Source: Fimbriosthenelais zetlandica
Taxonomy: Eukaryota
Assembly (NCBI GenBank): GCA_977030845.1
Contig: OZ365111.1
Location: 14,012,001 to 14,076,000, forward strand
Length of the DNA stretch: 64,000 bases
Direction: 5' to 3'
The position numbers and the translations under genes are program-made. The notes below the pieces were generated by a model that was given only the letters and a program-made list of their open reading frames with translations, was not told the DNA's origin and did no database searches. Numbering within the stretch: the first letter of the stretch is position 1; each line of letters starts with the position of its first letter. Positions 1-64,000 of the stretch are shown in pieces.

Positions 1-124
1 ATTCTGTGTATGGCAGGTCTTTGTCTTGCTCAGTTTTATTTCCTCGTGGACAAATGATAGCCCAAGATAAGGCGCGTGTTGGCGGTCTGTTTTTTTTTAA
101 AGACAGGTGCATGTTTTGTTACAG

Positions 125-246
125 ATCAGATTTGGGTGAGACCCACTTGAGTGATGAAGAGGAGAGTGGAGCTAAACCTTCCTCAAACACGGCCACAGTT
201 CAGGCAGTCAGGGATCTTATAGCCCACCTCATACTGCCCCCCAAAG
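125..246 (+). CDS. Internal coding exon of an unidentified plus-strand gene
   Basis: Acceptor ttttgttacag| at 124/125 and donor |gttagt at 247. Open frame SDLGETHLSDEEESGAKPSSNTATVQAVRDLIAHLILPPK. Ends in phase 1, matching the exon at 1666. Confidence 0.7.
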
Positions 247-283
247 GTTAGTTAGCTGCTGGCTGGTCTTAATCACAAATCAA

Positions 284-501
284 GGCCACACACCAAGTCG
301 ATCGTCCTTCCGATGGCAATCTAATTCTCTATCTTCTTACTGCACCTAATGAATTGATTAGAATTGTGTCAGTAGGTAATTTTACCTAGGTGTATATAAC
401 CTACTACTTACTAAAATTACTTTCTGCTAGAACTAAGCATTAGGTGAGGAAAGTTGTGGGAAATTCGGTAGCGATCAGACGGGCAGTCGGCTGTGTGTGT
501 C
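284..501. mobile_element. Fold-back (palindromic) MITE-like element in an intron
   Basis: Nested inverted repeats: cacctaatg 343-351 / cattaggtg 438-446 (perfect); cagtaggtaatttta 370-384 / taaaattactttctg 412-426 (13 of 15); degenerate outer arms cacacac...gtgtgtg. No clear TSD. Confidence 0.55.
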
Positions 502-1665
502 ACAACATTTTAAATTTAAAAAAACATTTTGTTATGACATTTTTTAATACAAAAACTTTTTAACTACATGTACGATGATACTGGCCAAAGTAAGGGACAG
601 ATGGATGTATCATTTCTATAAATTTAATGATAATTTTGTTTGAATTTTGAAGAGATTTTAAGTTGCACATAGTGGGGCTGGGGTCCTGATAAAATGTTAA
701 GTCATGGAGTTTTCTTTACACCTCTGGGAGTGGAAAAGCCATTAGTTCTTAGGCATCAAGCGGGGGAGTTCCAAATCACTCACATGCCTCAGCACAGCTT
801 GTCTCTGAAAAAAATATATAGACCGGGTATACCCTGAGGTCTCTATTTACATCCGGGCCTACATGACCACTCCTTCACTATATATACTGCTATAGTAAAT
901 TAACTGTGTGGTTTGGGCCTGTCAGTTAAGTAATAGGTATAAGTTTCGATTTCTTGGTAAATTCTCTGGTCTTGAATAAATTACACCTACACGTATTTAT
1001 TTTATATCTCCATTAAATTCAGAGAATATGTATAGATTAATGTCTACCCCGTCCCTTTAACTATTAAAAGAATTGTTGCGTTTCATATTCCGTATCTAAA
1101 TCATTTCCTTTTAAATCACAGATTACTCAGGGATAAGGATCTGTTAGTTGAAATTGCATAGAATTCTCTGTTGCATAAAACATGTATTCTCTTGCTAATC
1201 ATGCTTTCTGATTCAATGTTTGAAAAATAGAAGGCATAGTAACACATCATCAATTTCTGGGAATTGCTTATAATTTCTACAAGGGAAAACATGCCAGATT
1301 TTGCTGAAGTGGTTTCACTCATGGCTTTTATGTCTTACTGTGTTTTGTCAAAAGCATACACTTGTGTCCGACGAATTTTAAATAGAATTAACACTTTTCA
1401 GATGTAAATAAGTTCGCATACATGAAAGTACAAGTACTCCTGCATAATATATTTTCTTATTTCATTGGCTCGCCTCAAACTGTAGGCATGCGTCAGTCCT
1501 GAATGGAATTTCAGTTAGATTCTCAGATATACTATTTCCCAAAAGATGAAAAAATTTGAGTCATGAGTGTTGCCCCTGATTGGTAAGCAATCTTGCCATG
1601 TCTTCACCATTTTCCCGCCTTTTTTATGACCTTTGACCGTGTGGTTTTTTGCATGTTGTGTTCAG

Positions 1666-1779
1666 ATGAGTCCACCTATGATGATGTAGTCAACTCGCTC
1701 ACTCAGAAAGCATGCGACAAGTGTACGGACGGCGAGAGGGACACCCTACTTGAAACTCTCATGCCCTGGGACTGGGATG
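1666..1779 (+). CDS. Internal coding exon of the same unidentified gene
   Basis: Acceptor ttgtgttcag| and donor |gtaagt. 114 nt, phase 1 to phase 1, in frame with exon 125-246: (D)ESTYDDVVNSLTQKACDKCTDGERDTLLETLMPWDWD. Confidence 0.75.
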
Positions 1780-1832
1780 GTAAGTGATCTTTTCTTATGT
1801 AATAGATAGTAAAAACTAACAGAATATTCCAG

Positions 1833-1897
1833 GCTGCGGCAGTGTCACAACCGGTAAGAAAACAAAATGTACAGAACATGCATGTACCTTTCAGTGA
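1833..1897 (+). CDS. Putative next or terminal exon of the unidentified gene
   Basis: 53-nt intron 1780-1832 with ctaac branch site and ttccag acceptor. The frame continues GCGSVTTGKKTKCTEHACTFQ* (TGA 1895-1897). An internal donor (accg|gtaaga, 1852/1853) could instead make this a 20-nt internal exon. Confidence 0.45.
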
Positions 1898-1941
1898 TGT
1901 CTGCACTAGGTCCACATAAAACAAACTGAGCTGGGTTCCAA

Positions 1942-1947
1942 TTTATT
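1942..1947 (-). terminator. AATAAA polyadenylation signal downstream of histone H1
   Basis: Plus-strand tttatt reads AATAAA on the H1 strand, about 250 nt past the distal stem-loop. Confidence 0.4.
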
Positions 1948-1995
1948 ATAAATATGGGCCAATTTTCTTAAAAGCTAATATAGAATCTAGCTAGA

Positions 1996-2012
1996 GTGCT
2001 GCCACCTGGCAG
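1996..2012 (-). promoter_or_regulatory. CTCF-like motif 3' of H1
   Basis: Minus strand CTGCCAGGTGGCAGCAC matches the CTCF core CCAG(G/A)(G/T)GGC(A/G)GC. Motif match only. Confidence 0.3.
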
Positions 2013-2174
2013 AACCTAGCTAAACTAATGGGAAGGTGGTGGGATAGAATACAGAAGTTGTAAAGAAAGAATGAATAGTAAAATTGGGATGGGAAGTCGA
2101 AAAGATTGTGGAGAATAAGTTTTAAAGGAGAGAAGGATGGGAGAAGAGTATGGGGATTGTTTCACGAATAATTT

Positions 2175-2183
2175 CACTCATTT
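2175..2183 (-). terminator. Candidate histone downstream element (U7 snRNP site)
   Basis: Purine-rich AAATGAGTG on the minus strand, starting 11 nt after the distal stem-loop. This is the spacing typical of HDEs. Confidence 0.45.
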
Positions 2184-2194
2184 GAGAGTGTGGT

Positions 2195-2210
2195 GGTCTT
2201 GATAAAGACC
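2195..2210 (-). terminator. Histone 3' stem-loop 2 (distal)
   Basis: GGTCTT-TATC-AAGACC, a perfect 6-bp stem with 4-nt loop. Preceded by CCAAC and followed by ACCAC. Confidence 0.75.
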
Positions 2211-2218
2211 GTTGGGAT

Positions 2219-2234
2219 GGCCCTGAGAAGGGCC
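2219..2234 (-). terminator. Histone 3' stem-loop 1 (proximal)
   Basis: GGCCCT-TCTC-AGGGCC, a perfect 6-bp stem with 4-nt loop. Preceded by CCAAAC and followed by ATCCC. It lies 25 nt after the stop codon. Confidence 0.9.
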
Positions 2235-2259
2235 GTTTGGTTTATGTAGGGTTGATTAT

Positions 2260-2859
2260 TTACTTCTTGGCGGCTTTCTTGGCAGCTGGCTTCTTGGCCG
2301 CGGGTTTCTTAGCTGCAGGCTTCTTGGCTGCGGGTTTCTTGGCAGCTTTGGGCTTGGCAGTCTTCTTTGGGGTCTTGGGCTTCTTGGCAGCAGTCTTGGG
2401 CTTGGCAACCTTCTTCTCTGCTGTCTTCTTGGCAGACTTCTTGGGAGTCTTGGGCTTCTTGGCAGCCTTCTTGGGGGTCTTAGGCTTCTTGGCCTTCTTG
2501 GGAGTTGCCTTCTTCTTGGGAGTTACCTTCTTCTCCTTCTTGGGTTTCTCTTCCTTGCCCATCTTGAAGGATCCGGCAGCGCCGGTTCCCTTGGTCTGGA
2601 CAAGTTTGCCTGAAGTGACGGCAGACTTGAGGTACTTCTTGATGAAAGGAGCCAGCTTGAGGACATCACACTTGTAGTTGGCGGCGATGTACTTCTTGAT
2701 GGCAGCGAGGGATGATCCCTTCCTATCCTTGAGGGCCTTGATGGCAGCTGGTACCATGGTGGCGACTGGGGGATGAGCTGGGGCAACCTTGGGTTTCTTG
2801 GCCTTGGTAGCCTTCTTGGCGGGTGCTGGGGCAGCAGGGGCGGCAGCGGTCTCGGCCAT
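2260..2859 (-). CDS. H1: Linker histone H1 (199 aa, intronless)
   Basis: Ala/Pro/Lys-rich N-tail. Winged-helix globular domain [34 protein letters not shown]...[16 protein letters not shown]. Lys-rich C-tail with five TPKK motifs and AAKKP repeats. Followed by histone stem-loops. Confidence 0.98.
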
Positions 2860-2929
2860 GGTGAAGTTGTAGGTAGAGTGCGTGAGCTAACTCGAGAGAG
2901 AACTTGTTGAACGCTTGGTGTCTGAGAGA

Positions 2930-3061
2930 CGAGTGATGACCTACTGCATCTGTCCCATATTTATACTCACAGGCGTCCAGAGCGCGGACGTCGGTGAAAG
3001 CACCCGTCCGCGGCCCATGGGGAGTGCCTATATAAACGCTGCATATCCCAAACTTGTGTTT
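2930..3061 (-). promoter_or_regulatory. H1 proximal promoter
   Basis: On the minus strand: H1/AC box AAACACA 3061-3055, GC-rich box 3016-3001, H4-box-like TCACCGACGTCCGC 2997-2984, TATAAATA 2965-2958, and cap-like TCATCAC near 2939-2933. Confidence 0.8.
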
Positions 3062-3396
3062 CCTCGCTTCAGGAAATCTTTTATATGTCCGTTGGAAATT
3101 TACCAATCGTTTTGGTATTTCAACATAATATAGAAAAAATATATCTCTATCGGTCTATATGAGTCATTGGTAGGTTTCCAGTGAGAAAATGGCAAATAAT
3201 TGGACTAAAAGTGGAAAATCACCTCAATCGTCATAGAGTTGATCCACCAAAATTAGAAATTATCATTTTCACACTTATCACATGAGAATGAATAAATCTA
3301 TACTTAAAGTAGAAATGTTTATCTATCCATTCCTGTTTTTAATTTTGTTCTGCTCCGGTAAAATGTTGGTGTAAATTTAGTTTGATTCTGGACAAG

Positions 3397-3403
3397 AAAC
3401 ACA
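3397..3403 (-). promoter_or_regulatory. Upstream TG element (inverted AC box) of the H1 promoter
   Basis: TGTGTTT on the H1 strand, 342 nt upstream of the AC box and in inverted orientation. This resembles the upstream conserved element of vertebrate H1 promoters. Confidence 0.5.
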
Positions 3404-3416
3404 CTCCTCCTCGGGT

Positions 3417-3856
3417 CGCCATCTTGTCCCCCACAAACATGAAACAACAGCACTAACTTCCCCGTGGGATTAAAGAGTCAAAACTTAACCCAAGATGAAA
3501 CCATTACTACTACTATTATCTGATGTGTTCAGGAATAGATTAAATACAGAATTATTGGAAATGGAGCTAGTTCTACCGCGCTTCACGCGTTTGAAATTTC
3601 CCTATGGTTTTAGTCCGGGTCTGCCACGGCGACAAAAATGGCGGGCGAGTTTCCCAGTAGGATGTGGATATGTGAATTTAAAATTTGAAATTACGTCTCC
3701 AATTTACTTTCATATATTTCAAAATTCAAGGATTGCCTTCAGATTGGTCATCCCATTTGTTTTACTTGTTTAATAACTCTGAACATGCGTTACTTTATTC
3801 ATAAATAACATAAATAAGGCGCTTAATGATGGCTTGGGAAACGAGGAAAATGGCGG
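3417..3856. promoter_or_regulatory. Cluster of YY1-type motifs in a locally CpG-enriched segment, probably a second promoter
   Basis: CGCCATCTT 3417-3425 (AAGATGGCG on minus), AAAATGGCGGGC at 3635 and again at 3847 on plus. Confidence 0.4.
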
Positions 3857-4594
3857 GCTTTTCACTCTTTGTTGCCAGTCCTTGTCATTTGCCCTTCATA
3901 ATTATCAACTAACAGATATTTCTTGAATGATTTATGGGATAAAACATTAAAACATGTCTCCAGGAATTTGGATTGTCATTATTTTGTGGGATGTGCTCAT
4001 ATTTGGAGATATATGAACCGGATTCATTTACAAACAAAGACCTGGCGAAGGTAGAGCAGGGGAGGAGAAGGGGCGGTACAGATGTTTCCCAACGGGAGTT
4101 GCTGGCTTCTAACCCCGTGTGACATGTATGCTATAGGCGGTCTCTCCCCGAGACATACCGAAAAAGCAGGCATTCAAGTTTCGTTAAATTGTTTTATTTA
4201 CAATATTATATTGAGCAAATGCTGTTGAGAAACAAATTTGTATGAAATTAAGGTAGAAAAGTGTCGTGGTCTTCCTTTATTTTGGTTCTGTTATTGAATT
4301 AAATTGTTATTGGCCATTGTCGGTTGTTTTGCCTTGGTCAACCTCTACCTCTATGTTGGCATGATTTTCCGTTATCCCTCTTGCCATATATGTGGTTCTA
4401 CGTAAATTATGCTCATTTTGTATCGATTTCTGAGGGACAATATGATTTTTAACTTATATTGAGCCCCTTATATGATCTTCTACCAGGAAAATTACATTCA
4501 TAGTGACAAAATCAAGACCTCTCCTGCAATATCATATTTTCAGCGCTTGCATGCTGAGGATGCCAACATCTGATATTCCTTAGTGTAAACATGA

Positions 4595-4613
4595 TTTCAA
4601 CAGAGGGCAGCAG
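4595..4613 (+). promoter_or_regulatory. CTCF-like motif 5' of H1
   Basis: TTTCAACAGAGGGCAGCAG matches the CTCF consensus core. Motif match only. Confidence 0.35.
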
Positions 4614-5380
4614 TGGTCCTAGCATTATGGTTTCCCCAGAAGCTGCAGACTCTGACCACATAGCTTGCCTCCAGTCCTTACACTAAATGTAAAATGTATT
4701 ACCATTGATGCTTATATTCTCAGAATATATGTTATAAAACATTGTAATACTCCTCACATATATCCAAGTCTTGCCGCTTGACTTGAATATTTAATTATTA
4801 ATCCAAAAATGTTTTGTTTCTGGCGGTGATAAGTTTTTCACTAAAATTTGCATTTACATTGCCTTGACGAAATTGATTTATTCAGCGCGCCGCTCTTGCA
4901 ATGTCATAAAAGTGCGCTCATGGATTAAGAACTGCCTCCACTTAAAACTGACTCCACTCCTCCGCTGGCATAAAGTCCATTAAAATCAAACTTTAAGTCG
5001 CTGGTATGTTTTAAAATTTTGTTAGGCCCATGTTTTATGGGAGCTACGGCATTTATGTCCTGAATAATCAAATAAATGTTGTTCATACTGAACTGTAATG
5101 GATAATAATACCATTAGAATTGTTCAGGTCCTTCCAGCTATCTTATCAATATGAAAAATGAAGAAATTCCATGCATTTAATATTGGTCAAGTCTTTGACT
5201 GTTTGGATAGACCTCGGTTCCTTGAGAGTGCTGCCGTCTATCGTCATATAAAGCTAAACATCCTCTCTTTCTCTAGCCTGTATCGACAGATACCATTGCA
5301 CTATCGACAGATACTCCGTGCATCTCTGTCTAAAGTCCTCATGAAGGAAACTGAGTTATATTACAAAGTTTGGCTTCCCC

Positions 5381-5460
5381 ACTCTCTCTCTCCCCTCCTT
5401 CCCTCTCATTTCGTTCCTCTCTCTGCCTCTCTATCTCTCCCCCTCTCTCCTTTCTCCCCC
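5381..5460. repeat. CT-rich low-complexity tract
   Basis: Almost pure pyrimidine run (ctctctctcccctcctt...). Confidence 0.85.
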
Positions 5461-8400
5461 ATCAAAACTAGAAAATTATATGTATGCCAAATGTTCATGA
5501 TTGGAGGCTTGAACCAGTCTAATACAGTAATTCCTTGCTTGAATTACTTCATAAACGGCCTCATATATTAAGTCCCACATATAGAAGCAATAAGCTCCGA
5601 GTAGCTCATGCATTTGTTTGTCATGTAAGTGAATTTATGATGAGCTTTTAACCATATCCCAAGCGACCATGAACAAATGGCATATGTCCATTATATTTTT
5701 TTATTGATGCAATAAAGTAATACCATGCAATTTTCCCCACTAGTATTGGTTTTCTTACCACTCAATCTTGAATGCATCACATTCTTGCTAAATTATTAAC
5801 GAATAAAATCTTGGTGTCATCGCCTTCGCTATAATATTCACTTGATATCCGCCCATCCATTGTCTGCACGTGGTTGGATGGCTGCTTCCTTGTGGAGGAA
5901 ATTCTATTGACATTTCTACAGTTCATTATTGGATGCCGAGTGGAAATACCTCGGGGCTTGTGGAATTGTGTTTCATATTAGTATATACACCGAGGGACAA
6001 ACATCACTATAATATGGAATGATATTTCATTTCCAGGATGTTTTCCTTAATTCCTATCGGTGCTACCAAGCTTTTATGGTCGGATTTTCCCCGCACCACT
6101 TTAGAAGTTTCATATTTCACGTGGGCGTTAAAGTATATATGTATTCGGCGCTTTAAAATGTTTTAAAACATTCATATACCCATGTTTTTCCGTTTAACCT
6201 TTACTCAAGATTAATTTTTAACTTTAATTTTTAACTTTTCCCTCCATAATATGCGCAGAATTGAGAAGACAAAATTCATGAGCACGCTGAAACCATTAGG
6301 CGTTGGCGTATATATTCGGTCTGTTTCAGTTTGTAAGTGTGTTCCAGTTTGAAAGAGTTTTGAGGGAGAGAATTATTTTTTAAACATCCCATATCACCTT
6401 TCTCGGGTCTGTCCCGCCTGGTTTCGACCATTAGAGTTGGTTACCTGTACACCTACTACACCCTATTCTTCTGACTCCAGTACCACCAATATCATTAAGC
6501 CCTATACGTGCGGCCAATCCTAAAGTCAGCAATTTTGATCAGGTATCTGGCTTTTTCCAACTAACCGTTGACAGTTACATATTGTGGCGTGTACATACCT
6601 AATGAATACCCGGATGTACATACGACACCCTGGCCAGTCTAATCCCATGTCATTCTATGCCCAAATGAGCACAGTCAACTCCCGCCACAAATATATATTG
6701 GATTCCTGCACATTTTCATTTGAGGCGTCGTAGTGGCCGGCTCCGTCTGGCGTGGCTTTGTGCAATATTCATGTATTTGCTTGTCATGGAAGCTTATTGG
6801 AAACGATTTATGTAGGAAGTCGGGAGGTTTCAGGGCATGCACATGGTAATCCTATATTGTACAAATGTATTTCAATTTGGCCCCAGCTTTTTTCCCTGTT
6901 GTTCTACATGCTTAAAGAGTTGTAGGTGGCCTCGGGGAATTGGTACCCTACTCCTTATCCGCGCTTGTTATGTAATGTACATGTAATATCCGCTATTAAT
7001 GCCCCTTTCAATCCGTCCTTTCTTCTTATCATTACTACCCATAACGGCCCAAAACTATTTAAGTAAGATTTTAATTGAACCATCAATGGTTGTCATAGAA
7101 AGAAATCTGGGGAAAAAAACGCATGGAGAGACTTAAGAATCTGTTCTTGCATGGGAAAATCCTTGGGTACAAATCCTTTGGTACAAAACTACCGATTTGC
7201 AGTTTTTTAGCAGTCGCATTATTGAGTCAGTGCCTGACACTTTTATACCAATGTGTTTACTTAATATATTGTCTGTCATATATCTGTTATTATGTATTAA
7301 ATATAGTGCACATGTAGTAGCCTAAGACTCATGAACCCTCCTATAGCTATACCTTCCTATATGTACATACAGCTAGCGGTATGCGGTTCGTATGTCAGCG
7401 TTAACAAAATCACGGTGTTATGCCTTGTAGATGAGCCTACGGTTAGTGTCCATTGTGACAGCGCATAATGACAGCTTCCCTGATTAGATTATCGCCTACC
7501 AGTCTACCCTATACCGCCAGCTACATAATGTGGATTCACCACACGTCCCCTGGCCACCCTGTAATACAGCACCGCATTTAATTACTACCTTTATACGGTT
7601 AGCCCCTCTCATGGTCATGCCTATACCCACGGATTCACACAAAAGATAAGCATAGATACACTTGCAGTGGGCGTGGATATGGCGTGGTCTGGGGTTTTGC
7701 ATTGTCACGTACTGCTGAGTATATAGCCCTTAGCCGAGAAAGCATTTTCTTCAGGCTAAACTTTCCCCGAACCATGCATTAAGATTTCCAAGTTGTTCCT
7801 TTTCTTCAAGTTGAAAACTTTTTATATTGCTGTCACTTGAATGACAATCTTATTCCTGGTAATTTTTTAAAAACTTTTTAAAACTCCGCCGTAGAATTTT
7901 TAATACTCCTTTCAAGTCCATTGTTATTAGTGCAGGCTTTTAACCGGGATTTTAAAAGTGAAAAGAGTGGTTTAACATGGTCCAATAACAACTGTGTTGT
8001 TTGGCTTGATGTGGTGTGAAAGCAGAGTATCCATCAATTGATGGTTTCTCACCCGGTACTAAAAGCCTACCATTCTAACACTGTTTAATTTTTCAAATGG
8101 GTGAAAGCTTCCAATTTTGAGTTCTGACTTCTTTCCTTGGTTTTGTCTTCCCTTGGGGTAGTACGTGTTCGACCTGGGAGGTCCCTGGTTCAATTCCCTG
8201 AGCTTTTTACCACTTTGTCATTTTTCTTCTATACACCCAGTGTTAAATGTATTAAATGTCAGTCATATCTTCCATTGCCTGCGGTGAGAGTCATTAAAAG
8301 GACCATTAATTACTGCCAGTCGTGAGGAGCTGGTCATTTCGTGCCGACAACCTGTTTCCTTTTCGTCTATAGGTATAGCTGAAGAATTGCGACTGGTCGT

Positions 8401-11400
8401 TAAACAAATTTGTTTATACTCACTCATAATGTCCTGCCTTCCGTCAAACGATTACATTTTATCCCTCATATTACCGTGCACCGTTCCCAATCCTCCCCCA
8501 CATTTCCCTTGTTGAGTCGTTGTAAATAGGGTTTAGTTTTGACAAGCTTTTGCCTTGTGAACAAACACTATTTGCCTTATCTTAATACCATCAGCGTGAA
8601 GCTTTGCTGGCCTCACTTTTCACCAGTTCACCACGTGTTGGCCTTATCAGTGCCTGGTCGTGTTGTAACTTGCATGTTTCAACTAGATCCCCGCCCCCAT
8701 AATGGCTCTGTTAGCTCGTTTCCAGCTTTCCGGCTCTCTTGATGTCTTTGGTACTTTGCCATGGAAGCTAGAGAAGGCTGATCAAACAAAAAATATTTCA
8801 GTCACCTGCAATAAAAGACGCCTCCCTGTTTCTGAAAGCACTGTGCAAATGGGAAATTCATCTATCGAAATCCCAACTCCAATATCCATGGAAGATTTTC
8901 TACGTAATTAATATTTAAAATGTAACACTAACAGTAGTAGACATATCTCTCTGTCAGTCTAGAATCTGAATGGAATTGGTGGCGGTATGAAGACAATCCA
9001 CAAGGATTAGATATTTTAACATAGGCGCACGATCGACGGTTGCTATGACAATGTTATTTTATGCTTCCATCTTAGAGAGCTGAGAGAGTAGGCTGTCATT
9101 ATCTCAAATGCTCCTCATCATGGAATCAAACTTCTAAGTTCCTGTCTACTAAAAGCTCCACGATTGAACAAGAGCATGTCTCAATTACCTGAGCTCTTCA
9201 GTCGATATTATAGATCCTCCGCTGAAGAGTAACACTCTCTCTTTGGTCATACTATACTAGCCTAGGCCCATAGGCTAAGGCATTGTTTTGCAATGACCGA
9301 ATAATGTATTTTTACAATGCGTTTGACGAGCGCTACTACTATCACACAATTAGGACGAGCATGCCATGGAAAAGGTGATCAGGACCACTCGTACACACTA
9401 TTCCTACTATGCCCACACATTTTTATGTTGTGAAAAGAGCCAATGTGAGCCACTCGCTGAGTACAATACTCATTCGCCTCATCGCACAACCAAAGGCTAC
9501 AGCATTGTGCAATGACCCCGTTGTAAAATGACCTCCACACTACTATGTATGCTTCTTGATGCATGTCGGACGGATCCGAAAAACAATTCGTTCCAGTTTT
9601 ATGCACTAACAATTTTTTGACTGATTCCGGAAAGGGATTTTTGTTCTAGTAAGTAAGTTAGTATGTAAGTATGTGACTTATAACGCTGCATCCATATTTG
9701 TTCTGTGGCGCTTTACAACTTCATTTGGGCCTCGATCGAGATTGGGCCTATACACTCCAACTATATAAAAATTAGTATGCCTTTCTCACCTACCTGCGGG
9801 GAGGACACACTTCTATTGTTCCAGTCTTGCAAAGATATTTCTGTTCCAGGAAAGACAGAATAGTCAATTCTCTTCAGCCTTGGAACATTAATTTCCTGTT
9901 CATACAGTCATATTATATTTATTGCTATTTCCCCACTGTATCCATATATGAATGATTGACATTTCTATTCCTTTAATCAATTTATTCCCTTTCAGTGGTT
10001 CTACCTTCCACTAACATGACTTCAATTGCATGCTTGGCCTATAGTATCAAGCCATCCTTATAAATGATTGGCCTGGCCAATTCCTTCCTCTCCCGGTGTT
10101 CTTTTTCATGTGGCGTCCAGGCATAAAAGCTCGGATATATCACTGAGCTTTGCTGAATAATTCATTGTAACCTCACTGGATTCACGGCGGTCAATCCTAG
10201 ACCACAGCTCCTGCCCACCCAGATAGAAACAAGAGTATTATTCTATGCAACTTTCATGTCCTTTACAAGAAAGTATCCATATCACTCTCCAAAAATAAAA
10301 AAATCATCAAGATGCCTTTGTAATTCTGGTAGATTTTCCCAATGGCTTCAGTTCGACCATCCCCCCGCAGCTGAAGAAATTGCCTATTAGTCGGTAGACG
10401 TCTCGTGTCCTTGTTTCCATTTTCTCCATGCCTTTTCTAACGATCTTCTTTATATCCACCAGTCATTGTTGGTAATCTGACGGACTTCATTTTCTGGAAG
10501 GAAACAATGAAATGCTGGGGTTTCTGATTCATATCATGGTTTGGCGAGCCAGACGGCCTCATTTGCCTATTGTGGATGGCAGCGATGTATTTCCCTTCAG
10601 ACGTCTCGTGTTTTCATTTATTCTCATTTCCTTCTGAGAAAGAGTGGGAAATTGCTTGACCCTGAGCTGGTGCTTCTCATTCAGCAAGCCAGCCAGTGCC
10701 TTGCATAGATCTTTGCTGTCTTTAAACAGGACGTAGTAGATATTGAACTCATATCCTGTTTTGTCTTTTTATATTTCCATCAGTCTCTTAGTGGCTTCGT
10801 CAGATGCCTAGGACCTCTATAGCGGAGATGAGAGTGAAAAACCGTCTTAATAAAAGATACAGAAAAATTTAAAATCACAGTATATTTAATACCTTTAGTC
10901 ATGCTTTAATTCCATGATTTTTCTTGATAACATCTGTGATCGTGTATTTATTTCTTCAACTCCAATTTAGCCTTCCCATTGGGCCATTCCATCTCTGATG
11001 TAAGTTTGTTAGTTGGAGGTAAAATAATTAATAGCCCCTAATGGGCAATCTAAGATCAATGGAGGTATATACTGTATATAGATGTACCATTGGATATTGC
11101 TACTTCCAACTCCCGGGGATGCTGACATAGTCTACCACTTTAGTCTGCTCTATACTGGATGTCGATGGAATTCGACCCTCGGACGAAGCTACCGCCATCG
11201 AGTATTGCCGTCTTAATGTGAAAGCTATGTTCCCTCCAGATGACTAATCTTCCACACATTTTTTTCTCATCCTTTACAGTGACATTCTCCATCTATATAT
11301 ATATATTCACACTTGCTTTGGAGCTTTTTATTAAACTCCAGAGCAAAGTACTTTAATATATTATATTAACTCTTATATGACTCTGTTTCTGTAATATCTA

Positions 11401-11941
11401 ATCTCAGTATGAATAATAAGGTCTTGCTTCTTTTGTTTTTGAAATGTCCCTGCAGACAAAATCTAGTACCTGGGACCACCTTTATTGAACCTTGCACTTT
11501 AACTTTAAGGCATTTAACTGGTAATTCAATCACTTTCTTTGAATGCCATTTGAGCACATGCTCTGGCATCTAAACGTCGTTTTTAACAGCTGCCGGGTTT
11601 TCTGAGACTACTTCAATAATTGTCCAGTCCCCTGATTTAAATCCGATCCAGGGTATCACATTTCTGCCACCAAGAAACACTGTTGTCAGATTTCCATTTT
11701 CAACCGAGATGAAAGAGAGCTCCACTAGGACCTGTAATCCTGTTGAAACCTTCAAGTTTCTCCCATGATTGCCAACTGACGTGACTGTAACAATATCGTT
11801 TGTGATTGCCGGTTGATATGCTTGATTAAATGGTGGTCCTGCTCGCACTTTAATGAGATCCATTTCATGTCACTCTGCCATGCATGCTTGTCGCCCTTGC
11901 TTGCTTTGTTCCTGTGCTGAATAGTGCTTTCTGATATTTTA

Positions 11942-11966
11942 GTGTGTGTGTGTGTGTGTGTGTGTG
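11942..11966. repeat. (GT)n microsatellite
   Basis: About 12 perfect GT units. Confidence 0.95.
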
Positions 11967-13489
11967 CTTGGAATTCCATGGTCTTGGGGAAGTTATCTGG
12001 CAAATGTGCATGCCTTGCTTTGTACACTTTTGTTCATACCATAAGCTTATGGTTTATTGGAAATGAGGTTATATTTGTTTGACAAGTGGGATGGAATCGT
12101 TCCAATCCATTTCAATAGCATTACAACCGATAAAAGAAAACAGCAGTTGATGAGAGTCTTGATCACATATATATTCTGCTTTATATATACAGTGATTGCC
12201 ATCTTATTTAGGCCTAGACTTATTCTTCTCTGAAACTCCTTTAAAATTACAATCAGAGCCATGCTTAACGTTTGCATTTACTCTGTCAAACATTCGACGA
12301 TCGCTCGCCAGACTTTCCAACTGTGCTCTTTGCACAACACCAAATGTCAACTGAGCGAGTAACAAGCCTTCAATATCACTCCTTCATTAGCTCATCCCCC
12401 AATAAATTACAACGGATGGAGTCCCATTAAGCAAAAGCCAGTCGGATGCAATTGCCTTTCAACATCTATAAAGAAGTCAGCACATAGCTGAAGAGGTCCT
12501 CTCATCGGTTGAATTGGACTGGAAATCCTCTCTAGATTGCCTTGTATATGGCATCGTAGCATTCTGCTTTATGATCAGATCTTAGTTGAGACTTTTGAAG
12601 GCATATCCATCGCTCATTTTGCAGAGCTCTTCTGTTTTCGGACCCAGACACTGAGTCAAACCTCATTTCGGTGGCTTGTTCGAGGCATTGAACAAAAATT
12701 TAACTCAAGATCTATTGATTGAACTCATACATATTAGACATTATATGCCGAACATTGCCAACATCAAGAAACAAGCCTTCCAGCTATAGCAACTCTAGAT
12801 TGCATGATCAGCCTATTACTGTAATGGTTTTGGTGTGCTTTTTTGGCCAACATGCCTTTTCAGTGTGCTTTTTTGTATTGAATTTCATAATTGCATATAT
12901 AGGATTTATCAATTGTTTCTGAGGATGATGGTTGATAATTCACATACTAATCTCTATTAGCATCCCTTATTATAGAACAATTGCTGGCACATAAATCCTT
13001 TAAGTTCAAACTCCCTGCACCTGCAAATTACCTGATTGAATGTTCATTGGTCTTTATTTATTCTGTCGGTTTCGGTTTGTTTCGGTATGCTTTCTTTCAT
13101 TCTTTCATTGCTTTTTGCACGCACAGGATTTATTATATGATGTTTTTGAGGTTGATGGTAATTTAAAAACCATCTAGCATCCCTCATGATACGTCATAGC
13201 GTCTTGCTTAGCCTATTGGCACCTGTCCTTTCATTTTAAACTCCCTGCAGATTGCACAGTGACAACCCGTTCATGACCTGACCTGGTAGACAGTATAGAA
13301 TTTACCTTCGCCAATACTGAATACCTTCCTTCCTTTTTCAGGGAAAATGTTCAAGGTTAAGGTTGAACGACAAGGACTGGCTCACTCTCTCAGTGAGATG
13401 GTCACGCGATGGATGAGTGAGAAATAAAAAAAGTTTTCTCTGGATTTTCTTCTTGCACCCACACCTGTTCACTCTTTTCTGAGATACTA

Positions 13490-13970
13490 ACGTCACTCCC
13501 TCTGGATTTGCTTGGAATATCACCCTTAGTGTCACTGGATTTATGTGGAGTATCACCCTCAGTATCACTGGATTTATGTGAGATATTGTCCTCAATTGTC
13601 CTGGATTTCTTTCTCAAATATCGCCCTCAATTATAACGAACTTCATAGGAAATATCTTCCTCGAATTCCCAGGAATTCAATTCTCTCAGATTTGACTCAC
13701 AGTTCACTGGATTTCTCTCATATTGGCACCATTTATATTACTGGATTTGCATGGAAACTCACCCTCAATATGACTGGATTAATATGAGATATAACACTCA
13801 CTAATGTTTGATTTAGTGCAGCGACACCCTCAATATCACTGGAGTTATGTGAAGTATCTTCAATATCACTGGACTTGTATATGGAATGTCATAGATATCT
13901 CTGGATTTATGCCTAATATCACCCTCGATATCTCAGGATCTATGTGAAATATCACCCTCGATATCTCTGG
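13490..13970. repeat. Degenerate 33-bp minisatellite
   Basis: Recurring unit tatcaccctcagtatcactggatttatgtggag and variants. The minus strand reads 11-aa repeats of the type SSDIEGDISHK. Confidence 0.85.
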
Positions 13971-16900
13971 AGCTGACTGCTTGCTTTCACGAAGAAAAGG
14001 ACCTCATAACCAACATCTACCTATTATGGTCTCTGAGTGATTTCGTATTCTTCAAGCTAAACTACTCTCTCGTATCAATGTAATCTCTAAATGGGTTCAC
14101 TAACATGTATGTAATAATGAAGGCAATGAATTTCCTTCTCTATCAGTGTCATTGTTTTAGTTGAAAATGATTGTTAGTCTCATATATTATACTATGATTT
14201 TGTATGGTTTCATTTATGTTCTAGTAGAAGACAGGATAATTCAACTTATCGATTGAGGTTCTAATCTGCAGTTCAATAGTTTCCAATCCAACTTGGAGAT
14301 GAAAACATTGATGGCATCTCGGTGAATATTTAAAGTGGGTTGTTCTGTCTATTTGTTTGTAGTGGTATCCTCCAAAGCTTTCCTATCTCTATATGTGTAT
14401 ATAAATGAACTGTTAATAATGGAAAAACTTATCATTAGTTGAAAATCTTGAGATTTCTCTAACGCAGTCCTGTGAGTGCTTCTGCAACAGTGCAATATTA
14501 ACAATTCCTTTTAGACAGAAAGGACCTATTTTATTTATCTGCTATTACTTAACTATGATCCTATCCATTTTGTGTTTACTTGTGTCTGTGTGTTACATAC
14601 TCTTGCTTTTGGGTGATATCCTTTCTTTAGTTATACCTATCCGTTCAGTGTGCGTATGTATGGTTTGGGTTGAGCACACCCCTGTCCAATTTGTGAGTTG
14701 CTAAAGGATCTAATACTGTATTTATATACTTCCTTTTTTTTAGTTAGAATTTTTATAGAGCCTGTTCAGCATTTGTTTAGGAAAATTGCTTAGGAAATTT
14801 CTGATGAGTTGTAGGTGTCTGCTTGCAAGAAACTGCCAATTTGAATCATTTTAACTATGTTTCCTAAAAATCTACAAGGATCTTATAGCCATTCATATTA
14901 TTCGAGTTTCCTGCAGCATTGTCTTCGAAACAGACATTGTGAAGAATATAAGGGTAAAACTGAGAAAAGTTGCCTATTGGAATTCTTTTTGTCGCTTTGG
15001 TATTTTCATTACTCATAGTCACCCTCATGGCCCTGAAGATCACTATTGCAAAAGTTACACTGCCTTAGAATAGTGTTTACTTGGGTTAGGAAATAAACCG
15101 TTTGTTGCCTTGATTTCATGATATCCAAAGTGCAGGGGTATAGTTAGTCCTGCTGTTCCATGCAGACTTGAGTAGTATACTTTGGTTTGGCTCTGGCAGG
15201 GTTTAATTCTAGCAATATTTACTTATGTGTGATATCTCACGTTTGACATAGGTATAGTATTAATTAACGTTAGGTACCATATTCTGGTATATATAGAATG
15301 CACCAAAACCTAATAGATCTTGTCGAAATACCACACACAAAATGGCAGTTGTGCCTTTGTTGAGAGTTATTGATTTATTAACTTAGAGCAACCATTATTA
15401 ATAATTATTGTTTTCGTACAATATCTAGATGTTAAGCACGTTCAAGTATTTTAGTCTTTGTTGGTAGGAGAATACCATAGGTTTTTTTTGGATTAATTTA
15501 TCCCTTTTTAACCAAAACCTTGATTACCTTACCTCAGACAATATCAATATACTCTGGGAAGATGTAATTTTAAATCAATCACCTGCTACAAGGGAATGAT
15601 CATGATGATCTACATTAGTTATAGATATTAAGTGCATCTGAAAACCACTGAAAATCATGTACTCGTACATCACACTGAGAATAAGTTACTCTATATGGGG
15701 ATTGTGAACTTTGTTGTAACCAATGTCAAGAAGTTTTACTACAACTACATTTTGCTATATCAAACAATTATAAGACTGGTTATATTCTGGTATAATAGTC
15801 ATCACTTTTATCTGTGCATTTAAACCTAGCTTGAAAACCGCTATTTATATTGGGTGCTCTTAGAGTTGGTTAAGACTAATTCTGTTATTCTAGTCATTTG
15901 ATATCAACCTTTGTAGTATTGTTTTATATTTAAAAAATTTTGATTTGCCAGTGGTCAATGGTAATGAGAAATTGTGATTCAGTACACAAGCAATTCAGTC
16001 ATACCCAATGCCTTATTATATACAGGGCCCTGTATTATATATACCAAAAATATACGTCGACTTTTGAGATAAAAAAAACCAACTCTATTGCAAGGGATCG
16101 ATTGCGTGAGTTTTTTTCTATACTAGTTTGAACTGAGTGCATGAATGCACACTGAATAGTATATGGCCTGTTTCACTTGAAGGCCCATCTCATTTGGTCA
16201 AAGTTTTACCAAGTCTTGAAGCTATGCCGTATTGTAATGAGATGATAATTTTCCCCTCTCCAACTTCACATGAGTTTTATAGCGGCATAAATGTTATAAA
16301 AGTAAATTATGTTGGTTACGTGTTAGTCGTGAAATTCTTAGATAAAATAGTGGAATCTTGGATAGAGTGGGACCTCCGTATGATATTACGTTCTTACTAC
16401 TCTGATATGAAGTCTGCACGGTGAAGATAATAGGTCTTGTCTGGATTGAGTAATTTAATATTTCTAATTTAAACTTTCGTCTGTGCTCTAGTGCTTCTAG
16501 TGTTTCATGCCCATGATGATTCTGATTGATAAGAACAACTTATTACAAGGTTTGAAACAATTTTTGAAATGCTACCACATTTTACCTGAGTTAATTGCCT
16601 CAATTACTAGTGGTGAGACCATATGGTATTTTCAACCTTCAGGATACTTATTTATTATCCTAGTCGACAAGGTATTAGAAATATTTTTCATCAGGTTAGT
16701 TTATTGGCTTTTGCAGGCTCAATGCTATCGTATGACGGAAATTGTCCTATATTGATATTATTGGACATCTCAACAGCTGTATTGGTATGATTAGCATTCA
16801 GATACTCATTTATTGCATTCATTTGTCGTTTTTTGGTTCATTGAGATTTTGATGGTTTTACCAATATAATTTGCTAAGCATAACAGATATGAACAAATAA

Positions 16901-17176
16901 GAATATTTTGTTTGAAAAAAGATGTAGCATAGCTGATTTTGACCAGTCCTTTTTGGCTAATAGATGTACGGATCGGAGAAACATTTTGGGATGATTTAAA
17001 TGTTTGCCTGAATTTCCCCTTGATGAAAATGGGCATAATATTACGGTGGTTCATTCAGGTGAATGATTCCTGTTGACATGTGTATGTAACCAATTAAGTG
17101 TCTATATATATGGGAAGAGTGTGATATTTATGCTTGAATAAAAGTAGCTTCAGACATTTTTTTAAATTTGTTTCTC

Positions 17177-17230
17177 CTCATATGATAAATTCATCTCATA
17201 TGATATATTCAACTCATATGATATATTCAA
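17177..17230. repeat. 18-bp tandem repeat, three copies
   Basis: ctcatatgata(a/t)attca(t/a) at 17177, 17195 and 17213. Confidence 0.9.
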
Positions 17231-17231
17231 C

Positions 17232-17403
17232 CCGGTGTCAGTATAATGTGACTGGGTGAGATATCATGTCATGTGCCTGCGACATGATACCTCAGTGAGG
17301 CAGCACTATAAAAGAGCATTGGGCTCACTGTCACAAGTAGGCACCGTCATGATATAACTGAAAAATTGTTCAAAAGTGACGTTAAACCCCATTCAATCAA
17401 TCA
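17232..17403 (+). mobile_element. 5'-truncated SINE with target-site duplication
   Basis: Body ccggtgtcagtataatgtgactgggtgag...gcagcactat...ataactgaaaaattgtt...gacgttaaacccc with a (TCAA)n tail. It resembles, from memory, mollusc/lophotrochozoan central-domain SINEs. Flanked by an 11-bp direct repeat ATATATTCAAC (17221-17231 and 17404-17414). Confidence 0.8.
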
Positions 17404-19899
17404 ATATATTCAACTGTGGTGAAAAATAATCATGTGATAATCTGCTGATCATTTCTATACATGTTTCATCATACTAAACCACCAAAGTCGATCGTTAGTA
17501 CGAGTCATGGACCCACCAGATTATTGCATCATGTATTCTGAGCTATTGCTGATATTCACACCAGGAATGTCACACACACTGATCACTTATCGTGATCGAG
17601 CGACTTGTACAAAAAGAATCATTGCTGCTGACATATCGATAAGCGCTGATATCGTGTTTCGTCCCTGTTGCAGCTGTTTAAGCTCCAGTCTCCGGGCTTC
17701 GTCACTCTTTGTGATCCCGCCGCGCATCGCTAAGGATTCGCAGTGCCATCGCAACCATGTCTGAAACATGTTTCATGTTAGCATTATAGAAAGCAAGGAA
17801 GGCGCCTGCAGTGGATCAATCCTATAACTATATTCAAAATATGCTTTAGTGGAGACCGACCCTAAGTTACATGAGTGTGTGAGAGATGGACGCATTTGAG
17901 GAGCAGTAGTGTTTTAGACGCCATCTAGTTGGTAGATAATAAATGAAGAGCGGAAGCAGGACTCTCAGACCTCATGGCCCGCAGTCTTGTTAACACTCCT
18001 CCTTACTCTCCTAACAGATGAATTAATCATCCTTCTATCAAGATCATCCAACTTGATAAGAATTGATTAAGCATCCAGTCTCCCTTTCTCTCACTCTCGG
18101 AAATCTTTCATCACTATCGGAAGCTCTAGAAAGCCTCATTTAGAACCATGATAAGGATTCAGTCGGGCGGAAAAAAACCATCAGAGCTCTCACGTTCTCA
18201 ATCATTTGACAGTATTATCAGTGACTGACAAATTTTGACTGAATAGTGGAAACTGCCTAGAGTTGCAGACTCTTAATGGGGGATCAGAAACACTTCAATC
18301 TTGATGTGAAGTCTGCAAACCAGATTTTCTGGGCAATCCTTTCCCATAGATGCCCTATTCAATACCTGCCAGCCGGGAACTCCTCTAATCCATATAAAGA
18401 ACTTTTCACAAAAATTATAATAATTCTTGAATATTGAGATTGCATGCAGTCATGCATGTTTCAGTCCATTAATAAAGCACTTTCCCATGTAATCTTTCTG
18501 TGACAAGGACTCTGGGATGGAACTCAATAGTACAGAAAACATCACCCTGGCATCGATCCGGGCCTGCTATTTGTCTCAGTGGACTTCTGCAGTACTGGAT
18601 ATGAATTGAATGATAAAAAACTCTAGATTAAGATTAATGATTGCTTTTAGATCTAGCGAGAGATTGCTAGACACATAGCATTCTATCATGTGTACTGATA
18701 AGTTTAAGGACTCTCGCTGATTAATCAGTATCAGCAAAAAAGGCAAGTATAAATGATCATTTCCGTCCTGGATAGACGTGTAATATACCACTAACGTAAT
18801 GTCTGGTGTCCTGTGGAATATTTATAGAATTTGTAAGTCTCCTCCATTTCTCAACCCTTCTCATACCCATGAATGTTGGTGCACATAATCTTCCAGATTG
18901 CTTCTTGGAAGAAATTTAAATTGAGAAACTCCAGCCTATATATGGTTGTGGAATGGCCGAATTGCGAGACGACCCCATTGGTAACAATGTTTTTGATAAA
19001 ATTTTGACCACTATTAATTCAGTACTTAGACGTATAGAACATTAGATGAATTGTGCCACAGTTTCCTTTTCTTTCTGCGACTCGAGACTACATCTGATGC
19101 ATGGGATACTGAATATGTAATAATCCCATTTATTCGCTGGTCTATGCTGAAGACGAATGGCTTATGAGCGCTCATTACTGCATGCAAATGGGATCCATTT
19201 GTACATTTAGAAAGACTAACCGATTTATCTTCCAAGGAATTGGTAAGGCACATGCATAGGCCTATAATTATATAATACTGCTTACAGTAACAATAGAGAG
19301 TATGTACAGTGGCGTATGTAAGCAACGTTGAACCTGTACGTATGACATCAAATTTAACAGAAACTATAGATCTTCTTTGTCACTCACTCGAATTTCATGA
19401 AACTCGGCTCATCTTCAATGTTGAAAATGTTTATGGCAAAAAAGAAAGGAAAATTCTGTAGATATCTCATTTCAATTCAGCCCTTTCAATCGGCCGTCGT
19501 CGATCTGAAATTTAAAAATCATCATTGAATCGATCTATATATTATAAAGAATTGTAATCTCTCCTTTGATTGTTTGAGAGTGACAAGATTAAGACAAGGA
19601 TTAAAGTCTTAATGACCTACTGATTTCAATTCATCACCTCATTAGGTGTAAGGGGCTGGTAACAAAGCTTATCATTTCCCTCTGATTTGCCTTTGTACAG
19701 GAGGGCTTGAGGCCGAAGTAGCGTGTTCTAGAACTGTTACTGTCCGAACAAGGTGTGAATATCATCCTTTACACCCAATTACCACCTCCAGTCTGTCAGG
19801 ATTGAGACATGAGAGAGGGCTTCTGTGAACAGAGCTGATAATGCTGGCAGCCTCCCGTGTCTTCTGGAAATCTATCATCTATTTTTTTTAGTTCTTCCA

Positions 19900-22450
19900 A
19901 GTTTGAGTATTTTTAACAGCGCAAAAGTTGTAAGCCATTGTACACGTAAAAGATGAAGTTGAAAGGGAAATGCTGAGAGACGTTTTAAAGACTTTGTCTG
20001 TCCATGTATTTGTAGGATAGCCATGGAAGCCAATATACATAAATGTGTGCTGCAGTTGCTTAATAAATGCATATTGAAGGCAACACTTCTGAGAGAGATC
20101 CCGTCTGGATCACTTCGGCTCAAATCCGATTCTGGTACATAATGAATGTCTTTTTAATGTTGTCAAAGCTTGACCCTGTGAGAATTGGACCTACCTTTTA
20201 CCATATTCATGACCGAACATTGATTATTCCTAGAAAGCGCTAGTGAAAGCAGTACCCTGGATTAAGGGGAAAAAAGGCCTTCACTTCTGGACAGCTTTGT
20301 TGAACAGACAGATCTATCCCACTGCCAACTTGCAACATTGGTATATATTCTGGCTCAACAATGTGGAGAATATTCTACCCAAAAAAAACTTCCTCAGATG
20401 AAAAATATTCATACTTCCCACAAACAGATGCTGATCTGATATGAAGTCTTGTCACAGCGTGTAAACAGCTATACCTTTTGTGTATTATATGAGTTTTCTG
20501 TTAAGTTTCGGTAGCCGACTTCTATTGATCTATTGCCATCCATATGGTTGTTCCCATCCACTCTCGCTCTACTTGATGGATCTTCCCAGCAGCGACATAT
20601 TTCATCCATCCTCTCGATTGGATGGATCAAATAGCGCTCAGGCTAACCTTTAGTTCCATGCTTTCCGCCCCCTGAGTGTCAGGAATAATTCTCCTAGCGA
20701 CACCCTGCTAGATTGTGTCCAGTCAAGTGCGTGGACCCTTGGGATATACACCTAATAGGACCTTAGCCAGGGACTGGATGTTAGGCGAATCCGGCTGGAA
20801 TCGCTACACCCTGGTCCTTTCTTAGCCTTGGAAGGCGCTCTACCAAACACGAAGCAAAGCTGAATGATACTTTTGTTCAACATGGATTTGTGTTGTCGTC
20901 CTCAGTTCTATGCGAAACTGATGACAGATTGAGTTTATTTGGGGGATAAAAATCAATACGAAGTTTGAGATTTTAAGTTGAGATCCAAAGAAAGTTTGGA
21001 GAGTTTGAATTGCTTTGATCACACCCGTTGTGAACCATTTTATTCATGTATACCAAAATCCATAGTAGTATATGGAAACAACCTATATATACCTTATTAG
21101 TAATCCCACAACCCTTCCTGCCTGGACAACAATGTACCATCCAACGCACAAGTTCCTAATCTTGGAAAAGATAGAATTTGAAGGATGATGATTGAACGGA
21201 ACTGGTTAAGAGCTGAACCACCTTCCTGAATATAACATTACTATACTAGAACCTATAGCCATTATTTGACTAGAAGTATACGGAATTGGTGAAAAGAATC
21301 AGGCTCATCACTTGGCAGTCAATAACGAATTCATTGACTGAACCTGCTTGTGATTGAAACAGACCCATCCCTCATTTCCATGTGGTGAAAAGTGATATAA
21401 AAAAATCCAGATGTAAAGTTGTCATTATATGTATAGGAGACACTGGAGCAGAGGTGTATACATGTGTGATAGCCATCCCGATGATTCCTCATTCGCTGAA
21501 CGACTCCCCGAAGACATCGCTCATACAGATGTATAGCTCCCCCGATGGTATCTCTGTGCTCGACCAGAGGAGAAATATTTGAGTGCTGGGCCCCCAGCAT
21601 TGCCTTCCTACATCAAACACGAGTCCCACCGGGGGGTGATGGCCAGCATCCTACACGAAAGTTGACAGAGCATAGGACAGAGAGAAGGCTTGCTCACGGC
21701 CGCGATGTGAGCATAAGATCATGGCCCAGAGATCGACTCAACAGAGGAAACGCCCACGCGGCGACACTGTCTTTTAGTCGTCGATGAATCTTTTAAGTAA
21801 GGTGAATCATGAGATATATGATATATATGGCCCCCACTGAAATTTTTCTTTACTCTCGTCTGACCTTTTGGGACTGCGGATGGGACTCCAATTTTCAACA
21901 ATCGTAGCCCAAGATGCCGGCACCGGTCTTGCACAACTGACTTTTTTTCTTGATAGGGCAAGATTTGTACAATTGAGACACTCACAGATGGTGAGAGTAC
22001 TGCGAGGATGTCTCGCAAATGGCGAGGGTCATGTGGCATAATCGGATCAGGGATCATTGTACAACAGTGATTTTCCCTATGGCTGAGCTGGTTGGTAAGG
22101 GAATGATCCCGAATATTCTTCTCAATATTTAGTTTGTCAAAGGAAGAAAGAAAAAGAGAATGGCTGATCAGAATCATCCTGGAGTAACACTTTGCTACTA
22201 TCTTTTTACTTTCTGCTGCCCCAGGGCTCTGCATGGCGATGTCTGGTATTACAGTATTTGATCCATAAATATCAGATCAGCTTCTTTCTTCTGAAGTCTC
22301 CTATAGAACGCGACACATATTTTTCTTTCAGCCTTTGCTGTAGATATATCTGGAATCTAATATCCCCCTCTGCTTGTTGGGAAAAGTTGTTTTTACAATG
22401 ACTTCCAAAGTTTCTCCCTGCGCTTGAGATTTTTTTCGACTCGCATAAAG
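19900..22450 (-). mobile_element. Possible L1/Tx1-type LINE 3' remnant, interrupted
   Basis: Degenerate motifs only: LFPTSRGGY*IPDI (22386-22345), resembling the post-RT LP..GG.g.PD motif, and KWFTTGVIKAIQTL near 21040. Many stops and frameshifts. Confidence 0.3.
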
Positions 22451-25400
22451 TTAATTCACCTCAGTTTGTTATGCTTTGACAGTTGTGCCAATGCGGGTGG
22501 GGAAAAAAGCCTAATCAGAAACATAGCTTCGGTTTATTAATGACCATTCTGTGGCTCAGGGATGATATCTAGCCTATACATACAGTATACAGCCTGGCAC
22601 TGTTGTATAGAGGACAATGTCTGGTTGCTAGTCCCATCACTTATCTCTCTGTTTGCCTTGGTGAAATGACTTCCCGTATACAAGCGGTCACTCTATAAGC
22701 AATCATCTGCCTCTGATCCTCCATATTCTCCCCGTGCAGAGATACTACGCTTCTGTTTTATGTGATTTTGTATTTATTCCATCCTTTTCATACCTGTTCT
22801 GTTATACTGTTATGTTATACTCAGAGGGTCATTTCACCAAGACAATTAATTTAATAAGAATGCACTGTTAATTATACTGACCAGTAAAATAAGACTATAC
22901 AGTACACGTATATCCTTGGTCATTTCCTTCGTTTAAGTTTCATGTGGAAAATGTTCAATTCAGAAATGTGAAGATGATCTTCAAATGGAATTCATGAGTA
23001 AATACCTTTTCCTTTATTGTAATATTTCTCCTTCATGCTCCTTTGGTCTGCTGCAGGGGTCCTTATTGAATCCTAACTCAGGATGAAACTGAGATCAGCC
23101 TGTGGCATAAATCCATGCCTTAGACGCATGCATGTGATAGTGTTTTGCAAGAAGTGTGCCACAGAATACAATATGATCTTTAAAAGCGAAAACTCTCATG
23201 AAAGCTTTCTTCTGGGATAGAAATGGCGAAATAGAAAAGATAGATGAAAGGTTGCCGTGAAGAAATAAGCCAATAAAGTTCACAAGAGGAGATGGAAGGA
23301 TGAAGGAGACATAGGAGGATGAGGAAAGAATCAGAAGAAAGAAGTGAACAGTAGAATAAAGAGGAGACGACATGCTGAAGAAGTCTTCGAGTGGGAGAAA
23401 ATACCGAATGGAGAAGAGGTGTCAGGGGAATGGGACTCGCCTGGGTACCATTTCTTCATTATTTTCCCCCCACTGAGTTCACATTGGATTTACAAACCAA
23501 GAAACGGGCTGTTCGCTATTGGAAAGTAGTATAGAACATCGGAATATAACAAAGACAGAGACGGGTGGCACACAAGAAATGAAAGCTTTGCCAGCCAGGG
23601 TTTGTACAGCGATTATATTTGCCCGTTTGGTTGCGGAGCTTGACATGGGAGCACGCGGTCAAACAGGAACCATAAAGCCAGCTGACCCTGGGCCGACACT
23701 CGCCCTTTAGTTTTGCCACTACAAAGCAACATACGTGACTGGAATATTCCACTCCTGGATCAGCCTTTATTCCGAGTCCGTCTGCCTTTTATTCGATGGG
23801 TAAACTTGTCATCATCAGCTTCACAAACAGTGGCTGGGCCAGGAGAGTTCCTCCATTAGTTTACCCAGTGTTAAAGCTTGATATCATCGTGCAGTCAGTC
23901 AGCAAGATCTGCTGATGTCTGGCGTGTGTGGAATAAATGTATGTTGACATGCCTCCCACTCTTCAGGTATATATACGGTTCATTCTGTTTTTGATCGTTT
24001 CCGATAAAAGGCAGCATTTCCAAATGCTTTCTGAATACAAGCAAAAACAGTAAAGCCATTGCTGTAAAAATGATACAGTTTTCAGTGACAGTGCCCAGAA
24101 AATATTTCTTTGATTCCTACTTGGAATGTAACATGTTAAAATCTTTTCCGTTTCTATTAAAATTTTGCTCTTGCATGATTTGCATTAGAAGAAAGGACGC
24201 ATTGGTATTTACCAGCGTGGGGTACTTCTTTTACTGTGCTGCAGTTGCCCTGTTGAAATTTCTTGTCATTGCTTAGTGCAGAAGTGATGTGTTTGTTAAA
24301 TCTCTGGGTGATAAGCGATGCGGGCTGTCTAGGCCTTGTCAAGGGATCTGCATAGGATGTTTTACCATCCATCGAAAAATGTGTGTATGAGCAACTTCAG
24401 TTGTGTCGTGTTTTTGTTTGAAAAATTCAGGAACGACAAAATGTTCTTCTGCCAATAAGAACTTTACTGAACTTTAATAAATTTGCGTGGCGAGAAGGAT
24501 TGACATCCCGGAAGCTTAAATAGTAAAATCGTACAAAACAGTGCTTGCCACATGTCAACCTTGTTATGTCAGTTGCTCTTCAGGGGCATCACTAGACTTA
24601 AGTCACTGTAATAAAGGAACATGGGTCTCATCATAGAAACGAGTAAGGAGCATCCCTAATGATCTATTTAATTAGTGTCACACCTAATTATCCCCACCTT
24701 ATACCGTTTCTAATTATCCCGGATGAAGTCTATTGGCCCATATGAGGAGGCAGAATTCACCGAATTCCAACCACCCCCGCGTGTTCTCACTTAATTGAGA
24801 TGCAGTTTCTCCATACAATGAACTGCATGGTACAAAGCTGAGCGATTTGCTTTAAGTTGGCCATATATATAGGAGGAATGTGTGCGTTTCTGTTCCTGAT
24901 GCGTCTAGAGCTGAACGCATGGCTAACGCAAGCATTTGGTCATTCACGTTTCCACAAGTTTTTCGACACCGAAATTGGAATGCCAGATGCACGTTGTTTT
25001 TTGACAACCATAGGCACGTACCAGATTACTTTAGTTTCAGAGTTTTCATGATCAGTGTTAATATAAACGGATGCATGTTGGACAAAACAGAAGTGTTTCA
25101 CTTGTGCTTGAGGCACATCTGATACGTCCCCGGTGAAACCAAGGAATCTCAGCCTAGCGATGAGCTATATACGAGCTCTTTACGTTCCATTGGCCAGCTT
25201 CAAGACTCCTCTTCCAAAGGATGCAGTGTCTTTTGGGTAGACACATAATAGCCTTTGTTAGCGGAGGCTTGGAGGGAGCAACGTTATGTAAAGCCTACCT
25301 CCCAAGGCAACAGAGCATCGATTAATGAATGGGGAAGCTCTATCATGATCTCCAGGAGGTATTCCATGCATTTATTACTTGTCGGATTCAAACAATGGCT

Positions 25401-28359
25401 TCTCAAATAGTTTTTAGTCAATTCCCTTCTAGGTTGTGTGACCAAGAATACTTCTATATTGCTAAAAACGATCTGTTTTTTGCTTCATCGCATTCCGACC
25501 GTGCTGGTACTATGGAGCAGATCCTGCAGGCGTATGCAAGATATGTTGATTGGCTCCCACAAATAAATTTGAAGACCTCGTATCTATACTGCATAATAAC
25601 ATATTGCCTGGATGTTAAACAAAATTAATGTTAAACTAATATTCACACATCTAAGTATCGAAACTAAGCCTAGCTGCATTGCATGAGGAACCGCGAGTTA
25701 TGCACTGCACATTCATTTTCGAGATCTGTGCTAGTTTTCTTCAAGGAGACCATGGACGACGAAGGAATATACACCCCACATTTCAGCAAAGAATTCCATT
25801 TCTGAACCGGAACATCACCAGGCCATATATTCCTGCGAGGACAGCTGTTCATGCAGTTCATGTTTCCTGTGTATGGGGGTGAGGCTCCGGGGAGATCCTG
25901 GTTCTGGGTGACTACATAAAGGACATTATAATGATTGGAGTTCTATATAACAGCCTCCAGGTTAACCTCAATATCGACTTGGGAAGGCTTCAATCCACAT
26001 TAGCATCACATCACCCACGGTGGAGTGATTCATTCTGGCCTGTCAGGCTGAGTGTTTGAGAAGAGCTCTCTCAATAATCATACTGTGTTCCACCTGTCAG
26101 TTTGTCAGTCATGCCCCTCTCCCAAGGATACCAAACAATCCATACCACGTTATCATATCATCATCACTGAGGGCAGTCATCAAAAGAATTTATCTCCTGT
26201 TTCTGAACTAAATGCACGCTGTTTCATTTTGAACTTATTAAAGTCTAACCTATTTTCTATAGTAATAACTTATCAAATATTTCCAAGCAACAGAATGATC
26301 TCATTTATATTAATAAAATCATGAAAAATACACTGATGTCAAGTGAACATTTGTTGTTGGATCATACAACATATATATACTATATCTTTACCTCGTGTTT
26401 CAATTCGTGTCTAGATTTTACATTGTCCTTTTCCACTGAGTAGTGGTGATTGGGTAATCAAAGGCCAGCCATGGATGTCTCCCATGGTTTTTGGCCAGAG
26501 ACATGTAAAATAACGATTGCTGCTATTCGAGAAATCACAATTCACAATTCACCCTAAAGTCAGATGCCAATGCAAAATTTTGCTGCAAATTTATTTGGGT
26601 TGTTACTTTTGTTGCCTACCCTAAGGAAGGCCCTAACATTAAACGAATACATGTAGTGTGAGTGATGCCCGTGGTGTGGTTTAGAGGAGAGCATAAGATG
26701 ACAGATTGATGAGGATCCAGCAGGATGTAATTGATTTATTTTGACATTTGTTGGCACAACCGTAAATGGCAATCACTCTCCTCGACAAATGATATTGGGC
26801 ATGAGGAAGTAGCCATGATGGGCTCTGGTCTACAGCCTATATGGCCTAGCCATGTTGAATAAGGGAAATTATAATATATTGGTATTATATATGCTAAATA
26901 ATGTAAATCTTTATAAATTCTCCATAATTTACACTGGTCTGAGTGCGTACTATATATAGAACATTTGGTATCTATTATAAGTATCTTTTTGAAAATGCAC
27001 ACTGAATATACATGTATAGAAGGTTTGGATGAACATTTAGTCACTTGAACAGAAAATGTTTAATTCCCTGCTGAACATTTCATGGGGTCATCATCGTTAA
27101 CAGCTGCCTTGCCATATGCCACAGTGGCACATCCCAAAACATATGATGTAACCCAGAACTGGAGCAGCAAATGAAAATTAATTTGAAGGTGGTGGAAACT
27201 GCCCAAGGACCTCTCCGGAGACCGAGGACGGTGAAACCAATGATTAAACTAAGCACTAATTGCCTTGCTACAATGTGACCATGCAGAATAGGTAATTAGG
27301 CCTACAATGCTGAACCCTGCATGCATGGTGTGTCTTTTAAACCTCGATAGAATTTTGTGCTACCCTGCTATGATACACCCATCTATGATTTGGATTATTG
27401 CCATAAATAAATGATTTTGTTGTAGTAATTTTATATTAATGTTCAAATTCATGATAGTGGAAAAAATAATCTTTTCTTCTATATCTTTTCCTGTATAATT
27501 ATATCATCATTTATACAGTTGCTTTTTGCATAGGCTTAATACAATTCATCACGGTTATTTGCCTGGATCTAATGTCTATAGTGCCTATTTCAGCATGATA
27601 AGAGTTAATTGGAGCGGCTCTGGTTAACATAATCTGCTCCGCTATACTCACTTGTCTCCACTGTTGACCACAGTCCAGGGCAGTCCTGGTCAGTGGCACT
27701 TGACAAGGATCAATGACATGTGATTCCAGACGTCAGCCTCTGGTCAATAGGTGGTCATTATAGACCACTAGCTTCTCACTAGAATGTAAGAACCCCATCT
27801 TGTGCCCTACATCACCCTCTCTATAACTCTCAGCCATGCATTTCCCCCTTCTCGACCTGCATGTCGCTTCCTCTCGACCTCATTCTCGTCACTCCGTTTC
27901 GTTTGCTCCCTCAATCTGGGTTGGTTATTGATTTGGGAAACTTGATATCGTGCTAAATAGGCTTTAGTTTGGAATAGCGCTAAATAATGCTATTTTATAT
28001 AATATGAAATTTTCATTACAGTTTGAAATGTTCTTAATCATTCCTTCGAAATTATAAAGCTCAATGAAATTGTACATTCGTTATTCTCTTATCGAAAATG
28101 TCGAATTAAGTGTCCTAAACAACTTGCACGTACTCATTTATAGGTCCTGAATCGACTTGGTCTTCGCAGTGTTGGCAAAATCTACTCCTTACAAGTCGTT
28201 TGGTGCACCAGAACCAGAAGTAAGTATAGCTAAGATTTCCTGTCTTCCATTACATCAAGTCTATTGTCAATCATAATATTTAGCCTTGTGAATTCCGGAC
28301 ATCGAATGAACTTTCCTGTTCCTTGGGAGAGGACAGACAAAGGAAACAAATACCATCGG

Positions 28360-31300
28360 CAAGTTGTTTGTTTCCTGTTAGCAGAGGCCAATCAAAAGAA
28401 GCCATGAAGTAGGGAGTACACATGTTTTCTAAGCCTCATGGACAAACCCCTGCTGATAAGAGTAGCACATGTAAATGGCTGGGTGGTAAATTGGAGCCGG
28501 CAGTCCACCCGGATTGCCCCTTGTAGGCCTGACACCAATTGTTACCACTCGTTACCGAAAGGAGGCGTCGCAATAAAGCTTCCGGCAAGCAGCCAATGAA
28601 ACGAGGAGGGATATGAAGGAGGGCTCTACTTTCTTTTGGCACCACTTCCCTGGTTAATGACCCAATCGATGGTGGAGGGTCTGAAGCAGAAAGGAACGTG
28701 GACGCAGGAGAATCACTACTTATTGTTGTAGCTCACGTCAGGAAAGCTGTATGAAAATGATGGATGTGTGCCACCTGAGTTGCGATAGTTTCACTGGAAT
28801 AAGCCTGCATATCTCAAGGCAGTCTTTCTGACATTTTTCAGCAATGGTAAGGTACATGTGCATGCTTCCACGGAGTTCTTCTTTCACTTGCGACTCTTTC
28901 ATGGTTCTTTGGCTTGCTAGAAAATTGTGTTATATAATAGTGAGTTACTAAGTCGCTTCTTGCAACTAACGGCCTTATGATTTATGCCACGGAATTTGCA
29001 GCACTAATTTGCAGCACAGTTGACTGTAAGTGCTTCCAGTGAATAAGATCCAACGGACCTCTACCAGGGGGTTAACTTGGTTTGCATTAATACAGAGAAA
29101 TGTGACTGAATCAGCTTAATCTTATCATTTGCCAAATAATAGTTCTATCTGGCAGCCCAAGCCTTGTAAACATCCCATAGTCGGTTCTTTTTTCCCCCAT
29201 TTTCCTCCACTTGGAACCCACAGGGGATCAACATCATATAGCCGCATTGGAATTTGTTGATGGTGAATAGGACATGCCTGTTGCTATAGTTCCCATGGCT
29301 ACAGAAATCACCAGGGAAACACAGCAGCATGGATTCCCATGTGGTGTAGAAGCCAGCCAATGGGGATCAATACCAGACGCAGATTTATGACACTTCCGGT
29401 GCTCACCAGTCGCGCCACTGATCCCATCTGATTGGCTGAGTAGCGTTGCCCCAAGGAACGGGATTTGGCGTGATCTCACGATCGAGAAAGACGGACGACC
29501 AATGGAGGATATATGGACGTTAGGAATGACACCACTCGCCGGAAAGGCCCATTTTTGAAGTCCCTCAGGGCATTGGGTTACCAGCGGCAAGGTGGGCTTT
29601 ACAGGCTGGTAATGTCAATTAATCAGTCTATGAAAGCCACCTCAGCCAGGCATGGCCTTTAAGATCGCTGATGCTTTGTGTTCACCCAACAGGAATCAAG
29701 AACCTTCGCCAGCACAGTGATGATGTCACATGTCAGGCTCCATTCATTTTATGCAGAAGTCTTTCTCACTTGATATGCCATACTTCATATAGGCATTTAT
29801 ATGGCTATATGGTTCTCTCTGTCTCTATCCCCCCCCCCCCCCCCACTCTCTCTCTCAACTCTTCCAAGAGCAAACTTATTTGGATTTTACTTTTGTATTG
29901 TTCTAAAAGATACACTTTTAAATGTTCATTTCGAAGATTTATTTCGCTTTAAAGAGTGAAAAAGTAATTTTGAAGCGATGTGCATTTGCAACGCACTCCT
30001 TTCAACCGTCCTTCTGGTGCATCATGATTTTTACCTCCACATATTTCATAAAGAAAAATCGACAATAAAAACTTGGGATACAGGAGCTGGGAACACGACA
30101 CATGATATAGACCACCGGGCAATCAGATAAGAGGACTGGGGGAGCGTTTGGCCATCTCCTCAAGCTAGTGAACGAGAGGCAGGGCAAAGCCACTAGAAGG
30201 TGGAGTAGTACAGCCTGGGCGGACATGATAAATGTGTGTTTACGACCTGTTGGTCGCTTTGTCTATAGGCTCTTACATACAAGGCCCCGGGCTTTGATTC
30301 CCATACTGAATATCATTTTAGCTAATGAGTGGATGTCATAGATGATCATGATCTATACATATTCAGGTCACTGCTACCATGGTAACATAGCACTGGGGTC
30401 GTGTCTATGTCGTTTAGCTATTCCAGGCCTGTACATAATATATATGACAGCAATATTCAGGAATGAAGGAGGATTTCGAAGGTGAATTCCATGCATAGAA
30501 ATGAAGCGACTGTATCTTCCTGACGAAAACAAATATGTGGAGAGGCAGATGTTTCATTGTAAATAGGCTTCCACTGTTGTAATCAAATAATGATCACAAT
30601 TGATTGTCACAGTGCATGGGCCTCACAGTGACAGCACAGTAGCATTGCAGTGACATCATACTCATAGTAACATCCCGAAAAAACGATTAACATTCTCTCT
30701 GCATCCTATACATGTGGTCTTCTCCTCTCGATCCTCCACCCGCCCACCATATGCTCATCCATCTTGTAGAAACTACACTCGACCGCATTTGTGATGATGG
30801 CCCTTTTCTCTTGGCAATAGATTCCCTCCATCTGGCATACCTTTCAATAGATTTTTCTCGCCTATCTCTTATGGATTGCTGCTTGGGATGTCCAAATGAC
30901 ATCGAGGCTGCGGAATTTATTGCCTCTGGGACAGGGTTTTTGTGTACCTATTGGCACATGAGTGCTAGGAGATATGCAGCTATTGCAGCTTAGCAGCGAT
31001 TTACCAGCTATGTAAAGGATTTCCCATGTATGTAGTCTTTCAATCTACATCAACTGGAACCTGATATTCAGCCTGAATATATATATCCATTATAAAACCT
31101 TGATGTGGTGGCCCTACAGACTTTTAATCATTCGACCGTCTCATATGGCTCTAGAAGCCAAGAAAATCGACTTTCTATATTCAGTGACACTGTGGCTCGT
31201 ATGTTATGTCCTTTTCAATAACTGGAAACATGCGGAAGGTGAGATGGATTCTGATGGTGGCGTCGACAGTGGCAATGATGACGGTGCCCCGTACATGGCA

Positions 31301-32720
31301 TTAGGAGAAGACCATATGCCAAAGGTTGAGTATCATGGTTGTTATCCTTGATGCTATACTTGTGATGGAGAGAGAGAGATAAGATCTGAGATACCTTGGT
31401 TACGTTCTGGACAATATAATGATGTTGACTGAATATCCAGCTTGCACTGTGATTGCTATCGCATTACTGTAATTACAGCATGGTCAAAATACCTTTGGCA
31501 ACCTACGGTAAATCCATGGGGACATTTTTATTGAACTCTTACCATGGTCTACCAAATCCATCAGAAATGTGGTCGCACAGTAGTATCGTTGCTTACTCAA
31601 GTCATTTTTCCCTAGAAATTTGGTTGCCCAATTTCTAAAGAGTGGTTGCCCAGATGTGATATTACTACAAACTTTTGTATATGGGTTGCACTTTGCATTA
31701 AAACACCCAGTCAGTCCCTGGCCTTCAGGACGAAGTCCCCCCATTTGCTTCCCCGGGTGTGTTCCCCATTATTTCAGGCACACACCACGTATATATGGAT
31801 TCTCTGACTAAACCCTCTGCATGTTTCCACCTTCTGTGCTCTGCTGTAGTTAGTCATGAATTTATGGCCATAAAATTAAAGGAATATGAGCTGTCCGTGC
31901 AGACAGGGCTAAAAGGAACACAGAGTAAGATGAATATAGCACTTTAACCATGAAAGCATCCATCAGAGAAGACATTTGCCAACTCATACATGCTGATTTC
32001 ACCGTGGAACATTAACCTCCTCCGCACGCTATAGGCAAGTCTCTGCTGTATATCCATCCATCACCTCCCCACACGTGACAGACTCATTACCAACTGCTAT
32101 AAGGGACATATTTGCACGGAGGACTTGTTGACAATAAATTACTCAACAGCCGGCTTCTACCTATGAATTATTTTTTGACCACATGTATTTCATTGCCTGT
32201 TCCCCCAACATATACAGGGTTGCTGTGAAGATGACCCAAGTCGCCAACATGGCGTACATTGCCATTCATTCATCTTTGTTCCAACATATAGCGTTTTCTA
32301 ATATTTTTCAATTCCATTGTGAATGGGAAAATAAGCCTATAAATTTGTTGCGGTCTTCTTAATCAGAAGTTGCTATAGGTCGCAAATGCCTTATTCTCAA
32401 CCGATGGTCCATGCCATGATTCTTCTGCCCCTTGCCGTCTCCAAGGTCATACATCGTTCTTCTCTTGCACAGTTTTTTTGTGGAGGCACGATGCAAAGAG
32501 CCGAGTAGTTGATGCAAAGAAAAGAACTTGGCTTGTCATAAAAGTAAATAACGGAAGTTCCCCGCTTCGAAATATTCATATCGAGGGGCCCTACTATCGC
32601 GTTCTTTGTCTCATGCTTGCCTCCAGGAGAAAATGATGTATATGATTTTTGCATATCATTCTTTTTCATATCCTGTTTGCCTTTGCTGTACTTGCGTTGA
32701 AGGGACGCGGTAAAAGCTGG
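28360..32720 (-). pseudogene. Chain of exon-like segments, decayed or unannotated gene, product unidentified
   Basis: Splice-site-bounded segments 31803-31543 (catg|gtaaga), 30925-30712, 30214-30035 (ggag|gtaaaa) and 29596-about 29150. Phases are partly compatible, but stops or frameshifts are needed in most joins. Confidence 0.35.
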
Positions 32721-33676
32721 ATGGAGGCCCAGGACTATGAGGCTAAAAACTTCTTTTCCTTTCTGATTACATAGACTAAGGCAGTGGGAAGCTGTCCTTT
32801 AATACTAGGATGAAAGCCAGTCTTTAGTGTGGTCTCTCTTCCAAACCATTGCTTTGAGTGGAAAGAGACAGAGACTGCTTTTTGATGAAGCATAGTGATT
32901 GATACCTTCAAAGCTATTCATTACTTTGCCATGCAGGAAAGAACACTAAACCTGTAGTGCATTATTAGTATATTAGGAAGTCCTTTGATTTGAAATATTG
33001 GTCATAATTTGAAAACTTTGATTTGGCAACGCTTATCACACATTATGTCACTTACAACTCATTGTCATTATTGCTAATATTCAAAGACAGCTTAAAAATA
33101 CAAAACGTCGAGGTTCGTCAGCAGAATGGGAGCTTTATTCAGAATTGCACATATATGCCCACTGACTATAATATACTCCTTACTCTCAATGTCATCTTTC
33201 ACTTGATATATTTTAGACGATATATTTCTGATATCTTATTTAGCGTGATGGTAGAGGAAAATAATTTCTAGAGTTCAAAGTGTAGAATTGTGTCCATGTG
33301 TCATCCTGTTCTCTAATATGTTAATTCATGCCATTGTATGGACAACTTTGGATGTACAATATAATAATCGATATTCACTGGATTTATCCTTACCCACATG
33401 TTACACCGTCACATACAAAATATCATGAGTATTTTATTCAATTTACATCAAAGGACAATTGATCAGTATCTATATACACCAGTAATAAGTGAAGGAAATT
33501 TATGAACACAGACTGTCTGTAATAATCATTTTGTTAAGACAATTGCTCTTTTTAACAGGCAGATTGGCGATGAGTGCTTTGAATAGAAGCATTCATTAGC
33601 AAATTTACTGACTTATTTATGACTTATTATCAAAGACCATATATATCTCCCCGGTTATAATTAATTTTTAAATGCA

Positions 33677-33682
33677 TTTATT
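33677..33682 (-). terminator. AATAAA downstream of the RASL10-like gene
   Basis: Plus tttatt about 137 nt past the stop. A second copy lies near 33433-33438. Confidence 0.4.
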
Positions 33683-33818
33683 TAATTCAACTGTACCGGT
33701 CAAGAGAGTTCACAAAATTAGCAGTCATGTAGGATATAGCCATTTTTCTCGCTAGACATACTTTACAGGAGAGGTTTCCATAATTTAACATAGATTTGTT
33801 GGACTAATTGTTATCATG

Positions 33819-34475
33819 TCATAATATGACACAGCGATTTCTTCGTAAAGCATCTTGGACCCTTACGGACGCTGGCTTGTGGCCAAAGTCTATATAATCA
33901 ATAGCTTTCATCAGTTCTTTGAAGAGAAGCACTATATGCCAGTTATACTTGGCAGAACACTCGACATAGCCACACTTCCACTGTTTCTTCACTATATTCG
34001 CGACTTCCCTCCGTGGCACTCCTCTGTCTTCACTCAAGTCATGTTTGTTTCCCACCACAAATAGAGGCACATCGTGCATGTTTTTACTTTCTACCATCTG
34101 CTCTCTGATCGTTTTGATGTACTGGAAGCTCTCCTCAGACGTTATGTCATAGACCAGAATGTAAGCTGTGGCATTCCTCAGACCGTAGCCTCGAAAGTCT
34201 GTCCACTCATAGAGCGAGTTGACTGGGAAGTATGGAATCACTGGACAGTCAATGATCTTCACCTCGTACATGTGGTCGTTGATGATAATGCTGGGGTAGT
34301 AACACTGGCGTTTCTCCGTGGCTATGTACTCGTCAGTGAACTGATTACAGACAAATTGTTGAATTATTGACGATTTACCTACCCCTGGACTGCCAAGGAC
34401 TGCGATCTTGACCTTTTGCATTTCCGGTTCAGCTGAGGACGCTGAGTTCGCCATTTTGGTATATGGAGTCGTCAT
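33819..34475 (-). CDS. RASL10: Ras-like protein family member 10 (RASL10A/B-like small GTPase), single coding exon
   Basis: G1 GSPGVGKS, atypical G3 DCP, G4 NKHD, G5 CSAK. RASL10-diagnostic stretches FPVNSLYEW, WKCGYVECSAKYNWHI.LLF.EL and ALRRNRC, and CaaX CVIL. The second ATG (34454, aaaATGG) has the better context. Confidence 0.95.
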   Translation of the reverse strand: MTTPYTKMANSASSAEPEMQKVKIAVLGSPGVGKSSIIQQFVCNQFTDEYIATEKRQCYYPSIIINDHMYEVKIIDCPVIPYFPVNSLYEWTDFRGYGLRNATAYILVYDITSEESFQYIKTIREQMVESKNMHDVPLFVVGNKHDLSEDRGVPRREVANIVKKQWKCGYVECSAKYNWHIVLLFKELMKAIDYIDFGHKPASVRVQDALRRNRCVIL

Positions 34476-36032
34476 GAGGGATCACTGTTACCTTTGACTG
34501 CGACCAGAGGGGGTTATGTGAGAGGAGTAAAGGGCTGAGTGAGACTTAGAGCCGGCTCTGCAGAGAATCCTCAAGGACCGGGCCCAGCTATGAGAGAACC
34601 GCAACAAGTGATCCTCACTGGATCATACAGTCGATCATGGTAGCATGGGAGAAAGTGCAGCGGGATGAGCTGAGGCCCTAGATTATACTCTGGCAGCAGT
34701 ATCGACAGGTCAATTTACTGCTTCATAATGAAATTCAACAGAATGAAATCCAAGAGTCCAGTGGCTTGCCGGGGGATGAATTGAGAACTTTAATTGAAAT
34801 CTCCTCAAAATGAATATATCCGTGATGGCCTTCGATTCACCTTGCTTTCTGTGAATGCTTTTGGGTGAGTTGAGTTGCAGTAAGTCTTTGTCAATGTGCT
34901 GTGTCAATGAGGGGACATGCCTAATCCAGTCCCTCAAATTTTACTGCTTACGTGTCAGCCTTGGTAACCAAACAGACCAAGCTGGCTGAATTAGTTCTTT
35001 TTAGGGAATGCCTGGCAACTCCAGTCTTGCTGTTCCGCCTCTTCTTCATGAATTAAGTAGCCACTCCGCTTCTGTCGCAGCCTTTTTTCTATCATCTGGT
35101 GTCCAGGAGGAAAAAATACTCCTGCTCTTGAGGTGCCTATTGAAGACTAATCAAATATGACGCAGCCTGGGTTCCTGCTCCTTAGGGCCGAAGCAATCAA
35201 GAAAATATGAAGGAAAATGTCGTTACATGCATGCCTCCTTCACCAGGGAACCATAGATAATTGACTCAATGGAACTGCTATGTGACTGTTATTTAAGCGC
35301 TTCCTTGGAATCAGGAGCACTAAATTATTTGTGGAACTTGCTACAGATAAATCAATTCCAATTCCTTTTGTCGGAGAGAGTTGATTTACTTCAAGGCCAG
35401 CATTGAAATGGCACACACCAAAAAAAGGAAATGTTACTACTCTCCCGGAAAATGATACTCATTTCTAATCCTATTGAGCAGGGTCAAGCACAGTGCAAGG
35501 CAGGGCAGAGATACTTTGCCCCAGTAGGTAAATGGCTGAGTGGTTTGCTCAGGGAAGTGTATGCATAGCTGCCTGGCTCAATAGAAAAAAGTTATAACCA
35601 TGTTAGTTTTGGTTCTGATCGGGTTGGCAAGGAAATGGCTTGCTGGATATTCAAGATACTGATTTAATCTACTGAAATGCCATCCGAGCCGAGGTTTTCT
35701 GCTCTGATAACTCAGAGATACATTCATTTACAGGCCTCCCAACACAATACACAACCATCAACTACCGATCTGAACGGTTTTTTTCTTTTGCAAGTGAGTC
35801 CCCAGGCACAAATATATATCCGAGAATCCAATTTAGCAATGACGCCTGCACGAACTGTGTCCCTGATATATCAGTCACCAGTGCCATGCTCCATGAAATC
35901 TGCTTCAGCTCCCATTTGATGCATTGGCATCTTGAATGGTGTAAATCACATCAATTACGATCCAATTTCCATATGGGTTTGCCACGTGGAAAAAAAGCAA
36001 CGACTCTTGAAAGGGGAATCCATGCAGGATGG

Positions 36033-36056
36033 GGTGGTGGTGGTGGTGGTGGTGGT
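36033..36056. repeat. (GGT)n microsatellite
   Basis: Eight tandem GGT units. Confidence 0.9.
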
Positions 36057-37539
36057 TGTGGGGGACCTCTGCTGGTCAGGTACCCTGCTGAGCCGTGGGA
36101 CCACTGAGTCTGTCCTCGTCAATTTATCAATGCCCTCCTGATAGGCTGAACGCCTGTAATCCCACCAGGAGGCGTACTGGTCGGGTCAAGGTGTCAGAGA
36201 GAACTAGCCTCTTCCATCACCTGCCGGAAGAGGGTAGCCGGGGCATGCGCAATGCAGCCTGCTCGGCCTGGTAATGCTGCCACCTCGTGGGCATTTGAGT
36301 TGCTCCTCTGTGAGCAGCAAACTTCACATCTCGCCCCCTGATCAATGACCTGTTAGATAGACCAGACACTGTTGCTCTTTGCTGTTGCTAGGAACTATGT
36401 CGTTGTTCGCAGCTACAGGAAAAACAGTCACTCAAAAGCTGTATAGATGGAAATCCCTCGCTGGTTCACACAGTTTGAAGCTATTTAGAACTCATAGAGT
36501 TCACATAGAGAGAGTCTCCAGTGCAGCTATTAGGCAGAATGAAACCTTCAGAGAGTGTTATGCCTCAATAAATAACTTCTATATTGCTCAGGTTTCTATG
36601 GTGATACTCTCATTCCCATGCCTCGGACATGCTCCTACTTTGCTTGCTTATCACTATGCAGGCATATTTATGATCTGGTAAGGCTTTAAATTAGTGTTTG
36701 TCCAGGTCAGGTTTATGGCGATATAATTAGCCGTGATGGTAGCTTACAGCTTTTCATTTGCCTGACACAGTATACGGCTTTATACTGGCTCATCCGAACG
36801 GTCTTCTTTCACTTCAGATGGCTCGATCATTCAGGCTGATCTATGACCATGGGGCTCACACGCTTGCCAGCTTTTCAATCTGAAATGAAGGAAGGGAGTT
36901 TTTATTACAACTGCCAATGGGTGAAGGAAATGAAGGCAATGATAAATTATAGTCATACTACAATTACCAAACTCATAATGATGACGAGGTAGGTCCATAG
37001 TACATGTACAATGAATAGGGCCTATGCCTTGTAAGACATGGTAATATAAATTGAATTTCTGTTTCTATATTTCATTCGGAATTGGCTGAAAAAAGTATTG
37101 CTTGAAAGAAAATTATTCCGTCTTGCACAGATTATGTGAATTCAAGCAAACACCATCAATTCTCTCCATGTATACATGTAATTATGATGAAATTACAGAT
37201 ACTAAAAAGTCTTATTACTAATAGTCTGCATGTACCAGCCCCAAGACAAGAAAGTTCATCAAAAACCTTAATGGCACTAAAATTGCTCTTCCAGCTGTAA
37301 ACATTGCAAATTACCGAAAAGGCTGAAATTTAATGAAAGTTAAAAACGAAACAATTTTTAATCTAATGCCAGACACGTCGAAACCAGGAATCATCATCAT
37401 TATTCAAACTTTTAAATTGTCATGGTGGGCCGAGGTCTTGAAGGCTTGAGTAAGAAATCATTATATTGACATGGTCCAACGTGATGGCCTTGTGTGAAGC
37501 CAGCGAGAACAACTTCTCATTTCTCGTGAAGTCTCCCGC

Positions 37540-37740
37540 GATCACTTTCAAAAGACCGCCACTCCCCCTGTTGACACTTATAGGCAAACGGAGCGAAAAG
37601 ATAGCGCCTCCAACGGCTGACTGCTCGTTCGGAACCGAGTATAAATGCGCGAGCAGGGGCAGTGATGCATTGTACACGCTTTGAATAGAGACCCGGAAGT
37701 CAGGGAGGAAGACACCGGCCTTCCTTATAGGCAGCTTTTA
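37540..37740. promoter_or_regulatory. CpG-rich promoter-like segment, possibly the RASL10-like promoter
   Basis: Local CpG excess, ETS core CCGGAAGT near 37693, and TATA-like motifs on both strands (tataaat near 37640 plus; ctataag near 37583 minus). It lies 3.1 kb upstream of the RASL10 ATG. Confidence 0.45.
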
Positions 37741-38919
37741 TCTCAATAACGCCACGTTTTGAACGGTCCTTGCCCCCAAACATAAATTACAACCTTTTTG
37801 GAAAGATGGTACTGCAAAGGGGCCGAAGAATAGGCGCAGGGCATGAGTGGCTGCTCATGGGGCAGACAATATATGGGGGATATAGGGGTGTAATTCATAC
37901 TCAGATGCTTGGCTTTGAGCTTGACTGCGAGACCTGCATACAATAAAAGAGCCATCTGCTTGTTCTCCCCAGATATACAGCAAAGTAAGTTTCCCTTCTC
38001 AAAGAAAAAGCAAAGCAATCTATCATGGTTTATGCTTGAAGAGAACATTGAATTATTGCTGCCAGACTGATATTTCTATATGTATTGTGCTTTAGCCACG
38101 CATTCGGTTTTAGCCCAAGGAAAAGAATAGAACTTTTCTTTCCACTATTGTCAGTCCTCCACCATGGCATTATGCGAAAGAAACAAAGGTGACCCCTCTC
38201 GAGAATTGTCCTTCAGCCGATGTGATGGACACAAGGCATAGATGGATAAGTAGCTTCTATTAAGTATCTAACAAAGATGCATTGCAGCCTTTAATAAAGG
38301 TCAAGCGTGGCCATGAATGCATTCAGAACTCATCTAACACTCGAAAGAGGTGGCTAGAAAAGCGTGGGAGGAGATGGGACAATATAAATGGCAGAGATCA
38401 TTGACAAGATGCTGTCATTGTAGGTAGTAACAATAGGAAGTACTCTAGTTGAAGCTAGTCGGATGATTAGCAGGCATTGTGAACCAAGTAAGCTACCAAC
38501 TGAGTGGTTCAAATGGTGCCTGATTCAGTTATGAAAACGATCTATTCCAGACATGGGACTGGCGTTATTATGGTCGTTTGATTCAAAGAAAATATCGATG
38601 GGATGCATGAATGCCTAACCAATTTGTTCAATAATCCGCATGTCATCCTCAACAGAGCAATCGCAATCCAAGGATAATTGATGCTGTGATTAAGGTATAC
38701 AGGAATTATTTCCCTTGGTGGTCATTTTCCATCTATGGAATCAATAGCGTGTGCTGCCTGTTCCGATAAACTATTGTCCCAGCAATGTTCCTGGGACAAA
38801 GCGGTTCAATGGTATAGGGATGCATTCTTTCTAAACGTTTCCAGAACTATTGTCTATCATCCCTTGTATTCATTAAAAATAAAAAGAATAAATGGCCATT
38901 TTCAGCTCTTTCTTACAAC

Positions 38920-39235
38920 CCAGGACAGAAAAGGACAGGATTTGAGTTGAGAAGACAGGTACCAGTAAGGAAAAGGCAGAATTTAAGTGTCGAGAAAGCA
39001 GAAATTCTAGGACAGAAAGGGACAGAATTTGGATCTAGAAGGCAGATCTGGGAGAAGAATGAGCAGGATTCGAGTCGAGGAGACAGACCTGTAGGGGACA
39101 GCAAAGTGCAGGACTTGGGTAGAGGAGGCAGATCCAGGAGAGATTTATGACAAACAGGAATACAGATCCTGGGCAGAAAAGGACATGTTGAGGGACTAAG
39201 TTGAGTTGAGGTGGCAGTTCCAGGACAGTATTTGA
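38920..39235. repeat. Degenerate approximately 42-bp purine-rich minisatellite
   Basis: Recurring aggacagaaa(a/g)ggacag(g/a)att...gag(a/g)(a/g)g(a/g)caga at about 38921, 39008, 39091 and 39170, with intermediate half-step copies. Confidence 0.6.
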
Positions 39236-42200
39236 GTCTCAGGAAATTGGCTTCCATGGCCAGTAAGTTGGCCAAAACTCGCATCTGCCTGGGCATTACT
39301 TATTTTCTATTCAATATCCTCTTTACTACTATCAGGCGTGCCTTTAAGGCAACTGGATCTGCCTAAGTTGTATACGAGAAAGAATATGACCTTCTTTGCT
39401 GTCAACTAGATTAATTTGGCGTCCTGTTACTGTAATTTGCATTGGGACCAAATTAGCAGCAGAGAAAAGGCTCACTGCCTCATGCAATCAGTAACCTGAG
39501 CATTCACTAGGCTATCAGAGACTGTTGCGCACACCTGATAATTATGTTGTTTGGACGACGTGGGAGTTAGGCCCCGTTGGTGAGGCTAATTCCTGGAATT
39601 CCTCCTTCGAACTTGTAGGGCTTTTCCACCCCCAGTTTTCTCGAGCCTCTATGGAATCTTCAAGTTTTCATTCAGCATCGGAGCAACCACTAAGGTTGTA
39701 TTGCGAGAAGGATGGAAACACTGTTGGCTCACTGGTTGCTTTACTCTTTTGGGATAGCGGCAATTGTTCTTTTCCATGCCTCTAACCAGTCAGTGGAAGA
39801 CATGGCTGACTTCTGATAAACCAGTTAACTGCAATTGGGGGAGAAGGGTGATAGACAGTTTGGAGAAACTTGGAGAATTGGAGCTGGAACATCCCACAAT
39901 CAATTTTTTAAAACACACGGCCCCAACAACCAAGGTCATGGACCAGCCCGTGAGCCACAAGGCCCCACCCCATAATCTGCATCTGACCCTCGAACCCGAT
40001 TTCGTTTCCATAGGAATGGCATCCAAGCTTTGGTCCCCTCAGGCAGTATGACCCAAATCTCCTATTAAATGTCCTTAATGGGATAACACCACAACCCTGA
40101 ACCTACCCTGAAGCTGAGACGACTAATGCAAGCTTATCTCCCAGATTCAGTTCAGCCTGGTTTCCGTCTTGAAAGTTTCGCTTTTCAAAACAGCTCTCAG
40201 TTGAGAGATCTGTCTAAAATTGTAGTCCTGAGGAACTTTACCACCTTGGATTTCTGTCGTGGTAGCTGCAGAAAGTACATAATTACTACAATAATATGTA
40301 TATATTGTACCTAAGTATTATGTTATGGCATTGCTTGCACGGAGGTAGACAAGCCTATACTAAGACCTGAGAGCCTGAAGACATGAAGTCTATTTTCCAT
40401 ATCCTTCCCACTCATCTATCTCTATGTGCATGTATTTCATCATCAACTTGTCCTAACAATGTCATTGTCCTTACGATATCATTCTGCCCGGGAACAGGAG
40501 GAATCTAATAACCAAAGTAGAAGCCTGCTGGCTTATCTGGGATAAAAAATGAGCCTAAACATTATGAAAGCCAGCAAATGCTATAGCGATGATAGATACA
40601 TGGGAGGATGACTCGGGATAATGACTTTCTGTCTTCCAGCCATCCAGGAGCCTTATATCAAGAGTGGGCTTTGTGGATGATTCATCTCCTCTAATGATAT
40701 TCTTCCAAACGTTTGATATAACGAAGCAGCGAATGTCAATGTTTCATCAGACTACCTCGTATATATACATACTCTCATCTAATGCAAAAGCCTAAAGAGA
40801 TTAGATAGTGATAAAACGACAGTTCTAAGTCTTTATGGCCTGAATGGCTTGGGCCTAATGTGGTCGTCTAGAGCTAATTTCTCGGGCACCAGCTCGAAGC
40901 TTCTTTCATCTAGATCCATCCTTACTGAGACTGGGGTTTTGGACGAGTGGGCCCAAGGAGCTAAGTGATTCGAAGATAAGAAAGGAGAGTGGGTGGAAAA
41001 CATAATGGAAATGATGGAAAAGCAGTGATATATACACAAGACCCAACTTCTTGTTGATGAACTTGAACGTAAAAGTGCCTCGCTCGCACTTTTAATATAA
41101 AATGTTATTTTGAATATACAATTTTGACTTGTCAGTTCATTAACCCAGGAGAATGAGGTAAACCTTAAAAGGGAGGGAAATTAATTTCATAAGCCAATGA
41201 GCTCAGAGATTCCATCTAGGAATAATTTTGAATCAAGCACTTCAAGTGGGGAGATGAATCCCCTGCCGATCATTGGATTTCCCTTCTGGCTTCTCCGCGG
41301 GCAAATTTTAATCAAGATTTCGATAAAATCCCAGCATAATTACACGGACCTGTGACCACGGGAAATAAACAGTGCCATAAGTCTTGGATTGCAATAAAGA
41401 GGACCTAGAGGATTTATTATATCCTGTTTTCAAAGTCCATGGAAGGCAGGGACCTGGAACCTGTTTCAAAACGCATATTAGCATCTCTAATTTTCCTTTT
41501 GAAACGGGGCCCTGATGTGGCACTTAATTGCCTATATTTACGTCCGCTTTTGTCTATAGGCTAATTGGAATCTTTATTAAGCCCGAGAAATCTTTAATAC
41601 AATAAAAGGAAAAGTAATTAGCTTAAGAAGAATATGTGTTCCTCATGGACATTTCTATGCCCTACATATAGAGGCCCCCTATATGAGAACGCACCATCGG
41701 GGCATGTATGTGACTCCTTTATACACGTACTCTTTTCTACTTCCATTTGTGAAAGACTTGGAAGTACTCACCGCCCACACCCCGGAATAATAAGCCTAAT
41801 TAAAGGGAGACATTTGCTCCAAACCATGTCAATAACCTACTGAGCAAGTCCTGCAAGTAGGCACGGCAAACACTCGGTCTGGTATGCTCGTTTTGCGCCA
41901 TTCTGAATTTCATTACCACATGTGTACAGACAGCGCGGTGGGCAAATCATACAGTGCGGTGCAATAGGCTGGACAGTGGCTGCGCTGGGCAAAGTATTAG
42001 ATGTCTGCCTTCCCACAGAATGTGAATGTCGAGCTAGAGGATCCATTTGAGGGAAATTTTCCACCCAGTGAGGGGCTGGGTGCTTGCCTAAGAGCTCTGG
42101 TGCCCTTGGCTGGTCGTGACTCGTCTATAGAGGTCTGTTTGAGTAGATGGCAACGGAAATTACTGCGCAGGCAAGAAGTGTGTCTACATGGTGCCTCCTG

Positions 42201-45200
42201 ACTTGACAATGCTAAGCCATGCCGTTTGAATGCCTGCCTCTGGGATGGCAGTTAAGGTCTTAAAAGTTTTAATATGTCAGGTTTAATTGCTTAAAGCTGA
42301 TGGAAAGGGGTCTGCCGTACGGTTGACATGAGACAACCCGTGGAGCTCGAACTAAATTGACAGTTTTTACTTTGGCCAACTTTAATTGAAACAGCCTTTA
42401 ATTATTATATTTATATCATATTTATATGTCATTTTGCCACCCACATCCAGTGCTCCTCTCACCCAGAGGATATATGGACCTTTCTTAGCTCTTCCTCTTG
42501 AGAACTAAATTCCTACATCATCCATGGACTCCGAGATCAAATTGTCCCTGGACAACTTTTGCCATTGCAAGTGTTATACATAGCCTATATAGATTCACGC
42601 GGTCTATATATGACTTGCTTTTAGGAGGGCATCATCCTAAATAGGGCCTATCAGGAAAATCCTTTTAGCCTTAATAAGGCGAAATTATCCTCTGCTTGAT
42701 GCTCGGTTTGGAGAGTGGATTGAATCATATTAGAGGAGATAAAGCTGAGCTAATTTTCAGTCTATATACAATATAGTCCTATCCAGACTTGATTTAGGGA
42801 AACGAAATGACACTACATCAATGCTTATCACGAAGTATATGTCTGTACTTTAATGGCAATGCATTGATTTAGAGTTCTGGTCCATTCCTTGAAAGGAGTA
42901 AGGTGCAACCTGGCTTATCTCACGACTGTCTGGGACTGACTTCCATTGGCAATGTCCTCCACTCCAATGCATTACCTCCTTTAAGAGCAGAGCAACCGTG
43001 CATACATATGACTTATACCTACATCGATAGAAGAAAAAAAAACTTCTCTGTGATGCAGAGGGCAGAAGGCAAGTCACCTTTGATTTTCGATAATGCAGAG
43101 GATGATTAATAAATGATGAAGTTACAAATTGATATGAAAAAATAGGATGCGAGGAGACAATAGGACCAGTTTGAAGGTCGGACGGGATTAGAGTTACATC
43201 ACTTCACTGGATTAGCATTGGCATTTCAGTAATACCATACCAGTGTCATTGACAAACCCTATAGCCTCAAGGTATTCAGGAGAAATGCTCCCTGACCAAG
43301 GGAAATGGGCTATCTAAACGAGGGAGCAGTGGGGCATAGATAATCTGGAATTAAAGGAGGTTTTATGGCCAATAACGAGATCAGGCAGGCGTGGGAGTGC
43401 GGGACAGGGCGGAGAAAAGGAGCATTGGGAGAGTGGGATGAGGATGAAAAGGAAGAAACGGCGATAGGCCTGCACGCATAACCGATCATACGGAACCCAT
43501 GAAAAGGATGTGTCCTAAATGGATTGGCTATTTTCGGTTGGTTCTCAATTTTGGAATGTCACAGGTCTCTTTCTTGATGTTACTACTGTACCTCCAACAG
43601 GATTTTCGTGCTTTTGTTTTTGCACCCCCCCCCCCCCAAAGTTACCGTAAATAGTACAATTTATTCAATGATTTTCAGGCTTTGGACAATTGTTTTCAGA
43701 ATGTTCATTTGAAAAGAGTCTCCGTTAATATAGGCCTAGTGAAGCCATGGGCATACATGTACTGGTGATGCCTTAAATATCCATTCAGTATAATTGCATG
43801 TAATATAGTGTTGTCATGACAATGCAAAAATATCTCTTCAGAAAGAGAACATACAAAATCCGGACAGAGGAAATGAATGTTTCCCTCAAAATTAGTTATG
43901 TATCAATTATGATGAAGGGTGAGAAGAGATTCTCAATGAAATCAGACAGCATCTAATGAAGTCCTGGATGGGAACGGGTGGCAAGTTGAAGTGAATCCAG
44001 CTCACCAGGGGCATGCCACAGCCTCATTTCATTATGAGATGAACCGGCGGGCAAGAAATCCAATCACTTCAAATAAACAAGGCAGTCAACAATTCTGATC
44101 CCCGGGGAACCCAGAGAGGAACAGAGAGGCAGGCCTGTTGGTCTATTGGATGGGCTAGCTTACTTAAAACGAGAACTGCTGTAAAATTACCTCTTGTGTT
44201 GCTTAGGCCTATTTGTTACAAGATTAGGACTAAATACAACACTTAGTCAAGTTTACTCCCATTAAGCAGTTATTCAAAACATTTATTTTTGTTGCCCTGA
44301 ATACATTTTGTTTGTGACAGACGAATTGAATTAAAGAGGTCAATTTTAACTTAAATGGCTGCAAAAGGTATTTTTATGTCTTCCAGAACTGAACTCAAAA
44401 TATTTGAAGAAAATCATTCAGGGCAAGATTACCAATGAACATGGGTTATATCTTATAGAACAGATGCCACTTTTCCCATTGTTTGAGGACTGCATTGGTT
44501 TAATTACCATTGGGAAGCAAATAGTCGCCGTGATTGTAAAATTTAATGAAGGGCCTGGCCTTGAGGTGGCTGGAACTTTGTGATATAATAGAGTACTTTA
44601 GCAGCTACTTCCTGCCACTCCAGGGCACGTTTAAGTTAGCCAGGAGGCCTTCCTCATTTAGCATGGTGCATGTCCTGAATGGATCAAGTGTGGTGGAGCT
44701 AACTTCTGTATGCTTCACACGCAGGCTTGCCGACCTACAGCCATTCTGGCAGGTGTCAAGCCAACTCTGGTTTCTAACATGGCCACTCTGCCTCTCTCCT
44801 CTTCACTCCCATGGGTAGCTTCTCAGTCAACTTTTTCCCTTTTCAGACCCTTAATTATTCAGCTTTCCTCCAGTCTAACTTAATGCTTCGAATGACTTAA
44901 AGAGTCTGCATGAGTTTGCCAAGGATTGATTTCTGTTGTCTTCCAATGGATTTTTTCGGTGGTTAAAATTGGCTTGCAATTTGAGGCATCGGATGTTGAC
45001 TCTTTGTCAGCAATTCCCTTTCATGTTACCCCAAGCACCTCATTTTGACTCTACATTTGTAATGAGAGAATGTTGGGGTAAAAGTACAGTACCCAGCAAC
45101 CTGCATCAAGCAGTAATATTACCTAAGCTTTAATATTAAAGTCTGTATATATTTTCTTCACGTACACATATGAAAAGTTGGACATGTCCGCGTCCTTGGT

Positions 45201-46519
45201 CATCGGTGACTACTGGGGACTCCCTGGTTTCTTAAAGCATATTGTCTGACCAGGACCACACTTGGTGCACACTATGTGGCAGTGTCAGCAACCTTGGACA
45301 GGAAATGGGTGGAGACAGAGATATTCCTATTGGTGGCAGAAGGAGGTTAACGGCCAATTAGACGGTGTCAAGGCTTCACAGTTAACCGGCCTGCCACGAC
45401 AGGCCACATTATAGGTTCCCCATGCCGGATATGATTGCGGCTTAGAATACCTGACAGCACATGGACATCAATATAACTAGACTGGTCAATATACTGTATA
45501 ATAGCTAATTATAAGGCTCTTATTGATATACAAGGATCACTCGTATATTCTCCCCAGCTCCAATTATTAACTCAGATCTGAAGTACCAAGACATCATCTT
45601 GCACTCGAACGACCAAAAGATCTGACTCTTCTGGTGGAAAGGAACCACCCCTATAGACATACCATCTGCTCATCAATTACTCCCGAGGGACGTCTTGCTA
45701 TAGGGACTCTCGGTAGAGCACCAGCACAATGATATAGGTAGGCCAGTGCCTAATGTGGTTTTAAGGCACTGCAAGAGGATGGCCCTGGATGGCAAGGAAA
45801 AAGGGGAGCATGCTTACAGCGCCCTTGACAATCATTTTCCCAAGGATGAGTGATTTCCTAGGTTCTCTGACTGATGGCTGGCCTAACTCTGTTCCACCTT
45901 GGCAAAAACCAAAGAAAGTGATAAAAATATAATAGAGCTTTGCTGTATGGCAGGTGGCATGCCTGAAAGGAAGTAATGATTGATGATTCGAGGGAACTGT
46001 CAAGGGGGTGATATTGAAGGGGCCTTCCTTGGAAATAATGCGGTTGTCTGTGGAAAGAACTTGACAATGGCCACTGGATATTGTCCGGACTTTTTGTCTC
46101 AAGAAGGATTAGGCAGGTCCAGGATTTGAAAAGCCCCCCCCCCCCTGATTTGGAATGAAATCTATGCAAATAAGCTGTTCCTGACAGGCTGAGCAATAAA
46201 TAAATTAATAAGGTAATAAGATAAAAGAACAAGGTCCAACCTAACCTATTCTCTAAGTACACTCTCATTTGAAGTGGGGGATTTTATATCGAGTAAGGCT
46301 CCGGCTGTTCAATCTAGACCTGTAGGCTTAAATAAACTAGCTTTGCCAGTCACCAGGGTCTAGATAAGAGAAGTCGTGATCAGGGTTCACTAATCACTTC
46401 TGCTGGCCTCTCACCACCATCTCATGATTTACTGTGGACTCGCCACTTACTACGGGATGAATACTGTCACTGTGGCTCGGCAACACCTCAGGTCATTCAC
46501 AGCTTGACACTTTTAAATG

Positions 46520-46910
46520 GATCCAAATGCTAGGCCAAGGAACACTCTCACTGGCGTGATAAAATCTCCTACTAATAAGGTGTCCTCATTCAGATGATCT
46601 CGTCCATGGATCGCGTCTGGGTCGCCCCCTTCCTTAGGCGCGAATATATATATGCTGGGATGCGGTCCAGTGCTTCGATTATGATAAGATTTGAAACGGT
46701 TGGATAACATTTCATTATATTGTCAGTATTCCTTCTAAATTGTGAGAGTGAGTGTGTGAGTAGTTGCTCAAGTTCAATCAGCAGTTTTTCAGTGATCTCA
46801 GGGCAATTTGCTATATGCGCTGGACATGGGCATGGGCATGGGAGACCTTTGTCGAGCCAGTTAGCAGCACCGGTGTTCCATTGAAATATGTTGTAAGTAT
46901 GACCTGTAGG
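46520..46910 (-). mobile_element. Degenerate LINE apurinic-endonuclease (APE) fragment
   Basis: IFQWN (46889-46875) followed about 110 codons later, after a frameshift, by LLVGDF (46575-46561). These match the first and the GDFN motifs of non-LTR APE domains. Confidence 0.45.
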
Positions 46911-49900
46911 CCATATGGAACTTACAATCCTCCTTGAATTCAAAGTCCTTGAAACTAATAAGTGTCATTTCAGGTGTCATTTCAAAACGTCTTCAGACTA
47001 CGTTTGACCTTCCTCCATTAGGCTCACTATGGAACTCAGCTGGTACCAGGCCTATTTTCGCAGCTACCAGGAGGAAATGAAAAAGCACTCTTAGTGTGTT
47101 CAGACAATGTGTTACCCATCAACAAGCAATTCAATATGGCTGAGCCTACCATTTCACAGAGACACGTACGGGGCCCGTTTAAAAAAGACTGATGCTACCT
47201 TATGAGCTAATGGTAAGTCTATAGGTCTTAGTACATGGGGTATTCCCTCTGAAACACACCCCAGTGGGCCAAGTCATGAAGAGCGAGTGCTTTGGACCCA
47301 ATAAATCCCCTCAGACCTAGTAATGGACTCTGAATTACCTCTAGACAACGGTGGCCACCTCTGCACAGATCTGTTATAGCAAACGATGCTCATTAGAGTC
47401 CATTGGTTGCTGGAGGTAAGGACAAGTACCTTGATGTAGTGGAACATAAGCTCATTGGTCTTCTATACTGCCGTAACCAGGCTCCTCTGTGTACACAGCA
47501 CACCCCCAGGCCACAATTGGCCAAATGTCACTGACCGCATACATAAGCTATTGGTACTTTTACATTGCAAGGGGTACAATTACAGGTACAAACTATATGC
47601 TATATCGTCGCAGCAATAGATTTTCGGTAAACGGCAATGGTTTTTTGGACGACGTGATTGGCCATTGATAATCCAATTAGCAATACTATTATTGCATATA
47701 TATACGTAGTGCCATAATAACGTGCCAAAGTTCTATGGTACAAGTCGTGTTAACAATGCCAACTTGCACAAAAACATACTGCCAATCAATCTATTGCATT
47801 TGCAAGTTCAGTATATGAAATGTTCTCTGTGACTGCGATATATTCTCAATACAGTATTTCTGTACAAGTTCAATGTAGCACGTACCTTCAGGAATTCTTT
47901 GCTTATATATGAAGAGCTTCTTCCCAGGGTTCGATGCTTGCATTGTTCTATAACTTAGCACCATGAATGTTCTCTATATATAACCCTTCTATACTTTTTT
48001 CCTGCTGTAACTGTAAGCTCATGGGAACTTGTGTACCTTGAGCGGGTCACGCGCCCCCATAAGCCAGGTGTTATATAGACCAGCTCCTTCCCACAGTCTT
48101 TAAACACACGAGTATTGTGTCTGTCACGACTGCTATGGGAAACTGACAGCTCTCTATAGGATATTGCTTTCCATACTTTGCTCTTGTATAAATACCATTA
48201 AATAGGGAGACAATTTACCATGCCGCATTCATTGAGGCCCCATTCAGATGGTGTGACAGACTCTTGGATATGGCAATTGGACATTATGTCTTGCAGTAAA
48301 TAACGCTTTTGTTCCATTCAATGTAAAGTTTTTGTCGATCATATATATTTCCGTCCCATACATAGCAGCCATTATTTAGAGATAAAGAGATATGAAAAAG
48401 ATCTTGGTATGACGGTAATAACTATTGGACATTAATATACGAATACCTCAGATGATATATGATAAAACATGGTTGATATAAGGCAGAGCAGCTGGGAACG
48501 GATCTGTTACTCTATCTATTAAGGAATATTAAGGAATGGATGACGCGTGAAATAGATGTTGATCTATATTCGTGATGTAGGTCAGAAAGAGCGCCTCCTA
48601 CATCCCATCTCAAGCCACACCTGTGTACTTTTTTCTCTCCTTCAGCCTGAGATAATGTAAAAGCATGGATAGATGTTACTCCACCCATCTATCACTGACG
48701 GCTTGTTACATAACACATCAAGAACGTTCAGCCTTTCGCAATTCCACTAACCACACTACCGCTCAAGAGATTCATGAGTTCATATATCAGGAAGCACTTT
48801 TCCCCATATCCAGACATGCATGCATTGATGTATGCACAGACTGATGCCCACCCATTGAGATGTATTTTATTTAAATGTGAACTGCTGCTGCGATTTTGCC
48901 CATCGAGGTGCATGCTTATCAGCGAAACACACATGTCCACGAGGGCTCCTTCAACACATAGCTCTTCTCCAAGAACTACAGGGGTTCATTGGTAAGCCAT
49001 GGCAAGGTTCCTATATTGCAAGCCACACTTGGCTGATACACCAAAGATTACAGCTCTATCCCACAAAATGGCATATTTGCCATAAATAGGAGGCAGCTGC
49101 ATGCATCGCTAAAATCGCTATACAAATCATTAGACTTTCCATAGATGTGTCCATATCTGTATGAGTCCTAATGATCCGGACGACCATGGTCTCAACCCAT
49201 ATTGCCCTCTTTTGCTGCAACCCTCGCTTTTATCGAGGCGTGGTTAGAATTCCCTTTCCATAATTGAGAGTTCTGCAGATTGTTCCTTCGACATCTGCCC
49301 ACCTAATTGCAGTAAATGAAGGGGCACACACTAAAGGAGGCCAGACATATACATACGATTACAAGTTGTAAGTGTTGAACTTCATATTTTGTTGGTAGTT
49401 CTTATCAGATATTCATGCTCTTATGCATGCATGAGCAGAAAGCTGTGTTAATGAAGGCAGATTTGGATAAAAATTATTTTTGTGTCACCCATTCGTTCTT
49501 GGTGCATTTAGCTCTACAGGATATTAATCTTATTATGAAACATAATCAGTATCAGGCCGGGTTCCATGACTTTGACCTCTCAAAATAGTTCCTTTGTAGA
49601 AAACAGTATCAGGTGAACAAGTGTTAACATGTAAATGACAAATATCCAACACAACTTTCTAGCTGTACTCCACCAAGCTTCCTGCCGTCCCATATTTCAG
49701 AGCCGGAATAATGAAATGTTTCTATAAATGTCAGTGGAATTTCATCTCTCCTTATAGCATGACATTTCCCATTGCCACATCCCCCCTCTAATTAGGAACG
49801 GTATTTTTGTTGGAGCAAGCCGACTCCACCGTGCAATCAAGGCCTCTGTTAATACATGTATTATGGACGTTTCAACAATGTTCAGCACAACTTCCCAGGG

Positions 49901-50489
49901 GCGAAATATGCAGCAGTACCAACAACAGTAAAAGCATTGACATTCTAATGTTATTGCTTCTGTCTGAGTCAATTCAACGCCAACCTCCCACGCCGAACGT
50001 TAATGATTAATTTCCATTTCCATTCCATAATATGTGTGTGCACCTAAACGTAATATTAAGAAGTAAATCATATTGGTCTTTTTAATGAGCATGGAAAAAA
50101 AGGGCCCCTTCGGCATTGATCCATTTATATTCCACTCATAACATAGGATTTCGTGAAATTTCAGATTTCTTCTCAAGGCATTATATAATTATATGGTTAA
50201 TTGCTAATAAAAGCATTTAGGAATGTCAGAAATATAAAAATGTACGTCTTCTGCAGGAGGAACTTCTAACGCAACAGCCCGAAAGCTGGGGCTTGTTTCA
50301 AAAGAAAACTTAGAAGACCTTGATGTATGAGCTGAGGCTACTCCAATATTTGACCAATATGCTCCCATCCCATTTTTTTAGCATTGCTTACACTAATAGC
50401 ATTGTTTCCGAGTATCTTTTGGGACCGTAATTGGCGTTGTCCTGTTACCTGTTACACTTGTTTTCGAAACAGGACTCTGAATAGACACA

Positions 50490-51070
50490 TAGTATATTAC
50501 CATGCACGAAATATGACAGCTGATGTTATATATGATATGCGATTTAGACTGACATTAACTTCTGATGATAAAGAGATGGAGTTTGCCATGGTAACTATCT
50601 GGTAGGGAGCCTGAGACAGGCTGTCGTCTGCTGGAGGAGTGGCTGAGAGCTTTGGAGCTGGGGGCAGAGGGCGGGGGACATGGGTAGGTCGTCTGGCCCT
50701 GTTAGACTTGTAGATGATGTGCTCCTCTGGGGGAAAATGAGTCAGCTATGCCTAACCCTACTGCCATACCCTTACCTCAGGGGAGATGGGGTTGGCAGGC
50801 CATTAACAGAACAGTCTGTCTCATCGACGGAATTAGATTATCAGGGCATTGACCTCGAGGTCATAATCATATCTCGGCTGTTTTTGAAGGATGTCCTTTG
50901 TCGCTTTTGATTAAGGTTCTCTGTGCAATGTCCTCGAGTACGCTGTCAGATGTGGCATTGTTTCGAAACAATCTGGACACAGGAGCACATTGCGTGAGAC
51001 AGGCTTAGTTTACAACCTTTGGTCTACATCTTCTATGGCCTCTGACAGTCTGTGCTAAAGGCAGTCTGAT
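50490..51070 (-). pseudogene. Two exon-like segments separated by a 49-nt intron-like sequence
   Basis: gag|gtaagg...ctgactcattttcccccag| at 50775-50727. The downstream segment is open (EEHIIYKSNRARRPTHVPRPLPPAPK...). The upstream segment has stops in all frames. Confidence 0.3.
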
Positions 51071-54000
51071 GTCTGCAACCTAAATCAAATGATGGTCTAC
51101 ATTCACAGTTCTCGTACTCCTTTCTAAACTGATAGAACTGCATGTTATACAAATACATATATCATAGTTGCCACTCTCACTGTCTTCATCCTAGTGAGTG
51201 AGTAATATTATATCCCATTTAATACTCACAAAATGTTCCCTTTCCAGGTTTGATCTGATAATTTTATTCAATGAGCCACTCAGCTTCCTGCTTTCAATTT
51301 ACTGAAAAGGATATACTGAAAAGGTGAGCAAGAAAAAACCATCGAATATGTGAGAACAAAGTAGTTCTGGAGGTGAGCAAGTGTCCTATGTCAGTCCCAT
51401 TGACTTGCTTCCCACCTAACCCTTGTCTACTCTCTGACACATACATCCATTATGTATACTCGAGGTTGTGTTTTCTGTACCACAGGATAGGATAGTTATC
51501 CTTTGTGGTTGAGCAAGCACTCCCAGTAATCTTGCTACTGCAAGGCAAGATGAGAGGGGATCAACTTTAAGAGTAGGAGGGAAGTGTAGCCTATACACTC
51601 CAAATCCAATGATGGAATGCACGGCTCCGTAGTTGGTTTTCTAATTTGAAATAGTTGGGGCACTCTCTGTACTAATGGAGATACAAAGGAATTTGATACT
51701 TGCATATAAGATGGTTATTTTACCAGGGATGTCTAATTATATCTGATATAATATGCAATGGTAATCTTTCGCCGCGAGCTATCCCATGACTTCGAGTTGG
51801 ACTTGTCATATTCAGCATGGGCAATTGATGGATTGTCTTATAAACATCAGTAACTGGTACTATTTGACATTAGCTTAGTTTGTACAGCCCCCACCTCACT
51901 GAAACAAAATCTAACCCATTTGGATCATACGGAAAGCTGTTTTTCCTGGGTTCTTTCTGGACCTTTTTAATCTAGTCTAATCTAGCAATGTCGATAAAAA
52001 GGAACCTTTATCGTCTTTCCAGACAAACCGCGTAGATATGGACCATTCATGAAGTGATTCAATGTTTGGCGTATCTATACTACCACTACTCAAGCCACAT
52101 TCATTTATGGTCAATCAATCATGTCACGACAGTCTGAGATCAACATAAAATTTAATCAATCGGTGTCTTACATCAAGCATACCTTATCTTCAGCCTATCT
52201 TGAAGTCTCCAAACATTGATTAAAATAAATGACCCGATGGCTATTTCGGACATTAATTACAAGATTGCGTTACATCTCCCAGCAACGGTTTCTCGAAATT
52301 ATCATGCCTTTCGTGTGCCGTTCAAATATTTTTTTATCGTGCAGTCCTCAACTTCTTAGATAACTCAGGGATACAAGATACATGAAGGGAACATGCTGTC
52401 GGCAGATATTGGCCTGCTCTTCTCTAACAAGAGCAGTGGGTCTTTTGACATGCCTCTCCTCACAGACAATTTGAGACAGGGACATCCCAGTTGGCAGTTT
52501 AGGGTGCTGAAAGACAATGGGCAATTTGAAAATGCACGGGCATTTGAACCGGGGAAGTCTACCACTGTGCCTCATGTCTTTTCATAGCCCACATCGTGTC
52601 TGTTATATCATGCCAGATGCATGTGAGTGCAAGAAATCCATTTAAAAATATTGGAAACAGGGAACTGGTAGATGACATGGCACTGAATATTCAGGACGGA
52701 TGGGAATGCCGCTATGATAGGTTCCTATTACGGTCCAGAGGGAATTCCTCCAGTCCTGATCAATATTTAGATTAGTGGAACCTGTTATTGACATTCACTA
52801 AGCTTGGTTCTCCGAGAGAATGATGGAGGAGCGGCAAATTATAGGCCACCATATCTCCTCTCTCTCTCTCAACTCCCCCCGTCTTTCCATTATTCTCGGT
52901 TCAAACATGGCTTCTTCAGAGGCAGCCTCTTCAATTATAGAGAGGCATTATGCTTTTAGGCCGACTAATTATGCCCAGTTTGGAATCCTAATGGACTGAG
53001 ATGACAATGTACACTTGTTTTTGTCAATATAATTATACAATGTGTTTTAATGGATAGCTAGAGGCTTGCAGCGGGAGGAACAATCTGTTGCTGAGTATGA
53101 TAGCTGTTTGATGGACTTGGTACTGAGGGGATGTTTCCTGATTATGATGCACTACCCAATTAGCCAAGCATATGTAGTGAATCTATGGGAGAATACAGCA
53201 GATATTTCTCATGAAACGGGCCCTTTAAAATATGTCTCACATAACCTGTAATTGCGATAAAAGTTTCAGGATTATGTTTTAACCTGCATTCATAACTATA
53301 GCAAATATAGGGCAAATGTATGACACTTGGTCTGTTCCAAAACCGACAGATATAATGATTGAAATCTGCAATATCTGTTGACCACTTGGCGTGTTTGGGC
53401 TTCGTATATATGAGGACAGGTCTTTACTTTCCGGGTCCAGCCAAGTCACCTGAAAGGCCTGAGAGTTTCACTACTGATGGCAATGACCTTTGATTATTTT
53501 ACCATACCCTTTTCTTTTAGTGATCGTTCTCTCTGCCTGACGTGGCTTGATTGCAGTGAGATGCAGTCTAATATATCAGCCTCAAATGGCATAGGTTAGT
53601 GGCGGTGCCAACTGATATCTGCTCGCCACCGGAAGTAGGGGATCCAGACTGTCCGGATGTTAGGTAGCCACCTGTTGGACCATTCTAGACCTATACTGGT
53701 ACTGCTAATCGGAGACTTGTCTTGACCAGGTCTGACACTTTTATCATTGAGTCAAGATATTAAACCACCTTGGCTTTTCTGCAATGAATTTAGAAGTGTT
53801 TTTGTTCTAAATGATTTCAACTAGGATGTCATTACCGAAACGACAATGCCGCTGCTTCTTTTGTTAGTTTGACTGAACGTTTGAAATTCATGAATGTGGG
53901 AAAGAAAATTGGAAATTGGAGAGGCTGGGTGGTGGGTGGGTGGACATGCAGCGGGATGGATGAGAGTGTGGTAGAACTGATGGTAGGGGTGGGGAGGGCT

Positions 54001-54539
54001 ATATTGGGGAAGAAAGGGGAGTGGATTGAATCCCTATTCGATTTGATATATATGATCACACTATTCGTCTATTTTAATATAATGCTATTCCCTTGATTAA
54101 ATTTGCCGTTTTCGTTGTGAATGACTTGTAACTGCAGGTCTTGTAACCGCAACAAATAGATGGGTCCAACTAGAGGTAAATGATTGCTTTCATTAAGCTG
54201 TTACCATCGTAATGAGTTCCTAAAACGGAAATAAAATCCATCTTGTTGAGAATTTGAGGGTAATGGATTCTGCTCAGGCAATGAGCAATCATAAACTTAA
54301 GCAGATTGGCCGATATGTCTTAGAGCATATACTCTGGATATAATTTAGATTTTAGAATTCGACAAAACTGATATATACGTTACATTTACCTCATTAATTC
54401 TGGCTACTACTGCTTGAATATTTAATTAGTAAAGATGTACTTCCAGTATTTGTAGTAGGCCTATTTCATGGCGGAGGCCTATCAGCTCTCGAAACATTAG
54501 ACGAAAAAGTCTCACATTCTTGTTCTCACGTTTCTGCAG

Positions 54540-54656
54540 GTCGAAACTAGAGCAAGACATGCTAGGATAGGACACTGAAAGCTGCCACATTTCAGCATTC
54601 AACTGAATCCATCATTTCTACTTAAGAACAGATCGACTATTCACCACGGAGTAAAG
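54540..54656 (+). other. Non-coding exon-like cassette
   Basis: Strong acceptor ttgttctcacgtttctgcag| and tandem donors aag|gtaag|gtaagt. All three frames contain stops. Confidence 0.3.
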
Positions 54657-55008
54657 GTAAGGTAAGTGTAAAACTTTTACACCATAGTCAAACCAGCCAT
54701 GTCACCTTGAGACGCTTTTATCCACTCTGCCAGCACTCTGACGCTTCCGGAAGCTTTACAAGCATCACGATGTTGGGTAGTGAATGATTAAAGTGATTTG
54801 TGAGTGATAATTATGTGATGTGAGGTCAGGTGGAGGTGATATGAGTGGAAGGGAAGGCGTGGGCTGAGGGCTGCTGCATGTAGTTCACATTATATTATAC
54901 CATCGACAACTTATTATACTAGCTGACATGTCTATGATACAATGCTGAGTTAAATGTACTATAAAAAGTACCACATGCAGATACATGCCTAAATATAACA
55001 TCCTATGA

Positions 55009-55107
55009 TTATGAAACAGGTTTCATAACATATATGCATAGTTATGCATAGTTATGAAACAATCCCCAAGGGCTAATGCAACAAGCCCCAAGGCCTTGTT
55101 TCATAAC
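55009..55107. mobile_element. Small inverted-repeat element (MITE-like remnant)
   Basis: ttatgaaac 55009-55017 / gtttcataa 55020-55028 form a hairpin. gttatgaaacaa 55051-55062 / ttgtttcataac 55096-55107 form a perfect 12-bp inverted repeat. Confidence 0.6.
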
Positions 55108-56759
55108 AATGCTGGCTTCAAAGATTGCTCTACCTAAGCCAAACATTCAGAGTATTTTCACTTCAATCTTGGAGCCAGAACTATAATATTTTGTCAGTAT
55201 AATTACCGGTATATATTTTGTTTGTGTGTTAGGTCCATGAAGAAGACACTCCTGATATTGTATTGAAATGTCTTGATCAATTCAAGAAGCGCAAATACCC
55301 AGTTCCAAAACAGGTTAATTGGGTAAAACCAGTCGTTTCATTGAAGCACCTTTCGTCGTTAAGTAGTATATGGAAAAGGTTCCTTCGTGGCGGCTTCTTT
55401 ATGAATTGAATTTCCTCCAGACCATGTTTTACTGTGGAAAGTGACTTTTTATGGCCTGGTAAAGCCTTTCCTCTATTAAATATATTGATTTCTCCAGGAA
55501 GAGTGTCCCTCTGAAGGCAAAAATGAGGTTAATATCGTGGTAGTGAATAAGAAATCACATCAAAAGCGCCGGCACTGAAGAAATCCACTATTTGATCTCA
55601 TATGCAAACCTTTGAAGAGTGATGATTGCCTACGGGCTCCTTGCAGACACAATATTTATAGCAGATCCCTTGGGAAACAGAATATTAATTCCCTAATTAG
55701 ATAAAAAGCCAGCCGCCATCAAACAATTAATGTTCTACTTTGTGAGCAGGCTTTGAACTTATGCGACGGTGGGTGACTGGTGGCGGTGGTGGTTGTGGGG
55801 ATGGTGGGTGGTGGTGGCGGTGGTGATCTTGGGGAGACTGGTGGGGGTCGCGGCTGCTAATGCCATTACATGGACTGATAAAAGAGAACAACACTAATCC
55901 ATTACCTGCAGGTCAAGCCCAGTGTTGGGGCACGTTTGGGAAAACACTCCCTCGGGTTATATGGCCTCTACAGCCCTGATATTCATTCCATTACTCGGTG
56001 ATACAGATATAATAAATGGCACCTAACATAGTCACTACCAGAGAAAGCCATCTCTCTTGTATAATCGTTTAACCACCAGAATATTCAGCCCTGCAACACT
56101 GTTTCTGCAAATCTATTTCTCGTCCCAATTGATCTTTACAATATTGTGTTTCCTTGACAAAACATTTCAGGGACATTTTAACATTGATTTGCTGCCAATA
56201 AACATCGCCCATCCTTTATTGTTTGTTTTTTCACGTGCCTCTGCCACTTTCCCCCCTTGTCATTCTTCTGTGTTTAACCCAGCCACAAAGAAGCACAAAA
56301 GGGAGATGGCGGTTAATCCCTTGAGAGTCATCCCACCCCTGGAAGTGGCTCTGGCGGTGCGATACAAGATCAGGCCTTCTTCCATCAAAAGATCCAAAGG
56401 TGTCAGTGATAACGTGCACACCCCAATCTTCTCCTAATTAGCCCTGCTCTTATCAGGCATCGGGAGCAAACCTCATCCGCCAGTTCAAATACCCGCAGGC
56501 CCGGTGTCGGTCGCCTATAATCGCTGATTACCTCTAATGTCACAGCGTAAACACTGGCCTGTATTTTCAGGGTAATTACCGTAAAATTGATGGCAGCATC
56601 TTGGCATGGCAGGAATTGCTGTATAAGACATTGCCACAGCCATCTGCTCCATGCCTTTGTCGGAGTTAAATGCAGGGATTTACATCTTGAGATGGAATTT
56701 TGTGTTATGACTGAACGAAGTGAAGGTTCTGTTGCAACATCACAAAGCCAGAGTTGATT

Positions 56760-56905
56760 GAGTCCTGAACAAAGCCAAATTTGTCTTTGGACTCAACTAG
56801 GCCAAATTTACCTTAGACCTGAACAAATTATAGTTAACTTTGTGTTAGGAGTGGACAAAGCTAAATCTGTCGAACAAAGCCAATTTTGTGTTAGAACCCA
56901 GCCAA
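56760..56905. repeat. Degenerate approximately 27-bp minisatellite
   Basis: Recurring gaacaaagccaaatttgt(c/g)tt(a/t)g-like units, about five copies. Confidence 0.55.
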
Positions 56906-58999
56906 GAACTAAGCCTCGATGGACATGAAGTGTAAAACTTACCTAATATATTCTGGTACAAGCCCCCAGGGAAATCAGGTTTAGAACAAGGAGACAAGGA
57001 CATCCATTGTTACCTGGTCGTGACAGTTCCAGCTACCCCAATGCATCACTTATGCACGATGCAGAGCTCTATTTTCATCAGTGTTCTTTGGTAACAGGAG
57101 CACATACCATTGCCATGGTTTTCAATTTGCTCATAGCAGTCTCGCACCAAATGTTCATTCCAGCTGGACCACCCCTCCATGTACAGAATTGCAGTGCTAG
57201 AATCTTTGAATATTTTGCGTTCTAATGTAACCAACCAAAACCAATAAAATTAATGTTTTAGCTATGGAAATCCAATAGTCACACTTAGATTGCATGGTCA
57301 AATAAAGTTACATCACATACACTTAAATATGACAATTTATATTGTGTATTTCTGCTGCTGGAAATCCAAGTGGTTGACGGATGGATGTCAAAGCGTTACA
57401 TATCATTATATCCTCCTGTTTAATATGTGATATTGCAATAGAAACTGGCTCTAGCCTACATGTAATGCAATCACTCCAATTATCTGTCTTATCTTTATGG
57501 TAAATTGTCACAGCAAATATTACTTGGCCAAAATGTTGCGACTAGAAATGTCTGCAGACGTACATGTCTGGTCTTTCCATATTAACATACTTTGGCAAGG
57601 AAGTATTTTTGGTCGCATGTAATAACTTATAAAACCCGCATCGAATTCAATAGCAAATCAAGTTTCAAGCCAACATCAGAAATGTAAAGCAGATATTCCA
57701 AAATCTATTGAACCAATCTCATTGAGTTCCACTACAGGCTGGGGCAGGAAAAAGCTTCCACCTGCCAGAACCTGTCCCCAAAGTCAGACCTAACAGCCAT
57801 TAAGTGCAATCATTTGGTCCCATACAACCATATGTTACCTCACTGAGGGCTCCCATGGGACTGACTTTCCTCCTTGTTGGGAGCAGCCAGTGGCTCAGTT
57901 CATCTAAGGTGCCCTATGTTTCCTTGCTTTTGATTTTCGTCTGATGTGGCTTCCAAGTATACTGCACGATAAAAGGGCCTTTATAGCAATTGAATGCCCT
58001 TTCAATGAGGGCGGCCGAGCCATCAATATACGTGCAGGTCTATAGTTTACAGAATAAAGGCTGTTTGCAGGTGTCTGAAAGTGTGAATGGCTAGATTTGG
58101 GCTGATGAAAGGCAGCCTTTTATCATTAGAATTTCATACCCGGGGGACATTCGGATGACTTGGTGCAAGGTTCTCGACATTCACAATAAAAAGTGTTGTT
58201 GGGTTCTGTTGGGTTGAAGCATCATTTGAGTGCAGCTGCAGCTCGAGTGAATGTTTCTTTCATAATTTCCACTTCATTTTGCACCAAAGTTCCGGCTCTG
58301 CTTCCTCCTGTATCTTTTATAGGTAACGTGGGCGGAGATAGCGTGAAGCGACTTAGTTCAGTAAATGAAGGACTTGCTGATAGGGGGAGAATTTATGTGT
58401 ACAGTCCCACATGGAGTCCATATACAGTGTCTACTGGACAAAAGCCATGCTTAAACTCAGAGATTATCAGTTGTTTATGGCTGTACTTATGGTAAATCAT
58501 TGGAAAGGGTTCAATGGGCTATTTGTTAGGAATTCTGTCAGCGGTTGCTGATGTTCTGTACATTCAAAAGCAGCTAAAGAGATCTCGCATATAGATAACA
58601 CATGCTTTCCTGAAGATTTGGTCATCCAAGTGGCCGAAAATGAAGTGAACTAGGGCCAGGAACTGAAAAAAATATCAATGTATTATGGAATAATTGAATC
58701 ATACTTACCATATGTGATATTCTGAATTACTCTTTATGTCTTGTTCCTTTTGCTTAGTCCTTTCCTTATTGCTGATCAGTTTTCCAGTATTTTGTCCCAA
58801 TCATCTCGTGATACGGTTTCCAACTTCATTACCTTAATTCTTGAAGATAAGAATCAAGGTAGGGTCTCTGGCTCATTGGAGAATGAATATCTATGACATT
58901 CTATCTAGCTAACCTAGGTGAATGTAAATGTTTTGCGTGGCATGTGGCGTCACGTTGGTTAGAAACACACATTGGAACGTGACATTGCATGGCTGATGG

Positions 59000-60640
59000 A
59001 TGGTATCTGATGCCTCATCAAGCAAGCATGCTGTGTCAACATGCAAATGCTAATACCGCACATTCAGTACAGCATGCCACAGGTTCCACCTGTCTTGTCA
59101 TCAAACCACAGGCGAGATGAAATAACCAGACAGACGTAATTCAATCAACGTCAAAGTCTCAGATGTAATTGGAGTGCTCAACTGCCACTGTGAGTGCCTG
59201 CGGTTATAGGGCATTGTCTACAGGTATGGCTTTATAATAATATCATGATCTTTGAATACCACCATGCAGTTACTTCCTTTGATGCCAGCTCCAAAATCTC
59301 AGCTGTATTTCAGAGAGATAAGCTTGGTTTCCTCAGACTGGCCTTGGAGACGACAGCAGCTGACTCTAGGGAACCTGAGTCAGGATCGACAGACACAGGG
59401 TCAGATCGAATGATTCCAAGCTCGGTGGGTGTATGTAGCCGACATATATGTAGCAATCCATTCACTCACCCATCCATTCACACACTGGACTTACCCAGTC
59501 ACCTGCTTCTGATCACTTGTCTCCCAAACAAACAGTGATTGCCAGAATCACAGTCACAGGACGTCGTCCTGAATGAAGAATGTGCTGATGAGCTGAGCCG
59601 ACTATACGGTAGTGGGTGTGGATGGATAGCGCTCGGCCTCAAGTCTCTTGTTTTGTAGCTCCCGGGGACCCTCCTCTCCCCTCTCTGGCCCGCTGGTTCC
59701 TCCTGCGGCCTACAGCTGCCGATGTCAACACCGGATGCAAAAATCAAAATCCTGCTCCCATATCCAGTCTCTTTCTACTTTCTCTTCTTCTTCCAAGCTC
59801 CACCTCCTCCTCATCCTTCTCCTCATCCCCCGTTCTCACGAGCTCTGTCTGACTCGCAGGACCCCTGTTTCCTCACTGTTGGAGACAAGAGTCGTGTCAC
59901 CGACTTTATTTCCCAGCCAGCTGCAGAAGGTGATGGGGGGAGAGACAACACATGCAGCAGTTGTTGCTCCGGAGCGATATCGCTCTGGGCTCAAGCATGC
60001 AGCTGTTCCTGCAGTTGGTCCGTGTTCAGGTATCAAAGCTGCCTTGAGGTAGAGGACCCACTGGCTCAAATAAGGAGCCATAGAAATAGGAGGACGGGCA
60101 TGCCATCTACTATATTGCATGCGAAGCTGGTGAGAGAAGCAGCTTTGATTGGGATGTAGAGTGTATTGGAAGGAGAGATGTTTACATGAACGGAGGATAT
60201 ACTCGATCTTGCTAGCTACCACTCTGCCCGATTGTGTAGGATTGCATGATGGCAAATAAAAGGAATATCACATGTCCTTTGTTATGGCCGCCTCATGAAA
60301 TACCACCTGAGGTTATCCAACAAATTCACCAAAATGTTGTTTCTGTGATTGCCATCTACTGGTGCCAGTGTTTGAGAATGTCCTGAAACACTCAGAAATG
60401 TATTTCTTCTGCTCATGTTTGTTGACAGAAGAAGAGCATTACTTGTCCTTGCCAACCTGAGTATTATCACTTTCATCGCCTTGATCATATAGCATGAAAG
60501 ATCAGGTGATCTGAGACCAAAAGATGCAGGATCTAAGGGAATGCTTTGTGTAAACTGAAAGACGTCTGAAAAGAAGCATTGAATCTCATGCAAAGCATAC
60601 AGATATATGACTTCAAAGGCCTTTTTTCCACTTTTTCCCT
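59000..60640 (-). pseudogene. Decayed exon-like segments, product unidentified
   Basis: GC-rich tract with long partial ORFs (60707-60282, 60255-59836), an acidic/basic stretch GDEEKDEEEVELGRRRESRKRL, and a donor ctgg|gtaagt near 59494. Several frameshifts are needed to join frames. Confidence 0.3.
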
Positions 60641-61909
60641 TTAAGCTATAGGCATGCATGCCAGTATCAAAAAGTATGTGGATCAATATAATATGCAGCA
60701 TATACAAGGCAATTCAGAGCTTCATACACTTAACTATAATATGATCCTTTATGATACACGCAATCACATATACTATCAAAAAAGTCAGAAATAGACTTTT
60801 CCATCATAAGGCCCTATGTAATAGATCTATTTCATAATCAAACTACACATTAGTCGATGTTTTTTTTAATAATATATAATTTATTTAGTAAATAATGATA
60901 ATGGGACCCCTGACATATATAATCCTTTGGCCCCTGGGTTCATTAGGATGTTCTATTGGTGGCAATAGAAAGGCGACCTTCCCATATTGCTTTTCATAGT
61001 TGCAAACATAAGACTGGGGACATAAAAAGATTGGTGTATGAATACTAGCCTAGAGGTAACCTATACATTTGTACAGTTGTATGGAAGGCTGGTATAGGAT
61101 GCGCACCAGACTAATATCAACCCAGGCAGACACTCGTATCTATTTTGTCCATAAAAGTGGCAGAACCACCTCACTACAATGAGCTAAGGGTCTGAAAATG
61201 ACGTTTTTAGTGCACAGGGAAATGTTTCAGTAAGGAACGATATTAAGGTCCCAAAATGGAACAATTCAAATCCCTTCATTAACCTATGCTCGAGTGTAAT
61301 GAAATTTCATCAATTCATTCATTATCCTCCATAACTGTTCAGTGATTCATTTAACATGTCAAGGGCAATTCCCCATGCAATACTCGCCCACAGCGCGCCT
61401 GAATTATTAGAAATAAGGCACCTCCTAAGTCCCTACTCTAATCTTTATTCAATTGAGGCCGCTGTAAATTGGCCGTCAACTGTTTCAAACTGAGTAATCA
61501 TTAATGTGACTTGCTAAATAGGTAATCGAATTAAGACGAGCAAGGCGGTCCTCAAGGGAAAAAGTATAGCCAGAGGCTCCCCCGAGTGGGACCGACAAGA
61601 ACCAATGATCATGAGGCGCTCCTGAGCTACTCCCAACCTCCAGCTCTACTCTGCCTCCTATATGCAATTCTTCGAACTAACTCTTCCTCTTTTAAATCTT
61701 TCCAGACCAAGTTTTCACAATTGACAATTTCATTATGCATGCTGGAATGCTGGAATGCCAAAAAAGATATAATGTCGGATTCCTTATGTTGGCTAATTTT
61801 AAGTTTTATGCTATTTTCAATTCCACCCACGACTTGGTATCCCCATTTGAAACAAATATTAGGCAATGACTTTCCTTTGCTAATATAATGATCGCGATTG
61901 TCTTGAATC

Positions 61910-61926
61910 TGGCTCCAGGGGGCGAC
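61910..61926 (+). promoter_or_regulatory. CTCF-like motif
   Basis: TGGCTCCAGGGGGCGAC is close to the consensus TGGCCACCAGGGGGCGC. Confidence 0.35.
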
Positions 61927-62899
61927 ACGTCTGTGGACCCTCCTTCCAATGTATGAATGCTCACTCTGTCACTCATCGGTCAATGACCTGTCAATGAGCA
62001 TAATTTATTTGGCTATCCGTGATATTTTGCCTATTGCCGTTTCAAAAATCCAGGCTAATATAGAGGAAGTGCGTAGATGGAGTGGTTTAAAAGATCATAT
62101 TTGCATAAAAGTGAGAGACAAAGGCTGATAGGATTAGACCTAGTACTCTGTCCACCCCAATATATACAATGCATGAATTCAGACTTGACGGTTCCAAATA
62201 TTGACTTTTACAACTTCTACGATGTCTTTATAGGCAGTTGAAAAGTGCAGAAAAAGCTAGCTGCCCTCTGATCTGTATGCCTTCCTAGGTTTAGCACACA
62301 GCAATCACTGCCTTGCTTATCTTCCTCCCTCAGACACCTCTTAACTTAAACACTAACTGACGATGAGAAGAACTTGAAAAAACACTTTTCATCCCCGTTT
62401 CGAATTATAATCATTTCCCTCAAGATTTTTTCGGATATTCTTTTAATACTGTATCCGTTTGTACATAATACATATCATACGCCTTTCTCTTGAACTACGA
62501 AACTTCTGATGGGGTATAGACGAGTTCATATCAATATTTTCAGAATGTGTATTATGCAATTTGATGAAACTTTTAAGTGTAACAAATGTGAATGACAGTT
62601 CATGGACATCATTGAAACTCTGTTCAAGAGTATTTTTTCGCTGGGAAACTGCAACCGTGAAAGGCACCGTGACAAAATTAATGAAACACCGCTAATAGTC
62701 CATAGATTGTCTAACTTAACACTTACAAACATCAGTTGCAGACATTATAGGACGTGGGAGGTGGAGATTACATAGGGAGAGGTGCTAAAAGAGCATTAGC
62801 ATGTTGTAAGCGGCGCTGCGGAGGTGCTCACATTGATTGCAGAGCAACATACCAACTCGTGTCGAGCATTTCTAGCCTGCCACCCATCCCTCCCTTGTG

Positions 62900-63700
62900 G
62901 ATACCATTCACTGGTCTATCACTGACACTAGTTATTTGTTCGCCCGGAGAATTGGCCAACACACCAGCCTCCCAGCCCTCCCATATCTCCGGTGTCCAAA
63001 CACTCCTCAATCCTCTCCAGGCGGGATTATGCAGCAAAGCGTCCAGGAAGCGGCGTGGAGAGCATCAGGCCCCATGTTCTCTCCAGGCACTTCAACGGAG
63101 GATACAAGGCTAACATGTGGTTCTACAGGGATGGGTAGGGGTGGGGGTGAAGGAGAGGGGGGCGGGGGGGGGGGGGGGGGTGATCAGGGAGAATTGGTTC
63201 TTCTTCATAGACCATACAACTTGAACCCTCCTTGTATATCCTCTCCAGCTCACTCACTCTTAAGCCAGGTCCAAACAAATTGTTTAATTTAAGATAGTTT
63301 GTGTGAATATTGAGGAACATAATTCTAATCCAGTTAAGTAATATGAGACTATACATTGTGTATCTATTATAAATGTACTTCATTCTGTCGCTTTGCTTTG
63401 CGTGATCCGATTTTTCCCGAGCGTCACTGCCCGAAAATGTGTCGCGACACCTTTGTGCAGTGTCGAAATGTGTCTTTTCTAAATCGTTGATATTTCATGA
63501 GGAGTTGTGTTCTCTCCGCGGGCATCTATCCATAACTCCCTTTCGTTATTTCTCTTAATCAAATGATGCAGACATTAGTTATGTCAATTACCAAAATAAT
63601 TGCAGAACATTTCGCTGATGATCTGTGTCATGGGATTGACATCAGATCTGCTTGTAAATTCGTCATGGACAAAATGATACATTTCAAACTTGAAGCCATT
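62900..63700 (+). mobile_element. Degenerate LINE reverse-transcriptase remnant
   Basis: LSLTLVIC (62916-62939) resembles ISLTSxxC and LLNPLQAG (63003-63026) resembles LLxxxQxGF. A further FADD (63611-63622) resembles the catalytic (Y/F)ADD motif. Order is correct, but the link across the poly-G tract is uncertain. Confidence 0.45.
63131..63180 (+). repeat. G-rich / poly-G tract
   Basis: Several G runs ending in an uninterrupted run of about 17 G. Confidence 0.9.
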
Positions 63701-64000
63701 CATAAGTTTGCTAGAACTGGACGAAACAAACAAGAAGTTTGCATAGGATGTTTCCTCTTAACTTATGCATGTGCCATGAGTAAATGCTTGCATTGTAAGA
63801 TAGCAACTTATCGTACAGTGAATTCCAGACACTAGATTATAGGATTGGGTATGTCAACATTGCAGCGTTCTGGTTTTCCTTAGCCATCAGCCTAAGCATT
63901 CATTTGTGTTGGTAAATCATAGATTCAGAGTTTATGTCACTTTCAGTTGAAGGAATTTTGAATTTCTTCAGGAAATACGGCTGGGTCATCCTATCATTGT

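Follow-up and report, generated by a model that had tools for sequence, protein, structure and literature searches.

The 64,000-nucleotide stretch of Fimbriosthenelais zetlandica DNA analysed here (contig OZ365111.1, positions 14,012,001 to 14,076,000; hereafter the window) carries a histone H1 gene with two tandem SLBP-type hairpins at its 3' end. In the reading that we consider probable, this is a solitary gene of the replication-dependent type, the distal hairpin is the one that is processed, and the proximal hairpin is kept as a second SLBP site. Part of the same reading, and probable with it, is that the H1 family of this lineage as a whole has conserved the two-hairpin layout under selection.

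The H1 gene and its 3' end

The H1 gene was found on the minus strand of the window (2260-2859) as an intact, intronless ORF of 199 aa plus a TAA stop codon (2260-2262). A profile search assigned the product to Pfam Linker_histone (PF00538, E 2.3e-29, residues 29-100), giving it the winged-helix globular domain between lysine-rich tails that is characteristic of an H1. It has 2455 relatives among H1 proteins, and an exact-sequence look-up of the protein found no database record. A TATA box (TATAAA, 2960-2965, minus strand) is located 106 nt upstream of the ATG, and an H1 box (AAACACA, 3055-3061, minus strand) lies a further 96 nt upstream of the TATA box. This 96-nt spacing recurs in the paralogues L056, L057 and L059, and most paralogues have a TATA box at a comparable position. 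No core histone gene was present among the ORFs of the 64-kb window, indicating that the H1 is a solitary gene. An intronless 218-aa ORF at 33819-34475 on the same strand, with a G1-like motif (GSPGVGKS), may encode a small Ras-family GTPase, which it resembles by eye.

Read on the minus strand, the 3' end begins with the flank CCAAAC (2235-2240), taken directly from the sequence, which provides the 5' flanking adenines of the proximal hairpin (hairpin 1; GGCCCT TCTC AGGGCC, 2219-2234, minus strand), a 6-bp stem with a 4-nt loop. An 8-nt spacer, ATCCCAAC (2211-2218, minus strand), flanks hairpin 1 on the 3' side and hairpin 2 on the 5' side, and it leads into this distal hairpin (GGTCTT TATC AAGACC, 2195-2210, minus strand), the presumed processing stem-loop. 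The 3' flank ACCAC (2190-2194, minus strand) is the predicted zone of U7-directed cleavage, a position that follows from established knowledge of such signals, and downstream of it come ACTCTC and then AAATGAGTG. The nearest AATAAA (1942-1947, minus strand), a possible fallback polyadenylation signal, is 247 nt past the distal stem. Both hairpins of the window have a perfect 6-4-6 layout. The sequence-only reading of this DNA had proposed two SLBP-type stem-loops at the 3' end of an H1 gene, and this was borne out: the minus-strand letters were as claimed, the ORF is an H1 by Pfam, and the metazoan consensus GGYYYTTHTHARRRCC had two exact matches in the 64-kb window, both at the H1 3' end, against an expectation of 0.01, a number reached in none of 100 shuffles.

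The minimum-energy fold of the 98-nt 3' UTR includes both hairpins (-24.9 kcal/mol, z -6.6), and none of 200 shuffles folded as well. A small third hairpin (CACTC/GAGTG, 2175-2190, minus strand) is present in the minimum-energy fold, where it would mask the upstream half of the histone downstream element (HDE). Pairing like that of the third hairpin, with other letters (TACTCT/AGAGTA and CACTCT/AGAGTG), was noticed by eye in the paralogues L057-L059.

In a comparison with the Rfam Histone3 model (RF00032), which had been put forward as a check, both hairpins could be aligned, the distal one at 30.9 bits together with the downstream part and the proximal one at 19.6 bits as a hairpin only, but both fell below the gathering score of 34 bits. 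Since the core-histone stem-loops of the same genome (L066-L068, on C14, C31 and C34) scored 21.7-30.1 bits and so are below 34 bits as well, this cut-off does not discriminate in this lineage; standard annotation would miss those core-histone stem-loops. The sequence-only reading had also described a U at loop position 1 as invariant, which had to be abandoned because the core histone loops in this genome begin with C.

Distribution of the hairpin pair

The 447-Mb genome contains 11 H1-like loci. A histone-type 3' end was found at eight of them, every one with two hairpins, and two of the 11 copies are without any stem-loop. At a divergent 221-aa H1 (L063, C11:43400799-43401257, 48% identical), the stem-loop site just downstream consists of a 5-bp GGTCC/GGACC stem around a second GTGGG/CCCAC hairpin, followed by a normal ACCA and HDE; this structure gives the impression of a stem-loop whose loop has taken up an insertion. 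Two-hairpin H1 genes were found in other assemblies as well, three in ERZ25767047 and one in ERZ26168297, and together with the eight genes of this genome they make up the set of 12 genes that was compared. Recurrence in eight loci and in two further assemblies led us to reject an assembly artefact.

The core H2A, H3 and H4 genes of the same genome, which are arranged in 8-kb tandem repeats, have a single hairpin. Single-hairpin H1 genes were found outside the lineage in the nemertean Lineus longissimus, in ERZ25069853 (three genes) and in a TARA plankton organism. Forty-one H1 loci were taken from metagenome contigs, of which 30 had a stem-loop, and it was single in all 30. Eight of the metagenome H1 genes (L075-L079, L084, L088 and L094) have as their sole stem-loop one with an A-U first pair in place of G-C, for example AGCCCT...AGGGCT. 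Among histones, the hairpin pair is H1-specific and clade-specific.

Conservation and selection on both stems

Over the codons of the globular domain, the window gene differs from the other H1 genes with two hairpins by a dS of 0.55-1.6, a divergence at which a neutral 16-mer would be scrambled. When the 12 genes were aligned from the stop codon to the HDE, the UTR before hairpin 1 was diverged and the spacer ranged from 6 to 15 nt in length; the conserved islands were the two hairpins, the ACCA flank and a downstream block. The spacer begins with A in 11 of the 12 genes and ends in AAC, AAA or ACC. All 12 genes have the 6-4-6 layout, provided that one G-U pair and one mismatch are allowed in the proximal stem. 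An alignment of H1 3' UTRs had been suggested as a way of looking for compensatory changes, and these were found in both stems. Pairing was retained in 97% of cells of the proximal stem, with compensatory changes at positions 1 (G-C to A-U) and 3 (C-G to U-A), and in 100% of cells of the distal stem, with compensatory changes at positions 3 and 5; for each stem, none of 500 shuffles reached the score. The change at distal position 5, giving a T-A pair, was found in the window gene alone. The H1 protein tree (17 H1s) left 10 of 14 inner branches unresolved, so the count of independent compensatory events is uncertain.

The distal hairpin is canonical in all 12 genes. The exceptions in the proximal stem are four genes with an A-U first pair, one gene that combines a G-U pair with a loop starting in C, and two near-identical H1 copies, a recently duplicated pair, with a C-A mismatch. 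That A-U, G-U and mismatch variants are limited to the proximal hairpin indicates a looser constraint there than on the distal one. At stem position 3, C-G predominates in the proximal hairpins and U-A in the distal ones, across the paralogues and in another assembly. This lasting difference shows that the two hairpins have long been separate, and copying of one from the other does not account for their maintenance.

It could be argued that the proximal hairpin is a functionless, neutral leftover of the tandem duplication of stem-loop units, which is frequent in this genome. Near-identical units on non-histone genes, four of 25 nt at L027 and three of 31 nt at L030, show that such duplications arise readily, and the two H1 copies with a mismatched proximal stem would agree with a loss of function. 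We consider this explanation very improbable, because the pair is present in 12 of 12 genes from three assemblies at the dS values given above, and because the compensatory changes, the diverged neighbouring UTR and the old distinction between the two stems all speak against it. The same observations uphold the earlier claim that stems which differ and yet stay paired reflect selection and not a fresh duplication. Judged from the sequences, both hairpins are maintained by selection.

HDE register and a candidate U7 snRNA

Under the established ruler model of U7-directed cleavage, the cut takes place a few bases after the stem-loop. The HDE consensus AAGAATGAT, with up to two mismatches, was used to examine 64 stem-loop arrays of this genome. 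Eighteen single arrays had a match 12-14 nt past the stem, and 14 multi-hairpin arrays had one 12-13 nt past their last stem; measured from the first hairpin of these 14, the HDE was 35-44 nt away. In the window gene the HDE (AAATGAGTGAAATTATTCGT, 2164-2183, minus strand) is at offset 13 from the distal stem, compared with 12-14 in the 32 other arrays. The distal hairpin therefore has an HDE at a fixed short distance and the proximal one does not, in agreement with the sequence-only reading, which had assigned the HDE spacing to the distal hairpin. A second motif, TTATTCGT, common to many genes, is located a few bases beyond the HDE core.

Attempts to find U7 with general models gave no acceptable candidate. 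The best match from Rfam (29.1 bits) came from a long inverted repeat, to which miRNA models match as well, and two Sm-site patterns gave counts equal to those of a reversed-pattern control, with no candidate having a proper terminal hairpin. A third pattern was derived from the HDE itself, as the complement of AAGAATGAT plus TTATTCGT, and 100 of its 135 matches were examined. Among the matches listed were two tandem copies of a candidate U7, approximately 855 nt apart on the minus strand (C1:60161123-60161192 and 60161978-60162047), a pair that the Rfam U7 model missed. Each has the 5' end ACGAAUAAUUAUCAUUCUU, the Sm-like site AUUUCUCCAG, an 11-bp terminal hairpin and a CCCCA end. The arms of the terminal hairpin differ between the copies with pairing kept. 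The search pattern itself called for no Sm-like site, terminal hairpin, CCCCA end or duplication. These tandem C1 loci are candidate U7 snRNA genes.

Approximately 19 nt of the candidate's 5' end are complementary to the bipartite HDE (AAGAATGAT..TTATTCGT). The first 20 nt of the candidate, which was itself found with an HDE-derived pattern, gave duplexes of -10.2 to -16.5 kcal/mol with the region after the distal stem in all H1 genes (z -5.5 to -10.1 against shuffles), and the window gene formed the strongest (-16.5 kcal/mol, z -10.1). Core-histone and non-histone examples pair with the candidate in the same register. The sequence-only reading had expected AAATGAGTG to be complementary to the 5' end of U7. 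Pairing was obtained with a candidate U7 that came from an HDE-derived search, and the predicted element is longer, as the best pairing in the window runs past AAATGAGTG over the next 11 nt (AAATTATTCGT), which places the HDE at approximately 2164-2183.

As an HDE follows only the distal hairpin, the ruler model predicts that the cut falls after the distal stem and that the mRNA should keep both hairpins. The distal hairpin and the HDE 12-14 nt after it would form an ordinary U7/SLBP cleavage signal, the pre-mRNA would be cut a few bases past the distal hairpin, and the proximal hairpin, lacking an HDE of its own, would stay inside the mature mRNA. A different use of the pair, which we think unlikely, is that it provides two alternative or successive 3' ends: the distal hairpin would be trimmed in decay or removed by a second mode of cleavage, and the proximal end re-protected by SLBP and 3'hExo, giving the message a 'second life'. 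The spacer after the proximal stem does resemble a mature 3' flank, with A in 11 of 12 genes and AC in 8 of 12, and the arrays of 2-4 units on other genes fit an effect that depends on copy number, but without an HDE after the proximal hairpin, primary cleavage at that point is unlikely by the ruler model.

Hairpin arrays were also seen on non-histone ORFs, with 2-4 hairpins and an HDE only after the last one: L027 (C13:14812190-14812310), L030 (C1:8039511-8039600), L008, L037, L038/L039, L001, L004 and L011. Most of these ORFs belong to a protein family of approximately 100-165 aa with the motif ...RYQRA...RYNLRLRL.T.EG.R.MF..YA... The near-identical units of L027 (25-nt period) and L030 (31-nt period) suggest recent tandem duplication. 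A 437-aa ORF with several near-identical copies (L013, C1:31340967, also L007, L014 and L015), which by eye may be a Harbinger/PIF-type transposase, has downstream of it the stem-loop GGTCCT TTTA AGGACC together with an HDE-like element, for which the duplex with the candidate U7 comes to -12.8 kcal/mol.

The proximal hairpin as a putative SLBP site

SLBP makes a single base-specific contact, with a G that must be present at stem position 2, and the minimal site with full affinity is the stem-loop with two adenines on its 5' side and one on its 3' side (PMC10388802). The G at position 2 is present in both hairpins of all 12 genes, and its partner C in the proximal stem is invariant too. In the proximal hairpin an A is found at -2 in 12 of 12 genes, at -3 in 11 and on the 3' side in 11, and all 12 have the loop U3 and the top U-A pair. 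The flanking adenines of the distal hairpin are much the same, the base at -1 often being C in this lineage, and in 8 of the 12 genes the distal stem is followed by ACCA. Since the invariant features of the proximal hairpin match the published requirements, it looks like an SLBP site, and most likely serves as a second one. Hairpins with an A-U base are the sole stem-loop in the eight metagenome H1 genes described above, so the A-U variant is consistent with a normally functioning histone stem-loop.

The SLBP of this genome retains the TPNK motif and an SRRSWD segment with the equivalent of Arg181. A single locus for the SLBP RNA-binding domain was found in the 447 Mb, a number that is a lower bound as the search was heuristic. 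The sequence-only reading had raised the idea that a separate SLBP paralogue, for example oocyte versus somatic, serves each hairpin. Frogs have two SLBPs, and the consistent position-3 difference between the two stems would suit such a division, but the one locus recovered by the heuristic search tells against it, and we regard it as the least probable of the explanations considered.

It is also conceivable, if rather doubtful, that selection on the proximal hairpin concerns its structure and not SLBP binding: it could block 3'-to-5' decay, be bound by a different protein, or help the RNA to fold so that the distal hairpin and the HDE are properly presented. Pairing is retained where A-U replaces the GG...CC base, which suggests that the stem weighs more than the exact canonical sequence, and the predicted third hairpin, able to mask the HDE, may hint at the importance of local folding. 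For one histone 3' UTR, SLBP is reported to induce a rearrangement through which U7 can anchor (PMC1635294). Against a purely structural role, the invariant positions (G2, loop U3, the top U-A pair and the adenines on either side of the stem) coincide exactly with those that SLBP is reported to read, and the A-U-based hairpin, as the sole stem-loop of eight H1 genes elsewhere, is compatible with normal function.

A second SLBP site is the leading reading of the proximal hairpin, followed by a structural role or one in successive 3' ends, with a neutral leftover being unlikely. From the positions of the hairpins and the HDE we infer the cleavage site and the retention of both hairpins in the mRNA, and from sequence features the binding of SLBP to the proximal hairpin. 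On the finished message the proximal hairpin would most likely be bound as a second SLBP site, which would add to the stability or the translation of the H1 mRNA.

A broader and more tentative proposal is that the histone stem-loop is a 3' module of variable copy number in this genome, with a fixed ancient pair on H1 and 1-4 units elsewhere, and that the number of SLBP sites sets how long or how well a message is used; we see this as possible but not likely. In one version of it, the hairpins could be consumed in turn during 3'-to-5' decay, so that the lifetime of H1 mRNA in S phase would exceed that of the core histones and linker-to-core stoichiometry would be tuned in this way. A conserved, H1-specific hairpin pair would be a natural experiment on whether SLBP dosage per message matters, on what 3'hExo and decay factors do at a second, internal site, and on how cells balance H1 with core histone output. 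For annotation it is a warning that, in this group, histone 3' ends are under-called by single-hit models and by the Rfam cut-off. The candidate U7, with its long bipartite HDE, would be a protostome example for a sparsely sampled RNA family.

Comparison with known systems

Replication-dependent histone mRNAs are described as ending in a conserved, SLBP-bound stem-loop (PMC10388802). Natural tandem histone stem-loops were not found in the literature searched, which included a 2026 survey of histone 3'-end processing, a 2025 paper on annelid histones and a paper on cnidarian histones; a precedent may exist in older papers on annelid or mollusc H1 genes. In its hairpins the H1 3' end of the window resembles the histone 3' end represented by RF00032, having a 6-bp stem, a 4-nt loop, G2, loop U3, 5' adenines and a 3' ACCA. 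As in that system, a purine-rich element lies at a constant distance, here 12-14 nt, and it can pair with the candidate U7. Like replication-dependent histone genes, the window H1 is intronless and has an H1 box and a TATA box. It differs from the RF00032 signal, which has one hairpin, in having two in tandem, 6-15 nt apart, on the stem-loop-bearing H1 genes of the lineage. Its HDE is also long and bipartite (the core plus TTATTCGT), and its scores are below the gathering cut-off, as are those of the genome's own core histones.

An extra structure near the processing signal is known from the human H4-12 pre-mRNA (PMC1635294). There the 3' UTR is reported to be rearranged by SLBP, enabling U7 anchoring, and the small hairpin predicted in the window, which covers the upstream half of the HDE, is similar in this respect. 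H4-12, however, has one SLBP hairpin, and its extra structure is the downstream region and not a second SLBP-type site.

Within the genome, the core histone genes (tandem repeats of approximately 8 kb on C14, C31 and C34) share with H1 the GGCCCT/AGGGCC stem type, the HDE register and the candidate U7, but they have a single hairpin with a C-first loop (CATC, CCTA or CATA) and lie in tandem repeats, whereas H1 is solitary. The non-histone genes with histone-type 3' ends carry the same cassette of stem-loop and HDE, some with two, three or four hairpins; their units are often near-identical at a fixed period, suggesting recent duplication, whereas the H1 pair is old and differentiated. Taken together with these systems, the H1 3' unit is best read, from its sequence features, as an ordinary histone stem-loop with its HDE, the part that differs being a hairpin pair that is fixed, old and specific to H1.
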